From positions 68,324,001 through 68,388,000 of the forward strand of contig NC_042998.1 in assembly GCF_006345805.1 (NCBI RefSeq): a stretch of 64,000 nucleotides of DNA, in the 5' to 3' direction. Below are positions 1 through 64,000 of this stretch, piece after piece. Below the pieces are notes generated by a model. The model worked only from the letters and a program-made list of their open reading frames with translations, had not been told where the DNA came from and made no database searches. The position numbers and the translations under genes were made by a program. This DNA comes from Octopus sinensis. Its lineage: Eukaryota. Positions within the stretch are counted from its first letter, which is position 1. Every line of letters begins with the position of its first letter.

Positions 1-66
1 GACTGAACCCGAACCATGTGGTTGGTTAGCAAGCTACTTATACCACACAGCCACTCCTGTATATAT

Positions 67-169
<103 letters not shown>

Positions 170-766
170 AATATACTATTATATCTATATATTATATATA
201 TAGATAGTCGTAGTAGTAACAGAAAATAGATATATATATATATATATATAAAACTTTCATCGGCCTGATTCTAAAGGTAAGAATCTTGGGTAATACTCTT
301 ACCCAAGATACCACGCGGTGGGACTGAACCTGAAACTACGTGGTCAAGAAACAAACTTCTTACTATACAGCCACGCTTGCACCTATTGTTGTTGTTTCAG
401 TTATTATTGTTATTTCTTATGTGTTCTGGTTGTTGCTGCTGTTGCTGTTCATTTCTTTCTCTTTACATTTAGATCTTAATTATTCCTTCCTTCCCCATCT
501 TCTTTTTCTTCTTCGTCCTTTTCCTTCTTACACGTAACAATGCTTGTCCTTTCCTTTAAATTAGATTTTCTAAGACTTCTTTCTTCATTCATTCCAAGCA
601 TCTCAATGACATTCCTAAGTCCTCTTCCAAACTCACCTTTACACTTATAATCCAAATAACCTTGAATTATTAGCAAATCTACTCAGCAACTTATCAATGC
701 CGTTAAACAGAAGCATAACAGCTACCAACCTTATTATTTCCATCATATTATCGAAACTACTATAAG

Positions 767-1200
767 GTAGTGAGCGGGGGAAATGCTTAGCAGTATTTCG
801 TCTATCTTTACGTTCTGAGATCAAATTACGCCGAGGTCGATTTTTGTCTTTCATTCTTTCGGGGTCGTTGGTCGTTAAATTAAATGCCAATTGTGTACTA
901 GGGTTGATCTAATCGACTGGCCCCCTCCTCAAAAATTTCGGGACTTGTTCCTAGAGTAGAAAAGATTCTACAGCAATCTTTTGAGGCGGCGAGCTGGCAG
1001 AAACGTTAGCACGCCGAGTGAAATGCTTAGTAGTATTTCGTCTATGTTTACGTTCTGAGATCAAATTCCGCCGAGATAGATCTTTGTCGTTCACACTTTT
1101 GGGGTCGATAAATTAAGTACCAGTTGCTTACCGGGGTCGATCTAATCGACTGGCTCCCTCTCCTGAAATTTCGGGCCTTGTGCCTAGAATAGAAAAGATT
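767..1200 (+). mobile_element. Two tandem tRNA-derived SINE copies (family C)
   Basis: Head GGCGGCGAGCTGGCAGAAACGTTAGC...GAGTTCAAATTCC (A/B-box-like). Homologous copies at ~9290-9420(-), 9690-9840(-), 10790-10975(-), 24622-24835(+), 52932-53310(+) and 54464-54640(+). Confidence 0.8.
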
Positions 1201-1418
1201 ATCAAAACTACTTCATTCCACAAATTCAATTCCTTCTTTTCTTGCTATATCTTTTATGTCTTACTTGCTTTGGTCATTAGAATGCAGCCATGCTGGGGCT
1301 CTGCCTTGAAGAATTTAGTTGAAGGATCGACCTCTGTGCTTATTTCTATTTAAGCCTAGTATATATATAATATATATAGACGCAAAATTCTAGTGAGTAG
1401 GATCCCAGAAAAACAGGG

Positions 1419-1490
1419 TCTCACTGAAGAATTCTCCCTGGGCAAATAAATTATCTTTATTGCTGAAAAGAAAGAAACTGCAGTCTGAGA
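1419..1490 (+). ncRNA. Type I hammerhead ribozyme, array copy 1
   Basis: Stem I TCTCA/TGAGA; core CTGAAGA 1424-1430; extended stem II; GAAA 1474-1477; palindromic stem III ACTGCAGT; GTC cleavage triplet (cut after 1485). Confidence 0.85.
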
Positions 1491-1816
1491 ATTTACCGGT
1501 TTAGTAAATGTTTTTATCTTCATTTCACTTAATTTATCAAGCTTCTGTATTCCTAGCACATATTTCGCCTTAATGTACTGATATATGAAAAATATATGGC
1601 TTGTGTTAGTAATACCAGCGATTATAATTATTTTTATTTTATCGCAATTTGATTTGTTTACATATTTCTCGATATAATTATGAGCGCCAGGCGATATACC
1701 AGAATTCCCTAGTGTTGTCGGGACGTTCGGAGTCTGCGCAGTGATATGATTAGTTAGGAAGAGTAAATCATTAGACGCACATGCTTCTAGTGAGTTAGGA
1801 TCCCAGAAAAACAGGG

Positions 1817-1887
1817 TCTCACTGAAGAATTCTCCCTGGGCAAATAAATTATCTTATTGCTGAAAAGAAAGAAACTGCAGTCTGAGA
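1817..1887 (+). ncRNA. Type I hammerhead ribozyme, array copy 2
   Basis: Same elements as copy 1; predicted cut after 1882. Confidence 0.85.
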
Positions 1888-2218
1888 ATTTACCGGTTAG
1901 TAAATGTTTTTATCTTCATTTCACTTAATTTATCAAGCTTCTGTATTCCTAGCACATATTTCGCCTTAATGTACTGATATATGAAAAATATATGGCTTGT
2001 GTTAGTAATACCAGCGATTATAATTATTTTTAATTTATCGCAATTTGATTTGTTTACATATTTCTCGATAAATTATGAGCGCCAGGCGATATACCAGAAT
2101 TCCCTAGTGTTGTCGGGACGTTCGGAGTCTGCGCAGTGCGCAGTGATATGATTAGTTAGGAAGAGTAAATCATTAGACGCACATGCTTCTAGTGAGTTAT
2201 GATCCCAGAAAAACAGGG

Positions 2219-2290
2219 TCTCACTGAAGAATTCTCCCTGGGCCAATAAATTATCTTTATTGCTGAAAAGAAAGAAACTGCAGTCTGAGA
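2219..2290 (+). ncRNA. Type I hammerhead ribozyme, array copy 3
   Basis: Same elements; predicted cut after 2285. Confidence 0.85.
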
Positions 2291-2613
2291 ATTTACCGGT
2301 TTAGTAAATGTTTTTATCTTCATTTCACTTAATTTATCAAGCTTCTGTATTCCTAGCACATATTTCGCCTTAATGTACTGATATATGAAAAATATATGGC
2401 TTGTGTTAGTAATACCAGCGATTATAATTATTTTTATTTTATCGCAATTGATTTGTTTACATATTTCTCGATAAATTATGAGCGCCAGGCGATATACCAG
2501 AATTCCCTAGTGTTGTCGGGACGTTCGGAGTCTGCGCAGTGATATGATTAGTTAGGAAGAGTAAATCATTAGACGCACATGCTTCTAGTGAGTTAGGATC
2601 CCGAAAAACAGGG

Positions 2614-2684
2614 TCTCACTGAAGAATTCTCCTGGGCAAATAAATTATCTTTATTGCTGAAAAGAAAGAAACTGCAGTCTGAGA
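2614..2684 (+). ncRNA. Type I hammerhead ribozyme, array copy 4
   Basis: Same elements; predicted cut after 2679. Confidence 0.83.
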
Positions 2685-3006
2685 ATTTACCGGTTTAGTA
2701 AATTTTTTATCTTCATTTCACTTAATTTATCAAGCTTCTGTATTCCTAGCACATATTTCGCCTTAATGTACTGATATATGAAAAATATATGGCTTGTGTT
2801 AGTATACCAGCGATTATAATTATTTTTATTTTATCGCAATTTGATTTGTTTACATATTTCTCGATAAATTATGAGCGCCAGGCGATATACCAGAATTCCT
2901 AGTGTTGTCGGGACGCTCGGAGTCTGCGCAGTGATATGATTAGTTAGGAAGAGTAAATCATTAGACGCACATGCTTCTAGTGAGTTAGGATCCCAGAAAA
3001 ACAGGG

Positions 3007-3077
3007 TCTCACTGAAGAATTCTCCCTGGGCAAATAAATTATCTTTATTGCTGAAAAGAAAGAACTGCAGTCTGAGA
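3007..3077 (+). ncRNA. Type I hammerhead ribozyme, array copy 5 (GAAA reads GAA)
   Basis: One A is missing from GAAA (mutation or homopolymer read error); predicted cut after 3072. Confidence 0.7.
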
Positions 3078-3400
3078 ATTTACCGGTTTAGTAAATGTTT
3101 TTATCTTCATTCACTTAATTTATCAAGCTTCTGTATTCCTAGCACATATTTCGCCTTAATGTACTGATATATGAAAAATATATGGCTTGTGTTAGTAATA
3201 CCAGCGATTATATTATTTTTATTTTATCGCAATTTGATTTGTTTACATATTTCTCGATAAATTATGAGCGCCAGGCGATATACCAGAATTCCCTAGTGTT
3301 GTCGGGACGTTCGGAGTCTGCGCAGTGATATGATTAGTTAGGAAGAGTAAATCATTAGACGCACATGCTTCTAGTGAGTTAGGATCCCAGAAAAACAGGG

Positions 3401-3472
3401 TCTCACTGAAGAATTCTCCCTGGGCAAATAAATTATCTTTATTGCTGAAAAGAAAGAAACTGCAGTCTGAGA
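3401..3472 (+). ncRNA. Type I hammerhead ribozyme, array copy 6
   Basis: Same elements; predicted cut after 3467. Confidence 0.85.
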
Positions 3473-3654
3473 ATTTACCGTTTTAGTAAATGTTTTTATC
3501 TTCATTTCACTTAATTTATCAAGCTTCTGTATTCCTAGCACATATTTCGCCTTAATGTACTGATATATGAAAAATATATGGCTTGTGTTAGTAATACCAG
3601 CGATTATAATTATTTTTATTTTACGCAATTTGATTTGTTTATATATATATATAT

Positions 3655-3720
<66 letters not shown>

Positions 3721-3758
3721 TATATGTATATATATATATTATATATATATATATATGT

Positions 3759-3937
<179 letters not shown>

Positions 3938-3961
3938 TATATATATATACATACATACATA

Positions 3962-5341
3962 TATGCGTATAATAAGGGATGACCACTAAGTGGATATCCA
4001 ATATGCTAGAAGAAAATCATCTACGATCTAACCACAAAAAAAGAATGTTCTCTAGAGAAATTCAGCACACACCTGAATATAAGCGTGTAAGACAGATGAA
4101 AATTTTCATCTATTTTCATCGAACTTATTTATTCCGTAAATATAGCAACCAATTACAGAGAAATATGAAAGAAAAAATTAAGGAAATTAACAACTCGAAT
4201 ACGATCTTCGTTAATTCTGATAAGACAAGAAACTTATATGCACTTGATAAGGACGTTTACAAGCGTCTAATTTCGAATAGCGTCACAGACACATACAAGA
4301 AAGATAACACAAATATATACAAAGAGGTGAATTTGGAGGCAAGAAGAATAGCTAACAATCTTAAGATTAGCGATAGGATAGAATATCTTTCTTCACGACT
4401 CGCTTTTATGGCCCTGAGAGACAATAAAGCCAATTTTAATAGAAACCCCAAATGTAGATTGATCAACCTGGCTAAAACTGCAATAGGCATTATTAGCAAA
4501 TATATTTTATATCGTCAATTTCTTCGGATGAGGCAGCATTCCATAATGCTGCACCTTATTACGATAGCGCATTAAGGAATAGTGGATTTTCTGAGAAGAT
4601 CCAGTATAGCCGACTTAATGCTAGTAGTAACGCTACACGTAGAACTAGGACCAGGAAAGTTTTGTGGTTCAACCCAGCTTTTAATTTGGTCGTAAAAACA
4701 AACATAGGTAGGGAATTCTTGAAATTAGTCTCTAGGCATTTTAAACAGGATCATAAATTTTATAGAATATTTAATAGAAGAACCCTTAAGATAAGCTATT
4801 CATGTTGCAGGAACTTCACCTCTTATGTTAACCAGCACAACAGGAAATTAATTGATAATAAACATAGTGCCGATCCTCTTAAAAAAATGTAATTGCAAAG
4901 ATGGATCCTCCTGTCCGTTGGAAGGGAAATGGTTGGAAAAAGGAGTCGTATATAGAGCCAAGGTGCAAACAGAAGGCTCACCTGAATATAAGACTTATAC
5001 AAGGGCTTCTGAAAATCCTTTTAAAACCCGATTTTATTCGCACAAAAATTCCTTTCGATACCCAGAAAATAAGACGAAGACCAGCCTGGCGAAATATGTC
5101 TGGGAACTAAAAGAAAAAAGAAACTCGACCTTTCAACGTGTCATGGAGCATTCTAGATAGAGCGGCACCATAAAGGCACGGAGCACATAGGAAGAATTTC
5201 AAATGCGATCTTTGTTTATTAGAAAAATATTTCATATTATTCCAAGATATTAATTCTTTGAATCAAAGAAGCGAACTTTTGAACTCATGCAGGCACGCAA
5301 CCAAATTCAAAATGTCGAACATCAATATCCCATATGAATAG
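3962..5341 (+). mobile_element. Penelope-like element (Hydra-clade-like), internally deleted, GIY-YIG endonuclease remnant
   Basis: SDKTRNLY...YKK, AFMALRDNKANF..PKCRLINLAKTAIGIISKYIL, then ISSISSDEAAFHNAAPYYDSALRNSGF, WFNPAF, KISYSC, CNCKDGSSCPLEG, VVYRAKV, CDLCLLEK and LNQRSELLNSCRH. Frameshifted; the RT catalytic core is absent. Confidence 0.85.
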
Positions 5342-6602
5342 CATATATTTTTGTTTTTGATTTTTTTATTCTTGGACTAGTTTTTGATCACACTGTTGGA
5401 TTTGTTTCGCATTATGCAGGTTTTATTCCGCATCGCAAAGTTTTGTATATATTTTGTTTATATTTCGATATATTTTCTTAAGAAAAAACCTTCGACTTAG
5501 TTTATTTCATTTTGTCATATTGTATAAACTCACTTTGGTCATTTAATTTATAGATAATCCAATATAGGGTGTTATATTTTGCATGTCGTTTATCTAAAAT
5601 TTTTATTATTATGCACTCAGCAATTTTTTAAAAAAATAATGTTGTTTGTAAATACGTCAGATCCTAGACATGTTTTTATGTTTGTATTGGCATGCATATA
5701 TATTTCTAAGCATGCGTCTATGTATATGTGTTAGTGAGCGTGTATGTATGATGTATGTGTATGCATTCACTTGGATTTGTGTGGATGTTTTTGCATACTT
5801 GTCTCTCTCTATATATATATGTGTGTTCTTATATGTGTATTTACTGCGTACATACGCTTTTATATACACTTGTATACGTAATTTTATCTTGTGAACATTC
5901 ATTACGTATAGTCAGACTTTTTTCTTTTTTCTTTTTTCTTTTTCTTTTTTCTTTCTTCCTTTCTTTCGTTATTTTTTCTCTCCCAATTCGTTACTTTTAT
6001 AGAATCCTGTAACTTTACGCCCCCCTCCCCTTTCTTATTCACGTCTTTAGCTTCCTGTTGCTTATAAGATAGTTACCTTTCGTTTCTTCTCCCTCCCTGG
6101 GTTTTGCTCATAGTCTATATGTAAACACCAAGTGAGTTTTGCATGCGAGCAAGATTGCGTATACATATGTGCACATGTATTTGTGTGTATATTTTCGTTT
6201 TGCATTTATATGTCTGTATATGCATGTGGTCTGCGCACATCTATCTGTGTATTTTGATGTATACATGTATATTGATGGTTTAGCATGTGTATATACTGTT
6301 GTAAAATATTTTAATATATTTTAATGTATTTTAATTTCAATTTTTATGTATTAATTGTATTAATCGAATTATATTTTCTCCATAACTAATTACAATATGC
6401 ATTTGAATCAAATCTTCGATTTAAGGTTTTTCCTCGATTTTTATAATTTTACATTCAACTCATTTATTTGTTTTGTTTATTTTTGTTTATCGCTCGCATA
6501 TGACCGTTATTTGAAAGGACCAATCAAACAAATCCATATTTAAAGGTGTGTAGCTTATGCTAGTCTTGATCGAATTGTCATTTCGGTTCTATTTTAACAA
6601 AA

Positions 6603-6640
6603 CTGTCCGACGAACGGGAACGTGAAACTCCGAGTAACAG
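6603..6640 (+). ncRNA. Minimal type I hammerhead in PLE-type 3' module
   Basis: CTGT-CCGACGA-ACG GGAA CGT-GAAA-CTC C GAG-TA-ACAG. The module continues ~110 bp to (TA)n; homologues at 26406 and 36889. Confidence 0.75.
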
Positions 6641-7032
6641 CTTTTGTAAAATTTCTGCTGCTTTTAAATAAAGCATATAACTCTACCTCTGGTATTTGAA
6701 TACTCTTTTTTACCACCTTGTTTCACATTTATGTGTTTACTCCGGTATATATTTATATATATAAGTGGAACAGCCACTAAGGTGGATTTCTAGCACGCTA
6801 GAAAACGCTAAATCGCCTTAAAAATTTTTGAAAACATTTTCTTCGTGGTAAGGGGATTTGGCGTTTTCTTCTAGCATACTAGGAATCCACCTTGGTGGCT
6901 ATTCCTCTTATTTAATATATGTAATAATTCATAGTACTCGGACATTTTAAAATAAGCTAGTCACTGGTTTAAATTAATATTATTTAATAATATTAATTTC
7001 TACCCTTTTTATTTAATTCATATATATTTATA

Positions 7033-7488
7033 GGCGCTGGAGTGGCTGTGTGGTAAGTAGCTTGCTAACCAACCACATGGTTCCGGGTTCAGTCCCACTG
7101 CGTGGCATCTTGGGCAAGTGTCTTCTGCTATAGCCCCGGGCCGACCAATGCCTTGTGAGTGGATTTGGTAGACGGAAACTGAAAGAAGCCCGTCGTATAT
7201 AGGTATATATATATATATATATTATATATATAATATATATATATATATATTATATATAATATATATATATGTGTGTGTGTGTTTGTGTGTCTGTGTTTGT
7301 CCCCCTAGCATTGCTTGACAACCGATGCTGGTGTGTTTATGTCCCGTTACTTAGCAGTCGGCAAAAGAGACCGATAGAAAAAGTACTGAGCTTACAAAGA
7401 ATAAGTCCCGGGGTCGATTTGCTCGACTAAAGGCGGTGCTCCAGCATGGCACAGTCAAATTACTGAAACAAGTAAAAGAGTAAAAGAG
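7033..7488 (+). mobile_element. tRNA-derived SINE family A, full length, with internal (TA)n(TG)n
   Basis: Head GGCGCTGGAGTGGCTGTGTGGTAAG...GGGTTCAGTCCC; CORE-like CTTGGGCAAGTG; tail GTAAAAGAG repeats. Many partial copies across the window. Confidence 0.85.
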
Positions 7489-7514
7489 TATATTATATAT
7501 ATATATATTATAGA

Positions 7515-7580
<66 letters not shown>

Positions 7581-7694
7581 TAGAGACCGGTGTTCTCTAT
7601 ATAGCATACACTTCAAAGTGCTCCAGAGATTTGGACTTGAGCCGTAGAATTTTACATTTGAGGTGTTGACAGGATGGAGGCCAATGTAAAATTC

Positions 7695-7786
7695 TCCCCT
7701 GAAGATGGAGGTGGTATTATCCGATAATGGATCCAAGTAACTATCGTTATTCCGGACCACCAAGGTCCCAGAAACAGCTGTTGGAC
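7695..7786 (+). ncRNA. Hammerhead-like motif with long stem II
   Basis: CTGAAGA 7699-7705; TGG/CCA plus GGTGGT/ACCACC stem II; GAAA-CAGCTG-TT (palindrome AACAGCTGTT); stem I is weak. Confidence 0.55.
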
Positions 7787-8002
7787 TCGTAAAACTCTAC
7801 CCGTTTAACTCCCGATATCATTTATATTTTGTATGTCGGACTATTCTATATTTATACACATGTACATTTTTTATTAAATGTATTTAATATTCTGTGTATA
7901 TCGACTTGCCTGACTTGCTTGTCATTACATTTACTCATATTTGCCATGATAGATCGCTAGCCACAACACCTTCTTTATTTTCTCTCCTTTCTTTCTGTGT
8001 TT

Positions 8003-8039
8003 CTATCTCTGGAAGAGCGTAGGCTCGAAACGTTAAAGA
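8003..8039 (+). ncRNA. Degenerate hammerhead-like motif (family shared with 38794)
   Basis: GAGC GTAG GCTC-GAAA-CG-TT-AAAG; the 5' core is damaged. It lies in a ~150-bp module shared with 38730-38890. Confidence 0.4.
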
Positions 8040-8744
8040 CTTTTCACTTCCCGAGCGTTATACTAATACATCTGTTTGTTGTCTACACCACCTATATATA
8101 TATATATATATAACCACTGAAGTTAAGGTCTGGTCATAGAGTGATCAATGGTTTCGCATCCATGAAAGCCGCAGCCTTGTGAACAGCTACCAGACTCTAT
8201 ACAAAGACAAGTTTAACTCTTCACCTCGTGGAGGAGGAAGAATGTTACGGTCAATTGGTCAAACGTCCATCAGAGAAAGAAAGTTCCAGTGTTGGTGAGT
8301 ACGGGTTGTCTCCCCTAGATCAGCCAAAATTGGGAAACAGGGCCCTATCACATGGTCTGCTAACAAAACGTAGTGGCTCTTATGAGATTAATCAGTGAAC
8401 GGAGAATCCTAATTTTGCGGCATGTAGCGCTTGAAACGGATTGTGTGTAGTGGGCAGGTGTCTACGATGAGCTTCTTTCAGTTTCTGTCGACCAAACCCA
8501 CTCACAAGGCTATAGTAGAAGATACTTGCCCAAGCTCACATGCTGTGGGACTGAACCCGGAACAATGTGGTTGAGACTCAAATTTCTTACCACACAACCA
8601 CAATGGCCTCTATTCTTCAGAGCTGGCTGGTGTTATACCTTCACCTTCAGTTACACCCAACCCACTGTATATGAGGAGTGATATAATGTGGTTTTGTTTT
8701 TTAACTTGTTAAACATCTATAGATAGAGTATTGAAAAGGTATGT

Positions 8745-9030
8745 TTAGTCGCGTCTCGCGACCATAATAGCAAAGGCATCGCTGCGAAGAATAGCCAGAG
8801 ATACTTCATGTAACAGGCATCCCACCTCGTAGGGCTCATTTCTCAGACGGGTTACAGTTATCCTGTAATCAGCAGTGTAGGGTCCTAAAATACCTGAGGT
8901 CTCGACGGCGACCGGCACAAACTGATAGCCGCCGATCAAGTTCCTTAATTTGTTTATTTATCTCTTCTCTGCCTTACGGGTGGCGATATCCGGGTTTGCG
9001 GCCGAAGCAGTAACATGGGTAACTGTTTCT
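8745..9030 (-). pseudogene. CRE-like non-LTR retrotransposon RLE C-terminal remnant
   Basis: ATRKAEKR..K.....YQFVPVAVETSGILGP...EP.E...L...SLAILRSDAFAI resembles the FVPxAxET.G..G...LSxAIQRGNA motif. Confidence 0.7.
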
Positions 9031-10585
9031 TCGTAACCTCTGTTATATTAGATCGCTACATGATTTATTCTAGCCCATCACATAGCTTCTGATAGGATGG
9101 CTTTGATTCACTTCTGCAGCCAAGAAATACAAGACCAGCTTACAATATATATAGGTGAATTTACATAAACAAATGAGGGCAAGAAATGGAGTAAAAGAGG
9201 ATGAGTATAAGATAAAAAAGGAAAACATAGTACACAAGATATATGATCACATATATGATACAGTTATCGTGCTACAAGAGAGCATCCAACTAGGGCCGGT
9301 CAAGGAAACCCAAGTCGACCTCAGCCGAATTTGAACTTAGAACGTAAAGATCGTTAAGCATTTTGTCCAGCGTGCTGACAATTCTGCAAGTTCACCGCCT
9401 TAATAATTGCCTTAAAATTTTGGTAAAAGACCAGCAGTTTTGAAGTGTGGGGTCTTCCGATTACATTGAGCCCAGCACTTGACTGCTACTTTACTTTATC
9501 AAGCCTGAAAGAACAAAAGGTAAATTTGACATCGGTGGAATTTGAACCCAGATCGTAAATAATCCGGAATGGGTGTCACAAGACATATTGTTTGATGCTC
9601 TAACAGTTCCTCCAATCCACTGTTCAAAGAAACTTGCTTCAGATTTTGGCGCAGGGTTAACAGTTTTAATGGGTGAGGATTAGTCGATTACATCGACCCC
9701 AGTACTTAACTGGTACTTATTTTATCAACCCCGAAAGGATGCATGGCAAAGTCAACCTCAACTGAATCCGAAATCAGAACGTAAAAGTCGGAATATAGAA
9801 ATCCTGCCTGACGCGCTAACAATTCTGCCAGCTCGCCAGAGCGAGGGTACCACGACCCCGAAAGGATGAAAGGTAAAGTCGACCTCGGTGGAATTTCAAG
9901 TCAAAACGTAAAGCCGGAAGAAATGCCGCTTTGCATAGGCATGTGTTTGTCCCCCCCCCCCCCCCACAAAAAAAAATATCGCTTGACAACCGATGCTGGT
10001 GTGTTTACGTTGGCAAAAGATACCGATAGAATAAGTACTAGGCTTACAAAGAATAAGTCCTGGGGTCGATTTGCTCGACTAAAGGCGGTGCTCCAGCATG
10101 GCCACAGTCAAATAACAAACAAATAAAAGAGTATGTATTTTCTTCGATGCGCTAACGATTCAGTCAGCTCACCGCCTTCAGTTCCCTAATTATAATAATG
10201 GTTTCTCATTTAGGCCCAAGGCCAATAACTTTTAGGACACTTTGTTTCATGAACCTAGTGTGGATGAAAGGCAAAGATAACCTTGGCAATATTTGAACTC
10301 AGAACACAAAGTGCCGGAACAAATATCAGAACACCATTTTTCCTGTGCTTTATCGATTCAACCAGCTCGCTGCAAATTGTCGTTTATCTTCTATTTGTTC
10401 CAGTTATTGGACTGTGACCATGCTGGAGCACACCCTAGGAGAGTTTTAGCCGAACAAATCTCCTCCTGTTCTTATGATTTTTAAAGTCTGCTACTTATTC
10501 TACTGGTCTTTTTTGCTGAACTGCTAAGTTACAAAGATATAAACAAACCAACACTGGTTGTCAAGTGATAAGATGGGGTGGTGAG

Positions 10586-10616
<31 letters not shown>

Positions 10617-11569
10617 TATGTGTGTGTGTGTGTATGTGCGGTGAAGGTGCATGACTTAGTGGTTAAGGTGTTACACTCACAATTGCGAGATCGTAGGTTC
10701 GATTTCCAGACCAGGCGTTGTGTTCTTGAACAGAGCACTTCATTTCACGCTGACGAAATACCTATTTCTTTACTACCCACAAGGGGCTGCACACAGAGGA
10801 GACAAACAAGGACAGACAAACAGATTAAGACGATTATATCGACCCCAGTGCGTAACTGGTACTTATTTAATCGACCCCGAAGGGATGAAAGGCAAAGTCT
10901 ACCTCGGCGGAATTTGAACTCAGAACGAAGCAGCAGACGAAATACCGCTAAGCATTTCGCCCGGCGGTGCTGCCATGACATCATATATATAATATAATAT
11001 AATATAATATAATATAATTACAGTATAATATATGATAGTCCCCTACCAAATTCACTCACAAGGCTTGGGTCGGCCATAAGCTACAGCAATAGCCTCTTAC
11101 CCAGGGTGTTATGGAGTAGGACCGAACCCAAAACAAGGCTACAAATCAAGCTTTTTAACCACACAGTCATTCCTAATTCAAAAATGTTTGTTTCGTTTTA
11201 TATTTCTGTTTTCTCTATATCTTTTCTGTTGCGTCTTTCAGCCGTTGAAGTTACTAATTTGTTACATTAAAACTGGACAATAAGGTTAGGAAACGACTGA
11301 TTATTTTGATTGAAGAATAAGATAGAGTAAAATATTTAGTTTTTTTTTTTTTTTGAAAAAAACCTGAAAGTGAAGAAACGTATTTATATAAGACGACAGT
11401 TTTGAGTGATTATCATCATTTCATTGTTTCTTGTTTTCAATAAACACCAAGAAATGTTGTCGTTGAAACAATAGACGGGAAAAAGAAATCTTTCAATAAA
11501 CCACTTCTGGTTTGGTTGGTCTATCAACATTTTGTTGTTGTTTTTTATATATATTATAAATAAAAAAAA

Positions 11570-11896
11570 TTAAAAAATATATATATATATATATATATAT
11601 ATCTATAATATATATATATATGTACATGTGTGTGTGCGCGCGTATGCGTGTGTGTACATACAGAGAGAGATATAGATACATACATTATATATAATACATA
11701 TATTATATATATATATATCCATATATATATATATATATATATATATGATACATATATAAACACGCACACATATATATACATTTATACATGTGTGTTTGCG
11801 TGTGTGTATGTATATATATATACATAGATATATACATATATATATACATATATATATGTATATATATATATATATGTACACATATGTATATATATG

Positions 11897-11929
<33 letters not shown>

Positions 11930-12973
11930 GTATATGTATATGTATATGTATATATATATAGATATATGTATATGCATATACATATATATATATACATATA
12001 CATATACACACACACACATATATATATTTATATACGTGTATGCATGTGTGTGTGTGGTTATTGTCCTATCTACCTCCTTATCTACCGACACTTCCTTATC
12101 TACTGTCATTTTCTTTACATACCTGTCTTATATTTTTAATTCTTCTTGTGTTTGTTCAAATTTTTAAGTTGCTTTTCCTTCCTTCCTTCCTTCCTTCCTT
12201 TCATCAGCTTTCATCGGTTTCCTTCCATCTTTTCAACTCAAATTCACATATCTACCAATCATTCTATCCACCTATATGTGGAACCAATCTATTTATCTGT
12301 TTTTCTATCTGTAAATCCATTTATTCATCTATTTCTATATCTGCCTGTGTGTCTATTCGTTTATTTGATCTTTCTATTTGTCTATCTGTCCATCACTTCG
12401 CTTATTTATCTACCTATCTATTTACCTATCTATAAACCTATCTGTCTGTCTCTCTGACTGTCTATCCGTTATCTAACTGTGCTTGCTCAATCTTATATAT
12501 ATATCAATATCTATAAGTTTATGTTATATATAAGTATATATATATATATATATATATATAACATATATATATACATTACATATATACTATATATTACATA
12601 CATATATATATAGATATATATCAAATATATATACATATATATTATACATATATATAGTATACAAATATATATACATAATCTAGTATACATACATATATAT
12701 ATATACATATATATATACATAATATAAACATATATATACATACATATATATATACATCATATAATATATATATACATACATATATATGATAATACTACAT
12801 ATATATACATACATATATAATAAATAAATTATATATAATATACATACATATATATATATATATACAACTATATATATACTATATATTATACATAACATAT
12901 ATATATCATACATATATATATACATAAATACATATATATATAGCTAATATATATACAATATATATACATATAG

Positions 12974-13006
<33 letters not shown>

Positions 13007-13037
13007 TATTATATATATATATATATATATAATATAT

Positions 13038-13079
<42 letters not shown>

Positions 13080-13085
13080 TATATA
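11570..13085. repeat. Compound (TA)n/(TG)n/(CTAT)n microsatellite block
   Basis: Visible directly; source of the many YIYI-type ORFs. Confidence 0.95.
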
Positions 13086-13507
13086 GGCGCAGGAGTGGCT
13101 GTGTGGTAAGTAGCTTGCTAACCAACCACATGGTTGCGGGTTCAGTCCCACTGCGTGGCATCTTGGGCAAGTGTCTTCTGCTATAGCCCGGGCCGACCAA
13201 TGCCTTGTGAGTGGATTTGGTAGACGGAAACTGAAAGAAGCCTGTCGTATATATGTATGTATATATATATGTGTGTGTGTGTGTGTGTTGTTTGTGTGTC
13301 TGTGTTTGTCACCCTAGCATTGCTTGACAACCGATGCTGGTGTGTCTACGTCCCGCCACTTAGCGGTTCGGCAAAAGAGACCGATAGAATAAGTACTGGG
13401 CTTACAAAGAATAAGTTCCGGGGTCGATTTGATCGACTAAAGGCGGTGCTCCAGCATGGCCGCAGTCAAATGACTGAAACAAGTAAAAGAGTAAAAGAGT
13501 AAAAGAG
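13086..13507 (+). mobile_element. tRNA-derived SINE family A, full length
   Basis: Colinear with 7033-7488, including the internal microsatellite. Confidence 0.88.
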
Positions 13508-13516
13508 TATATATAT

Positions 13517-13556
<40 letters not shown>

Positions 13557-13557
13557 C

Positions 13558-13592
<35 letters not shown>

Positions 13593-13654
13593 CATACATA
13601 CATATATATAATATATACATACATACATACATACTAGATATATATATATATATT

Positions 13655-13687
<33 letters not shown>

Positions 13688-14193
13688 GGAGGCGCAATGG
13701 CCCCAGTGGTTGGGGGGTAGCGGACTTGCGGTCGTAGGATCGCGGGTTTCGATTCCCAGACCGGGCGTTGTGAGTGTTTATTGAACGAAAACACCTAAAG
13801 TTCCACGATGCTCCGGCAGGGGTTGATGGCGGTCCCTGCTGTACTCTTTCGCCACAACTTTCTCTCACTCTTTCTTCTGTTGGCCTGCTCGCTTAGTCAG
13901 TGGGGTGACATCATTTGAAGGCTAAAATAATGCAAAGCGCATTGTGACCAGCGATGTGTAGCAACATCTGATAGTCTGGTCGGTCACGGAGGGCAGCTAA
14001 GGCTCCACGAGGCTCCGGCAGAGGTAAGTCGAACCCTGCTGTACTCTTTCACCACAACTTTCTCTCACTCTTTCTTACTGTTTCTGTTGTACCTGTATTT
14101 CAATGGGCCAGCCTTGTCACACTCGATGTCACGCTGACTGTTCCGTTGATCGGATCAACTGGAACCCTCGTCGTCGCAACGACGGAGTGCCGC

Positions 14194-14195
<2 letters not shown>
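13688..14195 (+). mobile_element. tRNA-derived SINE family B, composite of two tail variants
   Basis: Head GGAGGCGCAATGGCCC(C)AGTGGTT...GGGTTTCGATTCCC. The first tail matches 32447-32570; the second matches 28740-28970 and 58440-58670. Confidence 0.8.
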
Positions 14196-14239
<44 letters not shown>

Positions 14240-14247
<8 letters not shown>

Positions 14248-14419
14248 GAAAATAAGACAAAATAGAAAATGCTAAAATGATTTTAGGACCAGTTTCAGTC
14301 TTTGCGACTTTTTCAACTTAGAGTAAAGCATAAAAAACAATTAAATTGTCGAAAAATTAAATGAAATGTTTTTAAAAATATTTCCATAGTTTCAAATACA
14401 AGGGACATTTTCCTTTTTT

Positions 14420-14469
<50 letters not shown>

Positions 14470-15400
14470 TTCTCTTTTAGTCTTCTAAAGTTGTGAAGGC
14501 TTCATAGTATGTAGTAGGTAGTGGCAGTCTTAATAGAATATTTGATATGAGTTTTTGGTTTTGATTGTTTAAGCAGCAGGTACGATATTGTATCGTTTTT
14601 AATATTTGCGTGGGTATTATTCTAAGGCCCTTGTAACAGTGTCATTTATGGTGGGTTCATATTGAAAAGGGGTTATATTTTGTAATAAAATACGTCGCTT
14701 TGCTAATGCGTTGATTAGCAAAGCGACGTATTTTATTACAAAATATAAACCCCTTTTCAATATGAACCCACCATAAATGACACTGTTACAAGGGCCTTAG
14801 AATAATACCCACGCAAATATTAAAAACGATACATTCAGAACAGTCACTACCTATGAATCTATTCAGAACAATGCCAATGACTACCATTACAACCACAACA
14901 GGTCACTTATAGGTCACTTGACCATTTAAGAGGATTCCACCAACATCCTACTACTGTCATACCACTCCTGTATTTTTCTTATCCTTTCTCTTCTTTTCCT
15001 ACTCCCTCTTCTTCTTCTTCTTTCTTCTTCTTCTTCTTCCTTCTTCTTCGCCACCGCCGCCTCCTTCCTCGGCTACTGCCCCTTAAACAATCAAAACCAA
15101 GAACTCATATAAAATATTCTTTTAGGACTGCTACTGCCTACTACCTACTACCAAGGATGACTACTACCAAGCCTTCACAAGAGTAAAAAAAAAAGAGAGA
15201 CAGACTGACAGAAAGAAGGAAAATGTGCCTTGTATTTGAAAACTATGGAAATATTTTTAAAAAGCATTACATTTTAACTTTTCCACAATTTAATTGTTTT
15301 TGATGCTTTCCTCTAAGTTGAAAAAGTCGCAAAGACTAAAACAGATATTGAAATGTTCTTCATGATAAAATTATTTTACCATGTTCTATCTTGTCTTATC
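14240..15400. mobile_element. PLE 3'-end remnants in inverted arrangement
   Basis: Near-perfect IR 14589-14707/14714-14833 encodes KATYFITKYKPLFN (GIY-YIG C-terminal-like). Older diverged IR arms lie at ~14270-14580 and ~15080-15350, each with a decayed HHR-like motif. Confidence 0.6.
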
Positions 15401-15437
15401 AATTCGAGTGTTCCTTTTCAACCTTCTACGTATATAC

Positions 15438-15506
<69 letters not shown>

Positions 15507-15540
15507 CATACATACATACATACATACATACATACATACA

Positions 15541-15576
<36 letters not shown>

Positions 15577-15629
15577 TACATGTACATATATATACATATA
15601 TATGTACATGTATATATATGTATATATAT

Positions 15630-18600
15630 ATATATATATTTATAAAATTGAGTTTGTGTGTGTGTCTGTGTGTCAGTGTGTCTGTGTGTCAGTGAGTCTG
15701 TGTGTGTAGACATTTATGTTTTTTAGAGAAATCCACATTCAATGTCCGATTGATCTCAAATTTTATACCCATACTCCATAAGGTCAGAGCTAGGTCATGG
15801 CGAAGAAATCACCCCCGTGACCTGCACGCATGATCGGGGACATACACATAAAGTGACCTTATGTGCACGTGTGATGCTGAAGTTTTGTTCACGCTTTGAT
15901 TGCTCCGTTTTACACGTTAATGTGTTGTTTGGGGGGAAAGAGAAAAAAGGCTCATGTACAAACACGTTTTGCACCTTTAGTTACCCTTTTGGCACATTTT
16001 TTGGCCCAATAAATGAAGCACTTACCCTTTCTTTGCCAGGGATCAATGTAATGCTACCTTTAAAAAACCAGTTGCAGAACGTTTAGTCATTACATTTCCG
16101 GTAGCTTCGCCCGATAATCAGTTTTAGGTTAGACTCGGTGGTAAGACAGCTGCTAAAACATTACTTACAACTGCTAGGGCGCCCATGTTACACCCAAACG
16201 TCCTATAGCAGGGACAGGCCGCTTTCCGGCTTCCGATGGATGTCTTACCTTTCATTGCCATCTTTTTCCTTGAGGAGACCCTGGGCTACATTATACTACA
16301 GAATTACGCATTTCACATCGCGGAAAAGGCAGACTCGTATATGTAAACACACCCATACAAATATACTCACAAAAACACACATATATGTATATGTTAATTT
16401 CAATTCGTTTAAGCAGGCTTCACCCAAATAGGAGTAACAACTTGACCTCCTGCTTTCCAATGTTGCTGATCACGGCAAGAAACTAAAAAGTGGGCAGCAC
16501 TATTGAACTTCCTCCTTCATCGAAACCAAATCAAATTCTTATGAATGGCCATTGATCTCACTGGTAGTGCCCCAGCATGACCATAGCCTTTGGGCTGAAA
16601 TGCAAAGAAGAATAAAAGGAAGAGTATCATATTTTCCCTATGCATTGTGCATGAAAATTAGTTATGTGAAATCTTAATTTCTTTCTCTGAGAGTCGCTCA
16701 CAATTGCTGATCGCTTTTCTTTCTCCCGCTAACGGCCATGTTTCATTTTATTTGCAAATTTCAGTTCACGATGTACGGTCTATGGCCTACTTAAATTATC
16801 TCCCTTAAACATTTTTTTTAAGTGAGGAAAGGCTGTGCACTGAGTCAATCCCACTCACTAAGCAACAGCATCCATAATCCGAAAAGAAGAACAAGTCAAC
16901 ATCATCGGTAACCACTGAGCCGCAGGTTTTATGTCGGAGTTATCCCAGTTACCTGAGTTACCTTCTCCTAGAAGGATGCCCTAACAAAGGCTAGGAGTCC
17001 TTCACACCCAATGGTTTAACCGCGCGATCGGGTATTCAGTCTTGCACAGGCATTGCACGATAACAACATTGATTGATTGATTAAATTGATTAACTAATGC
17101 ATGATTGTTGATGGCGCTGTGAGTCTCAACTGAATGGCTGACTGTAGCCTTAAAAAGCAAAAAATCAATGATGTACCAAAAAGGTACATGAAGCCCAGTT
17201 ACAACAACAGCCGGCTATTACCGGTAAAGGTTTTAGTAGCCAATTCTGTACAAGACATTGTAGATCTTTAGCTGGGCTAAAAAGTCACATTCGATCACAG
17301 CACCAGTAACAGTTAAGCTTCGTGCAATGGCCTTACTCGATAACGAGAGGGCAGCCATAATGTACGTATGTATGAATATGTCTACATATGTACATATACA
17401 TGTATACAGACACAAACACCCATTGCGCCACGGGACGCCTTTAATACCAACAGAGTTAATACGTGAAACGTCCTATGACACTGAAGCCCTTAATAATCAA
17501 TACATCCAGCAAAATGAGCCCAAACTTCTGCCTGAGCAACAGTGGGCTTACAGTACCATCTTTGACCACATGCAGAAACGAAAAGGGGTATTGTTCTTTT
17601 CTTGATGCACCTAGAGTGACAGGAAAAAACGTTTGTTATTCAGCTTCTTACTAAAGACCGAAAAGACGTAGCCGTAGCTGTGGCCTCCTCTGGCATTGCA
17701 GCAACTTTACTGCCCGGTGGCAGGACAGCGCACTCAACCTTTAAGCTACCAATTGATTTGGCAAGGTCCGAAGTGCCTTCCTGTAACATCACCGATAGGT
17801 CTGAAAAGGGTTTGCTTCTCCGGAGTTGCTAGCTGATAGTTTGGGATGAATGCACAATGGCCCACAAGCGATCCCTCGAAGCTCTCAACACCACTCTTCA
17901 AGACATTAGAGACTGTCCCGCTACGATGGGTGGAATAACTCTCCTCCTGTCTGGCGATTTCCGACAAACGCTTCCTGTAATACTCAAGGGAACTAGGCCA
18001 GATGTAGTCAAGGCCTGCCTAAAGTCCTCCCCACTGTGGAAAAATGTTACAACATTGTCTCTCATAACAAACATGAGAGCGCGGTTTCGTGGTGACCAGA
18101 TGGCATCAGATATTGCATCTGACATATTGTTGATCGGAAACGGTGTTGTTCCGCTCGATGAAAACGGAGAACTGTCACTAACTCACCTCTGCACCACTGT
18201 CAGTAATTCCGATGATCTAGAGGCACGTTTTTCCAAATCTACAAAGGAACTACCTTGACATGAATTGGATTTCTGAAAGAGCCATTTTGGCTCCAAAAAA
18301 CAGCACAGTGGTCGCTCTCAGCGCTAAGTTGCTGCATTAGCTTCCCGGAAGGCTGCACGTGTACGGGTCAATCGATTCTGTACCCGACGACGACCAGGCA
18401 GTGAAATATCCAGTGGAGTTTCTTAATTCTCTTGCAAAGGAGAGGACGTTTTCATCCCCAGAATCCCACTCATTCCATCTGATGCAGATATTCCCTTTGC
18501 ATTTCGCCGTCTGCAGTTCCCGCTTAGACTATATTTTGCAATGTCAATCAGTAAGTCACAGGGGCAGACACTATCGGTGGCAGGGCTGCATTTAGATGAA

Positions 18601-19570
18601 TCATGCTTCTCACACGGTCAGCTATACGTCGGTTGTTCCCGGGTGGGAAGCAAGAAAAGTCTCTTCGTTTACTCACCCCGGGGTAGAACGAAAAATATTG
18701 TCTACCAAGAGGTATTAGGATGAGGCTTTGTAACTGTTTGCACTGTGAAAAGGTAACGTACAGCTTCACAAACCAGCTGATTTAGACATCATCCTCTCAG
18801 ACGTAATGGGCTTTACAGCCGCTTTTACTCTAAAACTAACAGCACACAATCAGCCCATTTCACAAAGAGAAACCTATTAAGTTACTCCCTCTTAGAGCAG
18901 CATTTGGGTTTTTTTACAAAATGTAGGAGAGATAATTACTCCAACAATGGCTTAAGGGGCGATCGAGCATCTTTAAGAACGTAACTTCAACCGATCAGTG
19001 TTTTCTTATGCGCTTCTAATGCATTCAATGTGTAAGCAGAAAGGAGGCATGCAATGTTACGCCAATTAACTGGTAGAGGCTTATGAAAAGGGCAGAGATA
19101 CATAGAACGCATTCGCGGTAGTAGTTTCGGGCACTCTGCGACATAAGTGGTGTGGACAAACATTCAACGTCGATACTACCCGTACGTCATGACAACTAAT
19201 CAACATTCAATAATTCTCCCCATTTTAATGACGTATTAATGATTGTTTAAACAGTTCAATCCCCAAAACTGCTCACGGGCAGCAGTTATACAGAGAGGTA
19301 TACAACGCGAGTCACTACATGGACGGACAAACACTTATTTGTCATAGACTTATTGATGTCAGATTGCTTTGTCAACTCTGACCTTAACCTAAATATAACT
19401 CTATAAAACTTTGGAATGCCCAATTCATTTTTGCACTACCGATTCAGGTCCGGAATGCTGTAATAACTAGGCCCTCTAAATATTTACTACTAGACCCTAT
19501 AATAATTACTACTACACCCTCTAAATATTTACTACTTTCTGACCCGTGCAACAACAGGTATTATTGCTAG
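15630..19570 (+). mobile_element. Non-autonomous Helitron with helicase remnant
   Basis: 3' end ACCCGTGCAACAACAGGTATTATTGCTAG|T. The 5' region TATAAAATTGAGTTTGTGTG..TCTGTGTG resembles the other Helitron starts here; the exact 5' end is lost in (TA)n. Confidence 0.6.
17430..18723 (+). pseudogene. PIF1-like SF1 helicase remnant (Helitron RepHel C-terminus)
   Basis: LFFLDAP..TGK, VASSGIAATLLPGGRTAHSTFKLP, LIVWDECTMAHK, LLSGDFRQTLPVI, MSISKSQGQTL and FSHGQLYVGCSRV, with stops and frameshifts. Confidence 0.92.
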
Positions 19571-19614
19571 TATACATATATATATATATTATATTATATA
19601 TATATATATATAAA

Positions 19615-19959
19615 GGGTAAAGACCCCCTTCGGTCAGGCACTGACCATGGGTTTGCACCTAGAGAGATACCCTCTGAGGCACAAGTCTGGGCAAGTTTGT
19701 TTTTTTTATGGAGGACTAGCAGTCGCCCATGCATACCGGCCTCCCCTCTCCACGTCACCGATGTTGTCCAAGGGAGGCAAGGGCCGATACAGCTTGGCAC
19801 TGTGACGTCGCAACTCATTTCTACAGCTGAGTGAACTGGAGCAACGTGAAATACAGTGCCTTGCTCAAGAACACAACACGCAGCCCCGTCCGGGATTCGA
19901 GCTCACAAACCTCACGATCGTAAGCTCGACGCTCTAACCACTGAGCCATGCGCCTTCAC
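19615..19959 (-). mobile_element. tRNA-derived SINE (family E head, CORE/Meta-type body)
   Basis: GTGAAGGCGCATGGCTCAGTGGTTAGAGCG...GAGCTCGAATCCC then GTGTTCTTGAGCAAGGCAC. Related heads at 10638(+), 47060(+), ~57330-57495(-) and 59160-59445(-). Confidence 0.75.
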
Positions 19960-19961
19960 TG

Positions 19962-20625
<664 letters not shown>

Positions 20626-21479
20626 TAAGAATACCTATCTATCCATCTATCTATCTATCTGTTCTATCTATCCTCCTCACTATCTAGCTATCTATCTATC
20701 TATCCTCATCCCTATCTATTTATCTATCTATCCATCTATCTATATAATTAGCAATCCATCTATCTGTCTATCTATTTATCTATCTATCTACCTTTCGTCC
20801 AATCTAGGTCCTCTGTCAAGCATCCACTTCGTTTTCCAAACACTTGAGCATCCTCGTTCCTCATCTTTTCTTTTATCATTATTCATGTCCACATAAACTT
20901 CTTCCTACCCCCTTTCTTCCCTCCCTCTCTTCTTTCTCTCTCTTTCCCTTCTTTCTCTCACTAACTCTCCCCTCTCTCCTCTCATCTCTCCCTCTGCCCA
21001 TTATTCCCTTCCTACTTATCCATTTTTTTCTTAACTTACGTCCTTGACTGTATTCTCATATACTTCAGTTATCCTGTTAACCTTTTTGTTTGTTGTTTTT
21101 ACATTTTTTCTTTGCTTTTTACTTCAAAAGGTTTAGATTGCTGTTCTTCCAATATATTTCTTTCTTCATTATTTCTTTTTCTTTTCCACCCATTTTTTTC
21201 AATTTGTCTCTCTTCTGGTCTAATTATTTACCTTTCCGTTTGGTTGCTATAAAAATTTGCCCGACACACTATTTTCAAATTTCTTTATCCTAGTATGTGC
21301 GTGTGCGCGTGTGTGTAAATGTGTGTGTGCGTTGGTGTGTGTGTACATATAGGTAGATGAATATATACACTTACATAAACGTAGATGGATAGGTAGACAT
21401 ATATATATATTACTCAGTGTAGCTTTCATTTTGTGAATCAGTTTATGTATCTATATATCTACCAATATATATGTGTGTA

Positions 21480-21538
<59 letters not shown>

Positions 21539-21689
21539 ATATATAATATATATATTTACACAAGTACATATATATCTATATACATACGCAAAAAAATATG
21601 TTCATACACATACAACATATATGTATGTATATATATCTATATATATATATATATGTATCGAAGACGATGAATGAGGGTTCAGTAAATAA

Positions 21690-22385
21690 CCTGCAACAAT
21701 TCCTAAGCCTTGTGACACCGCATGTGTACCTTCAATCCAGCAGATGTCTTGCACACTTTCTCACAAATGGTACACCTGCATGTATTCGTTGGTTCAAAAT
21801 GTCTTCTCGAGTGAACAGCTAACCCAGCTTTGCTTCGTGCTTTAAACCCACAGTGACACACACAGTCATTGTTTGGTGGATTTTGCTGATGCGTTGCTTT
21901 CAAATTTGCACGAAGAGCGTCCCTATGACGAAGACGGTTACTTTCAAATTCTCTAGTCTTTAGAAAATACCTTTTCCTCCATTTGCTGCGATCCCCTGCT
22001 GCACTCTCCCAAGAGCTCAGAGCAATGTCGCAACGCTTCAGATTGCCTTTTAGTTTGTCCTTGTAACGAAGAAGAGGACGCCCTGTTGGACGGGAAGAAT
22101 TTGTCAATTGCCCATAAAAAAGCTACTTTGGAACTCTTGAGTCATCCATTCTTACGAGATGACCAGACCACCGCATTTGTATCTTAATCAAAAAGGTTTC
22201 AATACCAGTGATCTCACACCTCTCTAGTAACTCACTATTTCGAACATGATCTTGCCATTTAACATTGCAAATAGAACGCAGACATCACATATGGAAGGAA
22301 TCAAGCTGATTGATATCCTTGCGATACAAGGTCCACGTTTCGGCACCATACAGAAGCGTAGATAGAACAACAGATTTGTAGACTG
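21690..22385 (-). pseudogene. RTE-clade LINE 3' remnant with C2H2 zinc fingers
   Basis: [61 protein letters not shown] and CTICEKVCKTSAGLKVHMRCH. Confidence 0.9.
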
Positions 22386-22386
22386 C

Positions 22387-22398
22387 TATATATATACA

Positions 22399-22429
<31 letters not shown>

Positions 22430-22441
22430 TATAATATATAC

Positions 22442-22494
<53 letters not shown>

Positions 22495-22508
22495 CATATA
22501 ATATATAC

Positions 22509-22539
<31 letters not shown>

Positions 22540-22574
22540 CATATATATATATATTATACATATATATATAATAA

Positions 22575-22606
<32 letters not shown>

Positions 22607-22664
22607 CATATATAATATATATATATACATATATATACATATATACATATATATACATATATAC

Positions 22665-22698
<34 letters not shown>

Positions 22699-22737
22699 CA
22701 TATATATATATACACATATATATACATATATACATAC

Positions 22738-22786
<49 letters not shown>

Positions 22787-22818
22787 CACATATATATATA
22801 TATATATATACACATATA

Positions 22819-22852
<34 letters not shown>

Positions 22853-23333
22853 CACATATATATATATATATATAATACACATATATATATATATACACAT
22901 ATATATAATTATACACATATATATATATATATATATACAACACTATAATATATATATATATTCATATATATATATACATATATACATATATATATACATA
23001 TATATATACATATAATATACATATATATAACATATATCATATATATATATATATATACATATATACATATATATATACATATATATATACATATATATAT
23101 ACATATAATATACTATATATACATATATATATATATACATATATATATACATATATATATACATATACATATATACATATAATACATATATATATACATA
23201 TATAATATAATTATATACATATATATATACATATATATATACATATATATATACATATAATACAATATATATATAAATATATCATAATTATACATATATA
23301 CATATATATATACATATATACATATATATATAT

Positions 23334-23374
<41 letters not shown>

Positions 23375-23810
23375 CATATATATATATATATACATATATA
23401 TTATATATATATATAATACATATATACATATATATATACATATATACATATATATATACATATATACATATATATATACACATATATATATACATATATA
23501 CATATATATATACATATAACATATATATATACATATATACATATATATATACATATATATATATATACATATATATCTACATATATATATATACATATAA
23601 TACATATTATATACATATATATTATATATACATATATATATATATACATATTATATACATATATATATACATATATATATACATATTATATACATAATAT
23701 ATACATATATATATACATATATATTACATATATATATATATATATATATACATATATATATACAATATATATATATATATATATACATATATATATACAT
23801 ATTATATATA

Positions 23811-23880
<70 letters not shown>
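22387..23880. repeat. ~1.5-kb (TA)n/(TATACA)n microsatellite
   Basis: Visible directly. Confidence 0.97.
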
Positions 23881-23881
<1 letters not shown>

Positions 23882-24529
23882 AAGAGAGGCAAACAGTCAG
23901 ACAGACAGACTCAACTGTTGAATCCAGAGATGTGAATACAGGTTGAGTGAAAAGTAAGTAGGCATCAAAAATTGGTAATAAAATCCATATTCTTCAAATG
24001 TAAATAATGTAAATAATGTACATAATCCCTCATCTCTTAAATACAGAACTACATTTGGGCACTTAATTTTAAAATTCTAATTTTCTGACCTATGTTCCAA
24101 ACTTTTGGCCACTGCTGTAAATGTTCTCAGTGATGTTCATATTTTCAAGATGGCTAACTTCTATGGTTGTAAATGCTGCTTGTGTTTCAAATGTTTATGT
24201 CAAACATTTTAGATTTGTACTTTGTAGAAGTTTTCATGGCAATGTTCCACCAAAATTCCTTGTCTTGATACATATGCATATATTCACTAACAGGGGCGTT
24301 GTCCATCTGCTAGAGCAGTGTTTTGTGTAGAAGGAATTGTAAATTGTTTTAGCAACAACAGCATGTCTCAATGGAAAGTAATAATTATAACATTTTTTAA
24401 TAATTGCTGATTATATGTATATCTTCTACAAAGCTGTGATATAATCGACATTTTCGGATTCAACTTGGGAGTTTAAGGGCTTTACTGTCTCATTTATATA
24501 TATATCTTCGCGATCTCCCTCTCTTGGAT

Positions 24530-24620
24530 TACAAAAACATATCCTTCAAGATGTGACGTAATACAACGGTTTGCAGTCCAACACAAGTTACACTTCCTGT
24601 TAATATTTTTATCATATTGA
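24530..24620 (-). pseudogene. Short PLE endonuclease C-terminal fragment
   Basis: RKCNLCW......H....V.Q.REI weakly matches the CxLC..EK...N.R.E motif. Confidence 0.4.
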
Positions 24621-25064
24621 AGGTGGCGAGCTGGCCCACACGTTGCAAGCCGGGAAAAATGCTTAGCAACATTTCGTCCTTCTTCAGGTTCTGAGTTCAT
24701 ATTTCGACGAGGTTCACTTAACCTTTTATCCTTTTAGGATCAATAAAATAAGTACCAGTTGAGCACTGGGGTCGATGTAATCAACTTAACTCCTCCAAAA
24801 TTGCTGGATTTGTGTCGGACTTTGAAACCAATATTATCAATTGGTTTATGTGGGTGGTGGTGGTAATGATGATATGAAGATGGTGAGGTAGCAGTGGTCA
24901 TGCTGGTGAATATAATTACTGAGTCTACTACTGAATTTCTCAAGTGGAATTTGTTCTTATCCCTGCTGGCAGACAATATCTCAAACCTTTTGTAGAACAT
25001 ATCGAATGCTAAATATTTCTGCAAGGTATAACTTGAAGTGGATTAAGAGTTCTCAATAAAATCT

Positions 25065-25490
25065 TCAATACGAACAATGTTAATGTTAGCTACAGCTGCT
25101 TCAATAATTGAGAACCACAAATATAAAACCAACACGAAAAAAAACTAGTAATAGAAGCCCATCCAGGGAAAATGCAGTTTCAAATATCACTTCTTGCCTA
25201 CTTAACGGAAACTATTTCCTAAAGTGCTTTCTTATAAAACAAAGATAAAACTGCTGAGACTACTTAAAAGAATTAGATGTGATTAACAGAAAGAAGACCA
25301 TGCATTCAAAGCCAGAGCAAGAATGAATTCTACTTCTGACTGAAAACTGAAGGATTGTGGAATTAACAATATTACAATTAACTGGAGTATTATTGAAACA
25401 GGAAGTCAATATTAAAAATGGAGCAAAGAGATGTAATCTGTGTTCCATGGAGAAGTATAGCATCATAGCTCAACTATCAGTTTGAAAAGT
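25065..25490 (+). pseudogene. Decayed Hydra-like PLE linker/GIY-YIG remnant
   Basis: NKIFNTNNVNVSYSC; C.LNGN; LKDCGINNITINWSII; KRCNLCSMEKYSII. Confidence 0.75.
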
Positions 25491-25846
25491 TCTATACAGA
25501 CATATATGCATATATTTATGAATATATTATATATATATATATAATATATATATTATAATATATACATAAAATATATATATATATATATATCAAAGTGAGG
25601 ATAAAATTCTTTTCGAAAAAAATATTTTCTCGAAAACAATTTTATCAATGGCCAGCATATTAAAAAATACCTTTAACGGTTAAATTTATAAACAATTCAT
25701 AAATGAGGGCAAAGGAAAAAAATTCTAATGCCAAATATGCCGAAAAGTTGGACATATTGTCCATTAACCATATAATTTTTTCACAATACGCACGCTACTC
25801 GAAAGAAGGCTGACAGAAATTTCTAAAAAATTCCCATTATTACCAT

Positions 25847-25897
25847 ATCGGACCGATTTCAGAGTTAGCTACTAAGGGCCCTCTCTTCGTCAGTGAT
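25847..25897 (-). ncRNA. Type I hammerhead motif
   Basis: ATCA-CTGACGA-AGAG..CTCT-GAAA-TCGG-TC-CGAT, with an A.C mismatch at the first stem I pair. Confidence 0.65.
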
Positions 25898-26062
25898 ACA
25901 TGTGGCAAAAGAAATAAATGAGATACTTACTCGCACCCATGGAAGAAGCAAATACTAAATCATGGGCACAACTAAGTACCCCAAATACATCCAAAATAGA
26001 AATACTCCAGCCCATTCGAGGCACGTGCGATTTGAACTGAGGCTTCACATATATATATTATA

Positions 26063-26197
<135 letters not shown>

Positions 26198-26405
26198 TAA
26201 TATATAATATATATACATATATGATATATATATATATATATACATAGTATATATATATCTATATATATTATACATATTATAATATATATACATATATATA
26301 TATATATACATATATACATATATATACATATATATATATATATATACATATATACATATATATATATTTATATAAAATCGTTATTTCGGTTCTATTTTAA
26401 CTAAA

Positions 26406-26443
26406 CTGTCCGATGAACGGGAACGTGAAACTCTGAGTAACAG
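26406..26443 (+). ncRNA. Minimal type I hammerhead (family of 6603)
   Basis: CTGT-CCGATGA-ACG GGAA CGT-GAAA-CTC T GAG-TA-ACAG. Confidence 0.75.
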
Positions 26444-27063
26444 CTTTTGTTATATTTTCTGATGCTTTTAAATAAAGCATATTACTCTACCACTGGTATT
26501 TGAGTACTCTTGTTTCCACCTTGTTTCACATTTATGTGCTTACTCCGGTGTATATATATATATATAAGAGGGATGACCACTAAGTGGACATCCATATGCT
26601 AGAAGTCGACCCTTATGGTCTTACCACTAAGAAATGAATGTTCTCAAGAAAATTTAGCAAACGCCAGAACGTAAGTGAGCAAGACAAGTGAAAACCTTAG
26701 CGGGTCGACTTCTAGCATATCGATGTCCACTTAGTGGTCATCCTCTTATATATATGTAATACAATTTTTCTGAATCTTCCGATTTTTCTATATGCTAGAC
26801 CACTGGTTTTAAATTGATATTAATCAAATTAATATTCAACTTTTCACCCATTATTTTAAATCTAAATTTAACTAACTATGTTCTCTGACCGGCAAAATTC
26901 ACTGCAGAGAATTATTTTCTGCAGAATTATTTCCGGTATTTTGGCGCGCCAAAACGAAAACTTTTGAAATGTAACCCCAAATGTAAATGGTAGAACTATA
27001 TACATGTTCAATCTCATGCGGACGTCTCGTGTATAGTTCTTCAAATTATATTTTGCTATGACG

Positions 27064-27135
27064 ATCACACTGATGAGTTGCGAACATTCTACGTAAGTGA
27101 TTACGTAAGTAGTAACAACGAAACTGGTTTGTGAT
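27064..27135 (+). ncRNA. Type I hammerhead, apparently intact
   Basis: ATCACA-CTGATGA-GTTG..(TACGTAA/TTACGTA hairpin)..CAAC-GAAA-CTGG-TT-TGTGAT. Confidence 0.8.
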
Positions 27136-27401
27136 TAATCTTTATATTTTGTATCTTTTCATTTGTCTTGCTCGCTTATGTTCTGGCGTTTGCTAAATTT
27201 TCTTGAGAACATTCCTTTCTTAGTGGTAAGACCATGGGGGTGGGGGTGACTTCTAGCACATGGATGTCCACTTAGTGGTCATCCTTCTTATATATATAAA
27301 TGTAACACATTTTTTCTGAATCTTCATATTTTTCGATATGCTAGACCACTGGTTTTAAATTGATTTTGATCAAATTAATATTCAATTTTTCACCCTAATT
27401 A

Positions 27402-27491
<90 letters not shown>

Positions 27492-27769
27492 TGTTAATAT
27501 CAATCTGTGGATAAATTTTAAATTTGATGTTATCACCAGCAGTGACATAGATGGATCGCAGGCGCATAGCATTAAATAGCTATGAATTTTAAATTTTCAC
27601 TAAGCGTAAGGATGCTTAACAAGCATCCACCTGCTAGAAATAAGAGCTAAAGTCTTAAATTTATCCACCGTAACGCACCAAGATAGCAGAGAAAAACAGT
27701 ATGCGAGAAAAACAGAAAGGATTAAAACATTTAACAACACAAATAAAAATATTATGCAGTTAGGGATAT

Positions 27770-27824
27770 CCGCAAACCAGGTTTCGGCTATTGGGTATTT
27801 AAACCCTGAACCTTGTCAGTGTGG
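27770..27824 (-). ncRNA. Degenerate type I hammerhead
   Basis: CCACA-CTGACAA-GGTT..AGCC-GAAA-CCTGG-TT-TGCGG; the core G8 reads A. Confidence 0.6.
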
Positions 27825-28435
27825 CCTGCCGGGTAATAATCCATAACTGTCACGTTAAACTCTGACTGTGCAACTGGTTTTGTTTTGCGCCAAAATCAGA
27901 GCACATCGTGCATAAAATTTTATAAGCAAAACATTCAAACACTGAGATTTGAAATCAGATGTCACTACTGTTCATATCATCTGTGAATAAATTTTAAAAT
28001 TGATGATATCACCAGCAGTGGCATATCGTTGCTTTTTCAGAAGAAATAGTTTCATCATTCCATTTCTTTTTATATTAGCAACAGTTCCAGCTTAACAATA
28101 ATATTTTGTTGGTTGCATAAAATCGTAACTCCATGCATGTATGATATTTTCAGCCAGAAATATTTTTACAAAACTGCCGGATGTGAGACTTACTACACTT
28201 TTGAAAAATGCTAAACCGTTGTATTACACTTTGACAACTTTCATATCTTGCCATCTGAAGCAGCTAGAGATACGATAGTCTGACCAAAAGAACCGGCTAT
28301 TCCAAGCACAATTAAATATTGAAAAAAAAGAATGCATTTGGCCAATTTGGAAATACGGCAGTTTAACATAATAGCAACAATATATATGCATGTATATACC
28401 CATATATACACATACACATACATGTATATACCCAT

Positions 28436-28467
<32 letters not shown>

Positions 28468-28695
28468 GCACACACGCACACACACTTATCCAAACCTGTC
28501 CTTTTCCCTCAGTCAATCAGACTGTTTTTCCTCACTGAAATGTCAGTTTTCTAGAACTGGTTCTTCAGATTATCTCACCTTCTCAATAAAAGTTAGTTCG
28601 AATTGTCATCAAGCAATTGATCTACCCAGTCTGACAGCGTATATGTATCTATCGGTCTGTCTGTCTATCTGTTTCTCTCCCTTTCTTTCTGTCTG

Positions 28696-28748
<53 letters not shown>

Positions 28749-29402
28749 TCACAACTTTCACTCACTCTCTCTTCCTGTTTCTGTTGTACCTGTACTTCAA
28801 AGGGCCAACCTTGTCACACCCTGTGTCACGCTGAACCCCGAGAATTACGTTAAGGGTACACGTGTCTGTGGAGTGATCTTCCACTTAAACGTTAATTTCA
28901 CGAGCAGGCTGTTCCGTTGATCGGATCAAATGGAACCCTCGTCGTTGTCATAACCAACTGAGTGCCACAGAGATACTGTCATATAACCATTCCGCTTCGA
29001 AGAATCGAAAAAAGAATGTCTGCCTCTACATTTGTTCTAAATAATGAATGTAGAAATTTAAGTTAGAACGTAGAGATGAAATCTTTAAAGGTCATCTTTA
29101 TGGCTTTGGTTTAATTCCAACAAACAAATTAAACCAATAAAAAAAACAAAAAAATTGAAATTTAATTAAATTCTCAGTTTGTCGCAATTCTTTGGTTTCT
29201 AACTTGTTTCTTTCTGAGGTGTTTGTTTTTTCTTTTTATTTCATTTATTTATTTTCTCTCCCCGAAATCCGTGCTCTGAAATTAATCCAAGAAAACTTAT
29301 ATCAATTGCATCAATATAACATATCTAATGTGAACATATATATATATATATGTATATATATAATACACACACCATATCTATACGCACACACATATCTATA
29401 CG

Positions 29403-29434
<32 letters not shown>

Positions 29435-29528
29435 CACAAATACACACACGCACACACACACACATATATATATTCATATATAATAAATGTATAATAAATA
29501 CGTAGATACACACTCACACACACACACG

Positions 29529-29568
<40 letters not shown>

Positions 29569-29601
29569 AACACACTTATATACTGACATACATACATATA
29601 C

Positions 29602-29632
<31 letters not shown>

Positions 29633-30646
29633 GTTTTTTTTTTTTGTTTGTTTGTTTTTTGAGAAAGAGAAAGCGGGAGAGCGCGTGTGTTAGTTTGTAC
29701 GTGTGATTTCCTATTTCATAGGTTTTCAGAAACAGAAATTACTTCTGAAATGTTTGCTAAGCCAACATATCAAAGGTAAACCAATATAATTTATAAAATA
29801 CAAATTCAGCAGCTATCATCGTATTGTCGCTATCTGTGTATCATACTAAAGGCATACACGCCATTGAAAGGTATGATGCTGTGGTTCTTTTGCCTGAGAT
29901 AAAAAAAAATCTCTTTAAAGACATGGTTCTGTTAAAATAACAATATACATATCGGACCGAAGGGAACATCGATGCATTAGTGACACTTGAGAAGGAACGA
30001 GTTTTTCCCTACCTGGGGCCTTGTCAATTTTGTGCACCCATTTGTTTCGTGCTTCGACGAAATTCATGCTTTAATATATAAGAAACAGGGAATAATGCAT
30101 TCACTGATACAGTGGAAAGCTTGCTGAGTTGTAGTAAAAACACTGCATACGCAACAGAAGACAAAAATCGGTGTATGCAAGATATATATATATATATATA
30201 TAATTAAAAATGAGGGTGTCTAAAAGACACCAACATGCCGAAATAGCAGTCGAAATTCTGACTATAAAACCACGTTAAATGTTCATATTATGCTGTGCAT
30301 ATATATATCTGTATTATGCTGTGCATATATATATCTGTATTTATGTACCCTTGATATATTCAATTGATGACGGTAAAGCTTATTTAAAGCAGAACCAGAA
30401 ATCCTTGGATCTTGAATTATTCAATAATTTTTGCTTGTATGTTTTGGTCCCTCCGCTTTACCTCATGGTGCGATATGAACATTTAACGTGGTTTTATAGT
30501 CAGAATTTCGACTGCTATTTCGGCATGTTGGTGTCTTTTAGACACCCTCATTTTTAATTGTTAAAAATTTTTTTACCTTTGTAAGGTATTTTTTTCATGC
30601 TGGCCACTTGATAATTTGATACTTAAATATCGATATTATCCTCTAT

Positions 30647-30697
<51 letters not shown>

Positions 30698-31296
30698 TGT
30701 TTCAGTCATTTGACTGCGACCATGCTGGAGCACTGCGTTTAGTTGAACAAATCTACCCCAGGACTTATTTTTTGTAATACAGTTCTATATTTAAGAGATG
30801 AGGAATTATGTACATTATTTACAGTGACCTGAATGATGATGATGATGATGATGATGATGTCACAATGCGCTTCACATCGTTTTTACCTTTCGAACAATGC
30901 CACCCCGCTGGCTAAGCGAGCAGGCCAACGTTCCCTGGTTGGCTACTACATATATCTGTGTGTTTGTGTGTGTGTGTGTGGCGTATGTATATGTGTGGGT
31001 ATATGTGTGTATATGTGTGTATATGTATGTATGGGTATGTGTACATGTATGTGTGTGCGTACGTACGTAGGTACGTATGTATGTATGTATGTATTATGTA
31101 TGTATGTATGTATGTATGTATATACGTATGTATATGCATAGATAGTGAGAGATACTGGCTGAACTCATTTGAAACAGCATAAAATGAAAATTAAAATGTC
31201 TGTCTGTGTATCGTTTAAATGTATATAAATTGGTGAAAGACATGATTCTGTGACTTATCAAGCCACAAGTAGGGCGTAACGCGTCTGTCGTAAAGA

Positions 31297-31331
<35 letters not shown>

Positions 31332-31332
<1 letters not shown>

Positions 31333-32314
31333 TAGCATTATGACCCGGCGTTGCCGGGTCATAGTGCTAGTTTGGTATAAATTTGTGGTAATAAAACATA
31401 CAATGACATATTAAAAAAACGAATTAAAATTCCAGAGAAAAATACATAGAAGACAAATATACAAATTTACAAAAATACATAAAAGTTCATAAAAGTTTCA
31501 GAGATGCATCAATTAATATGAAGCATATTATATATTTAAAATTGACACTCCCCTCGTCAGGATGTTTTTTACACACAACACATAGTACACGGAAACAAAT
31601 GCACAATTACATACCTGCTACATGCGAAAGACCAGACATTACGTACTCCCAAAAATTTTCCTAGATACTGAATGCTACTTTATAAGCATATAATTCAATC
31701 TAGCAGCTATAGCAAATGGTATGAGCACATGTCCATCTGGACTAATTCACTTCTGCACACAATTAAATTTTTCATCTTTTAATTTCTCTCATTCATGCAA
31801 AGCCACATATTCGAGTTCAAGTCATTGATACATTTATACTAATTGCTATTTTTTTCTTTTAATTGTTATATAACAATTTTAATTACCATTTTAATAAAAT
31901 AATATATTTAATTACTACTTACTATATTTACTATTTTAATTCAATTGTTATTATTACCTCTAACTTTTATTGCAATTTTTTTCTAAATTTCTTGGAACGT
32001 CGAGTGGATCTTATACGTACAATATATTTTTATATGATGTTTATATATTTATATATTAGTATATATTTCTAAACGTCGGTCTTTATGTCTGTTCTGTAGA
32101 TATAAATGAATATATGAATATATGTATGTGTTTGATCTTTCTGTGGATTTTGTAGTGCTTTTGTAGTTGCTGCTCGCATTGCATCCCCTCGGATTAAAAA
32201 GTGTATACAGCTCATTTGAGCACTACTGTTCCAGTCTGTTATATATTTTGAGCGTTGTTGTCACTAACGCTCTCAAGATATAACTTTATATTTTGTAATA
32301 TATGTATATATATG

Positions 32315-32374
<60 letters not shown>

Positions 32375-32936
32375 ATAATATATATATATATATTATATAT
32401 ATCTATATATATATATATATATATATACATGCATATATATGTATACTGGCCTGCTCGCTTAGCTAGCGGGGTGGCGTCATTTGAAGGCTAAAACAATGCG
32501 AAGCGCATTGTGACCAGCGATGTGTAGCAACATCTGATAGTCTGGTCGGTCACGGTGATCACGGTGATATATATATATATACATCCATATACATACAATA
32601 GAGAGATGTTTTTGTTTCACTTTTAACACGTAATACTGAAATAGTGGAGAAGATATGATACTGCTGTGGGCTCGCTCTAGGCAAGAAGTTAAACATTTTT
32701 TTGACCCATGATACTACATGGACCCTAAGTAAGGCATGTGTAAAATTTGAATGAAACTAGTTCTGTAGTTCTTAAGTTTTAGGGAATCAGAGTGGAGAAT
32801 ATGATATTACTGTGGGCTCGCCCTAGGCAAAAAGTTCAAATTTTTTTTTGCCGATGACACTCCCCAGACCCTAAGTAAGGCATGTGCGAAATTTGAATGA
32901 AATTGGTTGCGTAGTTATCAAGTTTTAAGGAAACAC

Positions 32937-32976
<40 letters not shown>

Positions 32977-33006
32977 CACATTCTCAGTTTTATATATATA
33001 GAGAGA
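31332..33006 (-). mobile_element. Non-autonomous Helitron
   Basis: 5' A|TCTCTCTATATATATAAAACTGAG at 33006; 3' hairpin+CTAG|T at 31332; two ~150-bp internal tandem units at 32640-32940. That both ends belong to one element is inferred. Confidence 0.6.
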
Positions 33007-33289
33007 TATATATCGTTGCTATCATGCAAAAGTATCGTAAGTCCAAAATGTTGCTTTTTCACAAAAAGAAAAAATAGTTTCACAATTCCATAGCAAAACC
33101 GCTGTACTACACTCACTTTGACGACTTTTGATACCTTTGCATCAGAAGCAGCTGGAGATACGACAGGAATTTCAACCATGTTTCGTGGTCTGCTACCACA
33201 ACAGCTCCTTTATAGGATCCAGTTAACTCAAGACATTGTCAGGAGGAACCACGTCCGGTTTCGGACCCTACTCCTCTACCGTTTGACGT

Positions 33290-34500
33290 GGCGGGGCCTC
33301 CTTTTTTGGAGGTGTCTTCAGCTTTGGTGTTGGGTTCATGTCTTCTTTCTTCTTCTCTCTTTTGTTCCCTGGCCTTTTCGATGTAGCTTCAACGAGGGTC
33401 AGTGGGCGACTGACTGCCTTGTTAATTTTTTTTGCAGCAAGTTGTCACGTGACACTGTCTCAACTCTAACTGACCAATGAAGGCGCGTAGTCTTAGCACA
33501 CGCATTTTCTAAACGAGCGTCAGCTGTCAGTCAGCGAAGCTGATTCAGTGTCAGATTGTCTCACCTAGTGATGTTAATTTCCGCCGGCATGTTATGACTT
33601 TCAAGCCATTTTTGGTCTTCCCGCTTCAGCCATATATAGAAGCTGGCTTTTTTGACCGCCTCCTGTACTCTCATTAGTTTTCGCAGCTCCGAGCTAAAAC
33701 AAAACAAATCTTCTTTTGAATAACGTTGTCATTTTTCTTTCAATGAAGCCCCTATCCCCCACTGCCAGGTGGTAATACTCGACATTCCATCCCTGTTCTC
33801 TGCACTCTTCGATTAGTTTTTCGTACCTCTTCTCTTTTCGTTTCTCTGCATTGCCGATGTTCTCTTCCCATGGCACTGTCAGTTCTAGCAAAATTCCTAT
33901 TCTCCGTTCTCTGTCAAATAGGACTAAATATGATCTTTTTGTCGTTTTTATTAGTGGAAATATTACTTGTCTTTCGAAATCCGTGGCCACCTCGAAATCC
34001 GTGGCCCTTCCATCTTTCGTCTGTCTCGTATATTTTATTTGTAGGCCTGGTTTTATATCCTTTTCCCTCCTTCTGGAAGTATACTTTCCAGCGCTTTTCC
34101 ACTTTTGGGTACTCTCCCCTATCGTACCTCTCAATCTTCTCCTTTGAGTGCTGCGCTTATGATGCCAAGGACTTGATTATGACGCCATGTATACCTTTCT
34201 AATGCTAGTCTGCAGTTTGACAGAACATGTCTAACCGTCGCTTTCTCTCCGCATAGACACTCATCGGTTGTTTTTATGTTCCACCGGACTAAGTTCGCCA
34301 GTGATGGTAGAACGTCAAAGGTAGACTTGATCAGGAAGAATGTTCTTGCTTGTTTCCAAGCCCAAAGTTCCTTCCATGATATTCTGTGGGTGATCACATA
34401 TTCCTCCCATCTCAGGCACTATCCCTGATGACTACATTGCACCAAATGTACATTGGCCTTTCTTCTTCCTCCTTTCTCACTTCGTATACCACAGCCTCTT
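33290..34500 (-). mobile_element. HERO-clade RLE non-LTR retrotransposon 3' remnant
   Basis: ISWKELW, CLCGEKATVRHVLSNC...RYTWRHNQVL, LLELTVPWEENI..AEKRKEKRYEKL and KASFYIWLKRED, followed by a 3' UTR. Confidence 0.88.
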
Positions 34501-34671
34501 TCATCTCTTTTACACTGCTATTGCAAAATGGCCTGACATTGTGCGACCTTCGGCTATTGCAAGCAGAAATGAATATTGAAAAAACGGAATTTGGTCAAAT
34601 TTGGACATACGACAGCTTAACATAATAGTAATGATATAACCGTTCATATATATATATTAATGATATAACCT

Positions 34672-34717
<46 letters not shown>

Positions 34718-34724
34718 TATATAA

Positions 34725-35935
34725 CACTCTTTACTCGTTTACTCTTTTACTTGTTTCAATCATTTGACTGTGGCTATACTGGAGCACCACCTTTGGTCGA
34801 GCAAATCGACCCCGTGATTTATTCTTTGGATGCCAAGTACTTATTCTATCGCCTCTTTTGCTGAACCGCTAAGTTACGGGGACATAAACACACCACCATC
34901 GGTTGTCAAGCGATGTTGGGGGGGACAAACACAGACACACAAACAAAGATACACACACACATATATGTATACACGCATCCCTTTCTGAGTAAGATTGTTC
35001 TTAATATCAATTAATGCGCACTCTTAACCTTTCTCTCCCCTCCCTTTCTCAGCCTTCATTATTTGGGTTTTCCTTTTCTTCCACTTATGTCTCTCTCTCC
35101 CTCTCTCTCTCATTCTTCATTCTTTTCTTTTTCTCTACCAACATTCCCCTTCTTTTCTCTCCCCTTCTCTTACTCCTTCTCCTCCCTCCCGTCGCGGTCA
35201 CGTGATGAGACGGCTATTTCTGTCTTTTCTTTCTTGGACTCCGTCAAGTAGAGACGTTAATCTGTTCTCTCTCGCGTCTCAAACAATAGCGTTCGTAAAA
35301 AATTTTTATCTCGTTTGGCTTAACAGCCCTTCTTGTTTGTGCTACTGCTATTCTCCGTGTCCTGTCTTTTACTGTTTATATTTTGTACTGTCGTTACTAT
35401 CCTGTTTTTGTTACCATTTTTACCCCTCCGAAAAAAAATCTCAAATTTTATTTAATTTGATTTTCGCGGGAAGGAAAATTTCATTGAAGACATGTATCGC
35501 CTTGACCTTCGAAACGTGGAGTAGATGAAATTAAGGCGAATTTTCCTTGTTTTGTATGTCCTATACTCTATTTTTTCGTTGTTTTAAAAAAATGTCCATT
35601 TCCTTGGTTTTGTGTTTATGTTTTCGTTTCTCATTGTGTTCGACATTTTTTTGGTGTTCTGTACCCATATATGCATGTATATATACATGTAGAGGTAGGT
35701 ACGTACATATATGTATGTATATATGCATATATTTATTTATTATTATTTATTTATATATATATAATATATTATTATATATATATATATATATATACGATGG
35801 GCTTCTTTCAGTTTCCGTCTATCAAATCTATTACAAAGCTTCGGTCGACTCGAGGCTATACTAGAAACTCTTGCCTAAGGTGCCACGCAATACTCAAAAC
35901 AAGCTACTTACCACACAGCCACTACTACGCCTACG
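34725..35935 (-). mobile_element. SINE family A halves separated by ~830 bp
   Basis: 3' half at ~34725-34960 and 5' half at ~35795-35935, same strand and correct order. Confidence 0.55.
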
Positions 35936-36888
35936 TACATACGTTTTTTTGTGGATATATTGGTTTAAATATAAATTCCATTATTAAAGTTTATATTCAA
36001 TAGTTACGGACCTACGTTGTTTTATTCCCATGTCGTAAGCGACTGATGTTTGTTTGAGAGTTAAAATGATATGCCATTCCGCTGGTTCAGATTTAGTTCG
36101 TTTTAATTATGTTTTCATGTTTTAAGTTCGTTTGTGAATATTCTCATTACGATGTCGGTTTTTAGTTAATTTCATGTTATCTATTTTCTTTTACATAAAA
36201 ATTTTTGATTAAATATATCTTCCACATTTGATGTATATATTTAATAGATTTTGGTCTACATTGGCTTATTCCCAAGTCGTGTTGCTCTAAGATGATTGAA
36301 GCTTTAAAACGATATGTAATTCCGCTAGGTCAGTATGTTTAGTTCGTTCTAATTATGTTTTCGTGTTTTATATATGTTATAAATTGTCTTTAACGCTATC
36401 GACGTCACAGAGTTGACTGGTACTGCCCCTGTGTCGAAACCGTAATGATATCTGTTAGATCGTTGTTGATAATGGATGCATACATTTTCAGTGCTTATTT
36501 ATTGTGAACATTTTGTATCTTGTGTTCTGGTACTAACTCATCTAGCATTAAAATTCTAATTCTTAGAGTTAAACTTATTTAGGTGTTTCTAGTTTATGTC
36601 AGTTTTGTTGCCCTATATGCGTGTGCATGTATGCATAAATTCCATCCAAGGATCATTATTCTTATTACTGTATTTATCGCACATTATATCGACACAGCTC
36701 ACTGTGACCGCAAACAACTGGTATCATCAGTTGGCATCTTTGGGTTGTAACCGGTAGAATAAAATAAGAGCTTTTAAATGCATATTCAAAACGCTCCCAA
36801 TACAGGAACTTAACGGATATATATATATATATACTTTATTTAAAGCCGTTCATCAGACAGTTCATCAGACAGTTTTTGCTAGCAAAAA

Positions 36889-36926
36889 CTGTCTGATGAA
36901 CGGCAACGAGAAACTCAGAGTAACAG
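36889..36926 (+). ncRNA. Minimal type I hammerhead (family of 6603)
   Basis: CTGT-CTGATGA-ACG GCAA CGA-GAAA-CTC A GAG-TA-ACAG; the stem II closing pair is mismatched. Confidence 0.7.
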
Positions 36927-38793
36927 ATTTTGTTGAATTTTCTGCTGCTTTAAATAAAGCATATTACTCTACCACTGGTATTTGAGTACTCTTTTTTCCA
37001 CCTTGTTTCCCATTTATGTGTTTAATCCGGTATATATATACAGAGAGAGAGAATGACTTTAAAACACCAATGATCTACTTATAACTGTTATTATTGCTCC
37101 ATTTCATATCTTTCTTTATATATATTAAACCACGGTTTTACCTTTTAAATTACCTACTACCGTATACCTTATGTAAAGGACCATACATTCTGGGGCAATG
37201 CACTAGGATTGCCTTTGGATACATCTATCCCTTAGATGGTTACATTACCTCTAACATATCTTACACAATATATACATACATATATATATATATATATTTA
37301 TATAGTCCACACATGAGATCCAGGGATTCTCTGAATAGAAGACAGCAGTAGTAAAAAAAATTCAAACTGAGCCTCCGAAGTCTTTACAGGGGATTGATTT
37401 CACAGAGTAAAGAGTGGCTGTAAGAGGGACGAAGTTGAGTGGATGCAGAGGCAATTATGCAGAGAAACACATCAGATATATTAAATATAAGATATTAGTT
37501 AGGGCATGAAGCACAAAATATGTACATAAATATATGTGAAAAACGAGAGAAAGCAAAAGTGTGGAGACTTTAAGTATAGATATACTGATATTTATTTATA
37601 TTAATAGCTCCAACTTACACAGAGTTCAAACGACATAGAAAATCAAAGGGGTGAAAGAAAGGTGTTACAAATTCAACAGCTGTTTCTGTGGGTTTGGAGA
37701 TCCATTATAATGTTGGTAGATGTAATTCATTTCGATATGCGGTTATAATGGATATAATCAACAAAGGATAAGACGCGCCCCCCACCCATTTAATTTTCTC
37801 TGTCGTTTCTATTCTGTGTCATTTGGATCTATTAATATAAATATCAATTTTTTTTTATGTCTTGCAAACAACTTGCTCATGCAAGTGCAACCAGTTAAAA
37901 TCTCCGTATACCGGAAGCTAGCAAGTGTATGGGGGGTCACCATATTTTGCTTTCCCTCGTTTTTCATGTATATATAAATACATTTTTGTGTTTCATGCAC
38001 AAACTATAATATATATTATTCTTTTGTTCTTATCTTCTTTTACTTGTTTCAGCCATTTGACTGCGGCCATGCTGGAGCACCGCCTTTAGTCGAACAAGCC
38101 TAATACTTATTTCATCGGTCTCTTTGACCGAACCGCGAAGTTACAGGGAGGTAAACACACCAACATCGGTTGTCAAGCGATGATGGGGGGGCATGTATAA
38201 TAAATTGTTTACATGCCTGCGCTAATATGCATGCTATGCATTATACAACAAAATTGTATACTTACAAAACGGTCCCGATAAAGGAAGTTAGCTCATCAAA
38301 TCATTAGTACATCATGGCTACGCTACCCTCTCCCACACACCCCACCTCTACCCCCAACCTCTGCCTACCCACAAACCCCACCTCTACCCCTACCCTCTGC
38401 CTACCCACATACCCCAACCCTCAGCCTAACCCACACCCCACCTGTGCTTCCCCACTCTCGCCTCCCCCACCTCCAAACAACATCACACCACACCACACTA
38501 CACCATACCACACTACACATCACAACACACCACCCACATACCAGCACTGACCAATTCCCATCCCCACATTTCACACCTACACATACACACACGCACACGT
38601 CAAGACCACCAGAACCTCTTTCACACGCACATACGTACTCTCTTATACACACCTTCGTTTTGGGGGTCATCTTTACTTTGCTATCTCCTCTACTTCTTCG
38701 ATCGCCTGTGTGACCCTTCTGTCCGGCAGTCGCCATGATAGATCGGTAGCCACTACACACATTTTTTTTCTCTCCTTGTTTCTTTCTGTGTTC

Positions 38794-38829
38794 CTTTCTG
38801 TAGAAGAGCGTAGGCTCGAAACGCAAAAG
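38794..38829 (+). ncRNA. Hammerhead-like motif with variant core
   Basis: CTTT-CTGTAGA-A-GAGC GTAG GCTC-GAAA-CG-CA-AAAG. Confidence 0.5.
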
Positions 38830-38919
38830 ACTTTTTCAATTCCTGAGCGTTATACTAATACATCTGTTTGTTGTCTACACCACCTGTCTTCGTTTTGTTG
38901 TTTTTTTCGTGAACTCTCC

Positions 38920-38989
<70 letters not shown>

Positions 38990-39210
38990 CTATATACATA
39001 AATATATATATATTTATCTATATGTGGTGTACATATTTATACACACACACACATATATATAGAGGAGTAATGATTATTTGCCAACATAATGTGGCAGTCC
39101 TGGTTAGGATGAATGTTACTGTTATATAACCCTAGGAAACATCGTCTCCAGCTGGCTATACGACACACTATCTGTGTCCTTTAGCATCACCAATCAGCAC
39201 AAAGCAATAC

Positions 39211-39252
39211 GTGCGTACCGCGGTTTCTGAGTTATTTCACTTCGTCAGCACA
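39211..39252 (-). ncRNA. Hammerhead-like motif (family of 55696)
   Basis: TGTG-CTGACGA-(weak stem II)-GAAA-CCGCGG-TA-CGCA. The flank 39075-39180 is homologous to 55535-55640. Confidence 0.55.
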
Positions 39253-39619
39253 GAGTAACTGCTCGGTTAGAGATTGCGCTGCTAAACTCTTGATCGGAAT
39301 ATATAATTCTGAAAGTGACACATGTATATATAGAGAGATATTATATACATATATGTATGTATGTGTGTGTATGTACGTATGTATACATGCATGGATGTAT
39401 GATAGCATAAATAATAAAGTTTGGCAAGTGCCTGATGGGGAGGCACTCCACACTATTCAGCTACGGATAAAGTGATACAGCACCTGTGTAATTTATCGCG
39501 CTATAATCAACTATACTCCATGTGGTTTGAAGCGAGGAGGTACTGAATCAGTTGTAACCAATATTAAATGTATGCTACGTTTGTATGTTCATCTTTTGAC
39601 TTGTCATATCCATTTGTCA

Positions 39620-40075
39620 TGTGTGTGTGTGCATATAAATCTGTTAAACTCCACCCCACTCTTTCTCCCTCACTCTGTCTCACTTCATATGTGTGTGTTG
39701 TCTGTGTCCGTGTGTGTTTGCATTTGTATGTGTTTGTGTGTGTGTCCGTGTGTGTGTGTGTCCGTGTGTATGTGTTTGTACGTGTCTGTGTGTATGTGTA
39801 TCGTGTTTGTGTGTATGCGTGTCTATGTGTGTGTGTGTTTGTATGTGTGTGTGTCAGTGTGTATGTTTGTGTGTGTGTGTATGTCTGTGTCAGTGAATGT
39901 GTATGTGTGTATGTGTTTGTGTGTGTGTGTATGTGTATGTTTGTGTGTGCTTGTGTGTGTGTTTGTGCGTGTGTGTGTGTCCATGTGTACGTTTGTGAGT
40001 GTGTATGTCTGTGTCCGTGTGTTTGTGTGTGTGTGTGTGTGTGTTGTGTGTCGTGTCCTGTATGGGTGTGTTGGT

Positions 40076-40123
<48 letters not shown>

Positions 40124-40497
40124 TTTTCTCTTAAAGCAGTATCCGAAAATTTTTGTTTTAAGTATTGAAAAACATGGGTGAAATTCATATACACAAACAA
40201 TTTATTCGCATCGATTCTTCGCTGTTCTCCACAGTGCCCCGTAGTGTTTGAATGCGTGCCAATACCTGATGTCTAAAGTTGAATATCGTTTACGTCAGCT
40301 GCAATGGATGACGTCTGCTTTTACGTCGATGTTCAGCTTTTATTTTTTCAATTTTTATCGAATATAACGAGTTTCTAGCTGAAGCTGTGTGTTGTGAGAA
40401 ATTTGGTTTTCGAGTAACACTCCAAGAAGGGAATAAATATTTTTGAATGACTGGAACGGTTTTTATTTTAAAGCAACGACTTATGAAATTACAGGTG

Positions 40498-40588
<91 letters not shown>

Positions 40589-40631
40589 GGATGGATAGAT
40601 AGATGGATGGATAGATGGATGGATGGATAGA

Positions 40632-40662
<31 letters not shown>

Positions 40663-40723
40663 CAGACAGACAGACTAACAAAGGGAGAGAATATATAGAT
40701 AAATAACAGGCAGGCAGGCAGGC

Positions 40724-40782
<59 letters not shown>

Positions 40783-41043
40783 AAGATAGATAGATAGATA
40801 TGTTTCTTTATTGGCCACACAGGGCTGAACTCAAAGGGGGCAAAATACGAAGTAGAGCTTTTCTTTTGGGGATGAGAAGGAAAAGAAAATAAAAGACATG
40901 CGGACAGAGAGACTGACAGGCAGACAGACAGCGACAGACAGACAAAGGGAGAGAAGAGGCGATAGATAGATATATAGAATGAGAGAGAGAGGCAGACAGA
41001 GATAGAGACAGAGAGAGATAGGCAGACAAAGAAAGAGATTAAG

Positions 41044-41075
<32 letters not shown>

Positions 41076-41208
41076 TTGATAAGCAGACAGGCGGACGGAT
41101 AGATTGAGAGAGAGGGGGGGATAGGGCCAGACAGACAAACAGATAGATAGACAGACAGACTGACAGATAGAGAGAGAGAGAGAAAGAGATAGATAGAGAG
41201 AGAGAAAG

Positions 41209-41249
<41 letters not shown>

Positions 41250-41250
41250 A
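39620..41250. repeat. Degenerate (TG)n, (GATA)n and (GA)n microsatellites
   Basis: Visible directly. Confidence 0.9.
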
Positions 41251-41960
41251 CCAGATGCGTGCCTGCATGTATCTGTGGATGAGTACTGCGCATGGCTGTA
41301 TTGTAAATATCGGTGAATCTGCGTTATACGTGCATAAGCGCATGCGTATACTACTACAAGTTTATAAGCATCGGCATGTTAACTCTTCTTAGTGCAGGAA
41401 CCACAAAGTGAATGTTAGATGATGTGAACCAACAACAGCAACAACAACTTGTAAAAGTTTATTAAAGAATTTAATAACGGATGTCTTCATAAATCACTTG
41501 AAATTAGTATTTCTTTCTTGTTTTTTCACAAATCATAAACTGATAAATCTATCAACACTATTGAGACTGATAAAAGACAGAGTTTTAGTTGTTTTTTGTT
41601 TGTTTGTTTTTTTGTTTTTGTTTTTTTTTTTTACTTTTCCTCTTTTTTCTTGGTTTATACGATTTTCTATTTTCTTTCGTTGCTGCTGTTTGTTAGTCTT
41701 CTTAGCTGTTGTTATTTTCGTATTTTTTTTTTTGGTTTTTTTTTTGCAATATTCAGTTTTGTTATTTATCTTTAAGAATTTTATTTTCTTCTTTTGCGGT
41801 GCTGAATTGATGTTTTCTACGGTTGGGGCAGGTAGAGAGGTTTTCTTTCTACATTAATTTTAAACTTCCGATTGAGGTACCAACACGGACGTACAGCAAG
41901 TTTTAGTTTCTATTTTCAGTCTGAGACAGAATGACATGGTGGTGGTGGTGGTGTGGTGGT

Positions 41961-42060
41961 NNNNNNNNNNNNNNNNNNNNNNNNNNNNNNNNNNNNNNNN
42001 NNNNNNNNNNNNNNNNNNNNNNNNNNNNNNNNNNNNNNNNNNNNNNNNNNNNNNNNNNNN
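41961..42060. other. Assembly gap (100 N)
   Basis: Run of N. Confidence 1.
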
Positions 42061-42375
42061 TGTCGGCTGTATATCTACTCCTCGTTTCGAGCATTCAATG
42101 ACAATATGAGACTTTGAAAGGCAGATGCTACCGCGAGCCAAATTAAAATTTGGGATTTGTAGAGTAGATAGACAGTCGACAACTGATGACGGGTCGTTCT
42201 TTATGTTACTTGTCTTGTTTTCCATTTGCTTCTCTCGTTGTTTACGTTTTGTGACGCCCTCTACCCACAGGTATGTATATGCATACATGTAGATATATAT
42301 ATATGCATATATATGTATATATATTATTTATATTATGATTTGATTGAACACCACGCATCCATTTCCAAGTAAGTT

Positions 42376-42409
<34 letters not shown>

Positions 42410-42555
42410 AAATAAGTGTTATAAACCTCATTAAGGTTGTCAGAGATGTTGTCATTAATTAAACAATAAATAATATTTTATTAATTACCTCACGATTTTC
42501 TCCTTATCCTTTATATATATATATATATACACACACACTCATATATTTATATATT

Positions 42556-42596
<41 letters not shown>

Positions 42597-42816
42597 ATGC
42601 ATTTGTATACATGTCTACAGCCGTAACGTATAACAAAAATTAAGAGAACAGCAGCAGATGTGATTAAGCCCACATCAGCCGTGTTATTATCCAGAATCAT
42701 ACCAGTTTCGCCTCTGGGAATATGTTTTCACATATCTTCACACACCACACACACACATATACACACACACACACACATACACACACAACATATATATATA
42801 TATATATTATATATAG

Positions 42817-42865
<49 letters not shown>

Positions 42866-42894
42866 TTATGTATAGCTATGTAGGCCAGGCAGGC

Positions 42895-43150
42895 TGGTAG
42901 AAAGTAGGTAGGTAGGTAGGTAGGTAAGTAGGTAGATAGGTAGGTAGGTAGGTAGGTAGTATGTAGGTAGGTAGGTAGGTAGTTAGGTATGTAGGTAGGT
43001 AAGTAGTTAGGTAGGTAGGTAGGTAGGTAGTTAGGTAGGTAGGTAGGTAGGCAGGCAGGCAGGTAGGTAGGTAGGTAGGTAGGTAGGTAGGTAGGTAGGT
43101 AGGTAGGTAGGTAGGTAGGTAGGTAGGTTTGGTAGGTAGGTAGGTAGGTA
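42895..43150. repeat. (TAGG)n microsatellite
   Basis: Visible directly. Confidence 0.95.
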
Positions 43151-43479
43151 TGCATGCATGTACATATATATGTATTGTCGAAAGAACATGAGTTACGTAA
43201 TTATATAATTATATGATTTAAGAACGCAGAGTGAGTGCTGTGTTTCCGAAGTTAAACATTGTAAACTAATGAATGTAATTACATAACTCTTATTCTTTTG
43301 CGCTATAATTGTGTTTCTGTTTATATGAGAGACCTGATGGAAGGATATCTGGGAGTTAACAATTCCTCTTGTCACAGCTTATAAATACTGGATGTTATAA
43401 ATGCATAGAATTATAACAAGCGTATAATAATCTTTTTTAAGCAAAACACAACTATAAGATAGATAGAAGAAAGACAGAA

Positions 43480-43526
<47 letters not shown>

Positions 43527-43555
43527 TAGATAGACAGACAGACAGATAGATAATA

Positions 43556-43607
<52 letters not shown>

Positions 43608-44942
43608 TAGATAGATAGAAGATAGATAATAGATTTCTTTATTGGCCACGCAGGGCTGAACACAGGAGGGACAAAATACATAGTGGAGCTTTTCTTTTTG
43701 GGAAGAAGAGAAGGGGGAAAAAGGGTAGAATTCCGATCAAAAGGGATCGTGAAAGTAAAAAAAAGTGGGGCCGATCAATAGGGATCGTGTATCACAGAAA
43801 TGTCAATGTAAAAATGGAAAACAGATTAGGTTTGGCCGTGGATAGAAAAGCCTTATTATTATTATTCGTTTCCTTTCCTATAATTTTTCAACGTGCGGAT
43901 AACACAACCCCACCATTTACTGATATATATATATATATTAATAATAATATATTAGGGAATAAATCCAAACTTACAGGGAAAAATCAGATTTAGGATTGAA
44001 TCCAATTTTATAGTAAAATATTATATTATATCAAATTAGAGATAAAACCATTATTAGGCAAATCAAACAATGAAAAACTTAAGCCAATACATAAAATTAA
44101 TTAATTTATATTATTTTAAATATATATCAAAAGTATTAAAAGATTAATAAAAGATAATGATTAAAACACTACGATCCTTTCATGGCTGAATATACAGCCA
44201 ATTCGAGTTATGGTTACAGTCAATCTTCAGGTGATTGAAATATATATTACATACGACGGGTTTCTTTCATTTCCCGTCTACCAAATCAGCTCACAAGGCT
44301 TTGATCGGTCCGAGGCTTTAGTGGAAGAGACTTGCCCAAGGTGCCACGCAGTGGGACTGAACCTGGAACCATGTGGTTGGGAAGCAAGCTTCTTACCACA
44401 CAGCAGAGGAACTTACCTTTGTTACTATTTTTGACTTTTCTGTCCCAAATAACAATGTCGGGATTGTTTTCACTTGGAAGAAGTTTTCATGGTAATGTAT
44501 GTATGTATATTGTTGCCAAAACAACGTAACTTTCTGTCGACATTTATCCCGTCATCAAGTAACGGACCCAAACGCTGCGTCATCATTCTATTTTAACAAA
44601 CAGGTAACCTGGTGGCAGCAATCTCTTCACCGAATACGTTCGGTTGTTGGTAGCTTCTCTGTGAGAGGCTCTTCCACCCTTAGGAAGATCTTAATCCTAG
44701 CCCTGCTGCGCGCCACTCATCATCCATGCTTAGTAAAGTTAGTGTTATTGGCAATTTAGTCGCCAAATGCCTTACTGTGAGACAAGCTGCATTTAGCTCT
44801 ACTCTGCCAGAAATAAATAAAACGATAATCTCACCATATTCCCTCAACGACAATGTAGATTTTCTTCTTTCCATTTGACGGGTGTTTTTATGGAAGTATT
44901 GGATCAACACAAGCCTCTGAGAAGTTCCACTAAAACTAAATA

Positions 44943-46227
44943 TAAGGTCATCCCATAAGTTCTGTCCGAATTTTCAATAAAGAAAACAATAAATCAAATG
45001 TTATATTTAATTGAAATTTAATCATCAATGCACTTTCCCTGATTATCTATGACTTCCTTCCATCTTTTTACAAGCTTTGTAATCCCATCGATGTAAAACT
45101 CTTTTGGTTTCAAAGCGAAGAACTCTAAAATGTCAGTTTCAACCTCCTCCTGGCTTGCGAAAGTTATGTCCCCCAAATGATTCTGTAAACTACGAAACAA
45201 ATGGTAGTCTGAAAGAGCAAGGTCGGGAGAATAAGGTGGATAAGGAATTTTTTCCCAACCAAGCTCTTCGATCTTCTGTGATGTGATCTTTGCAGTGTGG
45301 GGTCACGTATTGTCCTGATAAAACATTACCCCTTTACGATTCACTAAAGCGGGTTTTTTTTTTCAAAGCTTGGTTCAAACGCTCTAGGTGCTGACAGTAG
45401 ACTTGAGCAGTGATTGTTGCATTAGGTGGTAACAATTCAAAGTGAATTACACCTTTGCAATCCCACCAGATAGAAAGAAGAAGCTTTTTTCCCATGAAGT
45501 TCCCTTCTCGGTTGTGGTTGAACTTTCTCCCTTTTACCAAGTCACTGTTTACGACGTTTAACATTTCGATAGAAGATCCATTTTTCGTCACAGTCACAAG
45601 TCTATCCAAATAGTGTGAAATTAGTTCGCGAGAATGGAGAGAAGAATAGATGTCAACTCGGGATTTGCGGTTGCTTTCGGACAATTCATGAGGCACCCAT
45701 TTTCCAAGTTTAGGAACCTTTCCAAGTTGTTGAAGATGACGATGAACAGTTGTATGGTTTGAACTAAGCTTTATTGCCAATTCTTCAACTGATAATGCAG
45801 GATTTTCTTCAGGCAATGCCTCAAGGTGCTTATCATCAAACTCAACTGGACGTTCTGTTTGAGCTTCATCATCAAGGCTGAAATCTCCACTTCTGAATTT
45901 TACAAACCATCTTCTGCAAGTTCTGTCATTCAAGCATTCTTTTCCGTAAACTTAGTGTATGTTTTGAGTCGCTTCAGCTGCAGAGTTTCCTTGTTTGTAC
46001 TCGTAAAGCATTATGTGCCTCAAATGCTCTTTGGATACTTCCATGTTAGAAAGGTTTTAATCAAAGAAATTTTAATTCTATTATTCTGTAAAATAATATT
46101 TAATTAGTTTAAATGTACACAAATGCATAAAAATAATTTTTAATTCCATCAGACATTCTAAAATACTATTAAATTTCATTCAATTTTAAAAAAGGTAAAA
46201 TCGGACAGAACTTATGGGATGACCTGA
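44943..46227 (-). mobile_element. Full-length mariner transposon (1285 bp)
   Basis: 27-bp TIRs T(A/C)AGGTCATCCCATAAGTTCTGTCCGA at 44943-44969 and 46201-46227; TA target duplication on both sides. Confidence 0.95.
45018..46044 (-). pseudogene. Mariner transposase, disrupted
   Basis: MEVSKEHLRHIMLYEYKQG, WVPHEL, LVNRKGV.F.QDN and YSPDLA(L)SDYHLF, with an in-frame stop and frameshifts. Confidence 0.93.
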
Positions 46228-46249
46228 TATTACAACTAGTTTTACACAC

Positions 46250-47055
46250 CATTATTTTAATCCAATGCTGTTTCAAGTGTCTATATTAATTTAATTCTAG
46301 CCTGGCTGGCTTTCACACAAATCAGTTAATGTATTGTCAACCGATTTATATATCGGCACTTGTATATTCAGCTTGCCTGAAAAGTTCCGTTGTATTCATT
46401 ACTGCGGAGACAAGATCAAATCAAAACAGAATGTCCGGCGGTCCACCGGCATTCTTAAAGAAGCTATGTGATTATTGGGTCACATGTGTTTTCAAGAAAT
46501 TTCTTTATAACAAAATACTACAGCTAGTGCCCTTCCACGTTTAGATGCCAATTATAATTGTAAATATATCCATCAGTGTCTTAATCTAATGCTGTTTCAA
46601 GTGTGTATGCTAATTTTATTTTAATCTGACCAGCTTGTACACAAACCAATAAATGTTGTTTGTTTTTTACCGATTTCTTTATCCCTTAGAATGTCAGTGA
46701 TATTCGTCACTGAGATAACGAAATCAGATTGAAAGCCCATGTCAGGCAATCTTCTGGATTTCTAAGCAAAGCCCTGTATTTTTTAACACACAAGTCTCGT
46801 CGAGAAATTTCTATGAGAAAATATTAGACGTTTGTATATGAATGTCAATAAATGTATAAACACCGGTATTATGTTATAAGGCTGTTTCAAGAGCATGTGT
46901 CAATTTAACTCTTACCTGACCAGCTTCAGCACAAATTAGTAAATATTTTGCTTACTGATTTCTAGATCGGAACAAGTACATTTTGCTTAGCTCAGGATAA
47001 AAAAGGTTATTCGTCACTGAAGAGACGTTATCAGGTCGAAACACCGGAGTTATGA
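46250..47055 (+). repeat. Old diverged ~307-bp tandem repeat (3 units) with fossil hammerhead cores
   Basis: GCTGTTTCAAG recurs three times; HHR-like cores at 46402, 46710 and 47017 share identical 7+3+8+3+4 spacing. Confidence 0.7.
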
Positions 47056-48276
47056 ACTGGAGGTGCGTGGCTTAGTAGTTACGGTATTGGACTCGTGATT
47101 GTAAGATTGTGGCTTCGATTTCTGGTAAATATGAGTAATCCTGCGACGAACAAGTGTACCGTCTAGGAGGAATGTATGCGCCACAGAAACCGAGAAAGCG
47201 ATCCTACGAGTTTATATGACTTGGGAATGTTCTTTACTCTTTTGCCTGTTTTCTGAACGAAGTCTTGTGTTTGTTTGTTTTTTGCATAGATTATCTGTGA
47301 CAAAATATCACAGTTGGGGGCCGTTCAACTTTTGTACATACATTATTAACGTTACACATACCGATAATAGTCCTTCTGATGTAATACACGAATATTCTCT
47401 ACATCAGTAATGTGTGCTTAGATATTTTTTTCCCAGAACAGTCACTTCAGCAGATGGAGTTGTGTATTGCTTTAGCACCAAAAAAAACATACATAAAGTT
47501 ATGGATTGGTTTGGTAAAAAAAAAAAAAAAAGATATCGTTGCACATAGAATAATATTACGACGATGATATTTTAGGATACACACAGATTATACGTAAAAA
47601 TCCCTCCACAGAATTTTGATACAATCGACATTGTGATTACAACTTGCAGGATTAAAGGATTTACTATATCTTTTGTTCGCCAGATATTTTGTAAATATCG
47701 CCTGCTGGTGGATTGAAGCAAAACCATCGAAGTGTGACGTGATGTAACTGTGAAAGCTTCCAACTGATGTTAGGATCTCGTGGCTTTTATTAACAATGGA
47801 ACCTATGTCTTTTGAAGTCTGTTGAATGTTGGTAGCAGCATTCATACTGAAACAGCTTTTTAAGATATGTGTGTGTACATATAACATGTGTTGTGTATAT
47901 ATGTACGCGTGTGTACATATACATGTGTTATATATATATACATATGTACATGTGTGTATGTGCATGTATATCCTCAGGGGTTGTATAAATATATATATAT
48001 ATATATGTACAAACACATAGATATATATTTATATATACACACATATACACATTTATATACATATATAATTACGTGTGTATATTATATATGTATTGTATAT
48101 ATCCCTGAATGTGTGTATATTTGCGTGTATGTATGTGTGTGTGGATGGATGTATGTATATATTCATATATATGTTTATATGCTTGTGTATGTATATATGA
48201 ATGCATGTATGTATAAATGTATGTTTGTATGTATGTATGTATGTAGGTAGGTAGGTAGGTAGGTAGGTAGGTAGGG

Positions 48277-48329
<53 letters not shown>

Positions 48330-48440
48330 ATAATACTTCATCTCTTTAACTGTTTGACCATGTCTCTGCAGCGTCTGTGTGTCTGTATGTATTGTGTGTG
48401 TGTATGTGTGTGTGTGTGTGTGTTGTGTGTGTGTGTGTGT

Positions 48441-48479
<39 letters not shown>

Positions 48480-48618
48480 TGTGCGTGTTGTTTGTCGTGC
48501 GTGCTGTGTGCTGTGCTGATAGATAGGTGAACAGATAGCCCACTAGCTAACTGGATAGACAGATAGGTTTGTGAAAGTACGTACATACATACATACACAC
48601 ATGTATATATATATAATA

Positions 48619-48660
<42 letters not shown>

Positions 48661-48709
48661 ATATATATATATATACACACATATATATATATAAATATAT
48701 ATATATATA

Positions 48710-48763
<54 letters not shown>

Positions 48764-49519
48764 CTACTTGAGAGAATCTCAGGAGATTTTTCTCTTATAT
48801 TTCTTTCAACTGCTTAAATCCATTATTTAAGCAAACATTACTGAAAATAACAAACTTTGTGAAGTGTTTATTTATTTATTTAGCCCGGATTAGTTTGTTT
48901 TGCAACACCATCTCTTCGTTTACTCTCTCTCTCTCTCTCTCTCCCTCTCTCTTACTACCAATTCCACTAAATACGATAAAAATTAATTAATATTCAAATT
49001 TTGAATCTTTTCTATCACTCGTGATACAGAAAGTGTACCATGTTTAATTTAGTAAAATATATAATTTTAAAAAACCACTAGTCTTCAGTGTTAGCCATTC
49101 TCAATGTTATAGAAACAAAAACTGAAATAAAAATATGGTGAGATTTAGTAAAACCTTATGGCAATGTAAGTTAGAAATAAAACGGAATAAAATATGGCGT
49201 TAACAATAAATAACAAAGATGCAGAAAGGTTTAAAATTCCGTTTGAAACATCCTGATATTTCGGGTAAAATATCTCTTCTTCAGGTAGCATGAGAAGATC
49301 AAAATTTATTATTTTCGTATACAACATATAAACACATACAACTTTTAGAACATTGTCATTTTGCTGGCAAATTTTTTAATAAGCATAAACATTTATTTAC
49401 ATGAAAGAAAATTACCGGAGAACTTTCATCTAATTCTTCCAAATATTTCTGTTAAAATTGTATTGAAACCATTTGTGGGGAATTCTTTTTTTTTTTTATC
49501 ACAGCAACTGATCGCACAC

Positions 49520-49700
49520 CACAAGGTTTAACAGAACCTACTGAAGAAAGCTAATACGCTCGCAGCATTACCACGGGCGATGGCGAGGCTAAGACATGTG
49601 AAGTGTTCTCCGAGTCAGTTCATAGCCAGCTCTATCTCCTGATAGAAAATTGTTCTCTCGTATCATTTTAAAGCTTAGCAATTTTTATGTTAAGGAAAGA
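49520..49700 (-). pseudogene. CRE-like RLE C-terminal fragment
   Basis: CLSLAIARGNAASVL. Confidence 0.6.
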
Positions 49701-49982
49701 GTGTCATGTGCTGGTCAAGTGGCCGGTCAAATGCTGTCTGATTAACTAAAAACTAATGCCTGGAAGCTAACATGATTTATAATAGTTCCCAGTCGAAATT
49801 CCCAGATACCCATTGAGTTAACCCAAACTTCAATCAAATAAGTTATAAAGGCGAAGGCGTGGCTGTGGTGGTAAGAAGCTTACTTCCCAACCACATGGTT
49901 CCGTGTTTAGTCCTACTGCGTGGCCCCTTAAGAAAATATGTTCTACTATAGCCTACAATATATATATATATATATAGATATC

Positions 49983-50034
<52 letters not shown>

Positions 50035-51769
50035 TATATGAAGGGGATTCTTTCAGTTTCCATCTACCAATCCAGTCATAATGCTTTGGTCAGCCCGAGG
50101 CTATAGTAAGAAGACACTTACCCAAGGTGCCACGCAGTGGGACTGAACCAGGAACCATGATGACGGGAAGCAAACTTCTTGCCACACAGCCACACCAAGG
50201 ATCTCCTACTATGGCCGCGGGCCGACCAAAGACATGTGGGTGGATTTGGTAGACGGAAACCGAAAGAAGCCCGTCGTATGTGTGTGTGTGCACGCATGCG
50301 CGCGCGCGTGTGTGTTTCTTTGTATCTGTGTTTGTGCCCATCACCACTTGACAATCGGTGTTGGTATCTTTATGTCTCTGCGGCATAGCGGTTCGGCAAA
50401 AGACACCGACAGAATGAGTACCAGGCTTTATAAACCAATTAATACTGCGGTCACCAGTATGGTCGCAGTCTAATGACTGAAGCGAGTCAAAAGAATGAAG
50501 ATTAAAGATAGATGCGTTCATTTGGTTTCAATAGATTTAAATTGAGGCAGAAAATGAAAATGTGTGTGTTTGTGTGTGTATGTGTGTGTATGTGTGTGTA
50601 CGCGTATTTGTCTGTTTGCGTGTGTGTGTGTGTGTACGCGTATTTGTCTGTGTTTGTATGTGTGTGTGCGTGCGTACGCATTTGTGTGTGTGTATGCGTG
50701 CATGCGTGTTTGTATGTGTGTGTGAGCGTATTTATGTGTGTTTGTGTGTGTGTGTGAGTGTGCATGCGTGCGTGCGTATTCGTGTGTATGCGTGCGTATT
50801 TTTGTGTGTCTGTGTGTGTGTGTACGTGAGTGTGTGTGTCTACGTGTGTGCGTGAGTATTTGTATGTAAGCGTGTACGTATTCGTGTTTGTGTGCGTGCG
50901 TTCGTATTTGCGCGCGTGCGCGTGCGTACGTGTGTGTGTTTGTGTGTGTGGGTGGGTGTGCGTGTGGTATGTGGGTGGGTGTGCGTGTGGGTGTGCTTCT
51001 TTGTGTGTGTGTCTGTTGAGCGACTTGCATCTTAAGAAGGAAACTATTATATAAATTTCAAGCGAACTGTAAGCTTGAATAATACATTAGCCTTTTGCTG
51101 CTGCTGCTGCTACTACTACAACTTTTACAACTACTACCACTACCACTACTACTACTGAATAATACATTGTAAGCTGTTTAGAGAATCTCGTGCAATTTGA
51201 ATAAGAGACATCTATGGAAGCAGTAGAAAGCCTGTCTTGCTATCTTGCCATGTACACATTTCTGCGGCTTCTGTTTGAGATTAAAAATACTACCTTTTAC
51301 CGCTGCTGGTCAACATATTCCAGCAGCCTCTTTATGTACAAGCCTTTGTATTGAGACCTTGAACAAGTTATTTTCCTCTAAACATTTCGAGCTTTCATTA
51401 GCTAATGTCGTTGGCCTGTATTCTATTCGTGGTTGATTCACGTAATTATTCGTCATGTAGGCTTCTTAAGAATGGATATTATTATGGTAAATATTCAATG
51501 CTGTAATGCAAACTGTTATTTATTCACTATGACAAATATTTCAAGATTACAATCAAAATAGACACCAGAAAATTGAAATAGCAAAATCTATAGAGAAACA
51601 GTTCTGCAAACTACGCTTACTTTATGTAAGATACTTTCGTTAATATTTCGGGAAGTTATAGAGAAGATACACTGTGATGAGGATTCTACGGCAAGAAATG
51701 AAACGTATCTGGAGTTATACGCCGTATTTCTCGGCGAAAATATAAATTTCTCAGAAACTATTATTTCCA

Positions 51770-51901
51770 ACCACATGGTTCCGGGTTCAGTCCCACTGCG
51801 TGGTACTTTGGGCAAGTGTTTTCTACTATAGCCTCGGCCGACCAAAGCTTTGTGAGTGGATTTGGCAGACAGAAATTATATTTATATATATATATATATA
51901 T

Positions 51902-51957
<56 letters not shown>

Positions 51958-52256
51958 TGTGGTGTGTGTGTTGTGGTGTGTGTGTGTGTGTGCATGTATA
52001 TATGTATGTTTGTATGTATGTATGTATGTATGTATGTATGTATGTGTATATGTTTGTGTGTCTGTGTTTGTCCCCAAACATCGCTTGACAAACGATGCTG
52101 GTGTGTTTACGTCCCCGTAACTTAGCGGTTTGGCAAAAAGATTCCGATAGAATAAGTACTAGGCTTACAAAGAATAAATCCTGGGGTCGATTTGCTCGAC
52201 GTTGATCCAGTATGGCCGAAGTCAAATGACTGAAGCAAGTAAAAGAATAAAAGAAT
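51770..52256 (+). mobile_element. SINE family A, 5'-truncated, with internal microsatellite
   Basis: Colinear with 7033-7488. Confidence 0.85.
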
Positions 52257-52261
52257 TATTA

Positions 52262-52929
<668 letters not shown>

Positions 52930-53309
52930 CATTGGCAGCGAGCTGATAGAATCGCTAGCGCGCCAGATGGAATACTTAGCGGTATTTCGTCTGTCGTTAC
53001 GTTCTGAGTTCAAATTCTGCCTTTCATCTTTTCGGGATCGATTAAATAAGTACCAGTTACGCACTGGGGTCAATATAATCAACTCAATCCGTTTGTCTAT
53101 CCTTGCTTGTCCTCTCTGTGTTTAGCCCCTTGTGAGTAGGAAAGAAATTGGTATTTTGCACACTCGCTACGTTCTGAGTTCAAATTCCGCCGAGGTCGAC
53201 TTTACTGTTCATCCTTTCGGATGGAATAAGTACCAGTTGTGTACTGGGGTCGATGTAATCGACTCATTCCCTCCCCAAAAATTGCTGCCCTTGCGGCGAA
53301 ATTTGAAAC

Positions 53310-53935
53310 CATTGTTATTATTATTATTATTATTGTCATTGTTGTTATTGTTGTTGTTTTCCTTCTCAGAATATTCGGTCTTGCTTGCTCTGGTAGGTTC
53401 TGTGAGAGCGGACAGCAGCCTGCTGTCAGAGGTCTCCCAGGGTCTCTTTCCGGACATTATACTTGGTTGTTAATTACCATGGGAGACATTCAACATCCAA
53501 CTACCAATCTCAAAATTCTTGCTGTCCCCAATAGTGCAGTTTCTGGGCTTGCTTTATTCTCATATCAATTCCAATTTCTCTGACATATATCTTGAACTTG
53601 GTTGTTAGTGATCCGAGTCCCCCTACAACTACTGGAATGACACTCAACTCTTAGTCCACATTCTTGCAATTTCGTCTTTTAGTCTGTACTTTTCAATCTT
53701 TTCTAATTCTTTGTGACTTATGCGTGCATCTCCAGGTATTGCAATATCTATAATCTTGGTTTCCTTTTTTCTTTATCTTCCACAACAACAATATCTGGTC
53801 CCCGACCTTCGATTAGGGAGCCACAATGGATTGTAAAATCCCACAATATCTTACGTTCCTTGCTCTTGGTGGGCAAAGGTAGCGGTCTCGTTCATAGCGC
53901 CTCCTCATCCTGGTTCGAAGGCTTGTACCACCAAA
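53310..53935 (-). mobile_element. R4/Dong-like RLE retrotransposon 3' remnant ending in (AAC/AAT)n
   Basis: KILWDFTI, PDIVVV, IDIAIPGD, EKIEKY, IPVVVGGLG and QKTALLGTARILR; stop at 53490. An upstream piece WKMKPLHGQ..WRWLRK lies at 54265-54395. Confidence 0.85.
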
Positions 53936-54265
53936 CAGCTGGTCGGCTCTAGCTGTTGGAACTGAAACTAACACGACACTATTGGAAGGCAGGTTTAGAG
54001 AGAGCACGGGTTAAGATTGCGCGCCCTTCTCCTCCATTGATCAGTTGAAGTTTAGACAGTGTCACGTGATAACTAGCTGGTGCTGGCTTCTGGAGCCTAC
54101 CGGTGAGTATTTAAAGGGAAATTTGGCAGGATGATCAGTCGCCCGCTGACATTCCTTGACGCTGCATCGAAGAAACCAAAGAACAGAAGAAAAAAAGGAG
54201 AAAGAAGAAATGTCACTCAACACCAGAGCTGAAGACACTTCCGAAAGCGGGGTTCCGCTTTTTCT
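53935..54265 (+). mobile_element. HERO-like 3' UTR segment nested in the R4 remnant
   Basis: GACAGTGTCACGTGA, CAGTCGCCC and CAACACCA.AGCTGAAGACAC.TCC are shared with the 33290-33480 HERO 3' UTR. Confidence 0.6.
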
Positions 54266-54393
54266 TAACCATCTCCAAGTGTTTATCTTGTCTTTTCCTT
54301 CGATTTCTCTGAGGCATTGTCCATGCAGTGGTTTCATTTTCCAGTTGTTTACTTTTTCTTCATTTTGCTTCTTAAATGTTTGTGCGTGCATCA

Positions 54394-54432
<39 letters not shown>

Positions 54433-54944
54433 TATCAACATCATCATCATCATCATCATTACTTCCGGCGGCGAGCTAACCGAATCATTATGCACGCTGG
54501 ATCAAAAGCTTCGCGGCATTTCGTCCGCCACCAAGACCGACTTTGCGTTTAATTCTTTCGGGATCGATGAAATAAAATACCTGTTAAGCTCTACAGTTGA
54601 TGTAATCTACAAATCCACTCCCCACAAAAATTTCAGGCCTTTTACCAATAAGAGAAAAAATTATGTGCATCTGTATTTAACCCTGTATCAGGTTTAAACA
54701 TCTCCGCTTGTCCCATCCTCACTAAATGCATAAAAGAAAGTAACCCATCTTACCATTGTGTTCTATCATATCATAACTATATACCTCTAGACTGTCTTTA
54801 ACGGAGTTTAAATGAAGGAGTCCACTGACTATTTTTTTTTAATCCATTACAAGACAAGTTAGTATAAGTTATTACAAAATATACCATGTCTTTGTTTACA
54901 TTATTTACATTTGACGGATATTTGTCCTCGTCTTGTTTGTTGTT

Positions 54945-54990
54945 AACAGAACGTTTCGGTTGATATACCCTCCAGCCTTCATCAGGTGTC
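54945..54990 (-). ncRNA. Type I hammerhead in tRNA-headed element
   Basis: GACAC-CTGATGA-A-GGCTG..CAACC-GAAA-CG-TT-CTGTT. Confidence 0.65.
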
Positions 54991-55039
54991 TTGTGGAAAT
55001 TTCGAACCTGGGCTCTCATTCCTAAGGTCTCTTTCGATG

Positions 55040-55111
<72 letters not shown>

Positions 55112-55306
55112 TCACTGCCTGGAATCGAACTCGGAATCTCGGGGTTAATCGCCCGCGCTCTTAACCACTACGCCATATGGCGTAGTGGTTAAGAGCGCAG
55201 GCTACTAACCCCAAGATTCCGAGTTCGATTCCAGGGAGTGACTTGTATATTAATAAGATCGAAAAATACCCTAGGAATGAGAACCCAGGTTCGAAATTTC
55301 CCCCAA

Positions 55307-55352
55307 GACACCTGATGAAGGCTGGAGGGTAAATCAGCCGAAGCCTTGTGTT
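55307..55352 (+). ncRNA. Type I hammerhead in tRNA-headed element (degenerate)
   Basis: GACAC-CTGATGA-A-GGCTG..CAGCC-GAAG-CC-TT-GTGTT. Confidence 0.55.
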
Positions 55353-55525
55353 AAGAACTAACGAGATGGTGACAAATATCCGTCAAATGTAAATAAGGTA
55401 AATAATGTGCATAATTCCTCATCTCTTAAATATAGAACTCTATACCAAGTCTTGTTAAAGTTACTACAAGAACTGTATTATATATATTAAATCTCTGAGC
55501 GAGAAGTAAACAGTAGCAGCACGGA

Positions 55526-55915
55526 ATCGTGAAGTGTATTTGCCAACTAAATGTGGCGGTCCCATAGATGACGGTGCTACTGTTGTTTTTAGCCCCAGGA
55601 GGACACCTCCTCCAGCTGGCTAACAACACACTGTCTGTGTCTGATTAGTATTTGCGAGGGGAGGTCATCGCTCCCATCTCTAGCCTTACGTGATACACAC
55701 AGACCCGGGTTTCTGAGTAATAACCCGTCATCAATGTGCGATAATCACCAACTCAGGTTAGAGATGAGAACGATGATTTCCCTTCGCAAATACTAATCAG
55801 ACACAGACAGTGTGTCGTTAACCAGCTGGAGGATGTGTCCTCCTAGGGCTAAAAACAACAGTAGCATCATCCTCTATGGGACCGTCACATTTAGTTGGCA
55901 AATATACTTCACGAT
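55526..55915. repeat. 161-bp inverted repeat with 68-nt spacer
   Basis: Arms 55526-55686 and 55755-55915; mismatches are mostly transitions. Confidence 0.9.
55696..55740 (-). ncRNA. Type I hammerhead in the IR spacer
   Basis: CGCACA-TTGATGA-CGGGT TATT ACTCA-GAAA-CCCGGG-TC-TGTGTG. Confidence 0.65.
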
Positions 55916-55929
55916 GTATTATATATGTT

Positions 55930-56475
55930 ATTACAAAATGAGACGAGGACTTACGTGAATTATTAGAAGATAAGACATGTCTTGCATCAAATATTACAAA
56001 ATAAGAGAAATCTAGTGAAAGTTATTACATGTCCTTGAAAAGTTATGACAGGACCTGTCTTACATACGTTTTTACAAGATATGACAAGTCTTGTGTGAGT
56101 TACTGCAAAACAAATTTTGAATATATTTCAAGACAAGTCTTGTGAAAAGCAATATTAGACAAGTCCCGTATGAGCTATAAGACGAAAAGACGAGTCTTGT
56201 ATATGTTATCAAAATAAATCCTGTGAATCTTTTTGAAAGATAAGGCAAGTTTTATGAAAGTTACTGCAGGATAAGACAAATTTTGTATCAATTATTACAC
56301 GATAAGACAGTTTTCTGTACGTTACTATGAGGTAAGTCTTGCGAAAATTATTGTAAGATGAAACAAGTTTTGTATAAATTATTACAAGATAAGACATGCT
56401 TTGTGTAAATTATTACAATGTAAGATAAGTCAGATATATAAGTTATTACAAGTTTTGTGAAAGTCATTACAAAGG
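55930..56475. repeat. Degenerate ~30-bp minisatellite
   Basis: Recurring TTATTACAAGATAAGACAAGTCTTGTG-like motif. Confidence 0.7.
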
Positions 56476-57507
56476 AAAGGAAATAGAACTGTATTCATAA
56501 ACCGATCCTCAGTTTACTGATGGGGGTGGAAAAAATCGGTAAAATTGTGTTGGCTTCCACTAAACGAAAATTCAAATTTTCTCTTGCTAGAAAATTTATG
56601 ACACAGATGACTTCGGTAAAGTTATAAAATAAAACAATATTCAACAATGCAAATCACAAAGTATTCAGCAAGTTAGTCGCTGATCTGTTGTGAGCAATTT
56701 ATCAAACTGCCACAATATTACGTAGGAATCTAGACATATATATATATAACTGTCAATGATAAACTTGGAGAATAATAGAATGGAATGACAGCTTAGTTTC
56801 TAGTGATAGTGGGGTAGTAACAGAAGTAGTCAATGTTAGCCAGTCAGTTTGACACAAGATCGGAAACATATAAATACAGATGTTGTTATTGTCGTTGTTT
56901 CACCTCAGGTCTTGACCGTCTGGTTCTTTTTCTCTCTTTCATATCAAAAATTATATTGCGCAATATGCCGTTCATGTTCTACGCGGGTAAGGCTTGATTT
57001 GAGGGAGATCTCGCCTCCTGTTTCGAAAAGGTTGAGCGATTACGTGGAGGCTCCGTGTTTCCTTCGTGAGATAAATATACTTTCTGGCAGATTTTTTTTT
57101 GTCCGAGATGAAAAAAAGCATTTACCTGTGACCACCACCACTCCCAGCACGATTTCACAACACCTGCTGGTCTGTTTCTAATAACTCGTACTCTGCCGGT
57201 TACGACGACGAGGGTTCCTGTTGATCCGATCAACGGAACAGCCTATTCGTGAAATTAACATGCAAGTAGCTGAGTACTCCACAGCCGCGCATACCCTTAA
57301 TGTACTTCTCAAGGAGATTCACCATGGCATACAGAACGTGACAAGGCTGGCCCTTTGAATTACAGCTACTACTCATTTTTGCCAGCTGAACGGACTGGAG
57401 TAATGTGAAATAAAGTGTCTTGCTCAAGGACACGAGGCACCGCCAAGAATCGAACTCAAGACCATACGATCATGAACTAAGCCACGCGCCTTCACATGCA
57501 TGCATAC

Positions 57508-57538
<31 letters not shown>

Positions 57539-58289
57539 TGTATGCGTGTATGTGTATATGTGCGTGTATGTGTGTATGTACGTATGTATGCATGTATGTA
57601 TGTGTGTATGTGTGTATGCATGTATGTGTGTATGTAGGTGTGTGTATGTATGTATGTATGTGTGTATGTGCAGATTTGTATGTTTGATGTGTGTATTTCC
57701 ATGCATATAGTTATATATCTAGACGTGCTCATTTCTGGAAAGTTTTACAGATTTTTACAGTTCCAGTGATGTATTGGATTTGTAGCCTTCGAATAAGCTT
57801 TCACCCTTCTCGTTTTGAGAAGCCAAATTTTTCAAGATTGGTATTTAAGCAGTGTGTTACATCTCCCAGGACCCCAATAATTACAGGTATAAACCTGAAC
57901 TTGTATGTATGTATATATGTATGTATATATGTATGTATGTATGTCATAATTTAATTATTTCAAGATTTCTTGCCAATAGAGAAAGAACTGGTTTCTAACC
58001 TAGATCCAAGGTTCCTTTACTGGAATTTCAACATCAACAAAGGGTATTATTGTTTGTATGTATGTATGTATGTATGTATGTATGTATGTATGTATGTATG
58101 TATGTATGTATGTATAAACGATAGGCTTCTTTCAGTTTCCGTCTACGAAAACCACTCACAAGGTTTTGGTTGGTCCGAGGTTATAGCAGAAGACACTTGC
58201 CAAAGGTTCCACGCAGTGGGACTGAACCCAGAATCTTGTGGTTGGGAAGCAAACTTCTTTCCACAAACCTATGTCTACACTCCAGAAGT

Positions 58290-58670
58290 GGAAGTGTAAT
58301 GGCTCAATGGTTAGGGCAGCGGACTCGCGGTCGTAGATTCGCGGTTTCGATTCCCAGACCGTGCGTTGTGAGTGTTTATTGAGTGAAAAACCTAAAGTTC
58401 CACGAGGCCCCGGCAGTAGGGTGGCGAACCCTGCTGTACTCTTTCACCACAACTTTCTCTCACTCTTTCTTCTTCTTTCTGTTGTACCTGAATTTCAAAA
58501 GGGCCAGCCTTGTCACACTCTGTGTCACGCTGAATCTCCCCGAGAACTATGTTAAGGGTACGCGTGTTTGTTGAGTCCTCAGCCACTTGCACGTTAATTT
58601 CTCGAGCAGGCTGTTCCGTTGATCGGATCAACTGGAACGCTCGTCTTCGTAACCGACGGAGTGCCCCACT
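58290..58670 (+). mobile_element. tRNA-derived SINE family B, near full length
   Basis: TGGCTCAATGGTTAGGGCAGCGGACTCGCGG...GGTTTCGATTCCC with the tail ...ACCGACGGAGTGCC. Confidence 0.85.
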
Positions 58671-59002
58671 CCACATCTATTGTAAATTTCTTAGTAGAAA
58701 TTCTTAGCGCAGTCAACGATGAGCAAGGAAGAATGATTTCATGAAGATAGCCATACAATGAAAAAAACACCCCAGTGCTTTGGGAATTTCTACACAATAA
58801 TAATCGATATTGGCTGGCTGGGTGGTTATTTTTGGCTGGCTGGCTGGCTGGCTGATCGGCTAGTTAGCTGGCTGGTTTCTCTAGTCAAGCTTTACAGTGC
58901 TTAGAGAGTAAAAGAAAGATAACATAAGCGGTGCAGGATGAGTGTACATACTAGGATTGGTGTATGTGTCTGTGTTTGCGCGCGCGTGTGTCTGAGTGTG
59001 TG

Positions 59003-59050
<48 letters not shown>

Positions 59051-59703
59051 GTATGTGTGTGTGTGTGTGTGTGTGTGGACTTCCACAACATAAAAATCAA
59101 CGCGGACAGTAATTTTGTTTCCATCTCTTTTTTTTCTTTTTTACTTATTGAACATTGTTTTACTTACATTTACCTTAAGCATCCTTCTCGAGCCCTATGG
59201 ACTCATGAGTGCCAGTTTCCCGGTTTTCCGGTTTCCGTGGTGTGTATATGTATTTGCCTCCCACTCCTCCGTGGACGGGGCACCGGTCCGTCGCAGGCTG
59301 AGCCTTTCTTGCCAGCAGAGTGGACTGCAGCAACGTGAAATGAAGTGTCTTGCTCAAGAACACAATGCATCACCCGGTCCAGGAATCGAAACCACAATTT
59401 TATGATTATGCGTCCAACATCCCCTAACCACTAGGCTATGCTTCCCCACACACGCATTATTTTAAGGTTATTCTTTTGTTCTTTTACTTGTTTCAGCCAT
59501 TTGACTTCGGCCATGCTGGAGCACCGCCTTTAGTCGAACGAAACGACCCCAGGACTTATTCTTTGTAAGTCTAGTATTTATTCTATCGGTCTCTTTTGCC
59601 GAACGGCAAATGTTACGGGGACGTAGACACGTCACCATCGGTTGTCAAGCGATGGTGGGGGACAAACACTGATACACAAACACACACACATACATACATA
59701 TAC

Positions 59704-59750
<47 letters not shown>

Positions 59751-59832
59751 ATATATATGTGTATATATATATACATACATACATATACATATATATATAT
59801 ATACATACATACATATACATACATATATATAG

Positions 59833-59873
<41 letters not shown>

Positions 59874-60442
59874 ATGGGCTTATGAAACCAGTATGATCTC
59901 AAGCTTAAATTCAGCGCCTCAACATCAGACCGTGGTTGGTAGAGAGAACATGCTGAGGCCTTCGATATGCAGTGGACTGAACATGGGCAGTTCAGTCCAA
60001 TGCAATCCAAACCTTCTTCGATGGACAATTAAAGAGCTGAAGGGCATCATCCATTCTGAATCCATTGAGGTGTCTTCTGGTGGCCATTCCGTGACACGAT
60101 AATTAACCCACAACGGGGATCCTGACAGGTGCTGTCCATTGTTGGATGGTAATTCTCGACGACCCAGAACAAGTTTATTTAGGCAAAAACATATTCAGAA
60201 CGCTTTTTAAGTCCGGTGTAATGTATATTTTTCAATTACATACGTGTCTAATCGAATCTGCTTTTTAAAAAAAATGAGGTTAAAATTAATTATATATGGA
60301 TTAATTAAGTGTACATTGTGTTTCGATCCAAACCATAAATAAATGTTGTATATAATGTTATTTAATATATTTTACATATTGATTAAGAGCGAGAGAGAAA
60401 CATACGATATCATTGTATTTGAAAAACTAGACGCGCTGGGAG

Positions 60443-60443
<1 letters not shown>

Positions 60444-60477
<34 letters not shown>

Positions 60478-60521
60478 AGGAAAGAAAGAAAGAAAGAATG
60501 AAAGAATGAATGAATGAATGA

Positions 60522-60561
<40 letters not shown>

Positions 60562-60815
60562 GAGAAAGAAAGAAAGATAGAAAGAAAGAAAGAATGAAAG
60601 AATGAAAGAATGATAGAATGAATGAGTGAATGAAAGAAAAAGAAAGAATAAATGAATGAATGAAAGAATGAAAGAAAGAAAGAAAGAAAGAAAGAATGAG
60701 CGAATGAAAGAAAGAAAGAATGAAACAAAGAAAGAATGAGTGAATGAAAGAAAAAGAAAGTGTGAATGAAAGAATGAAAGAAAGAATGTAAGAAAGAAAG
60801 AAAGAATAAATAATA

Positions 60816-60867
<52 letters not shown>

Positions 60868-60885
60868 CAGATAGACAGACAGATT
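60444..60885. repeat. (GAAA)n/(GAAT)n microsatellite
   Basis: Visible directly. Confidence 0.95.
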
Positions 60886-61239
60886 TGTTGTTATCGACGT
60901 CCAAACCGTATTCGGAAAAGACTTAATTCCATCTCCAATGAAAAGTAAAAAGTTTATTTTATTAAGCAATGTTATAGACCTGTTTGGTCATGGTTTACGA
61001 CCCCGGGGCAACAACAACAACAACAACAACAGCCATAACAACCAGCTGCATACATTCAGATGCAATAAGCTCTATTAAACAATTTAGCAATTTACTTTTC
61101 TTCCATTTCTCCGTCTACGTTTACTTATTCATCAATGATGGCGTTCTTTTCAAACGATTTACTTCTTGCAACAAATACTTTTTCGCCTCCTTTCTCTTTA
61201 CTCTTACTCTCTCTCTCTCTCTCTCACTCGCTCTCTCTC

Positions 61240-61278
<39 letters not shown>

Positions 61279-62086
61279 TTCCTTCTGTTTGTCTTTCTTT
61301 CTTTTCTTTCTCCCCTCTTACTTTCTTTTTTTTCTATTACTCTCTCTGTTGCTCTTACTTTTTTTCTCTAATTTTCAATCACCACTAATGTGATTCTCTC
61401 TCTCACAACACACACACACACAAACACACAACACACACACACAAACACATAAACACACACACGCACGCACACACACACAAGCCCAAGCAAACACGCATAC
61501 ACACAAATACAAACACATACACACACAAACAAAAACACAAACACACACAAACACACATCATAGTAATCTTTAACTCACTCCTACTTTACTATTTAACCCT
61601 CCTCCGTCTTTCACTCTTTCACTGTTTATTTCTTTACTCTCTCTCTCTCTCTCTCTCTGTCCCGTCCCATGGAAACCACATCTCAGACATCTCCAGCCAT
61701 GCCACTCCGCCTCCAGCCTCATTAATCCCAGGGACAGCTGCCTAATTACAGATAAACTCTATTACCATAAACCATGTCTGCCTACGTCACCATTCATCGT
61801 CTTCCATAAATTATGGACAGCCATTGCCTTTTCTATCTTTAATCATATTCTGCTGTGTCTGAGCGTCTGGCTACATATGCATGTGTGTTTATGTGTGTCT
61901 ATGGATATGTGTACGCGTATATACACATATGTATATGTAAACCAATATACATATATATATATATATACACATACATATATTTATATATACATACTAGTAT
62001 ATGAAATTCAAGTAATACTCGTGTGTGTATGTATGTGTGTACGTGTACGTATTCTGAATGAATGGGAGATACATATACGTACATAC

Positions 62087-62170
<84 letters not shown>

Positions 62171-62351
62171 TGTATGTATGCATAAATCCATACATATATG
62201 TACATATTTACATTTATATATATACATATATGCACACACACATACATATTTATATATACATATATGTATATATATATATGTGTGTGTGTGTATGTATACA
62301 AATATGTGTATATATATATATATGTGTGTATGTATCCAAATACACACACAT

Positions 62352-62393
<42 letters not shown>

Positions 62394-62416
62394 ACATACA
62401 TACATATATACATACA

Positions 62417-62450
<34 letters not shown>

Positions 62451-62513
62451 CATACATGCGTGTGTGTATGTATCTATATAAATGTGTACATATATACCCA
62501 TATATGTGTGTAC

Positions 62514-62545
<32 letters not shown>

Positions 62546-62583
62546 TTATGTATGTATGTATGTATGTATGTATGTATGTATGT

Positions 62584-62639
<56 letters not shown>

Positions 62640-62659
62640 ATACATGCCAATCAATAGAA

Positions 62660-63060
62660 ATCAAAACAAATATAGACTTTAATTTAACGCGAAGAATATG
62701 CTCGGTCGTTTCGAATTTTGAAACTCGAAATAAAAGACGCCAAGAACTAAAACAACTACCACTTAATAGACAATATCCACGAAAGTTAATTGACAACGGA
62801 TCAGGGTGTGCAAAAGCATTAGACATTCAAGAATTACCAAAAACGTAAAGCAATTCCAATACAGCAAATATTCCGTCTTACCTCACAACACACTACACAA
62901 GAAATACAAAAACAAACAACATTATCTATCTGAGCATTCCATTATTGAAGCAAGAACTAAAAACAAGCACTCGAAATACACAAGATAATTCTAAAAGCCT
63001 CACATACAAGCAGCCAAATTACCCGGTAAAAATACGGCATTAGTCAGAGTGTCATCGTCC
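62660..63060 (+). pseudogene. PLE RT thumb/linker remnant
   Basis: [17 protein letters not shown]...[17 protein letters not shown]...AK....EL and KQPN. Confidence 0.7.
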
Positions 63061-63117
63061 GACCTGCTGAACTCTCATCAAACTTATACAAGACACGCCT
63101 ATATGAATTAGAATAAA

Positions 63118-63500
63118 GGCGCAGGCGTGGCTGTGTGGTAAGAAGTTTGCTTCCCAGTCACATGGCTCCAGGTTCGGTAACGCCTTGGGCAACTCCTGCG
63201 TAACACCTTGGACAAATGTCTTCTACTATAGCTTCAGACCGACCAAAGCACTATGAGTGGATTTGGTTAAGGGAAACTGAAAAAAGCCCGTCGTATGTGT
63301 GTGTGTGTGTTTGTCCCTCACCGCAGTTTAACAACCAGTGTTGGTTTGTTTACGTCCCCGTAAATTAGCAGTTCGACAAAAAAGACCGATAGAATAAGTG
63401 CCAGGCTTTTAAAGTACTGGGGTCGATGCAGTCAACTAAAAATTCTTGAGTGAAATGTCCCAGCATGGCTGCAGTCTAATGACTGAAACAAGCCAAAGAT
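63118..63500 (+). mobile_element. SINE family A, diverged full length
   Basis: Colinear with 7033-7488. Confidence 0.8.
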
Positions 63501-63637
63501 AAAAGACATCAACACTGTAAAACGATGCCACTGCGTTTGATCGTCAAAAACTTGAATTTGGGCCAGTAAATGTAATAGTTTTAACGAAGAATATATTGCA
63601 CGAACGAAACTTAGTTTGAGAAACAGAATCAATATTA

Positions 63638-63972
63638 TCTTCTCTATATATAAAAGGCAGGTTGTCTGTCTGTGTGTCTGTGTGTCTGTCAGGTTGTACC
63701 CTCACCCTGACCATGGCTTTCGACCGATTCTGAGGAAACTTGACACAGACATAGCCCAATGTCATAATTGAAAACTAACGCAGCGAAAATTTTGAAAAGT
63801 TCCCCCAGTTCTGAAAAAAATTTATAAATTCCGCCACTTCAAGCAGTCAACGAGAGAAAACATGACCAGACAACATAACCTTAGCATACTTCTGCTAATC
63901 GCAGCTGCAGCCGCAAGTCGTTGCCTACTAGGGGTTCTTACATATCCGGGCAACGCTGGGCTATGCTGCTAG
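63638..63972 (+). mobile_element. Mini-Helitron (335 bp)
   Basis: A|TC...TCTCTATATATAAAAGGCAG start; CCGGGCAACGCTGGG hairpin and CTAG|T end; inserted between A and T. Confidence 0.8.
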
Positions 63973-64000
63973 TTAAGCAATAAATGCGAAATCTTAATAC

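What the first reader, a model, noticed from the sequence alone, without database searches (positions are those of the whole stretch)
1377..3640. Young retrozyme-like array: ~397-nt units each carrying a self-cleaving hammerhead
Seen: what looks like a satellite has, in every unit, TCTCA-CTGAAGA-[stem II]-GAAA-CTGCAG-TC-TGAGA. This is a type I hammerhead with the CUGANGA/GAAA core, a 5-bp stem I and a GUC site. Predicted cuts fall after 1485, 1882, 2285, 2679, 3072 and 3467, giving monomers of 397, 403, 394, 393 and 395 nt. Established: tandem repeats of a few hundred nt with one type I HHR per unit define non-LTR retrozymes (newt satellite 2, schistosome Sm-alpha, cave cricket pDo500, mussel and coral circRNAs); they are cut to monomers and circularised. 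Inference: this is a cephalopod retrozyme family templating a ~397-nt circRNA. I know of no description of this sequence but could not search.
Basis: partly seen in the sequence, partly recalled or inferred. Interest (0 to 1): 0.95.

Follow-up and report, generated by a model that had tools for sequence, protein, structure and literature searches.

The report
Tandem hammerhead-ribozyme retroelement in a TA microsatellite
A 2.3-kb block of nearly identical ~397-base repeats, each carrying a small hammerhead (self-cutting RNA) motif, is most likely a recent insertion of a non-coding "retrozyme" copied by a Penelope-like retrotransposon; this is a new example of a known kind of element.

Summary
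Window 1377-3646 (+) is a head-to-tail array of 5.7 copies of a ~397-nt unit, 97-99% alike. The motif UCUCA-CUGAAGA-[43 nt]-GAA-ACUGCAGU-C-UGAGA is exact in 5 of 6 units. The sixth lacks one A of GAAA. The predicted cut sites and monomer lengths are correct.

The motif is not a textbook hammerhead. Rfam finds nothing, the base of helix II is an A.A mismatch, helix II is 43 nt long, and the lowest-energy fold is a different structure.

It does have the build of hammerheads from Penelope-like elements (PLEs):
- It has a mismatch at the base of helix II and an 8-nt palindromic helix III.
- A covariance model built only from hammerheads beside external PLE genes finds all five intact array motifs (17.5-17.8 bits, E about 0.04).
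- The same model finds clear PLE hammerheads elsewhere in the window.
- A chance motif of this kind is expected about 0.03-0.07 times per 64 kb.
- The array sits in a (TA)n microsatellite, a published PLE target, next to an RT-deleted PLE.

Verdict: a young non-LTR retrozyme, meaning a non-autonomous PLE derivative. Self-cleavage, the ~397-nt circular RNA and the cephalopod origin remain untested. It is a new member of a known kind.

The parts
1377..3646 (+). Tandem array of 5.7 head-to-tail copies of a ~397-nt non-coding unit (34.5% G+C). It starts at unit position 287 and ends at unit position 180, counted from the predicted cut site.
   Evidence: TRF; BLAST and MAFFT of units; base composition
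1419..1490 (+). Hammerhead motif 1, predicted cut after C1485: UCUCA / CUGAAGA / 43-nt helix II / GAA / ACUGCAGU / C / UGAGA
   Evidence: covariance model R1 17.5 bits, E 0.045
1817..1887 (+). Hammerhead motif 2, predicted cut after C1882. One T is missing in the distal hairpin of helix II.
   Evidence: R1 17.6 bits
2219..2290 (+). Hammerhead motif 3, predicted cut after C2285. It has an A-to-C change in the helix II internal loop.
   Evidence: R1 17.5 bits
2614..2684 (+). Hammerhead motif 4, predicted cut after C2679. One C is missing in the helix II internal loop.
   Evidence: R1 17.8 bits
3007..3077 (+). Hammerhead motif 5, defective. GAAAC reads GAAC (one A missing), so the G12-A13-A14/A15.1 register is broken. 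The nominal cut is after C3072. This may be a homopolymer assembly error.
   Evidence: not matched
3401..3472 (+). Hammerhead motif 6, predicted cut after C3467
   Evidence: R1 17.5 bits
1360..1379 (.). Short TA tract at the left junction (tatatatataatatatatag). The first partial unit is scrambled for about 8 nt just inside the junction.
   Evidence: compared with the unit consensus
3640..3964 (.). (TA)~165 microsatellite at the right junction. The array breaks off inside ...GTTTA|CATAT... of the unit, where the unit itself reads like TA repeat.
3966..6762 (+). Neighbouring Penelope-like element, same strand, frameshifted, and lacking the RT palm (P0001 residues ~214-440, including YRDD). It keeps the N-terminal DKT/NPKCRLIN region and the C-terminal GIY-YIG-like endonuclease with CCHH. 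It is context and a candidate relative of the mobilising machinery, not part of the array.
6602..6641 (+). The neighbouring PLE's own hammerhead, now a relic (core CCGACGA, U4 changed to C), with helix III ACUCCGAGU
   Evidence: R1 27.4 bits, E 1.2e-4

Best explanation
The array is one recent insertion of a multimeric cDNA of a small non-coding retroelement: a non-LTR retrozyme, that is, a non-autonomous derivative or parasite of Penelope-like elements. Each ~397-nt unit encodes on the + strand a minimal type I hammerhead of the PLE kind. The motif has these parts:
- helix I of 5 bp (UCUCA/UGAGA);
- the core CUGAAGA...GAA;
- an A.A mismatch at the base of helix II;
- helix II with a 4-bp proximal stem (UUCU/AGAA), an internal loop and an 8-bp distal hairpin;
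- helix III of only 2 bp closed by a palindromic tetraloop, so that ACUGCAGU is an 8-nt palindrome;
- a GUC cleavage triplet.

Proposed cycle, inferred from published retrozyme and PLE work:
1. The array is transcribed as an oligomer.
2. Two neighbouring motifs pair through the palindromic helix III into a double hammerhead, and each unit is cut after GUC.
3. The 397-nt monomers, with 5'-OH and 2',3'-cyclic phosphate ends, are closed into circles by a host RtcB-type ligase. A competing helix (GAAUUCUC with GAGAAUUU) keeps the monomer's ribozyme switched off.
4. A PLE reverse transcriptase/GIY-YIG endonuclease nicks AT-rich (TA)n DNA, starts copying at an internal site of the RNA, and runs several times round the circle or along an oligomer. 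This yields the 5.7-unit tandem seen here.

Shown here: the array, the motif, its rarity by chance, its likeness to PLE hammerheads, and the (TA)n and PLE context. Inferred: transcription, cleavage, circularisation and mobilisation in trans.
For: 1. The array and motif are real.
2. The chance expectation for such a motif is 0.03-0.07 per 64 kb, about 2-5e-4 per unit.
3. External relatives of the neighbouring PLE protein (E down to 9e-126) carry hammerheads next to their ORFs. Most of those found by my descriptor (6 of 8) have a U.U mismatch at the base of helix II and all have a short, palindrome-like helix III, for example ACUCGAGU in L002. The array motif has A.A and ACUGCAGU.
4. Model R1, built only from those eight external hammerheads, scores the five intact array motifs at 17.5-17.8 bits, E about 0.04 over the whole window. 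It also finds an intact PLE hammerhead at 36888-36927 (32.2 bits) that has the same A.A mismatch.
5. The PLE hammerhead class shows compensatory changes in all three helices: 89.5% of cells paired and 0 of 500 shuffles as good.
6. Three further hammerhead-like motifs with long helix II (26-43 nt) lie in short elements in or beside TA tracts in the same window.
7. The array lies within (TA)n. TA tracts cover only about 5% of the window. (TA)n is a published PLE target (PMC8557442), and PLE endonuclease prefers AT-rich DNA and starts RT internally (PMC11167929).
8. Unit size, low G+C, tandem layout and lack of coding capacity fit published non-LTR retrozymes. These include mussel repeats of 350-390 bp, and an axolotl hammerhead with a mismatch at the base of helix II and a 2-bp helix III plus tetraloop (PMC7229834).
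9. In a two-copy cofold, the 8-bp ACUGCAGU x ACUGCAGU helix forms in the lowest-energy structure.
Against: - No Rfam hammerhead model matches, even at E <= 10. The same was true for the other descriptor-passing candidate that was searched this way, at 25846-25893, so this test lacks power for such variants.
- There is an A.A mismatch where most hammerheads have G10.1-C11.1, and helix II is unusually long at 43 nt.
- The hammerhead fold of a single motif is about 8 kcal/mol worse than the lowest-energy fold (-6.7 against -14.6). The explicit double hammerhead (-30.1) is 10 kcal/mol worse than the best dimer fold.
- The circular monomer is no more structured than shuffled sequence (z = -0.32), whereas retrozyme circles are described as highly self-paired.
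- The R1 E-value (about 0.04) is only marginal, and calibration was shortened.
- Within the array the motif is no better conserved than the rest: about 0.9% against about 0.8-1% differences. This has no power at this age.
- No second locus or other species copy could be found.
- PLE minimal hammerheads cleave poorly in vitro (PMC4209133).
Confidence: 0.75

Rival explanations
1. This is an ordinary local tandem repeat (minisatellite-like, grown by unequal exchange) whose unit happens to contain a hammerhead-like string. There is no ribozyme and no RNA intermediate.
For: Rfam is negative. The helix II base is non-canonical (A.A) and helix II is 43 nt long. The lowest-energy fold is not a hammerhead. 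The circular fold shows no excess structure. There is only one locus in 64 kb, and no copies were found in any accessible collection.
Against: The chance of the motif in one unit is about 2-5e-4. An independent PLE-hammerhead model recovers it. The same odd features (mismatch at the helix II base, 8-nt palindromic helix III) recur in genuine PLE hammerheads, including one in this window. The array starts and ends at arbitrary internal unit positions inside a TA tract, like an insertion. The window holds several other hammerhead-bearing short elements in TA tracts.
Confidence: 0.1
2. The array is a piece of an autonomous PLE: a multimerised pseudo-LTR/terminal region of a PLE family whose ORF lies elsewhere. 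It would not be an independent non-coding retrozyme lineage that lives as a circular RNA.
For: PLEs insert as partial tandems with hammerheads in their pseudo-LTRs (PMC8557442, PMC4209133). An external PLE relative forms a perfect 2.4-kb tandem with one hammerhead per unit (L004). A PLE ORF lies 320 bp downstream on the same strand, behind the same (TA)n tract. In this PLE family a short TA tract sits between the hammerhead region and the ORF start (6745-6762, 26551-26566).
Against: The unit has no detectable similarity to the neighbouring PLE or to any other sequence in the window. That PLE has its own, different hammerhead region at 6602-6641. A 397-nt period with a complete hammerhead per period and no ORF is the published definition of a non-LTR retrozyme. 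The two readings differ mainly in whether a free circular RNA stage exists.
Confidence: 0.1
3. This is a genuine retrozyme-derived insertion whose ribozyme is already dead. The motif would be a relic, and the array is neither cut nor circularised.
For: One unit has a broken core. A strong competing helix and weak helices II and III are present. Other PLE hammerheads in the window are relics with mutated cores (6602, 26405). PLE minimal hammerheads show low activity in vitro (PMC4209133).
Against: Five of six cores are intact. The copies differ by only a few substitutions in 2.26 kb, so the source element was active very recently with this same sequence. Most differences look like homopolymer sequencing errors.
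Confidence: 0.05

Closest known systems
Non-LTR retrozymes of invertebrates, especially the Mytilus galloprovincialis repeats (Cervera & de la Pena 2020, PMC7229834)
   Same: Both are tandem non-coding repeats of a few hundred bp (mussel 350-390 bp, here 393-403 bp) with low G+C. Both have one type I hammerhead per unit, lack the classical loop 1-loop 2 contacts, and have a 2-bp helix III with a tetraloop. Both co-exist with PLEs in the genome. In some mussel circles the predicted fold also blocks the hammerhead.
   Different: No sequence similarity was tested or expected. Here helix II is 43 nt long with an A.A mismatch at its base. Expression, cleavage rate and circles are unknown, and only one locus has been seen.
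Minimal hammerheads of Penelope-like elements (Cervera & de la Pena 2014, PMC4209133), including those found here beside PLE ORFs in L001-L013
   Same: Both have the core CUGANGA...GAA, a 4-5-bp helix I, an extra or mismatched nucleotide between A9 and helix II, a short palindromic helix III implying a dimeric active form, and (TA)n or AT-rich insertion sites. A covariance model of these hammerheads recovers the array motif.
   Different: The array unit carries no RT/EN ORF. The mismatch is A.A rather than U.U, although A.A also occurs in the window's PLE hammerhead at 36888. Loop 2 is replaced by a 33-nt insert with its own hairpin, and scores are well below true PLE hammerheads (17.5 against 27-53 bits).
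Axolotl HHR_Amex2 and newt satellite 2 hammerheads (PMC7229834)
   Same: Both are tandem few-hundred-nt repeats with a weak helix III and dependence on dimer formation. Amex2 has a mismatch (U.U) at the base of helix II and a 2-bp helix III plus tetraloop.
   Different: The amphibian motifs keep short helix II and conserved loop-loop contacts, and they exist in tens of thousands of copies. None of that is shown here.

Membership tests
Hammerhead ribozyme, type I | Conserved core C3-U4-G5-A6-N7-G8-A9 ... G12-A13-A14, an A15.1-U16.1 pair, and H17 at the cut site | tested here: met
   CUGAAGA ... GAA-A...U-C is present in 5 of 6 units. The sixth lacks one A.
Hammerhead ribozyme, type I | Three helices around the core, with helix I open and helices II and III closed | tested here: met
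   Helix I has 5 Watson-Crick pairs. Helix II has a 4-bp proximal stem plus a distal hairpin. Helix III has 2 bp plus a UGCA loop.
Hammerhead ribozyme, type I | G10.1-C11.1 pair closing helix II (usual, though not universal) | tested here: not met
   The array has an A.A mismatch. PLE relatives show U.U, and the window's PLE hammerhead at 36888 shows A.A.
Hammerhead ribozyme, type I | Match to Rfam hammerhead covariance models at the gathering score | tested here: not met
   There was no hammerhead hit at the gathering score or at E <= 10. The model also missed the second candidate at 25846-25893.
Hammerhead ribozyme, type I | Site-specific self-cleavage in Mg2+ | not testable with these tools
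   This needs in vitro transcription of monomer and dimer constructs.
PLE-type minimal hammerhead | Short helix III with palindromic 15.2-16.2/loop 3, allowing a double hammerhead | tested here: met
   ACUGCAGU is an 8-nt palindrome. The 8-bp intermolecular helix appears in the dimer lowest-energy fold. Compare ACUCGAGU in L002.
PLE-type minimal hammerhead | Recognised by a model of hammerheads taken from beside PLE ORFs | tested here: inconclusive
   R1 scores 17.5-17.8 bits, E about 0.04 per 128 kb searched, with rough calibration. The hits are lost with default filters.
PLE-type minimal hammerhead | Located in the pseudo-LTR of an element encoding RT plus GIY-YIG endonuclease | tested here: not met
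   The unit has no ORF above 85 aa and no protein homologue. It has no similarity to the adjacent PLE.
Non-LTR retrozyme | Head-to-tail repeats of about 150-450 bp, G+C below 50%, with no LTR/PBS/PPT and no coding capacity | tested here: met
   The units are 393-403 bp in 5.7 copies with 34.5% G+C. PBS and PPT were not searched for. The criteria come from PMC7229834.
Non-LTR retrozyme | A type I hammerhead in every repeat (the 'active' definition of bioRxiv 10.64898/2026.07.22.740005) | tested here: inconclusive
   Five of six are intact. The sixth has a 1-nt homopolymer deletion that may be an assembly error.
Non-LTR retrozyme | Co-existence with PLEs in the same genome | tested here: met
   An RT-deleted PLE lies at 3966-6762, and PLE hammerhead fragments lie at 6602, 26405 and 36888.
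Non-LTR retrozyme | Monomer RNA predicted to be highly self-paired | tested here: not met
   The circular lowest-energy fold is -80.2 kcal/mol with 63% paired, z = -0.32 against dinucleotide shuffles.
Non-LTR retrozyme | Expressed as linear and circular monomer RNAs, and dispersed in many genomic copies | not testable with these tools
   No transcriptome or genome of the source organism is available. No other copy was found in the window or in the searched collections.

The most novel reading that the evidence does not exclude
This genome (cephalopod-like, unverified) may harbour a lineage of retrozymes whose hammerheads carry an expanded ~43-nt helix II and a purine-purine mismatch at its base, and that are still active. 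The array would then be a nearly pristine product of rolling-circle or oligomer reverse transcription by a PLE enzyme, with both junctions preserved in a (TA)n target. That would make it a natural record of where PLE reverse transcription starts and stops on a retrozyme RNA, and a source of an abundant ~397-nt circular RNA in a group where none has been described.
Probability: 0.35. Interest if true: 0.55.

Novelty: new member of a known kind. Interest (0 to 1): 0.42.

Why it matters
If it is active, this element would extend hammerhead-bearing circular-RNA retroelements to another mollusc lineage. It would also add a hammerhead variant with a long helix II and an A.A mismatch at its base.

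Its layout is useful for the open question of how animal retrozymes are mobilised. A multimer with both junctions intact sits inside a (TA)n tract beside a PLE. This fits mobilisation by PLE endonuclease/RT with internal initiation. It can be tested by surveying junctions of other copies in the source genome.

It does not change the current picture. Tandem hammerhead repeats of this size are already known in mussels, corals, amphibians and others.

Tried and rejected
- **Rfam.** I searched the whole window at the gathering score and the region at E <= 10. There was no hammerhead or other ribozyme family, only noise hits such as STnc410 and mir-297. Rfam also missed a second, more regular candidate. 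I therefore treat this as low sensitivity for long-loop or minimal variants, not as refutation.
- **More copies through spurious ORFs.** A protein search with the 85-aa minus-strand ORF of the unit returned nothing. Exact look-up of the neighbouring PLE ORF returned nothing.
- **DNA pattern scans.** Both JGI metagenome scans and one viral-contig scan for the hammerhead halves returned nothing. No cephalopod or other animal genome collection is available here, so copy number and cross-copy covariation could not be measured.
- **Thermodynamics.** The single motif does not fold as a hammerhead in the lowest-energy structure. The circular monomer has no excess stability.
- **Conservation inside the array.** The copies are too alike for the test to have power.
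- **Pfam on the neighbouring ORFs and their homologues.** No RT or GIY-YIG hit passed. The PLE assignment rests on three things: homology to ~710-aa proteins that carry YRDD and a GIY-YIG-like/CCHH C-terminus as read by eye, precomputed RVT_1/HTH_animal tags on some hits, and the hammerheads next to their ORFs.
- **Second ribozyme.** I considered and rejected a ribozyme on the minus strand of the unit. The descriptor scan of both strands and Rfam found none.
- **Source organism.** It could not be identified with the tools available.
Full report
**1. The observation**

The region is a genuine tandem array. Tandem Repeats Finder gives 1388-3646, period 393, 5.7 copies, 97% matches. BLAST of one unit against the window finds five full units (96.8-100% identity), a 5' partial unit at 1377-1485 (unit positions 287-397) and a 3' partial unit at 3468-3646 (unit positions 1-180). 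Nothing else in the 64 kb matches.

The string TCTCA-CTGAAGA-N43-GAAACTGCAGTC-TGAGA is exact in five units, and 100 shuffles gave none.

One correction is needed. The unit at 3007-3077 has GAAC instead of GAAAC, which breaks the core.

The units differ by only about four to six substitutions in 2.26 kb. The remaining differences are 1-nt deletions, 9 of 11 in homopolymer runs, plus one 7-nt duplication. The array is therefore very young or homogenised. Many differences, possibly including the broken core, look like long-read assembly errors.

**2. Is the motif more than chance?**

I wrote a hammerhead descriptor with these requirements:
- CUGANGA;
- helix II of at least 3 bp, optionally after one mismatch;
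- GAAA;
- helix III of at least 2 bp;
- U-H;
- helix I of at least 4 bp.

I ran it on both strands. In order-1 and order-3 Markov sequence modelled on the window it finds 0.03-0.07 hits per 64 kb, about 2-5e-4 per 397-nt unit. In the real window it finds the array motifs and one more on the minus strand at 25893-25846.

**3. What speaks against a textbook hammerhead**

- Rfam reports no hammerhead at the gathering score or at E <= 10.
- The pair closing helix II is an A.A mismatch.
- Helix II is 43 nt long: a 4-bp proximal stem UUCU/AGAA, an internal loop, and an 8-bp distal hairpin.
- A single motif prefers another fold (-14.6 against -6.7 kcal/mol), in which GAAUUCUC pairs with GAGAAUUU.
- The circular 397-nt monomer is no more stable than shuffled sequence (z = -0.32).

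Rfam also failed on the more regular candidate at 25846-25893. Its silence is therefore weak evidence for such variants.

**4. The neighbourhood**

The array lies between a short TA tract (1360-1379) and (TA)~165 (3640-3964). Directly after that microsatellite, on the same strand, is a frameshifted ORF series. A reconstructed 442-aa product hits about 700-713-aa proteins with E down to 9e-126.

The best hit, P0001, has an RT motif (YRDD). Its C-terminus carries GVVYRAKV...YVG...CPLC...CLH, which I read as a GIY-YIG endonuclease with the CCHH motif. This combination is the hallmark of Penelope-like elements. That assignment rests on my knowledge of the family and on PMC8557442, because Pfam was silent.

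The window copy aligns to P0001 residues 37-213 and about 440-707, so it lacks the RT palm.

**5. Hammerheads of the PLE relatives**

I fetched contigs encoding eight relatives and scanned them. Each of the seven distinct contig sequences fetched has a hammerhead beside the ORF, six by my descriptor and L008 by model R1:

| Locus | Hammerhead |
|---|---|
| L001 | UUUGU CUGAUGA U-CG-AUGA-CG-U GAA ACUCAGAGU U ACGAA |
| L002 | ... U-CGC-CUUUGU-GCG-U GAA ACUCGAGU A ... |
| L004 | ... U-UGGU-GUAAAA-GCCA-U GAA ACACCGUGU C ... |
| L011 | ... U-CGCC-GGAA-GGCG-U GAA ACUUAAAGU A ... |
| L013 | 15-nt loop 2 |

Six of the eight have a U.U mismatch at the base of helix II. All have a short, palindrome-like helix III.

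This is the minimal PLE hammerhead of Cervera & de la Pena 2014 (PMC4209133). That paper describes an extra nucleotide next to helix II, palindromic 15.2-16.2/loop 3, action as dimers and low activity in vitro. The array motif (A.A, ACUGCAGU) has the same build.

**6. An independent model test**

From the eight external hammerheads alone I built covariance model R1. With filters off, the window gives these hits:

| Position | Strand | Bits | E-value | Comment |
|---|---|---|---|---|
| 36888-36927 | + | 32.2 | 6.5e-6 | Intact PLE hammerhead, A.A at the helix II base |
| 26405-26444 | + | 30.3 | 2e-5 | PLE relic, U4 changed to C |
| 6602-6641 | + | 27.4 | 1.2e-4 | The neighbouring PLE's relic, U4 changed to C |
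| 44235-44165 | - | 19.8 | 0.011 | Helix II 42 nt |
| Five intact array motifs | + | 17.5-17.8 | about 0.04 | |
| 27065-27134 | + | 16.2 | 0.1 | Helix II 43 nt |
| 25898-25841 | - | 12.2 | 1.1 | Helix II 26 nt |

The array score is marginal on its own and is lost with default filters. It does come from a model that never saw the window.

The PLE hammerhead class itself is well supported by compensatory changes in all helices: 89.5% of cells paired and no shuffle as good.

**7. Insertion signature**

TA tracts cover about 5% of the window. Even so, the array and several of the other hammerhead-bearing pieces abut TA tracts (26405 and 36888 closely; 25893 and 44235 within a few hundred nt).

Published work reports (TA)n as a preferred PLE target (PMC8557442). 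It also reports AT-rich cleavage, with reverse transcription starting at an internal site of the RNA about 100 nt downstream of the hammerhead cut (PMC11167929).

Here the array ends 178 nt after the last cut site, inside ...GTTTA|CATAT..., where the unit resembles TA repeat. It begins at an arbitrary unit position with a short scrambled stretch. This fits one target-primed event that copied an oligomeric or circular template 5.7 times. Later local amplification cannot be excluded.

**8. Mechanism**

In a two-copy cofold the 8-bp ACUGCAGU x ACUGCAGU helix forms in the best structure. An explicit double hammerhead (-30.1 kcal/mol) is about as stable as two separate monomers (2 x -14.6). It is 10 kcal/mol above the best dimer fold, which uses the competing helix.

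I therefore expect slow cleavage, dependent on dimers or co-transcriptional folding, and a monomer whose ribozyme is masked. Some mussel circles are described the same way (PMC7229834). Circularisation by an RtcB-type ligase and mobilisation by PLE RT are taken from that literature and are not shown here.

**9. Comparison and novelty**

Non-LTR retrozymes are defined as tandem 150-450-bp, low-G+C, non-coding repeats with a type I hammerhead per unit that co-exist with PLEs (PMC7229834). A 2026 preprint argues that they derive from PLE pseudo-LTRs (10.64898/2026.07.22.740005).

The array meets the structural criteria. It fails or leaves open three points: a hammerhead in all units (5 of 6), a highly self-paired circle, and everything that needs RNA or a whole genome.

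Full-text searches found no paper on retrozymes or hammerheads in cephalopods or octopus beyond a PLE survey. The source organism could not be verified. I rate the element a new member of a known kind. Its variant hammerhead (long helix II, A.A) may be typical of this genome.

**10. Verdict**

The added point is that the ribozyme and the insertion both bear the marks of Penelope-like elements. Catalysis and the circular RNA remain to be shown. Interest is moderate.

Noticed in passing
window 36817-37045 (+): A solo PLE terminal fragment of about 215 nt lies between TA tracts. It has an intact minimal hammerhead at 36888-36927 (ACUGU CUGAUGA A-CG-GCAA-CG-A GAA ACUCAGAGU A ACAGA; 32.2 bits). Just upstream is a perfect inverted duplication (GTTCATCAGACAGTTTTTGCTAGCAAAAACTGTCTGATGAAC), which looks like a head-to-head junction.
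   Followed up: partly
window 26375-27400 (+): This is a composite PLE insertion between two (TA)n tracts. It holds a hammerhead relic (26405-26444, core CCGAUGA), about 107 nt of sequence, a short TA tract, and the PLE 5' start (about 26568) followed by its inverted copy. It also holds a different hammerhead-like motif at 27065-27134 with a 43-nt helix II and a 1-bp helix III, and another inverted PLE 5' end at about 27250-27300.
   Followed up: partly
window 43925-44240 (-): An element of about 315 nt begins exactly at a hammerhead-like motif (44235-44165; AUCAC CUGAAGA, 42-nt helix II, GAA; 19.8 bits, E 0.011). It is flanked by short TA-rich tracts and lies directly after a tRNA-like SINE copy. 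It may be a monomeric retrozyme-like insertion of another family.
   Followed up: partly
window 25591-26048 (-): A stretch of about 458 nt between two (TA)n tracts carries a regular-looking type I hammerhead at 25893-25846 (UAUCA CUGACGA AGAG-18 nt-CUCU GAA AUCGGUCCGAU A UGGUA). It passes my strict descriptor but scores only 12.2 bits with R1 and nothing in Rfam.
   Followed up: partly
window 6763-6910 (+): The start of the neighbouring PLE (AAGGGATGACCACTAAGTGG..., 3973) recurs at 6763 and is followed at once by its own inverted copy (6870-6910). This is the partial-tandem plus inverted 5' copy arrangement described for PLEs.
   Followed up: no
L004-L007 (ENA ERZ25068762 ctg134905, 17.2 kb): The contig is a perfect tandem of 2,400-bp units. 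Each unit has a 713-aa PLE-like ORF and one hammerhead 44 nt after the stop codon. It is either a true PLE tandem or a circular or rolling-circle assembly product.
   Followed up: no
window 7030-7195, 44250-44420 (-), 1000-1200 and elsewhere: There are many copies of a tRNA-like SINE (…GGTTCCGGGTTCAGTCCCACTGCGTGGCA…CCCGTCGTATATA), each ending in a TA-rich tail. The window also holds mariner-like (45334-45933, -) and PIF1/Helitron-like (17857-18258, +) ORF fragments. It is repeat-rich non-coding DNA with about 90 TA tracts.
   Followed up: no
window 41990-42090 approx.: A run of 100 N (an assembly gap) lies inside the ORF listed at 41860-42288 (-).
   Followed up: no
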